In this document: positions 1 through 64,000 of the stretch, piece by piece
Layout: each line of letters starts with the position of its first letter
How positions within the stretch are numbered: position 1 is the stretch's first letter
Source of the DNA: Narcine bancroftii
Taxonomy: Eukaryota
Length of the DNA: 64,000 nucleotides
Assembly (NCBI RefSeq): GCF_036971445.1
Contig: NC_091471.1
Span: 132,990,001 to 133,054,000, forward strand
Direction of reading: 5' to 3'
Program-made: the position numbers and the translations under genes
The notes under the pieces: model-generated
Database searches by the model: none
The model's input: the letters and a program-made list of their open reading frames with translations, nothing else
Told to the model about the DNA's origin: nothing

Positions 1-340
1 CCAATGAGGACCAGACACTCGAGAATGGTGTTTACAGCCCCCCTTGAATTCTGATCACCCATTTTTTTTTAAGTTTCAAACCTCTGCTTCAGCCGGATAG
101 TGCCAATCTCAACACACAATGTCCTTTTATTAAAGAACATTTGTTCCTTGCCCCTATCACTCTGATGGCCATAGATTTAGAACACTAGCTCGAAAGCGGA
201 ATAAGCATTTCTTCACATTCTGATACCATAGTTTTGTCTGTCCTGGCAAGACAATTAACATACGTTGAACATTTCTCATAATACAACACGTTCATTTAGA
301 AGAACAAATGTTACTGATTAAGATGGCTAGCAACCACGTC

Positions 341-376
<36 letters not shown>

Positions 377-377
377 G

Positions 378-504
378 CTGATTCTGAAAAGCACCTTCTA
401 GTTAAATCAAAATGTAACTGCCTGACTATGACATCCAAAACAGTCGTGAATGTATTGCCTTCTGGTGCACGTGTGGAACAGCTTATAAGAGATATAAAAA
501 TTAC
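378..504 (+). CDS. JCHAIN: Immunoglobulin J chain, exon 2 (phase 1-2): DSEKHLLVKSKCNCLTMTSKTVVNVLPSGARVEQLIRDIKIT
   Basis: Poly-T tract plus tacag acceptor, gtaagt donor. LVxxKCxC motif matches human LVDNKCKC...RNIRII. Phase 2 end joins the next exon in frame. Confidence 0.9.
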
Positions 505-924
505 GTAAGTAAATGCATTTCCATGTTCACATTGTTTAAAAAAAAAGGCAATTATTGAAAACAACTTTATGCATTGGTTCATTGGATGATTATAACAGAA
601 AGCAAACTGTCATTGTATCAGTCAGAATCAAATCCTATCTGCATACCTACTGACCATTTTATTCCCCAAGTGAATATGGAAGTCAATAAATGTGTGCCAG
701 AATTTAATTGCTGGGTTCCAATGGGAAAAGAAACTTTATACTGTACTACTATATAGCCCAATTATTTGTTAGCATTTTTTAAAAATAACCAAATCAGGTA
801 TTGCTGCACCAATGCAGAAAATTGAAAATTCTGTATGGTATCTGTAGTCAAGATTACCACAGAGAGGGGAAATGATCTTCAGTGAATTAAAAGATGAGAT
901 GATAGTTTGTCATATACATAATCA

Positions 925-1690
925 AAACACAGAAATGCTGGAGGAACTCAGCTGATCTTGTGCTGTCCATAGGAGGTAAAAATAGATTGCTTGAGCCCTT
1001 CTTCAAGGTGCAGAAATACTGAAGCAATAGCATGGATCTCCCCAGTGGCCACCCATTTCAATTCCCTGCCCCATTCCCTTGCTGATATGTCTGTCCATGG
1101 TCTTATGCACTACCAGGCTGAGACCACCCACAAATAGGAGGAACAACACCTCAGAGTGGCAGTTAACATAGCGGTTAGTGTAACACCTTTACAGCAGTAG
1201 CGATTGGGACCAGACGAGGGTTCCAGTCCAACGCTGTCTGTAAGGAGTTGGTACGTTTTTCCCGTGTCTGTGTGGGTCTTTTCCAGGAAAAAAAATCATA
1301 CCAGGTGTGTAGGTGAATGAGGTGCAAATTGGCCAGCACATATTCATGGGCCAAAATGGCCTGTTACCATGCTGCATGTCTAAAATTAAATGTTAATCTT
1401 CTGTCTGGGCACCCTCCTACTGGATGGCATTAATATAGACTACTCCAGCTTCCATTGCAACTCCCCCACCTTTCTCTTTCTCTCTCTCATCCACCTTTTG
1501 TCTATTGGTCTGTACTCCTCTCCTTCCCATTCTTCCCCCTTTCTTTCCCCAGCCTTTAATTTAGATGCCTATATTGTTTCACTCTTTCCTTGAGGAAGGG
1601 CTCAGGCCCAAAACATTGGTAATATCTCGTTACCTCCTCCAGATGCTGCGAGACCAGCTGAGTTTCTCCAGCAATTCTGTGTTTTGACTA
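925..1690 (+). mobile_element. Penelope-like element 3' end with inverted 5' pseudo-LTR, split by a SINE
   Basis: GIY-YIG C-terminal remnant (PVATHFNS...EEQHL|IFCLGTL..GINID); 925-1010 is an inverted copy of about 1587-1686. Confidence 0.7.
1156..1390 (+). mobile_element. tRNA-derived SINE (elasmobranch type)
   Basis: A/B-box-like head, tgtctgtaaggagtt core and ggcctgttacc tail, shared with copies at about 10121, 16725 and 23135. Confidence 0.7.
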
Positions 1691-2579
1691 CAATGACTAC
1701 ATCTGCAGACACTCCTGGCATATACACAAGTACAATGTGCAAATTAATTGAAGTTGTTCTTGCTTTCTGCATCTACACAGGTACATAAAATGTATCAATA
1801 GCATTACAACAAAAAATATAATTATTGATAGATGCAGCCAGTGGGAAAAAATGTGATATTACAGTAATACAGGTAGATCTTTGGAGCTGGAATATCAAAG
1901 ATACCTATTGGAGTGTATTAGTTAGTGTAGTACAGGAAGGGTCAAGAAGTTAGAAAAATTGTTCTTGAACATAGAGGTGCAAGACCTCAGGCCTCTGTAC
2001 CTTCTGCCTGGAGGTAGGTAACAGTGAGAAGAGAATGTGACCAGAATGGGGACTTTTTTGATCTCTCATTTCCTGGATGCGACACCCTTTGAGCAATCTG
2101 CAAGAGATGCAATGACTACTAGGCCATGAAAAAGGTGCATGTGGAGGTTTAATCCATTTGTGACCTGACATTCCCATTTATTTCTCATCTTCTATTTTAC
2201 CTTATGATTCCATTTCCTGGAATCAATTCCAAGCCACTGAAAACCATTTGACCTGCCAACATAAGCGGTAACTATGTATCATTTTCTGAAGCAACCTTAT
2301 GTCTTCCAAACTTGGCCCAGGTTCAATTTGGTAAAGTCTTTACACAGATTGTAAGATTTTCTGCTTTAAAAAGTACAATATTTTTGTAGGATGTCCTCAT
2401 TTTCTACTGGTATTATAATGGATACTTGGGCCCAGGCAAAATAACTAATATGATTAATTTAATTATTAATTTTGTTCCTTTAATCAAGATCATTGCCCAA
2501 GCCACATCTGTAGCAACCCTGTCCTAGTTGTCAATCCCCAGTAATCTTAAAATGATTGTTAATTGTTCCTTTATTACAG

Positions 2580-2660
2580 AATTCCTATGAGGAGCAGAGA
2601 GAACATTTCAGATCCAACATCCCCTCTTCGAACCAAGTTTGTCTACAAAATTTCAGATTT
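2580..2660 (+). CDS. JCHAIN: J chain exon 3 (81 bp): IPMRSRENISDPTSPLRTKFVYKISDF
   Basis: Near-identical to the human hallmark RENISDPTSPLRTRFVYHLSDL; tacag/gtatgt splice sites; 81 bp as in mammals; NIS sequon present. Confidence 0.97.
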
Positions 2661-3750
2661 GTATGTTATTTATTTTTATCATTTCATGCAATATATAATT
2701 AGAACAGGTTTCAGAACACACCCTACAGCTGGCATTCAAATTTTTAATATATGGCATGCATGGTGTAAAGCTCATAAGATTCAACTTCTGGAAAAATGGA
2801 GACCAGCTATAACTATACATTTAAATTCTTTTATGGCTGGAGTATAATTAAGCCAGTACAAGTGCCAAACCATACATTTGATGTGGTGAAATTGTTAGCT
2901 CATAGTAGCATTGCAGTAGAGCTACAGTTTCCCATTCCAGTGAAATCCTGACCTCTAGTGTTGTCTTTGTGGAGTTTGCACATTCTTTCATTACCTTGTT
3001 GATTGCCCCTTTCATGCTCCTGTCGGTTTCTTCCCAAGTATGAAAGACTTGATGTTGCAAATTTCTCCAGTTGCAATTGGATGGTAGAATATTGGGGAGG
3101 TGCTGAAAATCGGGAGAACCAGAAGAAGGGAAATCCAGTGGGGGAATGGGATTGCTCATAGCGGGAGCCAGTTCAGACCATTGAGACAGTCTTAATGAAA
3201 CATGAAAAGTATGCACCTGCTCATAACCAATCAACCTCATGATTAGTATGCCTTTAAACAAGAGGATACAACAGCACCCAAGGGAACCTGCACAAACATG
3301 TGGCCTCTACCCAGACAGAACTGGAGGTCAGAATTGAACTCCAGTCACTGGACTAGGGAGACCTGCTGTACCCAATTGCATCTCCTCATGGTCACCTCTT
3401 GTTACCCCAAGGATAACAAGAGAGGACCTGAAAAGAAACAATGGTTTTTCACTTCAGAATTTGACATAACCACAAGAGAGCTCTGCAGAGGGGGAAAAAA
3501 AATAGAAACCATTGACAGTTTTGAGGCCAATTTGCAAACAGCACAATGATTGGAATTTATAAATATCCCAATAATTCACAACATTTACAAAAGACGATTG
3601 CATTATTGATCCAAAGTGATCGAGATATGTGGAACATGCCCAAATGAAAAGAAAAATTGAGGAATTATTTTGTCATAACACAATGATTTTAAGAAATATA
3701 AAATGTAGTGTAGGAATAATCACTTCTTTGATCCATATATTTTGTTGCAG

Positions 3751-3967
3751 CTGCAAGAATTGCACTCAAAAGCCAACCTCACCAGAAGAACCTCAGTGCA
3801 AGGCCCCATCTCCCTCTCCAGATACCTGCTTTAGCCATGACAACAGAAAATGTCTGTACCGTAAAATCAACTTGGGAGATGACAAACATATGAATGCAGT
3901 TATGAATCCTGAATGCCTCAAACATGAACCAAACCACTGGATTCCAAAGACTAGACGGTCTATTTAA
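3751..3967 (+). CDS. JCHAIN: J chain exon 4 (terminal): CKNC...QC...TCFSHDNRKC...PECLKHEPNHWIPKTRRSI*
   Basis: ttgcag acceptor in phase 2; six Cys in J-chain order (CxxC, C, C-x7-C, C); TAA at 3965-3967. Confidence 0.92.
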
Positions 3968-4345
3968 ACACATGATTCGGTTTGATGGCAGATGCTTTGT
4001 AGTTTCTTCAAAATACTGCAGCCGATTCCTTAATGCGTTTTCAGTTTTGACATTTGCCTCTCGTCTTTCTTCATAAAATGCTTTATAGCTTCAAAATGTA
4101 TTCAAAATCATATGCTTTGTGTTACAGCATCATTTGTAATGTGTCACATTTGGTTCTCTTATTTGGTGATTGAATATGGGAGATTACAACTTAAATCATT
4201 TTTGTACAATTAGGAATAGTAGAATGAAAACATGGGCCTGAATTCTGTGGTAACCCACGCACCATTAACCCTGCTGCTCCAGGGAACAACTTCAAGCAGG
4301 CTGTTAAAAAATTCTCAGAGGTCACAAACAGATGATGAAATTTTC

Positions 4346-4351
4346 AATAAA
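4346..4351 (+). terminator. Candidate JCHAIN polyadenylation signal AATAAA
   Basis: First AATAAA seen downstream of the stop codon (about 380 nt away). Confidence 0.45.
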
Positions 4352-5324
4352 TATTTCAAACAACATGCAGAGCACAAATATATCAACATACAACTAAACG
4401 TTAGCCAATAAGAAGTTTTTTTAATGCAAGTTAAAATAGCAATTGTTGGGCTGAGAGGTCCATCTCAGTACTGTTGCTTTCTGTGACTACGTGAATGCAA
4501 AAAAGAGGCTATTCTGCTTCTTCTGGCTCCCTGCTCTTCATCAAGATCACGTAGGTAACTGATCTTTCACCCCTGTCATTTTCTTATACTAAACATTTCC
4601 TTTCAAGTCCCCCACCCCTGCTCTCCTGCTGCCAGTCACATTCTCGGAAGGAGACCAAGCCTACCCACTACTTCAGGACACACCCTCTTTCCCCTCCTTC
4701 CCCCCACCCCACCCCCCCTCCTCCACAATTGTCAAAATTCACTCCAGTTTCAATAACAACTCTGCTCAAATTCTGCATACCAATTAGTGCTGCCTGATGG
4801 TCTCAGAGTTCTCAGGTCCCAGTACATTATTACCTGGCCCATGGAAGGGGATTCATATTGCAGCAGCATTTAGTCAGTGTATAAAATGACCTCCATCTGC
4901 CTCACGTGCTGCCTTCAAATTCCTAGATCCTTTACTCTTGTACTGCCTTTAAACTACATCGAGGGAGCAAATGGAAAGTAATGCTGAGAAAAAGAACAGA
5001 TTTGCACTGACTTTGTTGGATGGCAGACCAGGATCAGGGTGATTTGGAAAAACTCACGAGAGCCATCTCCCTGATGCAGATTTTAAAAAATTAAGAATTT
5101 TATTTTGTCATTAAATTTACAATGTTATTTTTACATTTTGCTCAGATCAGTAATATTTTTGCCACATTGCTGCAGAAACAAATCAGCCCGCACAAGTACC
5201 AACCAACAATGATTTTCAACATTGATGATAATCCTACTAGAACCCCCTGACATTCAAAGGCATAACATTACCGAATCCCCATCATCAATATCCTAAGGCT
5301 ACTATTGACCAGAAACTGAACTGG

Positions 5325-6323
5325 GGAACTCAGTAACAGCCCCTTGAGGGCACAGGTGGTGGTAGTTAAGAGTGGGGAGATTATAGCCAGACCATCAATA
5401 GGTCACGGTGAATTGACATGGTGAATGAGATTGCTCAGTGCTAGGTCTTTTCCACCATAGATCTTAAGTTGGCATACCACAAGATCCTGACCTACATGGC
5501 ATTCGAGGCCAATGGCCGCTTCTATCACTTTCTGTGGGTCCCATTCAGCCTCACGAATGGAGTGTCCGTGTTCCAAAGGGAAATGGACTGCATGGTGGAT
5601 GACAATAAATTAAAAGCCACCTATCCCTATTTGGATAATGTCACCATCTGCGGCCGTACCCAAGAGGAACATAATGAGAACCTGCAAAAGTTTCTGGATA
5701 CCGCAAGAAATCTGAACTTAACATGCAATTAAAAAAAGTGGGTTCAGTACCATGTGGTTGGCCATATTGGGGTATGTGGTGGAGCATAGTTTCATTGCCC
5801 CAAAACCTGAGCACATGCGCCCCCTGCTGGAAGTTTCACTGATCCAGAACCCCAAGGTGTTAAAAAGATGCCTGATGTTCTTCTCATACTGTGCTCAGTG
5901 GAATCCCAACTACTTGGACAAAGCCCACCCCCCGGTAAAAACAACCACCTTTCCTCCTTCGGTGGAGGACTGTGAGACATTCAAGGGCATTAAAAGGGAG
6001 ATTGCCAAGGCAGGCATGTATGACATTGATGAATCCATCCATTTTCAAGTAGAGAGTGATTCCTCCGACTTTGCCCTGGCTGTCACGCTGAACCAAGCAA
6101 GCAGGCCCAGAGCATTATTTTCCTGAATCCTCCAGGGCCCTGAACTCAGGTACTTGGCCACTGAGAAGGAGGCACAGGGTATAGTGGAAGCAGTGCACCA
6201 CTGGAGGCACTATTTGGCTGGCAGACCCTTCACTCTGTTGAAGGACCAGAGACCTATCAATTTTATGCTTAACAATAAACAGAAGGGAAAAATCAAAAAT
6301 AACAAGATTATGAGGAGGAGAAT
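5325..6323 (+). mobile_element. Gypsy (Mag-like) pol fragment: RT and RNase H, degraded
   Basis: AQVVVVK, PFSLTNGVSVFQR, YLDNVTICG, FQVESDSSDFAL, EKEA..HWRHYL motifs; related to the 19413-22971 element. Confidence 0.85.
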
Positions 6324-6558
6324 TGTAGCTTGATCAATGACCACACACAGACACAAAGTATGTGGCCAAAGGCTTTAATGTCCTGAAACCTCCAGCATAC
6401 AACTACATGCTTCTAGCCTGGATCCAAGGCTGGAATTGAGGGAGGAGACTAGGGCTCTCAGCCTCTATAGGGAAACTACAGGGAGTTACCAGGTCGTAGG
6501 CAGGCCAGTCTGAGTAGTCCAGTGAGGTTCCCCGCCTGCATTACTGTGTTCCACCACA
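6324..6558 (-). mobile_element. LTR in opposite orientation, fused to the pol fragment
   Basis: TG...CA ends (tgtagc...ccaca); minus-strand ATTAAA and TATA-like motif. Confidence 0.55.
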
Positions 6559-8296
6559 GTAGCCATACACAGATTGAGGCTACAAGAGCAGGTCAGAGGC
6601 TAGGAATTCTGTTGCTAGTAGCTCGTCTCCTAGTGCCAAAACTTTTCTGGCATCTACGAGATTCAAGTGATTGTGATTGAATACTCTTCACTTACCTACA
6701 CAAGTTCAGCTTCAACAGCACTCTAGAATACCCATTAATGAGAGTGGCCCCCTGAGGGCTTTTCTTATGAGGCCCCCTTCTCCAAAGCAGTCAAGTTTTG
6801 GTTTCTTCAGTACTTCACTCCTACAGACTAGATGTCATTTATTATGCACAAGGTGAAAAGAAAACAAGGCTTTTACTTAAGTACGCTGTGGCCTCCAAGG
6901 GGACCATAGAGCCCTCATTGAGGATGAATCATCTAGAAGCTTGACACCATACAAGTCCTAGCAGCCTGCTTGACAGACATCCCACCCACAAGCACCGATG
7001 TGCAGTAACACCAGTACTCAGCAACTCACAGAGCTCCTTAGGCAAGACCTTCCAAACTCACACCCTCTGCCAGCCAAATAGTGGCAGCAAATGCACAGGA
7101 ACACCATTGCCTCGAAGTTGCCCTTCAATTACAAATCATTCTGATTTGCAAATACATCACTGTTCCTTCACAGTGGCTGGGTCAAAATCCTGGAATTCCT
7201 TCCCCACCAACATCGTGGGTGCAACCATACCTCCATGACTGCATTGGGTCAAGGCTTCAGGTCATCAAGGGAAATTAGGGATGGGCAACTAAATTCAGCT
7301 CAGCCTCTGAAGCCCACATCCCTCGAATTAATCAAGTTTTTTAAAAATTACAGACCATTACTGTGCACATTTTGAAGAGCCAGTAAGATGGGAACATACT
7401 ATTAGGTACAAATGTAGACCACACAACCTATACCACGTTGGGAAGAGTATCAGGTTTGGTGGGTTCAGAGAGGGGAGTCTGGACATGTGTTACAATCATA
7501 GGCAACTTTTTAAAACACATGGGAAACAAACATTAAATGGTACACAATTACTAATTCATGCAAGCAACGATACAGACATTCGCCTCAGACATCAGTCAGA
7601 TTCTGACAACAGTAAACCTATATTCAACCCCACACACACCCTATAAAACAGGGGTTCTTACACACGCTCCCGGTTGCCTGATCAATACTTGTAATAGAGC
7701 TGCACCACTATTGATCTATCGCAATACTACAGCTCAACTTCAGTGTAGTGCACACCTTACCCGCGACACTTCCAGCGATGTCCACAGAAGCGATCTGGCA
7801 TGAAGTGGTATCTGGGGCTTGGACCGCAAGGAAGAGAAATAATCTGCTGTGCAATGGTGTTATATACAATGCTGATCTGTGCTTCTAGCCAATAATAACC
7901 CTCGGTGATTTAAATTAGCCAACATCAAAGTATACATTAATAGGTGGCCAGAGTCCAAACTTGATTGACTTCCAAATAAGTTCCAGACGGGAGGACATGA
8001 AACCACCTGCAATACACACATTCCAGACAGGCTGGGAGGTCACATTTCCTCCACACACAACAACCTGGCAATTCTTTTTTCCAAACAGTGATCATGGTCC
8101 AGAACTCTCCATCTCACTGATTGAGGTGGTGGGGGCAGAAACCTTCATCACATTTAAGAATGAACTTGAACATTCATTTAAAGCTGTGTAAACCTCAAGG
8201 CTACAAGTGAAGAAATGGTATGTGGCATTGACCCAAATAGTTCTTGTTTTGACCCAAGGCAATGACCCTTTAATGAAGAACCATATTTGAGACATG

Positions 8297-8456
8297 CAGG
8301 AGTGGCCAACTTTTAAATTTAGACATACAGCACAGTAACCGGCCATTTTGGCCCACAAGTATGCACTGGGGGTGTGGGGGCACAGACTTGGGGGCTGAAA
8401 GGGCCTGTTATTATGCTGCATGTCTAAATTAAAAATTAAAAGGTTGGCCACCCCTG
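8297..8456. mobile_element. hAT-like MITE or hairpin with CAGGGGTGGCCAAC-type TIRs enclosing inverted SINE tails
   Basis: caggagtggccaactttt ... aaaaggttggccacccctg; the inner arms also pair. Confidence 0.55.
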
Positions 8457-8668
8457 AAGTGCTACAGAGGCTCATTTATACAAATCATCCCCTACAAGTC
8501 CAGAACCTTGGTCACTCTTTTACAGAGATATCAAAATTATAATAATTTGCAACAAGTCAGGAGGAGACCAGATCGCCTTTCAGTATTCAACTGGATTGTT
8601 TCATGAGCCCATCTATTTGACAGAGGAATTAGATCCATAAAAGTAGACATTTCCATATTTTCCATTGC

Positions 8669-9926
8669 TTTATTTGTTAATGAATATGTTGCATATCAAA
8701 ATCAACTAGTAGACAATACATGCTATTCTATAATGCAGCAGATTGATTCTGCTGTGTAAACTTTACACAACATGTTATAACAAAGGGATAAAGAGAATTA
8801 CATTAATCTATTATATAGTCATTGAAACAATGTAATAGCACATGAAATAAGCTAAAAGCTTTGAAATGTTAAAAAAAACTAACAAAGGTTTACTTGTATG
8901 TTGCCCTATTATGAAGACTGACACCATATGCCAAACATATTATACCAACCCCAGAAATATATCCAATGGCCAAACAAATACAACAGGAATCAATGACAAT
9001 GGATAGAAAAATGCTGGCTCAATTCTGAATATTAGTCTTAATTTGATATGTGCAATTCTTATCTCTCCAGGTTGATAATTAAAGACATTTTCCTTTGCAC
9101 TTTTTTTTAAAAAGTTAGATTTGAGCATTAATGGCAAGCCAAGAATCATTGCCTATTCCCACCATCTCTTTATTAAATACCATTGCAAGAACAGATCAGC
9201 ATTAACCACATTACTGTGCACTGAGAGTCACTGTAGGCCAGATGGACAAGGTTGACAAATTTCCTTCCATAAAAAGCATATTAATAAACCAGACAGATTT
9301 TTGTGCAAATCTGGTAGATTTATGGGTCTTTATGCTTAATTTATAATTTAAGGAATCAAATTTAAATTGGTATTTTTACTTTTTTTTTAATGTAGGCATA
9401 CAACACAATAATAGGCCCTCTCGGCCCACACTACCCAATTACATCCAATTAATGTACAACCCCATACGTTTTATGAAGAGCAGGAGGAAACCCATACAGA
9501 CATGGGAGAACATACAAATTCCTGACAAACAGCAATGGATTCAGACCTGGGTTGCTGGTCCTGTGTGAGAGCATTGCTGCCTAATTAATATCTCTCTATT
9601 ACTAGCATAATAAAATGTAGCAGTTCCCCACCTCATATTGGAACTCAGTAACTTTATGGTATCTAGAGCAAGCTTTTAATTATTCATTCCCTTCTCCCTT
9701 TTCCTCCCCCCACCCCCAACCCCACAGAAATACTGGTAGCACAAATAAAAAAGCTTTTAAATTATTTGCTGTGTAGTTATTGGATTTGGTAGTAAATTTA
9801 TTTGCAACAATAATGCTGCAAAAATCTAATAGGAACTCGATTAAGATTAGATACAATTAAATTGCAGCTTAGAAGACGTTAAAAATGTATTTGGTCAGCA
9901 ATTAATAAGACAAAGCTTCATTTATT
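8669..9926 (-). terminator. Candidate ANXA5 poly(A) signals (minus-strand AATAAA at 9921-9926, 9797-9802, 9169-9174, 8669-8674)
   Basis: TTTATT hexamers on the + strand downstream of the ANXA5 stop; which one is used cannot be determined from sequence. Confidence 0.35.
9190..9330 (-). mobile_element. Deu-domain-like SINE remnant; a similar remnant lies at about 42130-42380 (+)
   Basis: gagtcactgtaggccaga...aatttccttcc...taaaccaga resembles the recalled DeuSINE core. Confidence 0.4.
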
Positions 9927-9955
9927 GTATGGAATTCATTACTTCAAGTGGAGCG

Positions 9956-10018
9956 TCAATCATCTTCACCACCACATATGCTTAGAAGGGCATTTCTGTA
10001 ATCACCTGAAGTGTCACT
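9956..10018 (-). CDS. ANXA5: ANXA5 terminal exon 13 equivalent: SDTSGDYRNALLSICGGEDD*
   Basis: ttttgcag acceptor. TGA straight after repeat IV shows a four-repeat annexin, which excludes ANXA6. Human A5 ends GDTSGDYKKALLLLCGEDD. Confidence 0.93.
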   Translation of the reverse strand, partial: SDTSGDYRNALLSICGGEDD

Positions 10019-10120
10019 CTGCAAAAGAAGAATTTGTTAATAGTTGTACATGCAAATAGTTGCATTTAGAAAATATTTCATCCTCTTCAGGATGTGGATA
10101 ATATCTCATCTGGTCACATG

Positions 10121-10590
10121 GACAGCATGGTTGGCAGAGTGATTAGTGCAATGCCTTTACAGCACTAGTGAGTGGGAACAGGGTTCAAATCCTGTGCTGT
10201 CTACAAGAAGTTTGTATGTTCTCCCCGTGTCTGAGTGGGCTTTCCCCACGGGCTCCGGTTTCCTCCCACTTTTCAAAATGTACCAGGGTTGTTGGTTAAT
10301 TGGGCAAGGCCGAATTAATTAGCCGAAATGGCCTGTTACCATGCTCCATGTCTAATTTTTTTTGACATACAGCTGGGTAACAGGCTTGCTCAGCCCATGG
10401 GTCTGTGGTGCCCAACTTATACCTTATTAACCTACACACCGGTACGTTTTGAACAGTGGGAGGAAACCGGAGCCTCCAGACACAGGGAGACCGTACAAAC
10501 TGCTAACAAACAGCGCAGGATTCAAACCCCAGTCCCAATCACTGATGCTGTAAAGGCATTGTGCAAACTGCTATGCCAACCATGCTGCTT
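10121..10590. mobile_element. Two SINEs arranged tail-to-tail (+ 10121-10355, - 10356-10590)
   Basis: The second copy is the reverse complement of the same SINE family. Confidence 0.7.
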
Positions 10591-12774
10591 TGCTCATATG
10601 GGCCATGGCAAAGAACACAAAAAGTAGAGAAGGAGTAGTCTTTAGGCTCATCGAGCCTGTTCCATCATTCAATAACATCATGGCTGATCTGTCTATGGAC
10701 TCAGATATTCTTGAGGCTGATTTATTTAGGTTCTAGTCAATAATTACCTTCTTTGAGGTTGTCATTCCCTGAGAATGTTGAACAACACAAACTAGTCCAA
10801 GACTGATTATTTTCCAACATATTATTCAAGATGCAAATTGTACTGAACACAGTTCACATCAACACACATTGCTAGTTCTAATGTCATGGTGGGTGAGTTA
10901 TTAATGAAGTGTTTAGGCTCAGGACATTGCCCTGTGAGGCTTCCACATGACCATTTGCAGCTGATAGGACTGGCCTTCAACGACCACAATCAAGATTCTT
11001 TTTACAAGGGACAACTCCAGCCAGTTGAGATTTCCTCCTTAATTACCAACAACTTCAGTTTTGGTAGGGACCTTTGTCATTCTGTCAAATACCATCTTTC
11101 TTGTTGGAACAATCATCTTTATCTTGATAGTATTTGGCTTTTATCCAAGTTTGACCAGGCTGCACTGAGAGCCAAGTGGTCCTTTCACAACTCAACCAGA
11201 AACCAGACTTGATTAGTGACATTTAAGGTCTTGTCATCAGTTCACTAAATGTCTGAGAGCAGACTGCTGAGGCAGCACTTATCCAAATGAGATACATGTC
11301 ACATTCAGCAAACAGGACATAATTAGGTGACTTTCCACATTGTCAGGTAGATTCCAGCATTACTAGGATACCTCAGGAAGAGCATCTCCACTTCTGGGGT
11401 ACAAATCTTCATTAGCACCTCCAAAACTCTTCAAGGCACAATATATTCAGGCATCTAATTAAATAGCATTTGGTTTTTAAAAAAATGTCTGAATATCAAC
11501 CAGCAATGGAATTTCCAAAGATTCTGGCTGTCAACAGGTGTAATCAATTCTGTGCTGCCATCTTCCATCAATGTTAATGGAGCCTTCTGTTAACTAATGA
11601 ATTGTCTACTGCCATTTACAACTGGATACCCCTATCGGAACCATTCATTGGTTACTTAGGGAAGTTACAGTGAGCAGTTTCTGCTGTTTAACAACCAGAG
11701 CCAGAGTTTGTTTGATTGAATCTTCCCATTTGCATTTTCAAGATGTTGAAACAAGAGTTTGAAAGTGTTCAGATCAGAGGTATCAATACATTTCCAAAAG
11801 GAATCAAGTATTTGCTTTTCAGGTTGAATTGAGAGCAAGCTGGAAATGTACAGAAACTAAGGGTAGTGAATCCTCCTTTCAATCCAAAGTTATTCAGTGC
11901 TTATGCTGATCCAGTTTTCAAAGTCCATCAAAAATTGATGTTGGTCTTATTGCAAAAGACCTTTATTTTGCTGCTTTTTAATTTTTTTCCACTAAACTGT
12001 GCCATCTCCTCTCTCATGTTACACAATTTGGACACAAATTGTTCTATTTACGCATTGCAGCATTGTTTATCTACAGCATATTTAATGTTGAGGAAATCTT
12101 GTTGCACTTTTCCTCAGCTGAGATACCAGTAGTTTCTGTTAATGAGCTTACTTTTTCTCATTGCTTTGTGATTGGTCTTTTCACATTCAAATCAGTTGAA
12201 AAAAATTTATAGAAATCAAACATCCAAGTCTTAAAATGATGACTGCTACCCTGCCTCCAGTCAAGGAGGTCATGATAACATTGCCCTTCACTGGGTCCTG
12301 ACACATTGAATCAAAGAAATCTAGCATGCTAAATTCCAAGGAAAACAATATTGTTTTATGTGCAGTTAATTCAAGGAACATTATTGGACAAGATCTTCCA
12401 AAGATACACTGGCAGCTCCTGCCAGAGGATGCAGCCTTTAGTCATTAGAAATGTGGACAGCCAGCATGACACCACATGTCAGAGTATAGCCCCTATATAG
12501 TGATCTAGACCAGCCATTTCAACAGGGACCATACAGACCTCCTGGCGCAATTAAGTAAAAGCCTAATTTTCTTTTTGCCTGCATAACAAATTTTTTTTAA
12601 AATATTGTTGGTAAGAGAGAAGAATTGAAGTAACCAAAACATTGACTGCTTCACAGGGATGGGGGTGCATAAACTTTGAGCAGAGTCCTGGGAGGGCTAC
12701 AGCCAAATAAAGGTCAACAATGCCTGATCGACACAGAACTAATACGATTTGCTGAAACTATTCTACAGACCAGC

Positions 12775-13023
12775 NNNNNNNNNNNNNNNNNNNNNNNNNN
12801 NNNNNNNNNNNNNNNNNNNNNNNNNNNNNNNNNNNNNNNNNNNNNNNNNNNNNNNNNNNNNNNNNNNNNNNNNNNNNNNNNNNNNNNNNNNNNNNNNNNN
12901 NNNNNNNNNNNNNNNNNNNNNNNNNNNNNNNNNNNNNNNNNNNNNNNNNNNNNNNNNNNNNNNNNNNNNNNNNNNNNNNNNNNNNNNNNNNNNNNNNNNN
13001 NNNNNNNNNNNNNNNNNNNNNNN
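12775..13023. other. Assembly gap (249 N) in ANXA5 last intron
   Basis: Run of N bases. Confidence 1.
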
Positions 13024-13624
13024 TTTGCAGTTATTTGGGGTCTTTTCACATCAAGGTGTCCTAATATATTTTACAATCAATTAAGCATCTTACAGAACAC
13101 TGCTTTAATTTCCAAGTTATTCTGTATACAAGAATAAATTACTCCTTTCTCCTATCCTTCTCTTCCTGTTAATAATTTATTGTTGAATTTCACCCGTCTT
13201 TCGAGCTCCATCATGATTTGGATATTTTTGAAGTGTTATTTTTATTTTAAAATTCAGCATTACTTGACAATTCCATTTTCAGACCGGGGTACTGAATGTA
13301 TCATTAAAGTCAATGTTATAATGAAAAGAAGTAGGCCCTTCAACTCACTACTACCACATCCATGCTGACCATTTTTGCCCTTTACATATTTAAGCATCTG
13401 ATCAAAGCCTCAAACACAGCAATAGTCTTCAATTCCAGCACCTTCTCTAGCAGCATGTTCCAGATGTCAATGATTCTTTATTTAAAATATCTTTAAGGGC
13501 TCTTTAAATCTCCTCCTCTCACTTTTAAACATACTTTCACATCCACCATTAAGTTCATAATATATTATTAGGTGACTGATCAATTTTCTTTATTACAGGG
13601 TAACATTCTATTTTATTGTCATAC

Positions 13625-13749
13625 CTTGATCATACTCTGGAGAGATTTTCCATAGTTTCTCTGGAATACTTTACGAATATCCAATAGATCAACTTCGCTC
13701 CTTGATATCATAAATCCTGATAAGTGTGTCATCATCTGTGCCCACTTCC
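13625..13749 (-). CDS. ANXA5: ANXA5 exon 12 equivalent; 125 bp as assembled, 123 bp expected. Corrected translation: [41 protein letters not shown]
   Basis: Repeat IV motifs are recovered after removing one base at 13746-13747 and one at 13712-13714; aag/gtatga sites. Confidence 0.88.
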
Positions 13750-14955
13750 CTTGTTTTAAAAAAAAACAGAAACCTCTCAAATACAACTACTTTCAACAAA
13801 ATCAGATCTGGCAATGTTTTGAAATTTATGGAACATTCTCAATAAAAAGACTTCTAAAGATCAAGGTAAAATAATTAGCACACAATATAGTATTTGGATA
13901 GTAAAATTAACTACAGAGCCAACACTCCAGCAAGTCTGAGCCTGATAATATAAGCTTCCTTTTGATTTATGCTCTACTGGAAAATACCTGCCAATTGGAA
14001 ACTATACTTGCCAAAATGTGCACACTCATGTCAAGCATTTTAACTAATAGCTACATTCCCTGGTAAAGGTATCATCACAAAACTTGTTAAAAAAATAGCT
14101 ATAGTTCTGCACTGAACTTCCAAAAGCATCAGGATATTTAGAACTTCCAAGAGAAAGTCCAAAACTTTCTGACACATTCCAACAGAAATTTCCTGGCTCT
14201 ACTCATACAGAACCAGATTAGATCTGGAAGCAGGAACAATAATCAATTCATTTCATGGAGAAGAACAACTACAAAGGAGAAGGATAAATAAAAAACAATT
14301 ATATTTATTGAATGAATAGGATTTGTTTTAATTGTTTAAAGGTTTGTGTTTAATTACAATTTAAAACAACTACATTTTTGTAAATAGATTATTATTTTTA
14401 AAATACATATGCCAGGGGGTTTCTGTTACATTTAAAGTTCTTGACATCTGGAAGAACGATGGAATACCAGACAACAAAAGGTCAAAGATCTTTCAGAAAT
14501 TTAATAGGTAGGGGCTAATGTTGCATCCATTTAACCAGACTGCAATATTTTGCCTTAAAATTTTGGCTGCGACATTTTCAGGCAAGAAGAAATACAAATA
14601 AATTTCTGGCTCTTTTCACCTCTACAAAGTCCCTTCTTGAAAGTTTCTAGATACAGGTTAGACAATTTAAATACAATGAGCTGAAATTATAAAATAAGAA
14701 CGTGAATTACGGATATGATTTACAGTTTGTGTTTTTGTTGCATTGAATGTTTTATTAATTCTATATTATTATCCATATCATCTTATTGAATTATATTTTC
14801 TGTACATGTTCTATATTAAATTAATAAAAATATTTTAAAAAGAAAGAAAAACACAAAAATGTTGGAAGAACTCAGCAGATATTAGAGTGTCCATAGGAAG
14901 TAAAGGTAGAAAATCAAAGTTTTTGGCCTATAATCTTTACCTTCTATGGATGCTG

Positions 14956-15162
14956 TGCAGTGAACTGGGATTCACTGGTAGGGTGTTGTGCTGATGGCTG
15001 GCCCTGCTTCCTGGATCTGCCCCCATCTGCTCACATATAACCCTGCTTTCCTGCCTAAACCCAGAACCCTTCTGAAGACTACTGTGAGACCCTACCCATT
15101 GTTATAAGGTAATAAAAGCGTTTGTTCTCCCTCCAGTCATGAGAGCTTTTATTCACGTTACA
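14956..15162 (+). mobile_element. Solo LTR inserted in a Penelope-derived hairpin (about 14851-15200)
   Basis: TG...CA ends with short inverted termini, TATAA and AATAAA; no clean TSD. Confidence 0.6.
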
Positions 15163-15747
15163 CGACCTGCTGTGTTCCTTCTGCATTTTTATTTGTTTTT
15201 CCACGCAGAAAACACTAGGGTCGGGATTAACCCAGGAGCTGAAAGGCAGAAGCACAAGCTGTTGTGCTGACTTACTTACCTAATGGTTTATGGTCAGAGA
15301 TAAGATGAATGTCGAAGACAACCTTTTACTTCCTTCAGAAAATTTTCAGGAAGTCTATAATCTCATAATTCCATTCCTCTCCACCACCTCCCCCCCCCCA
15401 AAAAAAAAAACCCACTTAATGATATTTATTCCAAAATAAATGACAACGGTCACTTTCCTTTTATCAGAGAGGATTAAACACAAGCAAGTATCAAGGTGAA
15501 TGCTGGCACCATTAGCACAAAAGAGTATTTTTGGGGTATGGATCAACAATTTATTCCTCCAGACCAATATTTGATGACCAAGTTTTTAAAAAATATATAA
15601 ATAGAAATACATATTGACTTCAAATACACCTTTGTTCTGCTTAATTTCACTTATTACCTTCTTTTGTAAAGGTCAAAAGTGAGCAACTGATCAAGAATCA
15701 GTATTTACAAACTGCTTTCTTGATGTTACTTTTATCTTTTTAGACTA

Positions 15748-16091
15748 TGTTAGGTCTGCTTTGTTCGAGAATGAGTGAGTCAGACACCAGACTGAGTCGA
15801 AATCAAGGTTCTTTATTACCGGATTGTAACACTTGCAACTAACAGTGTTAGTTGGAGAAGCCGCATTCTCCTGATATCAGCAAGTGGTGTTTTTTTATAC
15901 CTCAGGACACACACTTAGTAAATTATCATACCATTACACTGTCCAATGAATAACTCTCTGTTAGTCTGCTGCTCATCAGCTTGTTATTGCCACACTTATC
16001 TTGAGCATACAAGGTCACACCTGCATCCTGTTACTCCTTAGTACTGGGTGATTCCTTCTCCGGTCCCATCTCATGATGTTTTTACCTTACA
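15748..16091 (-). mobile_element. Solo LTR with 4-bp TSD ACTA
   Basis: tgttagg...ccttaca termini; acta at 15744-15747 and 16092-16095; minus-strand AATAAA and TATA. Confidence 0.8.
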
Positions 16092-16406
16092 ACTAGGGCA
16101 CTGAATGTATCATTAGAGTTAACATTATAATGGCCTTCAACCCAGCACGTCCATGCTGACCATTTTTGTAATCCAGACTAACTATGCTTTACCTAGTTAA
16201 GTGTCTGATCATAGCCTCAAACAATAGTAAAAGTCTTCACTTCCTGACAGCAGGTTCCAAAGCATATTAAAAAAATTTACACTCCCTCCATAGCAACTTG
16301 CATTTTCATTTATCTCAAGGAAATAGGTACAAAACTGAATATTGTTTATATTTAAAAAACCTTTAATAGCTCAATCTCAAATAAATGAATTAATCAGTCA
16401 ACAGAC

Positions 16407-16465
16407 CTTCATAGCATTGTAGAGCATTTCTGCAAAATACTCAGGAACACCTCTTATACACTTCA
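16407..16465 (-). CDS. ANXA5: ANXA5 exon 11 equivalent (59 bp): (V)KCIRGVPEYFAEMLYNAMK
   Basis: 59 bp; cag/gtctgt sites; annexin P-x-Y-F-A-E-x-L-Y-x-A-M-K. Confidence 0.93.
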
Positions 16466-17068
16466 CTGAAATAGAAGACAAAAGCACAATTTGTGTGTAT
16501 ATTATTACTGTCATTTCCTCTCCTCTACCCACAAAGGCCAACTAATTTAAAAGTGCACCCACAATGGGTACACAAGAATTAGATTTCCATTAACTAATAT
16601 GAACAATTATTGATAATAGCTCATCAATCCAGTTGGCCATAGTTGAGGTAACTAGTGTAGAAACATTGATAGTGAAATAAAGACAGTTAAACACAAGGAT
16701 TAGAAATATACATTGGTTTAAAAATGGGCAGCACAGTTAGTACAGCAGTTAGTGCAATGCTATTATAGCGACAGCAAATTGGGTTCGAAACCGGCACTGT
16801 CAGTAAGGAGTTTGTATTATCTCCCGGTGACTTATGTGGGTTTCTTCAAAGAGCTCAGGTTTCCTCCCACCCTCCAAAAAAGTATAAGGTTTGTAGGTTA
16901 ATTGGTATATTTGGGCACCACATGGTCATGAAGCAGAAGGGCCTGTTACCTTTCTGCTTATCTGATTTTTTTTATATGTTGGAAGTGGTTACTGTAGTGT
17001 ATAAATCAGTGGAATTGAATGGCCTGGTTACACACTATTGTACAACAGTACAAGCTCTTACTGCTTAC

Positions 17069-17164
17069 CAACTGCTAGCAAGGCACTCCTCAGATTTCCA
17101 GATGTCTCAGAAGCAATGCTTTCTTCTATTTGGTAGCCCGAGATTTTCATATACTCTGCAAAAA
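17069..17164 (-). CDS. ANXA5: ANXA5 exon 10 equivalent (96 bp): (V)FAEYMKISGYQIEESIASETSGNLRSALLAV
   Basis: YMxISGxQIEExIxxETSGNL is diagnostic of A5 (human YMTISGFQIEETIDRETSGNL); 96 bp; tag/gtaagc sites. Confidence 0.95.
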
Positions 17165-17859
17165 CTAAGAAATCACATTAAAACAGCTATAATTTCAAAC
17201 AATTAAAGAATAGCACTTTCTTTCAGGAATACAAAAACACCTGCATATTTGAAACTTAAAACTTTTAAGCTGTTTTTAAACTTGGCAGGTGAAGCACATA
17301 AACTTTCACCAATTCATCTGTGAAGGCAAACAGATGATCAATATTTCAGGTTGAGATCCTGCATCAGGACAGGGCAGACTAGTGATTAAGATGGTCTTGC
17401 AACATTCACAGAATATGCTTCTTATATTCTCTGATGTCTATGATCCCCAATCCCAAAAAGAGCAATTGCAACAAAGATTGGAAACATCATGTGCAAGTAA
17501 ATTCACTTTCCTTAGGACAGTGCAGCATAAGAATAGCATAAGAATAGGCCTTTTAACCAATGTTACCTGACAAATTTTAACTCATCCCATCTGTCAACAC
17601 AGTCCATTTTTTTTCCCATTCCCTTCCTGTTTATATGCCTCCTTACTGTTCCCACAGTATCTGCTTCCACCACTTCACCTGGCTACATATTCCAGGCACC
17701 TACCAATTTGTGTAAAAGAAAAAAAATGTCTGAAATCTCCTTTAAACTTTCCACTCTCACCTTCAACTCATGCCTGCTACCATTTAACATTTCCACTCTG
17801 GAACAGTCCTTTGAACATCTATGCCTCTCGTAGTTTTAGATATTTGTATCAGTGTGATA

Positions 17860-19407
17860 CAGACTGCTCAAACTACAGGGGAATTACGCTGCTCTCCATT
17901 GCAGGCAAAATCTTCGCTAGGATTCTCCTAAATAGAATAATACCTAGTGTCGCTGAGAATATTCTCCCAGAATCACAGTGCGGCTTTCGCGCAAACAGAG
18001 GAACCACTGACATGGTCTTTGCCCTCAGACAGCTCCAAGAAAAGTGCAGAGAACAAAACAAAGGACTCTACATCACCTTTGTTGACCTCACCAAAGCCTT
18101 CGACACCGTGAGCAGGAAACGCTTTGGCAAATACTAGAGCGCATCGGATGCCCCCCAAAGTTCCTCAACGTGATTATCCAACTGCACGAAAACCAACAAG
18201 GTCGGGTCAGATACAGCAATGAGCTCTCTGAACCCTTCTCCATTAACAATGGCGTGAAGCAAGGCTGCGTTCTCACACCAACCCTCTTTTTCAATCTTCT
18301 TCAGCATGATGCTGAACCAAGCCATGAAAGACCTCAACAATGAAGACTCTGTTTACATCTGGTACCGCACGGATGGCAGTCTCTTCAATCTGAGGCGCCT
18401 GCAAGCTCACACCAAGACACAAGAGAAACTTGTCCGTGAACTACTCTTTGCAGATGATGCCACTTTAGTTGCCCATTCAGAGCCAGCTCTTCAGCGCTTG
18501 ACGTCCTGTTTTGCAGAAACTGCCAAAATGTTTGGCCTGGAAGTCAGCCTGAAGAAAACTGAGGTCCTCCATCAGCCAGCTCCCCACCATGACTACCAGC
18601 CCCCCCACATCTCCATCGGGCACACAAAACTCAAATCGGTCAACCAGTTACCTATCTCGGCTGCACCATTCATCAGATGCAAGGATCGACAACGAGATAT
18701 GACAACAGACTCGCCAAGGCAAATAGCGCCTTTGGAAGGCTACACAAAAGAGTCTGGGAAAACAACCCAACTGAAAAACCGCACAAAGATAAGCGTATAC
18801 AGAGCCGTTGTCATACCCACACTCCTGTTCGGCTCCAAATCATGGGTCCTCTACCGGCATCACCTACGGCTCCTAGAACGCTTCCACCAGCGTTGTCTCC
18901 ACTCCATCCTCAACATTCATTGGAGCGCTTTCATTCCCTAACGTCGAAGTACTCGAGATGTCAGAGGTCGACAGCATCGAGTCCATGCTGCTGAAGATCC
19001 AGCTGCGCTGGGTGGGTCACGGCTCCAGAATGGAGGACCATCGCCTTCCCAAGATCGTGTTATATGGCGAGCTCTCCACTGGCCACCGTGACAGAGGTGC
19101 ACCAAAGAGGTACAAGGTCTGCCTAAAGAAATCTCTTGGTGCCTGCCACATTGACCACCGCCAGTGGGGCTTATATCGCCTCAAACCGTGCATCTTGGCA
19201 CCATCACAGTTCGGCGGGCAGCAACCTCCTTTGAAGAAGGACCGCAGAGCCCACCTCACTGACAAAAGCCAAAGGAGAAAAACCCAACACCCAACCCGAA
19301 CCAACCAATTTTCCCCTGCAACCGCTGCAACCGTGTCTGCCTGTCCTGCATCGGACTTGTCAGCCACAAACGAGCCTGCAGCTGATGTGGACATTTACCC
19401 CTCCATA
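17860..19407 (+). mobile_element. 5'-truncated RTE (BovB-like) LINE: RT and C-terminal region, frameshifted
   Basis: NYRGITLLS, LPESQCGFR, FVDLTKAFD, LFADD motifs; 12-bp TSD atcagtgtgata. Confidence 0.92.
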
Positions 19408-19412
19408 ATCAG

Positions 19413-22400
19413 TGTGATAGTACAGACCTATCACCAATGTATATAGATACAGTATCTAGAGTGTAATGACTGTGCTTACAGCGATTGGCTGAGAGCTTAG
19501 CCACGCCTACTGTCTGGGCCTTAAAGGGTTGTGTCCCTAGCCAGTCGGATCATTCCGGACTGGTCGGCCACCTGTGAAGAGCTCCTGTCTTTTGCTAATA
19601 AAACCTTGGTTTGGATCAACAAGTCTTTGGTTCTTTCGACAAGCTCTACAATTTTATTAGCAAAAATAATTTTTTTTTAAAAAAGGGATGGAGCATCTGA
19701 CTCGGCTAGAAAAACTTGACATCGACCCACAGTCAGCTACAGCCTTCAAAGCGTTTAGGTTCTGGCTGATGAACTTTGAAAAGTTCCTAACGCTCATTGA
19801 CGTGGAGGAGGATAACCAGTGTCTAACAGCATTGCTGTCTATGGTGTCCTTGAGAGTCTACGAGAACATCCAGGATGAGCCACTTACACCGCAGCCATAA
19901 AGGTACTGAAAGAACTGTACGATCAACCAATGAACAGAGTTCATGCCCGGCTCGTGCTTGCATTGAGGAAGCAACAGCCCGGCGAGTTCCAGCAGGGCAT
20001 ATTTACAAGTAGTAAAGGCGTTGGGCAAGGACTGTAACTGTGTGGACAAAACTGCTGCCGAGATCACAAACGATCTCGTCCGGGATACCTATGTGGCCGG
20101 GCTCCGATCGAACGAAGTGAGGCTGCGCTTGCTCGAGCAAGGGGTAGAAAAACTAGAGTACGTGGCCTGTATTGCAATCACAATGGAGGATGCAGCCTTA
20201 AAGTCAAACAAGTTTTCTAGGACTGGACCCCACGTTCTGATGTGAGTAGAGTGCCCTTCTACCCTACCACCCCCCGAGATACTGACGGCCTGTCGGCTGC
20301 TGCTACACTGCCCCCTGCGAACCCAAATGTTATTTCTGTGGGAGGGACAAGCACAGCAGGTCCCAGTGCCCAGCAAGAAAAGCCAGGTGCCAGAAGTGCC
20401 TTAAAAAGGGCCACTTTGCTGCAGTCTGTAGGTCTAAAATGGCCCGCCGGCAAACACAGTGCTTTGTGTGAAGCCCAAACGCCACTATCCCATCAAACAC
20501 TTCTTCCCCAGAGCTCTCGTCCAATGAGAGCGAGGGCTCCCCTGCACGGCAACGCCTGACATCACGGAGACGCCGAACCCGGAAGGGGCAGCCCACCCTC
20601 GCAACCATGATATTGGCCCACCTCTCGCCCACGTGCAGAACACTCGACCCAGCCTCGGCACCAACTGTAGAGCCCGCTATTGCCACTGCCACAGCCACCC
20701 CCGGGGCCGACGACGCCGCTGCCGCTGCCACCGAAACAGCCACAGCCACCCCCGAAGATGATGCTACTGCTACCACTGCCCGCTCCCCTGCTGCTGCTGC
20801 CCACGCTGCCACCGGTGCGGCCACCGCGACCGACTGGGGACCCGCAGCGGCCAACCAGGTACTCGCCCTAGTGTCCATCGCTGATGACCACTGAGGCCCG
20901 ACTGCCGCGACCGATGACCTACCCACCGCCAACCGCGAGCAACAAACCCCACTACTTACCATTCATCCGCCGACGCCGCCACAACACCACCTCCGGGAGT
21001 ACCTGCAACCTGCTTCTCCAGTGCTGACTGCGTCTGTGACGTCATCCCATTGCATGACGTCAACACGCAGAACTCCCCTGTCAACAGGATCAGTGGCTGC
21101 TTCTATCACACTAAATCAGCAATGCTCTCATCCCCTCACTAAAGCAATGGATCTGATTAAAGTGCATGGACACTACACCAATTACTTATTTAACTCTGGG
21201 TCAACTGACAGTTTTATCCGGCCAGATCTGGCCCTCCGTTGCGGATTTGACATTATCCCCACTGCCCAGAGGATCTCATTAGCGACGAGGTCGCACTCGA
21301 CCAGGATAAAGGGGTATTGCATCACCATGTTGGAAGTACAGGGGGTAACGGTCACCCACTTCAAATTATTCATCCTTCCCCAATTGTGCGCCCCAGCGTT
21401 GCTGGGATTAGACTTCCAGTGTCAGTTTCGAATGGTGTCCCTACACTTTGGGAGACCCCATGCCCCCATCTCGGTCTGCCATCGCCCCACCCCTGAAGCA
21501 CCCGAGCAACCCGTCCCCGTGCCCCAGGGCCACTCCTGCGGCCTTTCCACACTCCGGATTACCCCGCCAGCACGCTTCACAAACCTCACCCCTGGCTGGA
21601 AGCCTGTGGCCACCAAAAGTTGGCAATATAGTTACAAAAACAGGCAATTCATTAGGAGTGAGGTGCGTAGATTGCTGGATGAGGGCATCATCGAACCCAG
21701 TTCAAGTCCCTGGAGAGCCCAGGTGGTGGTTGTCAAGAACAGGGAAAAGCTACGGATGGTGGTCGACTAGAGCCAGACGATTAACCGCTTCATGCTCCTG
21801 GATGCGTAACCCCTGGCACGCATCACGGCTGTCTTGAACCAGATCGCCCAATACCGCATATTCTCCACCATTGACCTATATTCGGCCTACCACCAGCTCC
21901 TGATCCGCTGTGAGGACCGACCATTCACGGCCTTCGAAGTGAATGGGCGGCTGCATCAATTTCTCAGGGTACCATTCGGGGTCACGAATGGTGTCGCGGT
22001 CTTCCAGCTGGAAATGGACCAGATGGTGGACCAGAACGGGCTAACTGCTACCTTCCCGTATCTGGACAATGTCACCATCTGCGGCCACGACACTCAGGAC
22101 CATGACGCCAACCTAGACAAATTTCTTCAAACTGCCGGTCGGCTGAACCTGACCTACAATTCTTCCGGACCACACAACTCACGATTCTAGGTTGCGTGGT
22201 GGAGAACGGGGTAGTGATGCCAGATCCTGACTGCATGCGTCCCCTAATGGACTTACCCCACCCCCCATACCCAGAAAGCGCTCAAACGCTGCCTGGGCTT
22301 TTCTCATATTACGCCCAATGGGTTCCACACTACACCGACAAGGCGTGTCCTCTTATCAAGACCACCTCCTTTCCCTCTCGACCGAAGCCAAAGCGGCTTT

Positions 22401-22971
22401 CGATTGAATCAAATCCGACATCGCCGCTGCACTGCTGCACGCGATCGATGAGTCTGTCCCATTTCAAGTCTTCGCCCTGGCAGCCACCTTGAACCAGGCC
22501 GGTTGGCCTGTAGCCTTCTTCTCCAGAACCCTCCAGGGTCCAGAGAGTAGACACTCCTTGGTCGAGAAGGAGGCCCAGGCCATAGTTGAAGCGGTGCGTT
22601 GTTGGAGACATTACCTCGCTGGGAGGCGCTTTACACTGTTGACTGATCAACGGGCGGTCTCCTTCATGTTCAGCAACACCCTTCAGCCCTTCCACCCCAG
22701 GGTCAATTCTCCAAGAAGGGATGAATGTGATAGTACAGAACTATCACCAATGTATATAGTTACAGTATCTAGAGTATGTATGTAATGACTGTGCTTACAA
22801 CAATTGGCTGAGAATTTAGCCATGCCTACTGTCTGGGCCTTAAAGGGTTGTGTCCCTAGCCAGGTCGGATCATTCCGGACTGGTCGGCCACCTGTGAAGA
22901 GCTCCTGTCTTTTACTAATAAAAGCCTTGGTTTGGATCAACAAGTCTTTGGTTCTTTCGACGAGCTCTACA
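19413..22971 (+). mobile_element. Gypsy (Mag-like) LTR retrotransposon, integrase deleted; LTRs 19413-19650 and 22726-22971; TSD ATCAG
   Basis: LTRs differ by about 9 substitutions and 3 indels by eye. Gag has two CCHC knuckles (CYFCGRDKHSRSQC; CQKCLKKGHFAAVC); protease NSG; RT YLDN; RNase H; purine tract before the 3' LTR. Confidence 0.95.
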
Positions 22972-23339
22972 ATCAGTTTACCCTATTCTACTTTAACAAA
23001 CTTTTTTGATCATCCATCTCAATCAGTTATGTGGCTTAGCATCACTTTTTCCAGCTCAGCTAAATGCACCAAATAAATTAAAGTTGTAGGGCTTCACCTG
23101 TTGCATAAATGGTACCAATACCACAATGACATCTTAAATTTAAACAGCACAGTAACAGAACCTGTGCCACCCAATTAACCTACAACCCCTGGTACATTTT
23201 AAAGGATGGGAGGAAAGTGGAGCACCCGGAAAAAACACACGTGGACATGAGAAGAACATACAAACTCTTTACAGACAGCATGGGATTCAAAACCTGGCCC
23301 CGATTGCTGGTGGTGTAACAGCATTGTGCCAACTGCTAT

Positions 23340-23557
23340 TTCTTTCTTTGGCTTGGCTTCGCGGACGAAGATTTATGGAGGGGGTAAAAAGTCCACGTCA
23401 GCTGCAGGCTCGTTTGTGGCTGACAAGTCCGATGCGGGACAGGCAGACACGATTGCAGCGGTTGCAAGGGAAAATTGGTTGGTTGGGGTTGGGTGTTGGG
23501 TTTTTCCTCCTTTGCTTTTTGTTCGTGAGGTGGGCTCTGCGGACCGCAGACCGAAGA
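23340..23557 (-). mobile_element. Short RTE 3' fragment inserted in a SINE, 11-bp TSD ccaactgctat
   Basis: Same family as 17860-19407; TSD at 23329-23339 and 23558-23568. Confidence 0.88.
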
Positions 23558-23869
23558 CCAACTGCTATACTACCCTACAAAATACATAGAAAGCAAATGG
23601 GCTCATCCCAACGTACTAATATGAGACATTATTCTCTCAAAACAAAACTCAGCTCTAGATGTGAATGAGAAAGTTTTCAATCAACGATAAATTTAGTTCT
23701 TAGAAATGTAATTATTATCATGTAAATTATTTTAAAGGTTGCTTTCACATTGTTATTGGTTTAGTATTTTCTTGTTTTGTGGAAGACTCAAGTGTGTGGT
23801 GTTGCACAAAAGAGGGGAGATTCAGAGTGCATCTGACAAAGGAAAGAGAAGATTTGCATGCCACCACAA

Positions 23870-24350
23870 TATTGTCAGCAAAGGTCAACTCCAACACAAA
23901 GTACAAGTTTGCTGATAACATCACCATTGTTTGCCAAATAATAGGTAACGATGATTTAAAATCCAAGATTGGAAATTGAAAATATGGTTGGATGATGCAA
24001 AACAACAATCTTGCTCTCAATGTCAGCAAGACCAAGAAAGCCAGTGAAGAGGCTTGGTGTCTTCACATTCCTGAGTCTTCATATAATCACTGGGCCTCTC
24101 CTGGTACCATACCAGCACATCGAAAGAAGTTTGAAGAGATTTGGTATGTTGTTGAATATTCTAATCAGATTTCCACAACTGGTTGCAACACAGCATAGTT
24201 CGAAAATTCAAATGCTCAGGAATGCAGAATGCTGGAGGAAGAGGTAGACACATCCTGTCCGTCAAAGATATCTATTCTAGGTCCTGCCTCTAGATGGTAG
24301 TCATCATCATAAAAGACTTCCATCTTGCTATTACATGCTCAATTCTTTCT
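23870..24350 (+). mobile_element. Degraded Rex/Babar-like LINE fragment
   Basis: KFADNITIV and NNLALNVSKTK motifs. Confidence 0.55.
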
Positions 24351-24449
24351 AAAGGTACAGAAGCCATTAAAAGCTGAGCACTCAAAGGCAAACAACTCAA
24401 TTGCTGAGTGAACAAGGTTTTGCCACTAGCTGCAAGTTTGATATCAGGA

Positions 24450-25205
24450 ATAGAACTCTACAGCACAGTACAGGCCCTTTAGCCCTTGATGTTGTGCCAA
24501 CCCATATATTCTTTTAAAAAAAGTACTAAACCCTCCCTACTCCATGACCCTCTATTTTTCTTCCATCCATGTGCATGTCTCAGAGTCTCTTAAATCTCCT
24601 TAATGTTTCAGCCTCCACTATCATCCCTGGCAAGGCATTTCAAGCACCCACAACTTTCTTCGTAAAAAAAAAAACTGACTCCCGAATGTCTCCCCTAAAT
24701 GTCCCTCCCTTCACTTTGTGCACATATTCTCTGGTGTTTGCTATTCCTGCCCTGGGAAACAGGCATTGGATGTCCACCCTATCTATGCCTGTTATAATCT
24801 GTAGACCTCTATTAAGTCTCCCTTCATCCTTCTACACTCTAAAGAGAAAAGTCCCAACTCTGCTTACATCACCTCACACATCCCAATTGAAATGCATCTG
24901 CCACTTCTCCACCCTACTCTGCATCCTGTCTATATCTTCTTGTAACCTTCAACAACCTTCAGCTCCATCACAACTCCTCCAATCTTTGTATCATCTGCAA
25001 ACCTACTGACCTATCCTTCTGCCTCTTCATCCAGGTCATTTATAAAAAATCACAAAGAGCAGGGGTCCTAGAACAGATCCTTTCAGTACTGACCTCCAGG
25101 CAGAATAGTTTCCTTCCACTTCTATTCTCGGCTTTCTACCTTGTAAGCCAATCTTTTATCCACGCAGCCAACATTCCATGATCCCATGCCTCATAACATT
25201 CTGAA
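24450..25205 (-). mobile_element. CR1-like LINE 3' fragments
   Basis: Reverse strand encodes FADDTK-like RT sequence (ctttgtatcatctgcaaac) plus a CR1-type tail. Confidence 0.6.
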
Positions 25206-25935
25206 TGAATGAAATGGAATATTCTCTAGTGTCCCAAAAGATTGTAGGTCTAACAAAACACAGGAAGTTCAAGACAAACCAGAAATCATTATTTGACTAC
25301 CAATGTAATATTCACATCCTTCACCTGTACACAGCAGCTGCAACATATACTATGAACACAGCCACTCACACATCAACCTTCTACCACCTGAAAGGTAATC
25401 ACATTCCCCAAATGTCACACCATCCTGACTTGGAAGCAGCCCTCTTTTCCCTGACCATCACTAGACTCAGTCTGAACTCCCTCTCAACAGCATTTTACAA
25501 GAACCGTCACCACAAAAGTTCTTCTTCAGGGGATGTCAGTCATGGAAAATTAATGCTGGCTTGTCAACAAAAAAACATCCTGTAAAATGACAAAGAAAAA
25601 AAAAAATCACAAATGCAAGGTTTTAACTATTTATCTCCCATTAATGTGCAAGAAAAAAAAATACGACTTTCTCCAGTTGTACCAGGCCTGTAAAGTTAAT
25701 AGGTGCTGAACAGTCTCCCAGCTCAAGTACAGCATGCACAGAATGTTGATAATGAAAGTAGGGAGAAAGGAGAGAAATAAAGTAAAATAAGGAAAGCACA
25801 TTGTAGGATTTAGCATTACAAGTTTTAAATTCCACCCCCCCATTCTTTATTTTGTGTCATGAGATTCAATGTATTGCATGACCCACCAGTTATAATCCAT
25901 ACACAAGCAACTAAAGCAAAGGCAGCTGTACAAAC

Positions 25936-26029
25936 CTCGTCGAAGATGATGAACACTTTTACTCCCTATGATGGAGAGGAACATCGACTCATCAGTACCA
26001 CATTTCAGTTCTCCTGCTTGAAACAGTTC
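25936..26029 (-). CDS. ANXA5: ANXA5 exon 9 equivalent (94 bp): ELFQAGELKCGTDESMFLSIIGSKSVHHLRR
   Basis: Human ALFQAGELKWGTDEEKFITIFGTRSVSHLRK; 94 bp; aag/gtttgt sites. Confidence 0.93.
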
Positions 26030-26619
26030 CTTTTGAGGAGAAACAAGAGAAAAAGATAGAATTAAACCAAAAGAAAATATAATTCAACACTTTGGACATT
26101 GGGGGCGTGGCCATGTGAAGGACTTAGACATGTTTTGGTTGAGATCTCCATGAAGTGTACTAAATAGACAGTCAAAACTTGAAAATTCAAGATTTTATCA
26201 AAGATGGATAAAACTAACATGAAGAAGCCAAGGCAGCTGAAAACAAAGATTGAAGAAGCTCCTATTCAACCAGTAACCTCAGGTGAAAGTCCAAAAAGAA
26301 ACGGTACATAAATGGTGAAGGGACTGGCAGAGCCAGGTAAAACTAGGGAGTTGGGTCAAGAATTGAGCATCATCCTGGGAAAAAAAAGAATTTCAGTAAA
26401 CAATTCATAAGTGTTGAAACGGTGATATGAGAGATAACCAAAACAAAATAGATTGTTGAAGGTCTGATAGAGAGAATGGGTTGAGCAGAGTTTGAATTGA
26501 CAAAAATGCATGAAAAACTTGAGGTTTTGAGAAAAAAAAGCCAAAGAATGGGAGTCAAATAAACAAGGACTGCTTGTCAAAATTGACCACATGGAGAACT
26601 TTAGTCAACAGAACAATGT

Positions 26620-29579
26620 AGGGGGGATGCCAAGTGATGGCGTGGGGTTAGATTTGAAATCCCTTCTCTCGCCATACAAGTTTTTTTTACAAAAGTTTAA
26701 AAGGCTGGTGATTAAAAGAAAATAGAAAGAAAAGCTGTTGGAAGGCCTACAGAACAATACAGAATGTCACCTAAAAAGGGTAAAATGGTTACTCTCTTTC
26801 AAGAACTTAAACAAGAAAATGAAACAGATAAAGAGAGCCCTACCTTGAAGAAGGATCCTATAGCTGTCCAGAAGGTAGGAGCCCATGAGGATAAGCCTGG
26901 AGCTGGGGAGACCTTGGACATTGCTGTGCAGTATATCCAACAATGGTCACCTGCCATGGGAGGAGAAATGACTCTGCATATGCGCGACTCCTTGCGGATG
27001 TGCAGAGCACAGAAAAAAATGGAGGAAATTTTTAAAAAGGCTCAAGAACCCTCCACTCCAATGATCAAGTAGAAGAACAGGAAGAAGAAGAAGAAGAAAA
27101 AACATGTAGAACAAAGAGTCTTGACTAAAAAACAAGAGAAAATAAAAGAGACGTATATCTACAATATCTACAACAGAAATAGAAATGAAGAAATATATGG
27201 ATACTTTTCAGCAATGTCTGGTGCAATTGACAATGGAAGTTAAAAAAAAATGTAATGAGAGTATATTTGAAAATCTTCTTTCTTTGGCTTGGCTTCGCGG
27301 ACGAAGATTTATGGAGGGGGTAAAAAGTCCACGTCAGCTGCAGGCTCGTTTGTGGCTGACAAGTCCGATGCGGGACAGGCAGACACGATTGCAGCGGTTG
27401 CAAGGGAAAATTGGTTGGTTGGGGTTGGGTGTTGGGTTTTTCCTCCTTTGCCTTTTGTCAGTGAGGTGGGCTCTGCGGTCTTCTTCAAAGGAGGTTGCTG
27501 CCCGCCAAACTGTGAGGCGCCAAGATGCACGGTTTGAGGCGTTATCAGCCCACTGGCGGTGGGTTTTGCAAAAACGGTGGAAAAAAATTTTGTCGTAAAT
27601 GGATAAAAAATTTGTAGTAGTGGAAGAAAAAAATTAAAAGGAATGAATTTGAAATTCAAGATGTTAAAGAACAAAGTTCAAGCAGAAGTAGCCGCAACAA
27701 AAGAGCAACTAACTCAAAAAATTGATATGTTAGCAAGTTTCAGTAGAAGAAACAACATAAAAATTGTTGGATTTAAAGAAGCTGATGAAGGATAAGACGT
27801 TGGATTCTGCAATCTTTGGGGGTAAATGAATTTCAAGGAGATATCGAGATTGAAAGAGCCCATAAAAGCGTTATGACAAAATCCATAGCCAGAACAAAAA
27901 CCATGTTTGGTACTGGTCAGGTGACTTTGTTACAAAGTGAGGGAGAAGATCTTGGAACTGGCAGCGAAACAAGCGAAAGACAATCACCATTAATTTACAA
28001 TGGAAATAAGATCTTCTTTTACCCTGATATAAGTTTTGATTTGTTGAAAAAAAGGAATTCAATGCTGTTAAAAATGTGCTATGGAAAAAAGGTTATACTT
28101 TCATTTTAAGGTATCTGGCAGTATTGAATTTTTGTTCCTGAAGGAAAAAAGAGATTTTTTTTGGAATCAAGTGCAGCAAAAGTGTTTGCAGATTCATTGC
28201 CTGAGAAAAAAAAAAAACAAGAAACGAGAACTGGGGGATGTCAGAAATGAAAGAGGATGTATAAAGATTTCAGCTGAGGATATAAAGAAAAGATATGTTT
28301 TGAGAGCAAAAGAGTATCAGAGAGGAAAGTTCTTACCCAATAGATCTAGGGAAAAATAAATAAATTGGAAAGTGGTAGAGACTGAATAGATCAGAGGCAA
28401 TAATAAACAGTATAATGTTTCGGGGGAGTTAGTTAGGAGCATGAGCCTGGTCCTGAGAAGTCATACGAGGGGGTGTGTTTTTGATCACAACTCCTACAGA
28501 TGAGGGAAGGATGTATCATTAATAATATACACCTTTAGTTGAGGTGGGGGGGGGGTTCTATCTTTTTCTGTATTTCTTTTCCTTTACTTTACTAACACAT
28601 CTGAATATAATAATATTATGAATGATATTGTTAGCATTTTAAATGAGAGAGGAGTGGAGGTGGAAAGATGGACGGTTAGATTATGTGGAAGACTAGATGG
28701 CTGATAAATTAAATTTTATTAGAATTAATATTAACAGGATTAAAAATGTCAAATAAAGTGCTAAAAATTATTAGTATACAAGAAAAAAAGAGACATTGTT
28801 TTTCTACAAGAAAAACATTTGACAGAAAAAGAACATGAAAAATTAAAAAGAGATTGGGTAGGGAATGTAGTAGCATCATTATTTAACTCTAAGGCTAGGG
28901 GTACATGAATATTGATAAATAAAAAATTGCCAGTTAAAATATTGGATACTAGTATAGATGTATCTGGAAGATATGTTATGGTAAATTGTCAGATCTATTC
29001 AGAACAATGGACCCTAATGAATGTATATGCAGCAAATGTAGATGATGGTAAATTTATGCAAGATCTTTTTATGCATTTATCTAATGCTAAGGGGAAAGTT
29101 ATACTAGGGGGAGATTTTAATTTTGCTTTAGACCCTAAATTAGATGGGTCAGGAGATAAAGTGATGAAAAATTTAAAAAATGGTAATAGATTTAATGAAA
29201 GATATGGACCTCGTGGATATCTGGCGAAAAATGTATCCAAATGAAAATGATTATTCCTTTTATCCTTTTCGATATAAAACATATTCACGAATAGATAAGT
29301 TTTAAATTTCTGCACAATTTCAACATCAAGTACAAAAGGTAGAATTTCAGATAATTCGTCTTTAATTTTGTAAATTTTGCTGGAAGAGCAAAAGATTAGT
29401 TATAGATGGAGGTTAAAAACAATTTTATTGAAGAAAAAATAAGTTTGTGATTATGGTTGGGGAGAAAATTTAAGTCCTTTTTTTGTATTGTTACATATGA
29501 TCAGACAATAAATATTGTATTCATTGAATTTTTCTGTTGTGTTTGTATTGATACCAATTATAAATACATTTTTTTTAAA
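26620..29579 (+). mobile_element. Nested, internally deleted L1 (5'UTR, ORF1, EN domain, 3' tail), 13-bp TSD aacagaacaatgt
   Basis: TSD at 26607-26619 and 29580-29592; EIERAH, IFFYPDIS and GGDFN motifs. Confidence 0.85.
27274..27561 (-). mobile_element. Short RTE 3' fragment within the nested L1
   Basis: Near-identical to 23340-23540. Confidence 0.88.
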
Positions 29580-32500
29580 AACAGAACAATGTCCAAATTA
29601 TTGGGCCAAAGGAACAAATCGAAGGAAGAGACCCAGTGAACTTTTTTCAAAAATGGATCCCACAAGGGTTGGGTGAAGACAAATTTGGAGAAAAACTACA
29701 CATCGAGAGAGCTCACTCAGACCCAGAAGAACTGGCGATCAGAGAGCAAGGGCAGTTCTGGTGATACTTTTAAGCTACCGAGAATGGGAAATAATTCTAG
29801 AGCAGAAATGATTACACTAAGCAGAATAATAGCCCACTCGAGGTTGATTCCCCCCCCCCCCAAGATTTTAGCCTAACCTTGATTAAACAAAGAATTTGAA
29901 GATGTGAAGACAACTACATACTAAAAACTTGAAATACTCAAATGAGTGCATGACCAAGTCAAACTAAAAAAAACGGAAACAAACTGCGCCTGCTAGTAGT
30001 TTCACAACGGGTGCCTGGGTGAGGGCACACAAAATCAGTGAACCGGTGCGGACTCATGGCCTGTTTCTGCTCCATAAATGGTTATATGGTTATACATCCT
30101 GTGATTTTGAGACTCAAAGTAATGGAAGGGAATCAGCAATTTTTCAAGACAAAGAACAAGGTGAAAGAGTTTCTGTAAAGTTTATAAAGAAAAAAAGATC
30201 AAGGTTACCGAGGGAGAAGATTGTAAAAATATTTCTAATGGAACTAAGTAAAAGTTTTTTTTTATTTTTACAAAGCCATCTTGTATTTATTATTAAAAAG
30301 TAAAATGTATAGAAATATTTATGGAGAGCTTAGTGAAAGGAAAAATATCTGGGAAAAGTGGTAGCAGGGTGGAGACTGCAGTCTAAGGGTAAGAATGGCA
30401 CCTGGAAAGTAATAACAAAAAAAACAAAAAAAAAAATACACTAATGGGAGAGAATCTTTTTCCTCTAAAGATTCCATGGGCTTTTCTCGTGGGCTTTCAG
30501 GGCTCTACATATAAGTTACCATCTGGGTAGGAACATTGTGTTTTTCTTAAAATGGGAAGGACCACTTTTATTTAAAGGGTCAGAGATTTTTTTTAAAAAT
30601 TGTGTTAAAGATGAATATGGATAGAATATTAAAATTTATTAATTTTAATGTTAATGGAATTAACAGGTCGATGAAGAGAAAACTGGTCTTGGCACACCTA
30701 AAAAATTAAAGGCAGATACATTCTTTTCACAAGAAACACATCTTTCCAAATTAGAGCATGCAAAATTAAAAAGAGGATGGGTTTAGCAAGTAATATCATC
30801 TTCATTTGGATCAAAAGCAAGAGGTGTAGTAACTTTAATTAATAAAAATATACTAATAATAACAGAAGAGACATTAACTGATCAAACTGGAAGATTTGTA
30901 ATGGCACACTGCAAAATTTATGCAGAATCATGGACATTTATGAATATTTATGTTCCAAATGATGATGATGAACTCTTTGATAGATATCTTTTTAAAAACT
31001 GCAGGGGGAAGACAAAATATATTGATTGGAGATTTCAATTTTTGTTTGGATCCAATATTAGACAAATCAACAAGAACAGTAACAAGGGTGAAAGCTGCAA
31101 AAATGACATTGTCATTCATGAAGGGTTTAAATTTAATTGACATATGGAGGCAGCTCAATCCATTAGAAAGAAACTATTCTTTCTATTCAAGGGTACATGA
31201 ATCATATACAAGGAGTGACTTATTTTTAATGTCTGCCCAGCCACAAAGTAAAGTGGTAAAAACAGAGCATTTAGCAAGACTTTTATCAGTTCGTTCGCTG
31301 TTAATGTTAACTTTTACAACAATGGAAAAGCAAGAAAGTATGTATAGATGGCACCTTAAATGATACATTATTAAAGAGGTAGGATTTTTGTGAATTTACT
31401 AAGAGACGTAGAAATATTTTGTGAAAACAATCTTCCTTCCACTGACAACAGTTTTCTAATTATGGGAAATGCTTAAAGCTTGAAGGAGGGGACAAATTAC
31501 TTCTTACACTAAAAATCTTGAGAGAATATGCAAGAGACTCAGAAGAATATAACAAAATTGGAAAAAGATATCTATCAGGAACACAAGAAAAATATAAAAT
31601 ATTACAGAACAAAAATTTACAATATAATACACTATAAACATAGAATGAAAAAAAATAATAAAAACTGAACAAAAATATTATGAATTAGGAGAATGGACAC
31701 AAAGTGTTATCTTGGCAAAAGGTAAAAGAAGAGGAGTCATCCAGAATTATAAATGCAATAGAAACAGAAACTATAGCATGTAATCAAAAATAATACATTT
31801 TCACAATACTATACAAATCAGAATTAGTAGGAGATGAAAACAAGATGGAAGAATTTTTAACAAATGTTGAAGTTCCTAAATTAGACGAGACAACTTAGAT
31901 GCATCTTTTTCATGGGAAGAAATAGAGAAAGCTCTGGGTACTTTACAAGCTAACAAGTCCCTGGGGGAAGATGGGTTTCCTCCCATTCAATAGGCAATTT
32001 GAAGATTTGTTGATGCCTCAACAAATCTTCCCAGAAACTTTTTCAACTGCTATAATTACAGTGCTACCAAAGAAAAGTAAAGACCAAAAAAAAATTTAAC
32101 ATACAATTTTGCTCTTGAATGCAGATTATAAAATTCTAGCAAAGGCACTAGCCAGCAGATTGGGTGAGTATTTACAAAAATGAATACATCCAGATCATGT
32201 GGGATTTGTTAAAGGAAGATATTCTTCAAATAGTCTAGTTAGATTATTCAATATAATACATATGGCAAAAATCAAGGTTGAATCCAAACATTACTATTTC
32301 CTTAGTTGCAGAAAAGGCATTTGACAGACTAGAATGGTCTTTCTTATACAAAATGTTGGAAAAATTTGGTATAGGTAGAAAATTTATAAATTGGATTAAA
32401 AACTCTATCATAAGCCACAAGCTAAAATTATAACTAATAACTAAATATCATCTATTTTTCCCTTGAGTAGATTGAGTAGACAGGTTACCCTCTATCTCCA

Positions 32501-34789
32501 GCATTATTCATATTAATTATTGACCCTCTGGTGGAAATTATAAGAGATCCAGATGTTAAGGGCTTCAAAGTTGGCGGGAAGAACATAAAATTAGTTTTTT
32601 GCTGATGATGTGCTCGTATACATGTCTGACTCAGCTGAATCACTGATAAGATTATCAACAATATTAGAAAAAATATGGAATAATATCAGGATACAAAATA
32701 AATATGGACAAAAGTGAGGCAATGCCATTGCATTAAATGGAAGAAGGATGGAATTAAATACTTAGGAATAATGACAGATAATAATTTAGAGAATTTATAC
32801 AAGCTCAATTATATCCCTTTATTAGAATAGAAAAACATTTACAGAAATGGAAAGATCTGCCATTTATATTAATCTTTCAATTGTTACTTATTGCACTAAC
32901 TAAACATTTCTTTAAATTATTACAAAATTGTATAATACAATTCCTATGGAATAATAAAGTACCAAGAATTGCACTGGAAAAGTTAACATGGGAGTATAAA
33001 TTGGGAGGACTTAGACTCCCAGGTTTTAAGCAGACATCATCCATCAACACAAGCAAGATTTCCATCATCTTTCTTCAAAGAAAACAATCTCCCCTCGTGG
33101 ATTCAAATAGGACTGAATTCAATAAAAGAGGAGACAATGAAGGACTTCATTTATAAATGGAATGTTAAGTCAGTAACAAAAAAAAAACAGATAATCCTAT
33201 ATTAATACAAATGATCAGAATATAGAAAGAAATGAATGAATTTGGGTAAAAAGACACCATTATATAAAAATGGATCTATGAATCTGGGTGACACAATATT
33301 GAATTTATGGTATGACAAAGGAATAAGGTATGTGGATGATTGCTATATGGAAGGATCTCATATCATTTGAACAATTAAGAAATAAGTATGGAGCAGCTAA
33401 TTGGGCACTCTTTTGCTTTCTCTAGCTAAGATTGTTCTTAAGAGAAAAATGGAGACCAAGCTTGGCCCCACCTGAAATTAGTGAGATGGAACAAACAATT
33501 TTGCTGGGGAACACACCAAAATGTACTTTGCTCTCCAAAATGAAAGTGCAAAAATCAAGTTTACAGAGAGAGATAGGAGTCAGATTTTGGAGTTGCAATA
33601 ATGGAAAGATGCTGGTCTGATTGGTGTTTGGATAGTATGATGCCAATTATAAGTGCAAAATACTGATTTGTACAAAATAATTTTCTACACCAATTATACC
33701 TCACACCACAGAAGTTGTATCAATCAAAATCAGAAATATCAGATGTGTTTTAGATGTGGAATAGAAATAGGAACATTTGTATATGCTACATGGTCATGTG
33801 TGAAGACGAGACCTTTCTGGAAGGACATTAGTGAAATAATAACAAGGAATAAAAGGGATGGCCTTTAGGGTAATTTTATTGAAATAAATAAACTAACTAA
33901 ATTCCAAATTTCATTTGTGAAGTCAACGAATCTCAGGAAAAACTCTTGTCTGGAAAACAGCAGAGCACAACCATTCTTTGAATTATGATGTCAGTGTTCA
34001 TATTCCCTTTAAGAAGATTATGATCACAGAATTTGAAAGGGAAGGCAGAGAGAAGATCGAAGAGGCCCAAAGAAAAACAGGACTAGCTATAAAATTAGTC
34101 CTCTGACACCCCAAGGAATATTGCAAAGGATACTGCACAGGGACAGTGGAAATTAGTAATTATATTCTTTAAAAACCTGTTGATTCTTGATCAACTGAAA
34201 AATTTAAAGCTGAAGTGGGTTAGGCAAGACTTTAGTGTTTTTGAACCAAGCTGAATAAATAAGAGTTATGTTAGTGATCCTCTATAATCTCATGAGCACT
34301 GGAACATGCTCAAAGAGCTAAATGACTCATTGCTGTTGCAATATTGTGGTCACTGTCTGCAAGACTTTTCCATATGATTCAACTTTTTGTTCATTATTCA
34401 TCATAAAATGTAGTATGGAAACACAACTCCATTACAATAGAAGTGTCTCTCCTCACCAAGCATAGCAGTTACAGATGGGTTAATAATATCATTACAAAAA
34501 AAGAAAAGAAATACAGGGTCCTCTATGATTTCCCACAGATAAACATGGGGATTGCACTGAGTGACATTCTCTCCTGGGCTCAAAAGAGAGTTGACAAAAT
34601 ATCGGCTTCTCAATAACTTGGATAGATTCAATAAAGAAGGATGATCCATTTGATGACAGGTAATTTTCCCCATTCTCATTTCACCATAAAATGCATTTTT
34701 TGACAGATTGAGGCATAAGAAACAATAAATGGAAGCAATCAGATCACCCAATTCTCATTTCCAGATACAATTTCAGCTCATCACAATGC

Positions 34790-37700
34790 ATCCTAAGATG
34801 GCACCTTACAGTGGCGACTCTTTGCGTGCAGCACTGATGGGAATTATTAAATATTCCCACTCAGAACTATTACAATGCAACAACAGAACTAGAAATACAA
34901 AATCAAACTTATCCGTTAATAAGGATGTCACTGGCAGACCTCTGAATGGGAAGAATTGGCAATATCCGTCAGGACACAGGACGTTTAAACAGTTGGCGCT
35001 CAGAAAAGTTCAGAACCGCAGGAGTTTTAAACAGCCAGTGATTGGGCCATTTAAACTTTGCCGGAGTCGCAAACTGCAGATGCTCAGTACATTTAAACAC
35101 CATGGGTGACTTAAAGGACATTGCACGGACCATTTAAACACCACAGGAACTACCAGCAGTGGACCTACGAGCCACATATATAAGACCCAACCACGTGAAA
35201 CCAGAGTGGGGAGGGGGGGTGCTACAGGTTAAGATGAGACACTGGGCCCTGGGACTTCCAGTCCCTACCTTCCTCCTGGCCAAAGTGCAATCCTTGGAGA
35301 ACAAACTTGATGAACTCCAACCCAGACTTCACCATCAGAGAGACATCAGGGAGTGCTGTGTGATGTGCTTTATAGAAATATGGTGAAACACAAACATTCC
35401 AGAAACAGCGCTGCAGCCCAAGGGCTGACACCCTCCATCGCACTGACTGAACACCAGTGTCAGGAAAAACCAAGGGAGGCAGTGTTTCTGTGATTGTCAA
35501 TTCATCATGGTGCGTAGACATGACAGTCATCTCACAGTCCTGCTCCCCCGACCTGGAATATCTGGTGATCAAGTGCCACCCATTCTACCTGCCGAGGGAA
35601 TTTGCTTTCATCCTGGTAACAGCATACATTCTGCCTCAGGCTAACATCAGGCTGGCACTGGAGGGACTGAGGACTGGGATCAACAGCCATGAGACAGCAC
35701 ATCCTGATCATCGTAGGGAACTTCAATTAGGTCAAACTGAAGTCTCTGATAAACTATCATCAACACACCACACGTGAAACCAGGAGAACCAACACATTCG
35801 ACCAGTGCTACACAACCATGAGGAACGCCTACCGAGCCATTCCATGACCACACATTGGCAAGTCTGATCACCTGGGTGTACTTCTCCCAGCGTATAAGCA
35901 GAAGCTGAAGACCACAGCACCAGTGGTGAAGATGGCAAAAGTATGGTTGAGGGAAGCAGAGGAGCGGCTTCAGGACTGCTTTGAATCGATGGACTGGAAC
36001 ATATTCAAAAACACAGCCACAGATTTGAATGAATATGCAACAGATGTCACCAACTTCATCAAGACCTGTGTGGATAAGTGCGTGCCCAAGTGCACATACC
36101 AGGTGTTCCCCAACAAGAAACCTTGGATGAATCAGAGGATTTGCAATCTGCTGACGGCAATAACAAGGGCATTTAAGGCCAGAGATCCAGATCTCTACAA
36201 GAAGACCAGGTACGACTTGCGGAAAGCCACCTCTGAGGCAAAGTGACAATCCAGAGGAAGCTAGAGACAGATACACTCCAGCTATGGCAGGGAGTGCAGC
36301 CCTTTACAGCTTACAAAGTGAGGGAAAACATCATAGATGTCTGTGATGATTCATTACCTGATGAGCTGAACATCTATGCCTGCTTTGAGAAGAACCAAAC
36401 ATTGCCTACTAGAATCCCTGCAAAGGCTGAGATCCTTATGATATCTGCCTCTGAAGACAATGTTAGAACATCATTCAAGAGGAGTCAGGCCCTGACAGCA
36501 TACCTGGCAGGGTACTGAAAATCTACACCAACCAACTAGCTGGAGTGTTCAGACATTTTTCAACCTCTCATTGCTGCAGTCAGAGGTTCCCACCTGCTTC
36601 AAAAGGGCATCAATTATCCCAGTACTCAAGAAGAGTAGAGTGAGCTGCCTCAATTGCTATTGCCCAATAGCACCAACTTCTACTGTGATTAAATGCTTTG
36701 AGAGGCTGGTCGTGGCCAGAATTAACATGTACCTAAGCAAAGATTTGGATCCACTGCAATTTGCTTATCATCACAATTGCTCCATAGCAGATGTAATATC
36801 ACTGGCTCTCCACTCAGCTCTAGATCACCTCGAAAAGAGTAGCCGTGTACATGTTGCTGTTTAACTACAGCTCAGCCTTCAATACCATTATTCCCTCAGC
36901 ACTGGTCAAGAAGCTACAAACTCTGGGTCTCTGTATTCCACTCTGCAACTAGATCCTGGACTTTCATATTGGAATACCACAGTCAGTACGAATTGGAAGC
37001 AACGTCTCCTCCTCATCAACACAGGTGCACCCCAAGGATGTGTGCTTTGCCTACTGCTCTACTCATTATACACCCACGACTGTGGGGCCAGGCACAATTC
37101 CAATGCTATTTACAAGTTTGCCAATGACACCACAGTTGTCGCCAGAATCACAAATGCCTATGAGGAAGTGTACAGGAGGGATAGATCTTCAAGTGGTATT
37201 ACATCAACAACCTTGCGCTGAACATTAGCAAACTCAAAGGGATGATTGTGGACTTCAGGAGGGAGTCAGGAGAACACAACCCAGTCCTCATCGAGGGCTA
37301 AGTAGTGGAGAGGGTCAAGAACTTCAAATTCCTGGGTGTCAATATCTCAGAGGATTTGTCCTGGAGCCTCCATGTTGATGCAATCACGAAGAAGGCCTGC
37401 CAGCAGCTATACTTTATGAGGTGATTGAGGAGATTCGATATGTCACTGAAGACTCTTGAAAACTGGTACAGGTGTACAGAGGAGATCATTCTGGCTGGTT
37501 GCATCACTACCTGGTATGGAGGTGTCAAATCTCAAGACTTCACTGTAATCGAGGACATCTACATGAGGCAGGTCTTAAGAAAAGCATCCTCTATCCTCCA
37601 AGACCACCATCTAGGCTATGCCCTCTTCATTCTGCTACCATCAGGAAGGAGGTACAGGAGCCTAAAGACAAGCACTCAGCAGCATAGGGACAACTTCTTC

Positions 37701-37895
37701 CCCACTGCCATCAGATTCCTGAATGATCAATGAACCAAAATACTGCCGTACTTTTCATGCACTATTATTTTTAATTTTTTTTAATATATATATATTATTG
37801 TTATAAGATCGTTCACAATATGAATGTTTACACTGTGACGCTGCTGCCAAAAAACACTGAATTTCGTGACTTGTTCATGACGATAAATTCTGATT
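34790..37895 (+). mobile_element. Rex1/Babar-type LINE, near full length, degraded
   Basis: LLAKVQSLENKLDEL...CCVMCFIEIW, CHPFYLPREF, LDPLQFAY and LLPSGRRYRS motifs; ttctgattc tail. Confidence 0.8.
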
Positions 37896-38099
37896 CGAGA
37901 GCCAAATGTAGTGAACAGAAGTGCTTCCATTAGTTCATCTTATCTGCTTCTCTCCTCTTACTCTTTTACAGGGCTCTAGTTTGTCATATTATACTGAGTA
38001 CCGTGAGAACAGTTCTTCTGCAAGCAGTCTAACACGTTATCTTCAACATTCATTCAGCAATGTAGAGCATAATTTATGATTGCATTAAAAAGGGAATGA

Positions 38100-38450
38100 T
38101 CAATTCCAAGCAGGGCAGTGTAATAGCATAGTTGTGGGGTTCATTCAGGAGCCCGATGACTGCAAGGAAGAAATGGTCTTTAAGCCCATTGGTGCTTGCT
38201 TTCACACTCTTGAGCCTTCTCCCCAAAGGTAGGAGGGAGAAGAGAGTGTACCTAGGCTCTGATGTGACCTTCGGTACGTTGGCTGTCCTTCTTAGGCAGT
38301 TGGAGATGTGGGTAGAGGTCATGAAGGGGAGGGACATATGCATTAGGTTCAGGCATTCACTGCCTTCTGTTGCTTTTTCTGATCTTGAGCAAAGCAGCCT
38401 CATACTCTGCTGTGACACATCCAGCATTTTATCTGTAATTTCCATCTATA
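38100..38450 (-). mobile_element. Rex/Babar-like LINE 3' fragment
   Basis: LFSLLPLGRRLKS...FFLAVIGLLN. Confidence 0.55.
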
Positions 38451-38876
38451 GTAATTCTTCCAGCAACATGGGAGTCAAATGAATTGCTCTTTCAAATTTT
38501 AGACACAAAGCTATATTACTTCCTCATGTACAACTACTCTGGAGAGCAGCTATACACAAATCACACACACTCACATGACCATTACCCACTCTGATGGTAT
38601 ACATTTTCTGAAATTCAATCTACAATGATTTTTTTTAAACCCCAAATGGTTTTAAAAATTGGATAGATTTTACCAAAAGCTTTTTCTGTCACACCAACAG
38701 AATGGGGCTACACAATAATTCAGGCATCAGTATTGGAATGGTGTCTTAAACAATTCTCTAGTTGAGTCCAATCACCATAAAAGGTTAAGGCTAGAATCGA
38801 GCTGCCTCAAAGTTGTGCAAAATTAAGTTTAAGAAAAGTTCAAACAACTTGCTTAAAGTCTAACATTTTCACTAAC

Positions 38877-38933
38877 CTGTGCATCATTTTTAACTGCAGC
38901 TTCATCATATGCTGTACTCTCCTCTCTGCTTGC
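38877..38933 (-). CDS. ANXA5: ANXA5 exon 8 equivalent (57 bp): ASREESTAYDEAAVKNDAQ
   Basis: Corresponds to human ANRDPDAGIDEAQVEQDAQ; 57 bp; polypyrimidine-ttag acceptor, gttagt donor. Confidence 0.9.
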
Positions 38934-40742
38934 CTAACAAGGAAGAAGAGAAATGTTAACATTTATTGGTTTCCCCCCCCGCCCCCCCACCGGTTGGATG
39001 AACTATGACAGAGTACATTGCTATAAATGACTGATAATACTTTGTTATCACTAATAGTAAACGGGAAATGAAGAAACTGGCCCAAAAACTAGTTTGCATT
39101 TCAGTGGGAACTCCACAAGTTGTAATACACCCTCCAGTTGCAAAATTATGATGGCACAGCAAAATTTAATGTTGCACCATGGATCTCTGACTTTAAGGAA
39201 GTTTACCTGGATAACTAAAACAGAGGAATAGACAAAGAATGAGAGGAGCATTAGACAAGGAAAACAATGGTAGCAAAAGGGCCTGTAATGTTCTATATGT
39301 GAGAAGGGAAAAAAAATTGCATTTTGGAAATCTTGTAAAGGCCTCAAAGATCTGTTCAGCAACTGCTATATATCAAGATAAACAAACAAACAAACAATTG
39401 TGGAGAATGTTGGCAAAGCCTCCCTTGTCATGAGGGATAATTTAGCACACAAGGAGAATACAATTACCTGTAGTGCTCAAAATTACTTCGAGACGAAAAT
39501 GGGGAAATTGATTAATAGCAAAATTGTGCATTGTCCAAGGTTACCACTGTTTGTAAACCACTGAACATTTATCAAATCTAGTAAAATCTAAAAAAAATAA
39601 GAGTTTCAAAGTTCTCTTGAGACTCTAATAAGATGTTAGGATATTAAACAAAAATGTTAAAACTATTTCATAACTTTTAGATAGCAATGTTAGAGCCATT
39701 TTAAAATCGCTTAATTTTTGCATCTATTTACTTCCACTAAAATAAAAAAGGTGAAAACCAAGTGTCGCCTCAAACCTGCTACAGAATTATCTGTTAATCT
39801 CCACAATGAACCTACCATCAAAGTGCAGGCAGCTGCCAAGACAGGAATTCTAGATTTGTGCATTGCTTCCATGAACATTGCAAAGCTTCACAATGATGGT
39901 AAATAGTTTCACATCAATTACTCTGCATCAATCCAACCAAGCAAGGATGTTTACAGGAGAATATACATTCATCTATTGCAACCCAAAACTGTTTCAAAAA
40001 AGTGTATCAAATTTTCTATTTCTGTATGTTGAAATGGCTTCACATTATGCAAATAATCTTTCAAGGCCATTTGGAATATGGTTGTTAAGACTGAAAAAAA
40101 AACTGCTGAAACTTAATAAAACAAATTTCAGAATAATTTAATTCAGCGCTTTATGGGACCTTTCTGTGCACAATTTGGCTCAACATTTGCCTTAAAGTAG
40201 CAGAAGCACCTTTGGGTGCAATTGCAATTACCTGTACATTTTTTAAAGTTTGGAACAACTGAGGAAGAACCTTGAATTAAACAGAACCCAAAGAGATGTA
40301 AAAACAACAAAGTACTGTTGAGTTGTAAATATTCTTCAAATTGTTTGAATCTACTCTCAATTAAATATCATTTCAAGTGCAAAATTATCCAGTATGCAGA
40401 ACGGAAGCATTAGCCTGGGTTGTTCCAGGGATTAGAAGATCCACCCTAAATCCCCAACTATCTGCCACCAGGATCGTGCAATTTGCTCTGGCGTAGGTAC
40501 CAAAGGGGGCACTCCTTCAGAACCAGCCTTAATTTAATATTTCCTTTTATAATTGGTATCAGATTTTGATTGGCAATGCTTATATGGGGTTTTAATCACA
40601 TTAAATTCAAGTTCATGGAATTTATGAACAAAACAATGATAAATTGCAAAATGATTCCATAAATGTGGCACTTTAAAATTTACAGTAAACTCAAAGGTGT
40701 AGCATTTCATACAATGACCGATTTATTTTTCTCAACTTCTAC

Positions 40743-40822
40743 CTGGAGCAGAATCACCAAAATCCTTTGAAAATGTCCAGAAGTGTCACTGACAACACAT
40801 TCTTCCAAATCTTTGCCATATT
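40743..40822 (-). CDS. ANXA5: ANXA5 exon 7 equivalent (80 bp): (E)YGKDLEECVVSDTSGHFQRILVILLQ
   Basis: DTSG cap motif; 80 bp; cag/gtagaa sites. Confidence 0.93.
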
Positions 40823-41457
40823 CTGAAAGCAATAAAAGTGGCAGTTACGGCTGAGATAAAGAGTTATTTCTAGTAGCTCATGAGTTAAAACACAGGGATT
40901 TGAGTTCCATTACCAATAGCAACTACTTAGCCCTAAGAGAACAAATTAAATATTTTTGCCATCACTAATAATCACCAAAATATTTTATTCAGTACTTCTA
41001 TTAACAACATGCTCCACAGTTTAATGCAAGGATCAAATGATGTTGATTTAATAATGTTTTAAACTGTTCAACCAAAAGCACTATGCCATTTCTGAAGCCA
41101 TGCTTTAAAACGAGAGTGTGAAGATATTGAAGTGAAAACGGATGTAGAATACAAAATCTTTAAGTCATCTAACACCACTAAAATCAACTCTTCAATTTCA
41201 AGCCAAAAGTTAGTTTCAATCTTCGCAGTACATTAATATTTTGAAAGGTTGATGACCTTTCATTACAATTTTGTCAATGATCAAAAACATTAGTTTATTT
41301 TCTTACTCCATAGATGCTGCCTGACCTGTTTACTTTTCCAGCTCAAGTTTTTATTTCAGATTTTTAGCATCCATAGATTTCTCTTCACTTCTGAACAAAT
41401 GCCTCATCTGTTTTCACAACACTGCCATGATATAGTAAATGTGGTACAAGACCATAC

Positions 41458-41548
41458 CTTCTTTGTAAGCCTGAATAATCGCTCGAAGTTCCTGGTTGGT
41501 TCTTGAGGCAAGAATTTCTATCAAACACTTTTCATCAGTTCCAGCACC
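41458..41548 (-). CDS. ANXA5: ANXA5 exon 6 equivalent (91 bp): GAGTDEKCLIEILASRTNQELRAIIQAYKE
   Basis: Annexin repeat II GxGT loop; 91 bp; tag/gtatgg sites. Confidence 0.93.
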
Positions 41549-44510
41549 CTACAAAAGATGGAAAACAAAAAATGTCAATAAATTTATGTGCTTTGGGTGT
41601 TTCAATGTGAGATTGTCCATTTTGCCAAATTTGTTGGAAAAGAACTTTCACCATTATTGTTTTGATGTGTAGTCAGCTGTGAAATTATGGGGTAGTAATA
41701 ACTATACTTAAAGGTTATGCAAGAGACAACATTTCATATTAGACCATTATAAAAGATAAAGCAGATGTACTTATCAAAATATGGGTTTCATTATAATGTC
41801 CATGAATTCTGGTGGTCAAAAAAAAAAACACCTGTCACCAGAAAATCAGGGTCAGGTTCTTAATTGAGCATCAAGTAGCCTGAAACTAGGTATAAACATT
41901 GGTCTTGTACATCTTAAATTCATTTTCAATCACACAACCCCAGCTCTTTCCCCTACTAAGAGTTGTGTGAAGGAATTTCAGGGTCAATTACTCCCAACTC
42001 ACTGGAATCTGTGGTACAAGGCCCCATTTTGTCCAACCTAGCTAACAATAAAACAAAAGTGGACTTTTCTAGCTGAAGGACTGTCCAAATTGACCCTTGT
42101 TCTTCTCAGAGACAGTAGGCCCAATATTCATGGATATGGTGATATTGTAATTTAACTATTAGAGGAGCAAATCAGAGGCCTCGATGAACAATCCAGAAAG
42201 GAGTGTTAAAATCCCAGCATGCTAACTGTGTATTTCAAATTCTGCTAATAACCTAGCACTTGTCAAAATTAATGAGAGTTCTTTAAAGTTCATGGATCAA
42301 AAAAATGCTATCCGATTCATTTATGTTCTTTAAAAGGAGGAAATTTTCTTTCCTTGCTCTATCTGGGGCCACATACAAGCCAGTATGAGCACAATACCCC
42401 CGACACCAAATGGTCCTCTGTCCCACCAACTAGACAAACGACAACCTGATATAAGTGCATTCTATATCATGCTAAATTCCCCAAATATAATCCCAGGGTA
42501 TATCCTGTAAGATCAGTAGGACAATCCCACCAACGCGATGGTACAGCAGTAAACCAAAGGCATGGGAGACTAACTCAATATCACAACATTCAAAAGTCTC
42601 AAGGCATCAGGTCAAACATAGGTCAAGAAATTGCCTTGTTATCACTTGCCTTCCACCCTCAGTGAGTGTATTAATGTCCTACTGCATTAAGCAACATTTG
42701 AAAGAAGCATTCAAAGTTGTAAGGACACTATGTTCTCTTGCTGAGTGACTTCAACATGTGTCACCAAAAGTGATTTGGCAAGTCCTGAAGAACACATCTG
42801 CCAAATTTATCACATAAAGGTCATTGTATGGCACTCCACACTGCATCTAGAAAGAACTAAGAGCAACTAATTCAACATTGGTATCTACCCAACAATGTGA
42901 AATAATGCTGCAGTTTAAGAAAAAAGGGAAAATCTAATGTAATTAATTATTCCCAATCAATCTATTTTCAGACATCAAGCAGCACTTAGTAATAATTTGA
43001 TCACTGATTAGCAGTTTTGGTTTTGTCAAGGCCACTCACCTCTGGACCTCATCGCAGCCTTGGTTTAAACAGAGACAAATTTCAGAGATGAGGTCTCACA
43101 CACCACCAACCTTTTGACGTTCAATCAAGTGCAGTGCCAAGTCATCCTGGTAAAATTGAAGCCGTTGGGACTCAAGAGGAAAGCATTTCAATAGTTGAAA
43201 CAATGCACAACACAAAGAGAAATGGTGACAGCTTTTGGAGATCAGCTGTCCCCAGCCTCAGGAAGTTACCTCAGGTGCAAAGAATTCCTGGCAGAACTCA
43301 GAAGGCAAGACAGCCCCTGTAGATAGAAATGAGTCAGCCAACATTTTGGGGCCAAAATATTGGCTGATCATTTCTACTACGAGCAGCCTGCAGCATTCTT
43401 CTGGTAATTCTTTCTTTGCTCAAGCTTCTAGCATTTGCCATTTGTGTTTCTCTAGTTATTTCAGGAGTTGTTTATAATGGTGTTGTCAACACAACAATTC
43501 TTCAGCTGCTTTATCAATGACCTTCCATCCACCACAAGTTCAAAAAACAGGAATGTTTGCTGAAACCTACAAAAAATTCACTACCCATCAAACGAAGCAA
43601 TCCATTACTGTTTTTAATAAATCTGGTCAGCTTGCAAAGCTGATAAATGGAATGTTAAATAAATGGAATGTTAAATTCAGGCCACAAGTGGCAGGAAATG
43701 CTGGAGGAACTCTTAGTGAGAGGCTATAGGCTTGGAAAGCATTTTCAGAGCACAAAAAAAAAGCAGCTTTTGTGCAGTTTTGTGACACGTGCTGCAGCTT
43801 TGTGGAGGGAATGAGCATGTCATGTGTTAGATGGAGAGCCAATCATGGGCCACTTGGACCTAGGTGGCATCAAGCTTTGAGGTCCTTGATGAGTACAACT
43901 GACATCTGTCCCACTCTGCTGGGAGAAATAGGAACATTTGGGTACAAACCACAAACTCTATCAACAAATAATTATGAATGAGGAACATTCAAGCAAGCAA
44001 CTGGAGGAGTCACGTGATGGAGTAGTGGCCGGACGGTGAACTCCAGCCCTCTCCAGAAAAGTCGGAAAAAACAAAGGAAAACACAAAGGCACAGAAATAA
44101 AAGTTAAAGAAAAGTGAGTATAAAGGTGGAAAGACGATGGCGACAAAAAAAGAAAAATCGAAATCAACGATAAGAAGAGAGGAAGAGAAGACAACGGAGG
44201 AAGAAGGAGAAGGCCTTACCTGTTCGAAGAGGCCCGCTGTGGAGAGAGAAACCCGCTTCCTCAGGTTGGTAGAAATTGGACTACAAAAATGGCTCGCTGA
44301 GCCGAGTAAAAGTGCGCAACCGCGCATGCGCGAGGAGTCGCGCATGCGCGATGCGCATGAAAAAAACACACCGACGGGAGGGGGGACCAGCTGGGGAGTC
44401 GATCTCCACAGCCGGCAACGACAGCTGCAGAACACCTGCAGCAAGAAGAGAACACAGAAGACAATGGAAACAAGAAAGAAGAGAAGAAAAGGGCAACAAA
44501 GAAACAACAG

Positions 44511-45374
44511 ATGGCCAACCCAGAGGAAGAAGAAGAGGAAGAGTACAATGAAATAGAAGAAGGGAAAGGCAAGATAAAGGATATACTTTCTCTTATTAAA
44601 GGATACATGGAGTTATTTAAAGAATGGCAAACACAGGAATTTAATGATTTAAGAAGAAGAAGAAACAACACAGAAGAGAAAATGAATAAAATAGATATGA
44701 CCTTAACAGAAATGGGAAAGAAAATGGACAAGATGGAAGAGCGGGCAGTAGCAGCAGAAATGGAGGTAGAGGACTTAAAAAAGAAATTAGAGGAATCTAA
44801 TAAAAAAGCTATAGAGACACAAGAACTGTTAGCTCAGAAAATAGATATAATGGAAAATTATAACAGAAGAAATAACATAAAGATAGTGGGCCTTAAGGAA
44901 GATAAAGAAGGCAAGAATATGAGGGAGTTTATAAAAGATTGGATCCCTAGGATCCTAGGATGTCCAGAACTACAGCAAGAAATGGAAATAGAAAGGGCAC
45001 ATAGAGCATTGGCCTTTAAACCACAACCACAACAAAAACCAAGATCTATTTTAGTAAAATTCCTAAGATATACAAGAGAAAAGATACTGGAGAAGACAAT
45101 GGAAAAGGTAAGAGAGGGCAACAAGCCACTGGAGTATAAAGGGCAAAAAATCTTCATTTATCCAGATATAAGTTTTGAACTCCTAAAGAGGAGAAAGGAG
45201 TTCAATACAGCAAAGGCGATTTTATGGAAGAAAGGGTATAAATTTATACTAAAGCATCCAGCGGTATTGAAAATATTTATTCCAGGAAAACAAAACAGAC
45301 TATTCTCAGATCCAGAAGAAGCACGAAAATTTGCAGAACAATTACAAAATAGACGGAGAGATGAAGACGTGTAA
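44511..45374 (+). CDS. L1 ORF1p (coiled coil, RRM, CTD); true start possibly at 44137
   Basis: ENYNRRNNIKIVGL, EIERAHR, PRSILVKF, IFIYPD motifs. Confidence 0.9.
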   Translation: MANPEEEEEEEYNEIEEGKGKIKDILSLIKGYMELFKEWQTQEFNDLRRRRNNTEEKMNKIDMTLTEMGKKMDKMEERAVAAEMEVEDLKKKLEESNKKAIETQELLAQKIDIMENYNRRNNIKIVGLKEDKEGKNMREFIKDWIPRILGCPELQQEMEIERAHRALAFKPQPQQKPRSILVKFLRYTREKILEKTMEKVREGNKPLEYKGQKIFIYPDISFELLKRRKEFNTAKAILWKKGYKFILKHPAVLKIFIPGKQNRLFSDPEEARKFAEQLQNRRRDEDV

Positions 45375-45877
45375 TGAGAGTAAAAATGATCACGATTGAT
45401 ATGTATGTGGGTAAAGAGGTATAAGAGTGTATAGGTATAATGTGCATACGTGAATATATCTGTACCTAGAGGAAAATATAGATAGTATAGACAAGAATTA
45501 ATAAGGGAAGGTAATGGAATAGAGAGAATAAGGAGGGAATTAAAAGAGTGACCTTTGTTACATATGAAAAGTGAAATCTTTTCTGGGGGTGGTTGGGTGG
45601 GGGGGAATAGCGGTCACTGCAAAATCAGTTGACGCTTGCGAGTGAATTCGCAAACCCAAATGGAGAGGGGAGATGTGGTTGTCCGACAAGGGATAAAGGA
45701 CAACTCAGGAGGGGAAGGGGAGATTGGGGCTAAAGAAGTAATAAATAGGAGAATAAGGAAAATGTTTGATGTTTTAGGAATGTTGTCTTATAAAGGGTTT
45801 AAAATAAGAAAACAGAAATGGAAAAGGAGGAAAGGTAATGATGGAAAAACGGAAAGGGAAGATAAACAAAGTATAAA

Positions 45878-48800
45878 ATGGCTATGTTGAACTATATGAC
45901 TTTAAATATTAATGGAATACATAACCAAATTAAAAGGAAGAAACTGCTAAATTTACTGAAAAAAGAAAAAATTGATATAGCATTTGTCCAAGAAACACAC
46001 TTAACTGAATTGGAGCACAAGAAATTAAAGAGAGATTGGGTAGGACATGTAACAGCAGCATCGTATAATTCAAAAGCAAGAGGAGTGGCTATATTAATTA
46101 GTAAAAATGTGCCATTTAAAATAGAAGAGGAAATAATAGATCCAGCAGGGAGATATGTAATGATAAAATGTCAGATATATTCGGAGTTTTGGAATCTACT
46201 TAATGTATATTCACCTAACGAAGAAGATCAAAAGTTTATGCAAGATATCTTTTTGAAGGTAGCTAATACGCAAGGGAACATACTAATAGGAGGGGATTTC
46301 AACCTGAATTTGGAATCAAATATGGATAAAACTGGGAAAAAAATTAACAGAAAGAACAAAGTAACCAAATTTATAATTAAATCAATGCAAGAAATGAAAC
46401 TTTTGGATATATGGAGGAAACAAAACCCAAAAGAAAAGGAATATTCATATTACTCGGCTAGACATAAAACATACTCAAGAATAGACCTATTTTTGTTATC
46501 AGCTAGTATGCAAGATAGAGTAAGAAAAACAGAATATAAAGCTAGAATACTATCGGACCATTCACCCTTAATATTGACAGTAAAGCTAGAGGACATCCCT
46601 CCAAGAATGTATAGATGGAGATTAAACCCCATGCTACTTAAAAGGCAGGATTTTAGAGAATTTATTGAAAAACAATTAAAAATGTATTTTGAAATAAATA
46701 CGGAATCAGTGGAAGATAAGTTTATACTATGGGATGCAATGAAAGCATTCATTAGAGGGCAAATAATAAGTTATGTAACCAAGATGAAGAAGGACTATAA
46801 TCAGGAAACAGAGCAGTTGGAAAGGGAAATAGTAAATATAGAAAAAAAATTAGCAATGAAGGAAGATACAACTAAAAGAAGAGAATTGGCGGATAAAAAA
46901 ATAAAATATGAAACATTACAAACATATAAGGTAGAGAAGAATATAATGAAGACAAAACAGAAATATTATGAACTGGGTGAAAAAACGCACAAAATCCTAG
47001 CATGGCAGCTTAAGACAGAACAAGCTAAGAAAATGGTATTGGCATCAAGGAAAAAAGACAAACAAATTACATATAATCCAAAAGAAATTAAGGAAAACTT
47101 TAGAGAATTCTATGAACAATTATACCGAACTGAAAACGAAGGGAAAGAAGGGAAAATAGATGAATTTTTGACTAAAATTGAACTACCAAAACTACAAATA
47201 GAGGAACAAAATAAATTAACAGAACCATTTGGAACAGTAGAAATACAAGAGATAATAAAAAAATTACCAAATAATAAGACACCAGGAGAGGATGGATTTC
47301 CAATAGAATTCTACAAAACATTTAAAGACTTATTAATTCCGCCCCTCCTGGATGTAATCAACCAGATTGATGAAACACAAAGCTTACCAGATTCATGTAA
47401 AACAGCAATAATTACAGTAATACTAAAACAAGGGAAAGATCCACTCTCACCAGCGTCATATAGACCAATATCTTTACTAAACACAGATTATAAGATAATA
47501 GCTAAACTATTAGCAAACAGATTAGCAGAGCAGGTACCGAAAATGGTAAATTTAGACCAAATTGGATTTATCAAAAAAAGACGCACAACAGACAATATTT
47601 GTAAATTTATTAACTTAATTCATGCAATAGAAGGAAATAAAGCACCTACAGTAGCAGTTGCTTTAGACGCAGAGAAGGCCTTCGACAGAGTAGAATGGAA
47701 TTATTTGTTCAAAGTATTGCAAAAATTCAGTTTACCGGAGAAGTATATTAATTGGATTAAAGCATTATATAAGGGACCGTTAGCGAAAGTGACAGTAAAT
47801 GGACATGTATCAAAGCAATTTAACTTAAGCAGGTCAACGCGGCAGGGATGCCCACTATCACCTTTATTGTTTGCATTAGCTATAGAAACACTAGCAGAAT
47901 TGATAAGAATAGATAATAATATAAAAGGAATAAAAATAAAAGACAAGGAATATAAAATCAGTCTATTTGCAGATGATGTTATAGTGTACTTAACAGAACC
48001 AGAACTATCAATAAAAGAATTATATAAGAAATTGAAGGAATATGGAGAAGTGTCGGGTTACAAGATAAACGTAAATAAAAGTGAAGCAATGCCTATGAAT
48101 AATGCGGATTTCTCAAAATTTAAGAAGGAATCTCCATTTAGATGGCAAATGCAGGCAATAAGATACCTAGGTGTACAAATAAACAAAAATCTCGGCCAAT
48201 TATATAAACTCAATTATTATCCACTAATGAAAAAATTACAGGACGATTTAGAGCATTGGAAAGATTTACCATTAACACTAATAGGAAGGATAAACTGTAT
48301 TAAAATGAACATTTTTCCAAGGATATTATATTTATTTCAGGCATTGCCAATACAACTGACAGAAAAATTCTTCAAAGAGTTAAAGAAAATAATAAGGAAA
48401 TTTTTATGGAGAGGGGGGAAACCGAGGATAGCACTAGATAAATTAACAGAATGGTATAAACAAGGAGGCTTACAATTGCCAAACTTTAAAAATTATTATA
48501 GAGCCGCACAATTAAGATACCTATCAGATTTTTATCAAACAAGGGAAAAACCAGACTGGACGAGATTAGAATTAGATAAAATAGGGGAAAAGATATCTGA
48601 ACACATATTATATAAATGGGATGAAAAATTGGTACAACATAGAAGTTCTCCAGTATTACATCATCTCCTCAATATTTGGAAGAAGATTCATGTAGAAAGA
48701 AATAAAACAAATTATCAATTACCAAAACTAATATTGACGCTAAATAAGTTACTCCCTTTTACAATAGATAACCTTTCCTTTAGAGAATGGGAAAAAAAAG

Positions 48801-49675
48801 GGATTAAAAGAATAGAAAATTGTTTATCAGGAAGTAGATTCTTATCCTTTGAACAAATGAGAGATAAGTACAATATAACTGGAGATACAGCGCTGGCATA
48901 TTACCAATTGAGATCCTACTTGAAGGATAAATTAGGAAGCAGTTTGAGTTTGCCAGAGGGAAGTAACCTTGAATATGTGATTACAGATACAATGTTAATC
49001 AAAAGATTTATAACAAATATGTATATTAAACTGCAAGAAAAGGAAAATGCGGAAACAAATGGTAAAACTAAACAAAAATGGGAACAAGATTTAAATATAA
49101 AGATAAAAAAGGAAACATGGGAGAAATTATGTTCTGGAACGATGAGAAATACAATAAATACGAGGCTACGTATGAGACAATATAACTGGTTACACAGACT
49201 ATACATTACACCGCAAAAGTTAAATAAATGGGACCCAACAGTATCTGATAGATGTTTTCGATGTAAAAAAGAAATGGGAACAACAATTCATGCAATCTGG
49301 ACATGTGAGAAAGTAGAAAAATTTTGGGATGATCTCAATCAGATATTAAATAAAATAACAGAAAACAATATACCAAAGAATCCAGAGATCTTTCTCCTAA
49401 GTAACATAAAAAACAAAGAATTTGGAATTGATTTGGAGGATGCACAAAAAAGATTTGTTAAGATAGCTCTAGCCGTAGCAAAAAAATGTATTATGTCAAC
49501 CTGGAAATTGGAAGATAATCTGAAAATACAACAATGGTATATAGAAATGAATAAATGTATTCCATTAGAAAAAATTACATATAGTTTAAGAAATAATATT
49601 GAAATATTCGAACAAATATGGGAGCCTTACATTAAATACAATAGCGAAAACCTACCGGGGACAATCATTACCTAA
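45878..49675 (+). CDS. L1 ORF2p, 1265 aa, intact APE endonuclease, RT and CCHC
   Basis: NING, QETH, GDFN, SDH; YRPISLLN, QGCPLSP, FADD; CFRC...H..WTC. Confidence 0.97.
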   Translation: MAMLNYMTLNINGIHNQIKRKKLLNLLKKEKIDIAFVQETHLTELEHKKLKRDWVGHVTAASYNSKARGVAILISKNVPFKIEEEIIDPAGRYVMIKCQIYSEFWNLLNVYSPNEEDQKFMQDIFLKVANTQGNILIGGDFNLNLESNMDKTGKKINRKNKVTKFIIKSMQEMKLLDIWRKQNPKEKEYSYYSARHKTYSRIDLFLLSASMQDRVRKTEYKARILSDHSPLILTVKLEDIPPRMYRWRLNPMLLKRQDFREFIEKQLKMYFEINTESVEDKFILWDAMKAFIRGQIISYVTKMKKDYNQETEQLEREIVNIEKKLAMKEDTTKRRELADKKIKYETLQTYKVEKNIMKTKQKYYELGEKTHKILAWQLKTEQAKKMVLASRKKDKQITYNPKEIKENFREFYEQLYRTENEGKEGKIDEFLTKIELPKLQIEEQNKLTEPFGTVEIQEIIKKLPNNKTPGEDGFPIEFYKTFKDLLIPPLLDVINQIDETQSLPDSCKTAIITVILKQGKDPLSPASYRPISLLNTDYKIIAKLLANRLAEQVPKMVNLDQIGFIKKRRTTDNICKFINLIHAIEGNKAPTVAVALDAEKAFDRVEWNYLFKVLQKFSLPEKYINWIKALYKGPLAKVTVNGHVSKQFNLSRSTRQGCPLSPLLFALAIETLAELIRIDNNIKGIKIKDKEYKISLFADDVIVYLTEPELSIKELYKKLKEYGEVSGYKINVNKSEAMPMNNADFSKFKKESPFRWQMQAIRYLGVQINKNLGQLYKLNYYPLMKKLQDDLEHWKDLPLTLIGRINCIKMNIFPRILYLFQALPIQLTEKFFKELKKIIRKFLWRGGKPRIALDKLTEWYKQGGLQLPNFKNYYRAAQLRYLSDFYQTREKPDWTRLELDKIGEKISEHILYKWDEKLVQHRSSPVLHHLLNIWKKIHVERNKTNYQLPKLILTLNKLLPFTIDNLSFREWEKKGIKRIENCLSGSRFLSFEQMRDKYNITGDTALAYYQLRSYLKDKLGSSLSLPEGSNLEYVITDTMLIKRFITNMYIKLQEKENAETNGKTKQKWEQDLNIKIKKETWEKLCSGTMRNTINTRLRMRQYNWLHRLYITPQKLNKWDPTVSDRCFRCKKEMGTTIHAIWTCEKVEKFWDDLNQILNKITENNIPKNPEIFLLSNIKNKEFGIDLEDAQKRFVKIALAVAKKCIMSTWKLEDNLKIQQWYIEMNKCIPLEKITYSLRNNIEIFEQIWEPYIKYNSENLPGTIIT

Positions 49676-52341
49676 GTTGATGGAAGGAGAAGGAAAGAAA
49701 AGAATGGACTCAATAGAATTTCTGGTGTATTTTTGTTGAATGACAACACTGTCTGACTGGTTTAATGTAACCTAGATTGTATACCTAAAATGGATGGGAG
49801 GGGGGGGTGGGGGGGTGGCTTGGGAGGAGTGGGGGGGGGGGAGAAAAAGTCACTGTATATGTGTGAAAAAGAAAAAGTGTATAGCATGGCTAATGTGATT
49901 TATGGTGTGAAAAATTAAAAAATTTAAAAAAAAAGAGAAAGAAAGCAACTGAAGGGTGCACACATTGCTTCAATGTTTTGCATACAGTAGACCCCAGCCT
50001 CACTGGCAGTCAGCAGCAAGTTAGCTCATTCTCTGGAGCTCCTTTCACTTACTGGATTCAAGTTTTCCTTCAAGTTTATCTGTGACTTGCACTGTGATCA
50101 CTAGTCCATCTTTCAGCCTGTGGCTTCAAGAAATGGATGAGTGGAGTGGCATTTGATGAGAATCAGGCTGTGTAGTTATGTTAGGGAGTTTCTAAGCTAT
50201 ACAGTATCACAGCATGTTACCTCTCACTTTCATGGCAGCTCTGTGCACTTCTGCACTAGGGCAGTCAAAAGAAGAGCTCACCTCCTTCCAAGATGCCAAC
50301 AACATAGCAGCTACCACCAACAACTCCAAAAGGTAATGTTTTTATAGGATTCAGGGCCAAATCCACCTTGGTAATTTATTAACTATTTTTTTGCAGGTTA
50401 TTCAACTTGCCACTGGTACACTGCACAGGAGCAGATATTTAGCCAAAGCAGGAAAAAAAAAACGAATTCCAATTTCAAAACAACTATTTAATAATTTATC
50501 CCTTGCAATTTGAAACACAAAACTCAGCAGACTCTGCAGTTAAAATATAGAAATGTTGGAGGAACTCAGCAGGTCTCATGACACCCCAGTCTTTTAATTC
50601 ATTTGCCTGCCTGTTTTTTACTCATACCTTGAAGAAGGGCTCAGGCACAAAACGTTAGTTAATTTTGACTCCCTTTGAATGCTGCAGAGTTCCTCCAGTA
50701 TTTCTGTGTTTACCTCTTGCAGTTTGCAGGATTTTGATCACAAACTTCATCTGTTTTTCTTGCACTCCAACAGCATTCAAATCATAAAACTATTGGAAAC
50801 ATTTTGGGGCAGATCAAGATTACAAACTTTACTAAAATTTTCAACATACTTTTGGAAAGAAGAAGAAGAAGAAGAAACAAAAAAAAATAAATCACCAGAC
50901 TGACTGAATTACAATCATTTGCAGCTTGAGGAATTGGTGACACATACAGCAGAGGACAGTACTTGTATTGTAAAGCACAAGTAAACAGTTCACTTAAAAA
51001 CAGATAATGTTGGAAAGGGAGCAGGTCAGGACATCTGTGAAGAGATATGAAAATGCAAAGGCAAGCCCAGACCAGCACAACATCTACAAATACATAATGC
51101 TTCAACAGCACTTCTCGTACTTGTATTTCATTAAGCTAACAGACAGAAGACATTTGCAACAGTACACACAAGTCCTGACATTGAGTAGATCCTCATTAGA
51201 TACATATCACTTCTTTTTGGGCTTGCTACAGCAAACTCTCCCAATGTGCACCTGACAGCAAGCCTTTCCATTCCCATGTACAAAATACTCAATTTTCCAC
51301 TGACTTCTACAAACTCCCTATGAATCCTTGGAGCCAATCTTCACCAAGCTCTAATTTCCTAGTCCAATCAGTTCACTTACTGATTCTTTGCCTATCAATT
51401 TCCTTTTGAATTCTGCACTTTTTTCATTCAACTCCCAGCAATGCTCTGTGCCACGTTACGCAGGCCCAGATTTATCCCACTTTACCCAGGCCTATATTTA
51501 TCCCACATCCTTCATGCATTTAAAAGCCCCTGCCTACAGTGAACCCCGTACATTTGTAGACATCATGTTGTGCTTCATTTACAGTGGTAGTTCCTTGGGA
51601 AAAAAATTACGTTACTATACCTTGAACAGGCATTTAACACATAATAATTTCTAGGTGCGTATTCCTCAACTTTGACACTATGCACCCTCCTCTTCACAGG
51701 AAGCCATACATCCTCCAACCTCAAAGCTCCTCCTCCTTCATAGCCTGTATTTCTAGAATCAACTATGACTTGGAATCAAATTTGTATGAAATGGCATTTC
51801 TGGAAAATGCCAAGCTTTGTCACTGGAAGTTTAGTTTTCAAACAAACAAATGTCTATTTATTTAAGGATCTCAATTTTTAGGTTTACTGTTGAAAGACTG
51901 TCTCCACTGGTTAACAATAGTAATGGTTCAGCTGACATTCTGGGCTTCAGTTCACTTTCCTTCCTGCCACGTGGCTTATAAAGCACTGCACGATGAATCA
52001 CAGCAGTAAAGGCCATTTTAACCCTTCTCAAAACCTTTTTTTTTTAAATAAAATGCTTGATAATAGAGACACAAGCAGAAAATTCAAGCTTGTTCAAAAA
52101 CTGTCCAAGAAAGCAACAAGGGATATTATTTTTCTGATTCTAAAAATAAAAACACATGAAGTCAATATATTAAATCTCTGCTGCTGTTGGAACAAGTCTA
52201 AATAATAAGTTCAGTTACAAATGATAAAAGAACAGAGAGATTGTGGGAATCAGAGGTCAGAAACAAAGTGCAGAATGTACAGCAGCTGCAAAACTGAGAA
52301 TAGCCACAGTACACAAATCGGAGTGACACAGAGAGCAGCAG

Positions 52342-52358
52342 CCGCCACTAGAGGGCTG
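52342..52358 (+). promoter_or_regulatory. CTCF-like motif (gccactagagggc)
   Basis: Matches the CTCF core CCASYAGRKGGC in unique intronic sequence. Confidence 0.4.
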
Positions 52359-53155
52359 AGTAAAACTTGGCAATCCTACTCTGCACCAAGGGTAGCCCTT
52401 CTACACAGAGCTCGAGAGCTGGGTTTTATCTGCCTTTTGAGCTTTGTGTGAAAGAATCGCAAGGTAGTTTGGGGGGGGGGGGTGTCCAGACTTACCCATC
52501 TTCAATCCACCTAGGTAGGTAGTCTCATCGGTGGAGTATATTTGACTCACAGAGCCAACTTTTTTCGGTTCTGTGTGAACACACAAGCCAGCTTCCTAAG
52601 ATGGGTCATGCCTACGGGAATACAGCACTTTGCAGTATAGAAGGAGGCTAACAAGATGCTGCCTCTACTGGTGGACTAATGGAAACAAGGATAGAGAATT
52701 CTCACTGGTGAAAAAAAAATCACAAAAGGAAAAAAAGACAAAAGCTTCTTGAAGGTATTAAACCAGAAGATGCCTCACAAGGCTATTGAAATAAATACAA
52801 ACTGTGCATATTATGGGGTTAGTATTCTGGGGACAAGGAAAAATTTTGAATGGTTATAATCATGCATTGCAATTCCTATCAGGAATGAATTAGACACATG
52901 GTGTTTAGGATAGCATACCCTATGAAAAATGCCCAAAACAACAGGCAAAATTCAGTTTGACCAACCTCAGAGACTGGTTTTAATTAGTCTTGATGTGAGA
53001 TTTTAAATTGTGAAGTCTATGCACACACCTTTGTGCTTCTCAGTTCAGACTTTACATGTCCACAGAGAATCTGGTAATCTGGTGAAGAATCAGAACCAGA
53101 AAAAGCAATAGACTGTAGAGTCTGTCACATCTTATGCTTTACATGTAGGAATTTG

Positions 53156-56100
53156 TGTAGTGATAGAATGCTAGTCACCCTCCTGACCACTAAAGGGAGA
53201 CAGAGATTAGTTTGCTGCATGGATACAAGATGGATGCCTCCACACGGACCTAAGTGAGTTATTTAGCTAATAAATTAGTTGTTTTAAAAGAACCCAAGTT
53301 TATTTATTACAATAAAAGAAACATTACATCCTATCAGGAGTGCAAATTAGTCAATATAACAGTAGAGAAATGTAAAATGTGAATATTCCTGATGCTGTAA
53401 ATTGGACTGGAAATACTGACCATGAGTGGAGGCTGTTCAAAGATTCATACTGTACCTGCAAGCCATTGGAGTCAATAGCAAGTCTGATGTACAGAAGACT
53501 CCATTGCTACTTACCTTGGTGGGATCTGAAGCACTAGAGGTTTTAATACATTTGTTTTTGCTAGGTCAGATAACTAAAGCAAGTTTGACAAGGCTATCAA
53601 GATGTTTGATGACCAGAAAAAAAAATGAAACAGCTGCAGGGAGAGAGCTTTGATATGTTTTTTTTTTAAATACAAATGGACATGAAAAGCTGAAAGCTTC
53701 AATGATCCATGATCAAATTGTGTTTGGGATTATTGATAAGAAATTGAGAAAGCGGTTGCTGCGAGAGACAGAGCTTAACTTGGGTGGAGTTGTGAAGATA
53801 TGATGCGCCAGTGAATTAGCTCTGCAGCACACAAAAAAAGTTCAGTAAGGTCCAAAACCCAGTGAAAACAAAGGCATAGGCATAGCCACTGTGTGACCAC
53901 ACACACAAACAAAAAATTAGATATAGGAAACAACAACAAAAAAAATGGAGAGACATTCAAGTGTAAATGATGTGGCATTTAACATGCACCAAAACAATGC
54001 CCAACCTATGGAAAAGTCTGATAAGTTCAAAGGGCAGAATCACTAAGCAAAGCAAAGTTTTTCCAAAGGGAAATAAAACAGGTGAAAGCATGCATACTGT
54101 ACACACTATAGAAGAAACTGCTCTCCGTGATACACTTTGAGGCCATGGTAGTGCAGGAAGATTATAAACCAACAGACACTGAACAGTCAAGTGTGAACAG
54201 ATTCAAGCAGGACAAGTGGACGGTGTCATTGCATACAAATGTTCCTTTCAAGCTGGACACCAGGAAATCCAAGCAGATTGCAGCTGAAACAGAAAATGAT
54301 AGGTCTATAGAACGTCATCAAGAATCTGAATGAAGAGGAGTCATGTGATGGAGTAGTGGCCGGTCAGGAAAATCACCCCTATCCAGGAAAATAGGAAAAA
54401 AGTTAGAAAAAAGCAAAGCATAACAAAAATAAAATATAAGAAATAGAAGATAAAGATACAGAGAAGAGAAAGAAGATGGCTTCCAAGAAGGAGAAAGTAA
54501 AAGCAACTGGAAAAATAGTAGAAAAGTCACCGGAGAAGAAAAAGGCCTTACCTGCAAGAAGGAACTGGGCACTGCGGTGGCAAGGAGCGCCCGACCCCTG
54601 AGATCAGTGCCTGCCCTCCAGAGTCGTGACTCACCAGCCAGTGAACTACAAAAATGGCTCTCAGAGCCAATCAAAAGTGCGCAAAGAGGACAACCGGCGA
54701 GAGGGGGGGCTCAGCAGAAGAGCAGGCTGCCACAGAGCGAACAGCTGAGGAATGTCCGACACCAGGGCGCTCAGCTGGAGGACGAGGAAGGCAGCAGAAG
54801 AGGGAGCAATGAAAGGTGTGGGAGATAGACAGAGGGATGACTGACAAGAAGATCAATGTCAGGAAGCACAACAGACGAGCAGACCAGGAGGGGAGGACCA
54901 GCAAGAAGAGGCCCGACAAAGAGATACAAGCAGCTCATCAGGAAAAATGGAAGAGACACAGACAAATAAGAGAAGACACAAACACAGGTACAGACACAGA
55001 AGAAGAGGAAGAAGAAGACCAAGATCTTCACAGAGAAATAGAAGGTAAAACTGATGGACAAAGATAAATAAAAGGTAAAACTGATGAACAGAATATAGAT
55101 AAAGTTTTTTTTTGAAGAACAAATGAGATCACTAAAAGAATGGTTATCATTAGAATTTAATGCAATTAAAAGGAAAATGAAAAGAACAGAAAATGCAAAG
55201 GTTAAAACTGGTAATGACAGAAATAGAGAAAAGAGTAGAGAATGTGGAAGAGTGGGGAATGGCTGTAGAAATGGAAGTAAATAACTTAAAAGAAAAATTG
55301 GAAAAAAGTGAAAAAAATTAGAGACACAAGAGTTGTTAGCTCAGAAAATTTATATGTTGGAAAATTATAGTAGGCGAAACAACATAAAAATAGTGGGCCT
55401 GAAGGAGGGTGAAGAAGGCACAGACATGAAGGAATTTATAAAAGGATGGATCCTGAAGGTTCTGGAAACAACAGAAATGCAGGAAGAAATGGAAATAGAA
55501 AGGGCACACAGAGCATTAGCTCCAAAATCACAGGCACATCAAAAACCAAGATCCATCTTAGTAAAATTTTTGAGATACACGACAAGAGAAAATATACTGG
55601 AATGGGCAAGGAATAAAGTTAGAGAAGATAATAAACCATTGGAATACAAGGGTCAAAAAATATTTTTTTTACCCAGACATAAATTTTGAACTCTTAGAGG
55701 AGGAAGGAGTTTAATATAGCAAAATCGATTTTATGGAAAAAAGGTTACAAATTCACATTTAGATATCAAGCTGTGCTTAAAATATTTATACCCGGGAAGC
55801 AAAACAGACTCTTCTCAGATCCAGAGAAAGTGCAAGAATTTGCAGAACATTTGCAGGACAGGCGAAGAGATGAAGAGATGTAACAAGAATGAAGAACGGC
55901 GATAAAGTATATATAAAGATGTAAAAACAATGTATATGTAAAGAACTAGAGAGGGAAAATAGAAGGGAAGGAAGGAAGTGAGGGGGGAAAAAAGAGGGTT
56001 TTGTTATGTGTTAAAAGAAGTGTTTTCTGGAGAGGGCTGGGTAGAGGGGGAATAACCATCACTGCAAAATCAGTTGACGGTGCGAACAAGAACGCAATCC

Positions 56101-59100
56101 AAATGAAAAGGGGAGTTGTGGTTGCCCGGAAAGGGATATGGGGCAACTCAGAGGGGGGGGGACTTTTGGGGTTAAGGTTTTAGTGGATGTGGGAACTGCG
56201 CGGGTACTTTATTTCTTAAATGTGTTGGTGTACATTAAGTGTAATAAGAGAAAACTAAGAGATAAAAATTAGGAAAAGGGGGATGGAGGTGGCGAAGAAG
56301 TGTATGCAAGATACAAGATGGTCATGTTGAATTATATGACTATAAACATTAATGGAATATATTACCAAATTAAAAGGAAGAGGTTACTAAATTTAGTAGG
56401 AAAAAATAGATATATACAGCATTTGTGCAGGAAATGCATCTAACTGAAGCAGAACATAACAAAGAGAGACTGGGTAGGACACGCAACAGCAGCATCCTAT
56501 AATTCAAAAGCTAGAGGTGTAGCCATACTAGCTAATAAAATTGTACCAATTAAAATAGAGGAGGAAATAATAGATCCTGCAGGGAGGTATGCAATGATAA
56601 AGTGTCAAGATATACTCAGAATTTTGGAATTTGCTCAATATATATGCATCTAACAAGGAGGATCAAAAGTTTATGCAGGATATTTTTTTTGAAGATTGCA
56701 GACACACAAGGAATAGATTGATAGGAGGGGATTTTAACTTTAATTTGGACCCAATGTTGGATAAAACTGGACAAAAGACAAGTAAAAAGAATAAAGTAGC
56801 CAATTTTTTGGTTAAATCAAAGCAGGAAATGAAACTTATGGATATATGGAGGAGGCAACACCCAAGAGAGAAGGAATTTTCATATTATTCGAGTAGGCAC
56901 CAAACTTACTCAAGGATTGATATGTTTTTGTTGTCGGCCCATATTCAAGGGAGAGTGAGGAAAACTGAGTATAAAGCTAGACTACTATCAGATCATTCAC
57001 CCCTATTATTAGCAATAGAACTGGAGGCCATCCCACCAAGAACATATAGATGGAGGTTAGGGAGTTTATTGAATGCCAAATTAAAACATTCTTTGAAATA
57101 AACACAGGATCAGTGAAAGACAAATTTATATTATGGGATGCAATGAAAGCCTTCACTAGAGGGCAGATAATAAGTTATGTGACTAAGATGAAAAAGGATT
57201 ACAATCAGGAAATAGAGCAGTTGGAAAGGGAGATAGTAAGTACAGAAAATAAACCAGTAAAAAGGGATGATATAACAAAAAGGAGAGAATTGGCAGATAA
57301 AAAAATTGAAAACGAAACATTACAAACGTAGAAGGTGGAGAAGAACATAATGAAAACAAAAGTGTTACAAACTGGGACAAAAAACACATAAAATATCAGC
57401 CTGGCAACTTAAAACAGAACAAGCTAAAAGAACGATACTGCCACCAAAAAAAAAGGACAAACAAATTACATATAACCCAACAGAGATTAATGAAAATTTT
57501 AAGGAATTTTATGAACAATTGTATCAAACTGAGAACGAGGGGAAAGATGATAAAATAGAGGAATTTTTAGCTACAATTGAACTGCCAAAATTGCAAGAAG
57601 AGGAACAAAACAAACTAACAAAACCATTTGAAATAGAGGAAGTACAGGATATATTAAAAAAGCTGCTGAACAATAAAACACTAGGAGAGGATGGATTTCC
57701 AATAGAATTTTATAAAACATTTAGAGTTATTTATTTCTCCTCTCCTGGAAGTAATGAAAATGTCTCTAAACTTATAAATCTAATCCACACAGTTCAAGGA
57801 AATACGAAACCAACAGTGGCTGTTGCTCTAGACGCAGAAAAAGCCTTTGACAGAGTAGAGTGGAACTACTTAATTAAAATATTACAGAAGTTCAATCTAC
57901 CAGGAAAATATATAAATTGGATTAAAGCATATAATGGATCATTGATGAAGGTAGCAATAAATGGATATGTATCGAGTCACTTTAAATTAAGTAGGTCAAC
58001 TAGACAGGGATGTCCACTATCCCCCTCATTGTTCGCCTTAGCAACAGAACCTTTGGCAGAACTGATAAGAATAGAAAATAAAATAATAGGGATAAAAATC
58101 AAAGAGAAGGAGCATAAAATCAGTTTATTTGCAGATGACATCATAGTATACCTAATAGAACCAGAAGTATCAGTAAAAGAATTACATAAGAAATTGAAGG
58201 AATATGGAGAAATATCAGGGTACAAGATCAATGCAAATAAAAGTGAAGTGATGCCAATGAGTTACGCAGTCTATACAGAATTTAAAAAAGAATCACCATT
58301 TAAATGGCAAGCACAAGCAATCCGATACCTAGGAATCAGGTTAGATAAGCCACTTGTACAAACTAAATTATCAGCCACTAATAAAGAAATTGCAGGAAGA
58401 CTTAGAACATTGGAAGGAATTACCGCTAACGTTGATAGGGAGGGTAAACTGCATTAAAATGAACGTGTTTCCAAGGATACAATACTTATTTCAAACATTA
58501 CCAATTATTTTAACAGAAAAATTCTTTAATGAACTAAAGGGAATAATAAGGAAATTCTTGTGGAAAGGGAGGAAACCAAAGGTAGCATTAGATAAATTAA
58601 CAGAAAGGTATAATCAAGGTGGTTTGCAGTTACCAAATTTTAGAAATTATTATAGAGCCGCACAATTAAGGTATTTATCAGATTTTTACCAGACAAGGGA
58701 AAAACTAGACTGGACTAAGATAGAACTAGATAAAATAGGGGAGAAGGTACAGGAACATATACTTTATAAGTGGGATGAAAAGCTGGTGTAATATAAAAAC
58801 TCACCAGTACCGCATCATTTACTTAATACATGGAAGAAGGTCCACTTAGAAAGGAAAAAAAACAAATGATCAAATACCAAAATTATTATTGACGCAAAAT
58901 CCGCTAATCCTTTTTACAATAGACAACCTTTCCTTTAGAGAATGGGAAAGAAAAGGAATCAAAAGAATACAAAATTGTTTTTTGGGGAACAATTTATTAA
59001 CATTTGAACAGTTGAAGTACAAAAATGGAATAACTCATGGTACAATGTTTGCATATCATCAATTGAAATGCAAACATTGTACCATGAGTTATTCCATATT

Positions 59101-61646
59101 TGTACTTCAACTGTTCAAATGTCAATTGAAAGCTTACTTAAAGGATAAATTGGGAAACAGCTTGAGATTACCTGAAGGAAGCAGCTTTGAATATGTGATT
59201 ACAGACGCAATGATAATTAAAAGATTTATAACCAACATGTACATTAAGCTGCAAGATAAGGAAAATGAAATAAACTATAAACCTAAGCAGAAGTGGGAAA
59301 AGGATCTAAACATAAAGATAAAAAATGAAATATGGGAAAAGTTATGTTCTGGAACTATGAAGAATACAATAAACACAATGTTACACATGATACAGTATAA
59401 TTGGTTACACAGGGTATATATTACTCCTCAAAAATTAAAAAAAAATGGGATTCAACATTATTGGATAGTTGTTTTCGCTGTCAGAAGGAAATGGGAACAA
59501 CATTATATCCAACTTGGGCATGTATGAAAGTGAATACATTTTGGGAAGAACTAAATCAGATACTAAATAAAATTACAAAAAATAACATACCAAAAAAAAA
59601 AAAATTTCTTTTAATTAACATGGGAAGTAGAGAATTAGACCTCAAATTGGATAAAGTGCAAAAAAAAATTCATTATGATAGCCTTACCGATAGCAAAAAA
59701 ATGTATCATGTCAATTTGGAAAATGGAAGAGACCATGAGTATACAGCAATGGTACATGGAAATGAATAAATGTATTCCATTGGAAAAAAATAACATTTAA
59801 TTTAAAAAATAAAGTCACAATGTTCGAACAAATTTGGGAACTATACATGGAACATATCAGAGAGAGCTTGCCTACGACCTCCATCCCCTAAAATGGGAAT
59901 GATAAGACAAAATGACTAGATTCAGTGTGTAATAAATGCATTTATTACATTATGTGTAATAGATGCATTTTTCTTGTTTATTTTCCTTTGTGTGAAGATA
60001 TTGTTTTATGGTTTTATTGTATTGTATATCTTGAATATTTATGGGTTTTGGAGGGGGGTGGGGAGAGGGGAGGGAGGGAAAGGGGAAAAAAAAGGGAGAA
60101 AAGACCACTGTGTAAATTTCATGAGAAACGTTTGTACATATTTTGATTGATTTGGTTCATAGTGTGAAAAATAAAAAATAATATTAAGAAAATTTGAATG
60201 AATGATGGCCTAGAGATGAATGTCAGCCATAATACAACATCAGAGCTGAGTGTTGTCAATGGGCTTCTACTCAGACAGAGCAGAATTGTCATTCCTCAAT
60301 AAGTGTGACAAGAAATGCTGAAAGGGGTGTACGAGGGTCACTTTAAAATGGGAAAAATGCAAGAGGACCAGAACTGCTGTTTATTGGCTAGCGATAAACA
60401 CTGACATTGACAGAATGGTTTCAAGCGATGATACCGGTTTGAAATACTACACCAATCAGACAAAGGAATCCATGATCATAACTGACTTACCAGCAGAACC
60501 ATGGCAGAAAGTAGGGACTGATCTGTTCCACCTGGATGAAAGAATTACTTGCTGGTTATTGATTATCTATCAAACTATCCGGAGAATGCATTGGTTCCTA
60601 ACATGTCCGCTGTTTTCAACGATATGAAATCAGTCTTTGAAAGACATGGAATTCCTCAAATTCTCTACAGTTGTAGAGAATTCCAGAACTTTGCAAAAGA
60701 GTACGATTTTTGACATGGACTTCAAATCCTCTACATCCATAGACAAACAGTAAAACAGAGAAAGTTCACATAGTTTAAAAAGTTGCTCAAGAAAGCACTA
60801 GACGGTGGCTCAGATCCGATTCTAGCTCTATTGAGTTACAGAAATTCACCACGTGAACATGGCATGTCACCCGCTGAGCTTCTGATGGGATGTAGACTAC
60901 GCACCACACTTCCTTCTCGGCAGACCCAAACAAAAACAGATATCAAATGGAAACAAAAGTGTCTGCAATGGAGACAAAAAGCAAACTATGACAAGTCAGC
61001 AAGAGGTTTAGGGCCACTGGCACAACATGACACAGTGAGACCCAGAGATTCCAACATTTGGGAGAAGAAGGCCACTGTTCTGGAGGAAGTAAATCCAAGA
61101 TCCTTCACTATCAGAACAGAGGGTGGTCAAATACTGAGGAGGAATCAAAAGAGCCTGCTGAAAGTGAAAGGGACACTGCAGGAACAGACAAATGCAGAAG
61201 ATCCAGCCTGGACAGCAACAGAGGAAACACCCCCAGTGCTAGACAGGAGTGAACCAGCAGAGCTGACACAAGCATCTGTGTTAAGAAGACCCACCTGTGT
61301 TATCAAGGCACCTGACAGGCTGAATCACTAAAAGAAAAAAAGAACTGCACACTTAATAAGTTTGTACTGCTGATGTTTGGGTTTACATTTGTGTTGAATT
61401 TTAAATGGAAATTAATACTGTATTAGTATGTCAAGTGGTTAGATTAAACATCTCAAGGAAAGGGGATGTAATGATAGAGTGCTAGTGATCCTACTGACCA
61501 CTGGAGAGACTCAGAGACTAGTTTGGTTACAACTTGGTTTGGATTCAAGATGGATGGCTCCACACAGTCTTGTGTACTTTAGATAATAAAGTACAATTGT
61601 TTTATAAGAACTCAACTTTCTTTATTACAATAAAAGAAACATCACT
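53156..61646 (+). mobile_element. Older Gypsy LTR element, RT/RNase H deleted; LTRs 53156-53328 and 61467-61646; TSD TTTG
   Basis: Diverged but alignable LTRs; degenerate tRNA-Leu-like PBS (tcctatcaggagtg); gag knuckle; FKLDT protease start; integrase (PWQKVGTDLF, ALLSYRNSP..SPAELLMG); PPT aaggaaagggga. Confidence 0.85.
54335..60190 (+). mobile_element. Near full-length degraded L1 nested in the Gypsy element
   Basis: Related to 44004-49942; TSD aat(c/t)tgaatgaa at 54323-54334 and 60191-60202; frameshifts and an RT deletion. Confidence 0.92.
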
Positions 61647-62500
61647 TTTGAAGTGAAATCATTGCTGACAGAAGAATTACAGTATACCAGCCAATGTGTG
61701 CATAGTACATTGTCCCTTGTGTGACTGAGGGTAAAATAACCAGATGCTTGATTTAGTGTTATTAGATTACAGATTCTTAACCATTGTCAGGAACACAGGA
61801 GCAAACTCGCCTGCTTTCTTTGAAATGGTTTCATTGAAGTATTTACCCTCAATTTAATACTTCAGGTCATACTTCCAAATGTGTGCCTTAATTTGGGACT
61901 CAAGTCTCTGCAGTGCAACTTGAGCTCACAACCTTTGAATTCAGGAGGATCCATGCGAGCATTGAGCTGCTGACTCCCAAAGATAATAGTGTTCATGCAC
62001 TGTAGTTAGAAAATCGGTCATTTCTCTTAACCTTTCGGTTAATTTAATGTACTCCAAATAAAATCCTTGGACTTAGTTAATTATGGAATTCAAATTCCAA
62101 TCTTCAGGATCCTTCCCTAATATTTTCTTCGCTCTCTTCTAGAGCTACAGTGGTAGTGCTACCATTTTGATTAACCACTTGAATCCCATTACAAAACTGA
62201 ATAATTAACTACCAATAACTGTGTCAGGTCATACATGAATGCCAATACACTCTAACTTTCAGTTGTACATTTCAGTAAGTACACATATTTGGGCTCTTAC
62301 ATACTCTGCATCCCTGTTATAGCTTGAAATACAACATAATCCATGTAAATTTTATATTTTTCTTTTTTATTTTCAGTCGTACGTATAGATGGATGCAAGT
62401 CGCATTGGTTGCAAGTTGGGGAGTACCTGTATACTGGAATATAACAAGCAAAATAAGATGTTTTTAAAAAAAAACATAAAAGATCCATCCACCAATTTAC

Positions 62501-62614
62501 CTTGAGCGCATTATGCAATTCAGAGATGTCATACTGGAGGGGAGTCTTCATGAGCCCAACAATTACTTTCTCAAACTTCCCTCCCAATTCAGACTTTAGA
62601 TCCTCAAGGAGATC
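62501..62614 (-). CDS. ANXA5: Annexin A5 exon equivalent to human exon 5 (114 bp): DLLEDLKSELGGKFEKVIVGLMKTPLQYDISELHNALK
   Basis: Matches human DLLDDLKSELTGKFEKLIVALMK...ELKHALK; canonical size; cag/gtaaat sites. Confidence 0.93.
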
Positions 62615-63125
62615 CTGTTGCACACAAAGTTAATATTAGTGTATTCTTTTTTTAAGAATTGTAAACTGAACACAGCTAAATAGGTCAGATTGGGTAGAAG
62701 ATGAGACTAGCAGCAAAAGAATAAAAATTTGCAAGTCATTTTCAGAATGGATACAAGTCAATAAACAATAGGTGCTGGAGTAGGCCAATTGGCCCTTTGA
62801 GCCAGCATCACCATTTATCGGATCATGGCTGATCTTTCCCTTTCAATAACCAATCCCAGCCTCATACCCATAACTCTTAAGTCGTACATCAAAGTAACCA
62901 AGAACACAGAAGTAGATAACTATAACATTGTTAATAAAGATAACAGAATTTTATATTGAACTACACACTAATACTCTGCCTTTATAAAGAAAGGAGATAA
63001 AAACTCAATCACAGAAATGTTGATGAAATTATTTATTTTAAATTAGTTAAATAAATTATTTTAAATATTTGCAGCCACTGTTATCCCAACAAGCAAAGGA
63101 ACTTGTAACTTATTTGCAACATGTA

Positions 63126-63951
63126 CAACTCCGATGATCTGAAATCAGATTATCTGAAATTTTTTTGGACCCGGAAGCGACGTCTGTTCGCCTCTGAAAA
63201 TTTTCGAATAAATGAAGATATCTGAAGCAATCAAAAATCCTTAGTGATCTGAAATTTTTTCAAAGCCAAATTGACCACAGTTTGAAAAAAAAAAATCACC
63301 AAACATGAATTATAACAATTGTCTCGTATCAGGTAACTCCCTCCCCTCTCTCTTTCCATTTCTTCTTTACTTCTCCTATTGACTTTTCTCTCCAACTCTC
63401 CCACTCAAACTGTGTGCCACTGTCTCCCTGCCACAAGTGGTCAGAAGAATCCCTGGTCCCAGTATCATCAAGGAGAGCAGCCTCCCGGGCAAGAGCAGGG
63501 ACCTCAGGCTCCTGGGCAAGAGCTGGACTTTGGTGGGGAGTTATCAGTGATCGTCAGCAGCAGTTGGGAGGGGGTAGTATGCGCAGGTGAAGACTGGGTC
63601 TCTATCGGGCTCCAACATCAAGAACGAGGATACAAAGCTGGAACAGCCCCTGATGGAATGAGCCTATGGGGAGACAGGATCCCATCAACATGCCAGTGAG
63701 TGTTCCACCGGTCTGGGAAGCCTTCCCGGGAATTGGTGACAGTGTTAGGGATATGTTGGGGATTGGCGGAGGCCAGCACTTTTTTGGTGAGATTAAACAT
63801 AATTTTAATGCTTAAAAAGCCTTCCCTTGTTTGTTGTTTAAACATCGATACAAGTGATTTGCTGTTGCTACTGGGAAAAAATGGCCAGTTGTGCAGAAAA
63901 AAAGTCAGCCAAAATAGGTCCAGTCCCAACCATTTTGGATAATCCGAGTTG
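63126..63951. mobile_element. Non-autonomous Tc1/pogo (Tigger-like) DNA transposon
   Basis: TA flanks; TIRs caactccgatgatctgaaat and attttggataatccgagttg; repeated atctgaa subterminal motifs. Confidence 0.7.
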
Positions 63952-64000
63952 TATCGTATTTGAACTGGTAACTCCCCTACCTGGTTAAATGAGTGGGCTT

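Follow-up and report, generated by a model that had tools for sequence, protein, structure and literature searches.

The primer-binding site (PBS) of a Ty3/Gypsy retrotransposon in Narcine bancroftii is the exact reverse complement of 14 nt within the element's own long terminal repeat (LTR), and comparison among families establishes at the sequence level that this PBS-LTR pairing, found throughout a clade of related elements in many animals, is no chance match. The finding is a variant of known self-priming, real and clade-wide. We consider it probable that the PBS of this Gypsy clade is primed by the front of the element's own capped RNA, a piece of ~52 nt, and not by a tRNA. More tentative, and in our judgement somewhat short of an even chance, is the fuller proposal that the clade is a large animal one and independent of Tf1/sushi elements, that its ~52-nt capped primer is cut at the end of a working poly(A) signal, that one helix serves as both primer duplex and 5' poly(A) switch, that solo LTRs may supply primers in trans, and that dozens of fossils of primer copying give the primer length from DNA alone.

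Structure of the element

Within the 64,000-nt stretch of DNA that was analysed (the window), the Gypsy insertion spans 3.56 kb, with an LTR pair bounded by TG...CA, a target duplication, and a polypurine tract all present (Table 1). The 5' and 3' LTRs differ by 9 substitutions over 238 aligned bases. No integrase was seen 5' of the 3' LTR in the window copy, and the order protease-RT-RNase H-integrase was found in the relatives P0001, P0075, and P0094. Among solved structures the RT was best matched by that of Ty3, and the closest named proteins are from rays and sharks, followed at a greater distance by those of crustaceans, a soft coral, snails, and an ant. The LTRs, the domain order of the relatives, and the affinity of the RT together identify the element, as judged from its sequence, as a Ty3/Gypsy LTR retrotransposon.

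Table 1 Features of the Gypsy element, numbered by position in the window
Feature	Position	Strand	Remarks
Target-site duplication ATCAG, 5 bp	19408..19412		second copy at 22972-22976
5' LTR, 238 bp	19413..19650	+	TG...CA
TATA-like TTAAAG	19521..19526	+	putative; 31 nt 5' of the likely start
Likely transcription start	19552	+	A of TCATTC; two retrocopies with target duplications
Predicted self-primer, ~52 nt	19552..19603	+	start site to arm end
R	~19552-19618	+	
LTR arm of 14-bp duplex	19590..19603	+	includes poly(A) signal AATAAA, 19597-19602
Poly(A) addition zone	19615..19621	+	mode ~19617-19618; from retrocopy tails
U5	~19619-19650	+	
One-base spacer	19651	+	LTR end to PBS
Self-complementary PBS	19652..19665	+	without TGG
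Broken gag-pol	19688..22700	+	stops and frameshifts
Protease	within 21120-21560	+	
RT	21810-22157	+	YLDN motif
RNase H	22411-22700	+	
Polypurine tract	22713..22725	+	precedes 3' LTR
3' LTR, 246 bp	22726..22971	+	arm with one substitution; antisense arm absent after LTR

Several other repeats occupy the window. The 3' end of a LINE that we take to be RTE-like (17500-19410) directly precedes the Gypsy element, and two 99% identical inverted pieces of that LINE's end lie downstream (23340-23542 and 27276-27478). At 5326-6300 lies an older fragment without LTRs; it stems from a sister element that belongs to the RT clade of the Gypsy element, and its DNA identity over the RT is ~73%. Two L1-like copies, ~80% alike, are found at 44800-49600 and 55300-59800, and the former contains an open frame of 1,269 codons (45866-49675).

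Pairing between the PBS and the LTR

The original prediction had described a 14-nt reverse complement one base past the 5' LTR, closing a loop of 48 nt, and on recheck this proved exact: TTTTGCTAATAAAA at 19590-19603 and TTTTATTAGCAAAA at 19652-19665 pair over their whole length, and the 14-bp pairing cannot be extended at either side. The antisense arm is found 3' of the 5' LTR only, and the LTR boundaries bear out the earlier statement that it has no counterpart after the 3' LTR. In passages of PMC6317226, self-priming is recognized by a segment of at least 10 nt, that starts 0-5 nt past the 5' LTR, to which it is complementary; the window copy has 14 nt at offset 1. When the LTR was shuffled 20,000 times with its dinucleotides preserved, the longest anchored match was 12 nt, and no shuffle reached 13 or the observed 14. 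The folding energy was ordinary for a 141-nt region (z -0.42) and a 146-nt region (z -1.07), and a z of -2.89 was obtained for a tight 86-nt segment that was picked afterwards; because the folding energy of the wider regions is ordinary, the case for the stem rests on its conservation. Both arms were present in all of the best 30 genome copies, with single changes in a few, and the exact pattern of the LTR-end/PBS junction occurred at 2,053 places in the genome.

Relatives were gathered by protein only: gag was searched for three times in the own genome, and contigs from metagenomes, viruses, and genomes were scanned, the viral contigs yielding one distant element and nothing beyond. Sufficient upstream DNA was available for 154 of the 158 gag-start loci; these were clustered, and each cluster was represented by its first member, with the stem playing no part in the selection. 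Perfect matches of at least 11 nt between PBS and own LTR were present in 14 of 20 families from other assemblies (median 13), as against 4 of 380 swapped pairs, and none of 100,000 permutations matched the observed mean PBS-LTR pairing. The six representatives below 11 nt showed wobble, a mismatch, a wrongly picked gag, or no stem that could be found. For the clusters of the own genome, in which many copies are decayed and the hexamer is common to families, the corresponding figures were 7/21 and 15/420. With all copies counted (less eight duplicate rows, and with one frameshifted singleton removed from the cluster list) such matches to the own LTR were present in 73/111 and 27/35 copies; because the families are related, none of these counts represents independent origins. 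The covariation that the original prediction had proposed to look for is therefore present, since the PBS changes with its own LTR, and the complementarity, whose loss in sister families had been named as evidence against a functional stem, is kept clade-wide.

Arm/PBS pairs that exemplify these changes are TTTTAGTTAATAAAA/TTTTATTAACTAAAA, TTTTGCTGATTAAA/TTTAATCAGCAAAA, and TGAGTCGTTTAAA/TTTAAACGACTCA; further examples, set side by side, are CAAGTTTATTAAA/TTTAATAAACTTG and CAAGTTGATTAAA/TTTAATCAACTTG. An automatic rule resolved the register of the pairing in 35 of 40 hand-picked loci; in the remaining five, the LTR end was mutated, the pairing was offset, the gag was a wrong one, or no stem could be found. 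Among the 35 copies thus resolved, the PBS begins one base past the CA of the LTR and the 3' end of the arm points toward the LTR end, and the polarity of the stem is correct for extension into U5. Each of the arm positions -7, -8, and -9 shows all four types of Watson-Crick pair, which constitutes compensatory change. Between arm position -10 and PBS position 10, a G-C pair is almost fixed (G in 34 of 38 rows) while its neighbours vary, perhaps reflecting contact with the RT or a nuclease.

Transcript ends deduced from retrocopies

Both ends of R could be placed from copies that LINEs had made of the element's transcripts. The arm followed by an A run occurred at 11 places, and a control pattern at none. 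Among 14 poly(A)-tailed places, the tail began 12-18 nt past the arm in 11, and at exactly 15 nt in 6; two of the tailed places are paralogous, L1 ends precede several, and candidate target duplications were noted at several. Because the tails of these retrocopies begin 12-18 nt past the arm, the AATAAA in the LTR arm, which had been recognized earlier as a poly(A) signal, is by the evidence of these genomic sequences a working one, with cleavage at ~19617-19618. The sequences at L286-L295 suggest that L1 read-through transcripts terminated at the LTR's poly(A) site and were then retrocopied, as 3' transductions.

Two retrocopies begin 38-40 nt ahead of the arm. In the family of the window element (L284/L294), an insert flanked by target duplications consists of an extra G, R beginning at the counterpart of 19552, and a tail; in a sister family (L289) the build is the same, with an extra G, R from the 19552-equivalent base, a tail, and target duplications. 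An extra untemplated 5' G is tied to copying of the cap in passages of PMC9341517. The search for further G-start copies gave 26 places and no additional tailed retrocopy. Four sets of contigs presumed to derive from RNA yielded nothing that bears on the start, the end, or the poly(A) site. Given the two G-start retrocopies, the transcript likely starts 38 nt ahead of the arm, at 19552, and the TCATTC at this position is what we take to be an initiator-like motif. From the retrocopies, the poly(A) signal is able to fire ~45 nt from the cap. A start 11 nt before the arm end, at which the conserved G at -10 had hinted, was ruled out by the retrocopies and by pairing that continues beyond 11 nt.

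Insertions with an extended PBS

Some insertions carry a PBS that continues past its normal end. At L341, which was found by a pattern that selected for this end point, a whole 5' LTR is followed by a PBS that continues into R in reverse complement, reaches the start site, and there gives way to pol. An unbiased junction search gave 243 + 177 places (420), of which the first 90 + 70 usable ones were examined, with some tandem repeats among the listed places falling outside the examined set. A whole U3 was carried by 124 of these 160 extended junctions, and their sequence marks them as products of DNA fold-back or loop inversion, not of primer copying; the same route could be the source of some of the other 36 junctions too.

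Merging of shared junctions and of one tandem class, and exclusion of three without a whole LTR, reduced these 36 junctions to ~24 independent events. Relative to the start site, 11 of them end at +5 to +29, 9 at -6 to +4, none at -19 to -7, and 4 further upstream, with end points blurred by a few bases through junction microhomology. The step of 9 versus 0 at the start site (two-sided p 0.004, for an interval partly chosen after seeing the data) suggests that a capped RNA primer, still attached, was copied into the plus strand, an event that predicts such a step. The pile-up is weaker in the sister family, with 2 of 8 events, which are only 2 of the 9 start-site ends, and a 4-bp hairpin that spans the start site in both families could cause the polymerase to pause there. 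In many extended-PBS insertions the sequence continues with a jump to gag, pol, or integrase, as predicted for an aberrant second strand transfer.

At the DNA level, the two arms render the element liable to loop inversions and fold-back palindromes (L380-L539; L085, L094, and L139), and the fold-back class includes tandem arrays of ~278 bp.

Proposed priming mechanism and alternatives

In the mechanism that we favour, the capped front of the transcript, starting at 19552, would fold onto the PBS at 19652-19665. A cut directly after AATAAAA (19603), which by analogy with Tf1 may be made by RNase H, would free a primer whose putative start and length give ~52 nt; the freed piece would then be extended across the LTR end, and the ~15 remaining bases of R (19604 to ~19618) would serve the first strand transfer. 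Because the likely start lies 38 nt before the arm, the predicted primer comprises ~52 nt, unlike that of Tf1, which consists of the first 11. The tRNA-free self-priming of the original prediction is thus supported by covariation and by the tRNA test described below, and indirectly by the genomic traces of primer copying. A hairpin stacked at the cut site can be seen in several invertebrate families, but its 113 occurrences do not differ significantly from the 104 expected from shuffles, and it was dropped as a candidate feature.

In the genomic RNA, the 3' copy of R, which the original prediction had allowed as a pairing partner, contains the same arm, and either this copy or, in trans, a short capped R transcript of a solo or 3' LTR, trimmed of its tail, might be the primer. 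Short transcripts from start to poly(A) site do exist, two having been retrocopied, and LTRs with no PBS after them are common among the LTR hits. Both sources, however, require the loss of ~15 nt and the tail, the cis helix is predicted by folding at a probability near 1, and a 3' R primer, having U3 in front of it, would not be expected to give a step at the start site, which disfavours the 3' R option in particular. We consider a primer from either source unlikely, although the trans version fits these data as well as the cis version, and the two cannot be told apart. A helix that is solely regulatory, hiding the 5' poly(A) signal or controlling packaging or translation while another primer is used, would agree with the AATAAA or ATTAAA in 28 of 35 arms and with folding that hides the hexamer in the 5' context only; moreover, a signal that works 45 nt from the cap has to be silenced in the 5' copy. 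Yet masking needs no exact one-base offset from the LTR end, such as the 35 resolved copies show, families without a canonical hexamer retain the helix, no alternative primer site is present, and the end points of the extended PBS step at the start site. An exclusively regulatory role is accordingly improbable in our estimation.

Priming by a tRNA half, a tRNA fragment, or another host RNA would reduce the LTR match to an A/T-rich coincidence. The arms are indeed A/T-rich, and the fold of the whole region is ordinary, as given above. The tRNA search called for by the original prediction spanned 35 genomic tRNA genes, representing 14 types, and found no match to the PBS longer than 7 nt, the best being with the anticodon loop of tRNA-Ser(GCT); no tRNA 3' end in this set matched at more than 7 of 18 positions, and an Rfam search of the region gave no match. 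Against such a primer stand the parallel changes of each family's PBS and its own LTR and the failure of any shuffle to reach 13 nt; the covariation of these sequences largely refutes a host RNA primer, to which we assign very little probability. Self-priming by the element's own capped RNA front remains the reading that we prefer.

Possible masking of the 5' poly(A) signal

For three copies folded in the 5' context, the hexamer had a predicted pairing probability of 0.97-1.0, as against 0.28-0.65 for the window element in the 3' context, and in one sister LTR taken alone 4 of 6 hexamer bases were already predicted to be paired. On these folding models, it is plausible, with the chances about evenly balanced, that the helix hides the poly(A) signal of the 5' LTR only. 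Masking, the second role that the original prediction gave to the stem, is not obligatory, because 7 of the 35 arms, belonging to four families, have no canonical hexamer and keep the stem (two of these 7 have a hexamer in the loop); it is likely to be a secondary benefit that is not common to all families. The overlap of arm and hexamer could alternatively arise from a constraint on the cut, since strand transfer requires some R to remain between the cut and the poly(A) site. With respect to U1, no 7-of-9 site was present in the window's first 850 nt, and one was present in a young copy.

Relation to known systems

To our knowledge, Tf1 of fission yeast is the only element in which self-priming has been elucidated, and by prediction it extends to chromovirus relatives and one plant Copia lineage. 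We found no description of it in a non-chromovirus animal Gypsy clade in the literature within reach of our search, beyond which lay most subscription journals and Repbase Reports, and figure labels or supplements may name the clade. In Repbase, the label 'self-primed' may be attached to certain animal Gypsy families, or 'Self' to a lineage, which is a risk to novelty.

Pairing of the PBS with the element's own 5' LTR RNA is described, in passages of PMC7175516, PMC4600332, and PMC6317226, for Tf1 and Tf2 of Schizosaccharomyces pombe, Tj1 of S. japonicus, and the Tf1/sushi and Tcn1 chromoviruses. The Tf1 group and the present clade have in common that they are Ty3/Gypsy elements whose PBS pairs with their own LTR RNA and which use no tRNA, as predicted here for the clade. 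In Tf1, the primer consists of the RNA's first 11 bases, released by an RNase H cut between bases 11 and 12, whereas in this clade the arm lies ~38 nt inside the transcript and ends at the poly(A) hexamer, the pairing is mostly 12-18 bp, and the primer is predicted to be ~52 nt. No chromodomain followed the integrase in any of the four relatives with an integrase that were scanned, and a chromovirus outgroup was not obtained from the genome, where none of four chromodomain hits adjoins an integrase. Because no chromodomain was found, the element is probably not a member of Tf1/sushi, a placement also disfavoured by the distance of the arm from the transcript 5' end. The comparison with Tf1/sushi made in the original prediction thus holds for the mechanism and fails for group membership.

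In an RT-RNase H tree built from 54 of 56 loci with hits and 11 proteins, with no Tf1 or sushi reference included, the self-paired elements form one clade with a support of 1.0. The nearest outgroups, presumably Mag-like and Gmr1-like Gypsy elements, differ from this clade in having primer sites that start with TGG (L111, L210, L212, L214, L279, and L280); L111 is similar in LTR layout, with an AATAAA near the LTR end. The animal Gypsy elements at L202-L214 come from contigs assigned to bacterial genomes, and in all likelihood represent host DNA that was taken up in those assemblies. The animal Gypsy clades Cigr-1, Mag C, and MolGy are named in PMC6238403, in passages that do not deal with primer sites.

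Outside the chromoviruses, self-priming is also predicted from LTR-PBS complementarity for the TAR lineage of plant Ty1/copia elements (Houba and Osr-1), according to passages of PMC6317226, and in this respect the TAR lineage resembles the present clade. For HIV-1, portions of PMC5961354 and PMC3694450 describe silencing of the promoter-proximal AAUAAA, for which an inhibitory RNA structure, proximity to the cap, and U1 binding are invoked. The HIV-1 hairpin lies within R and a tRNA is the primer, whereas here the antisense arm is the PBS itself, outside the LTR and at the 5' end only.

If the proposed mechanism is correct, these elements would represent a second self-priming lineage, one widespread in animals, in which tRNA-free priming arose again with a different design, namely an internal arm, a long capped primer, and overlap with the poly(A) signal. 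Control through tRNA fragments would then not reach them, and a single helix would provide an explanation for the silencing of the 5' poly(A) signal in an LTR element. Retrocopies and rearranged insertions can, moreover, yield exact coordinates for start, cut, and poly(A) addition without an active element. In the invertebrate families represented by L057, L061, L072, L081, and L047, a pyrimidine tract followed by CAG was seen by eye in the LTR upstream of the arm, together in some with a GT donor-like site, and these motifs suggest a leader intron in some invertebrate families.
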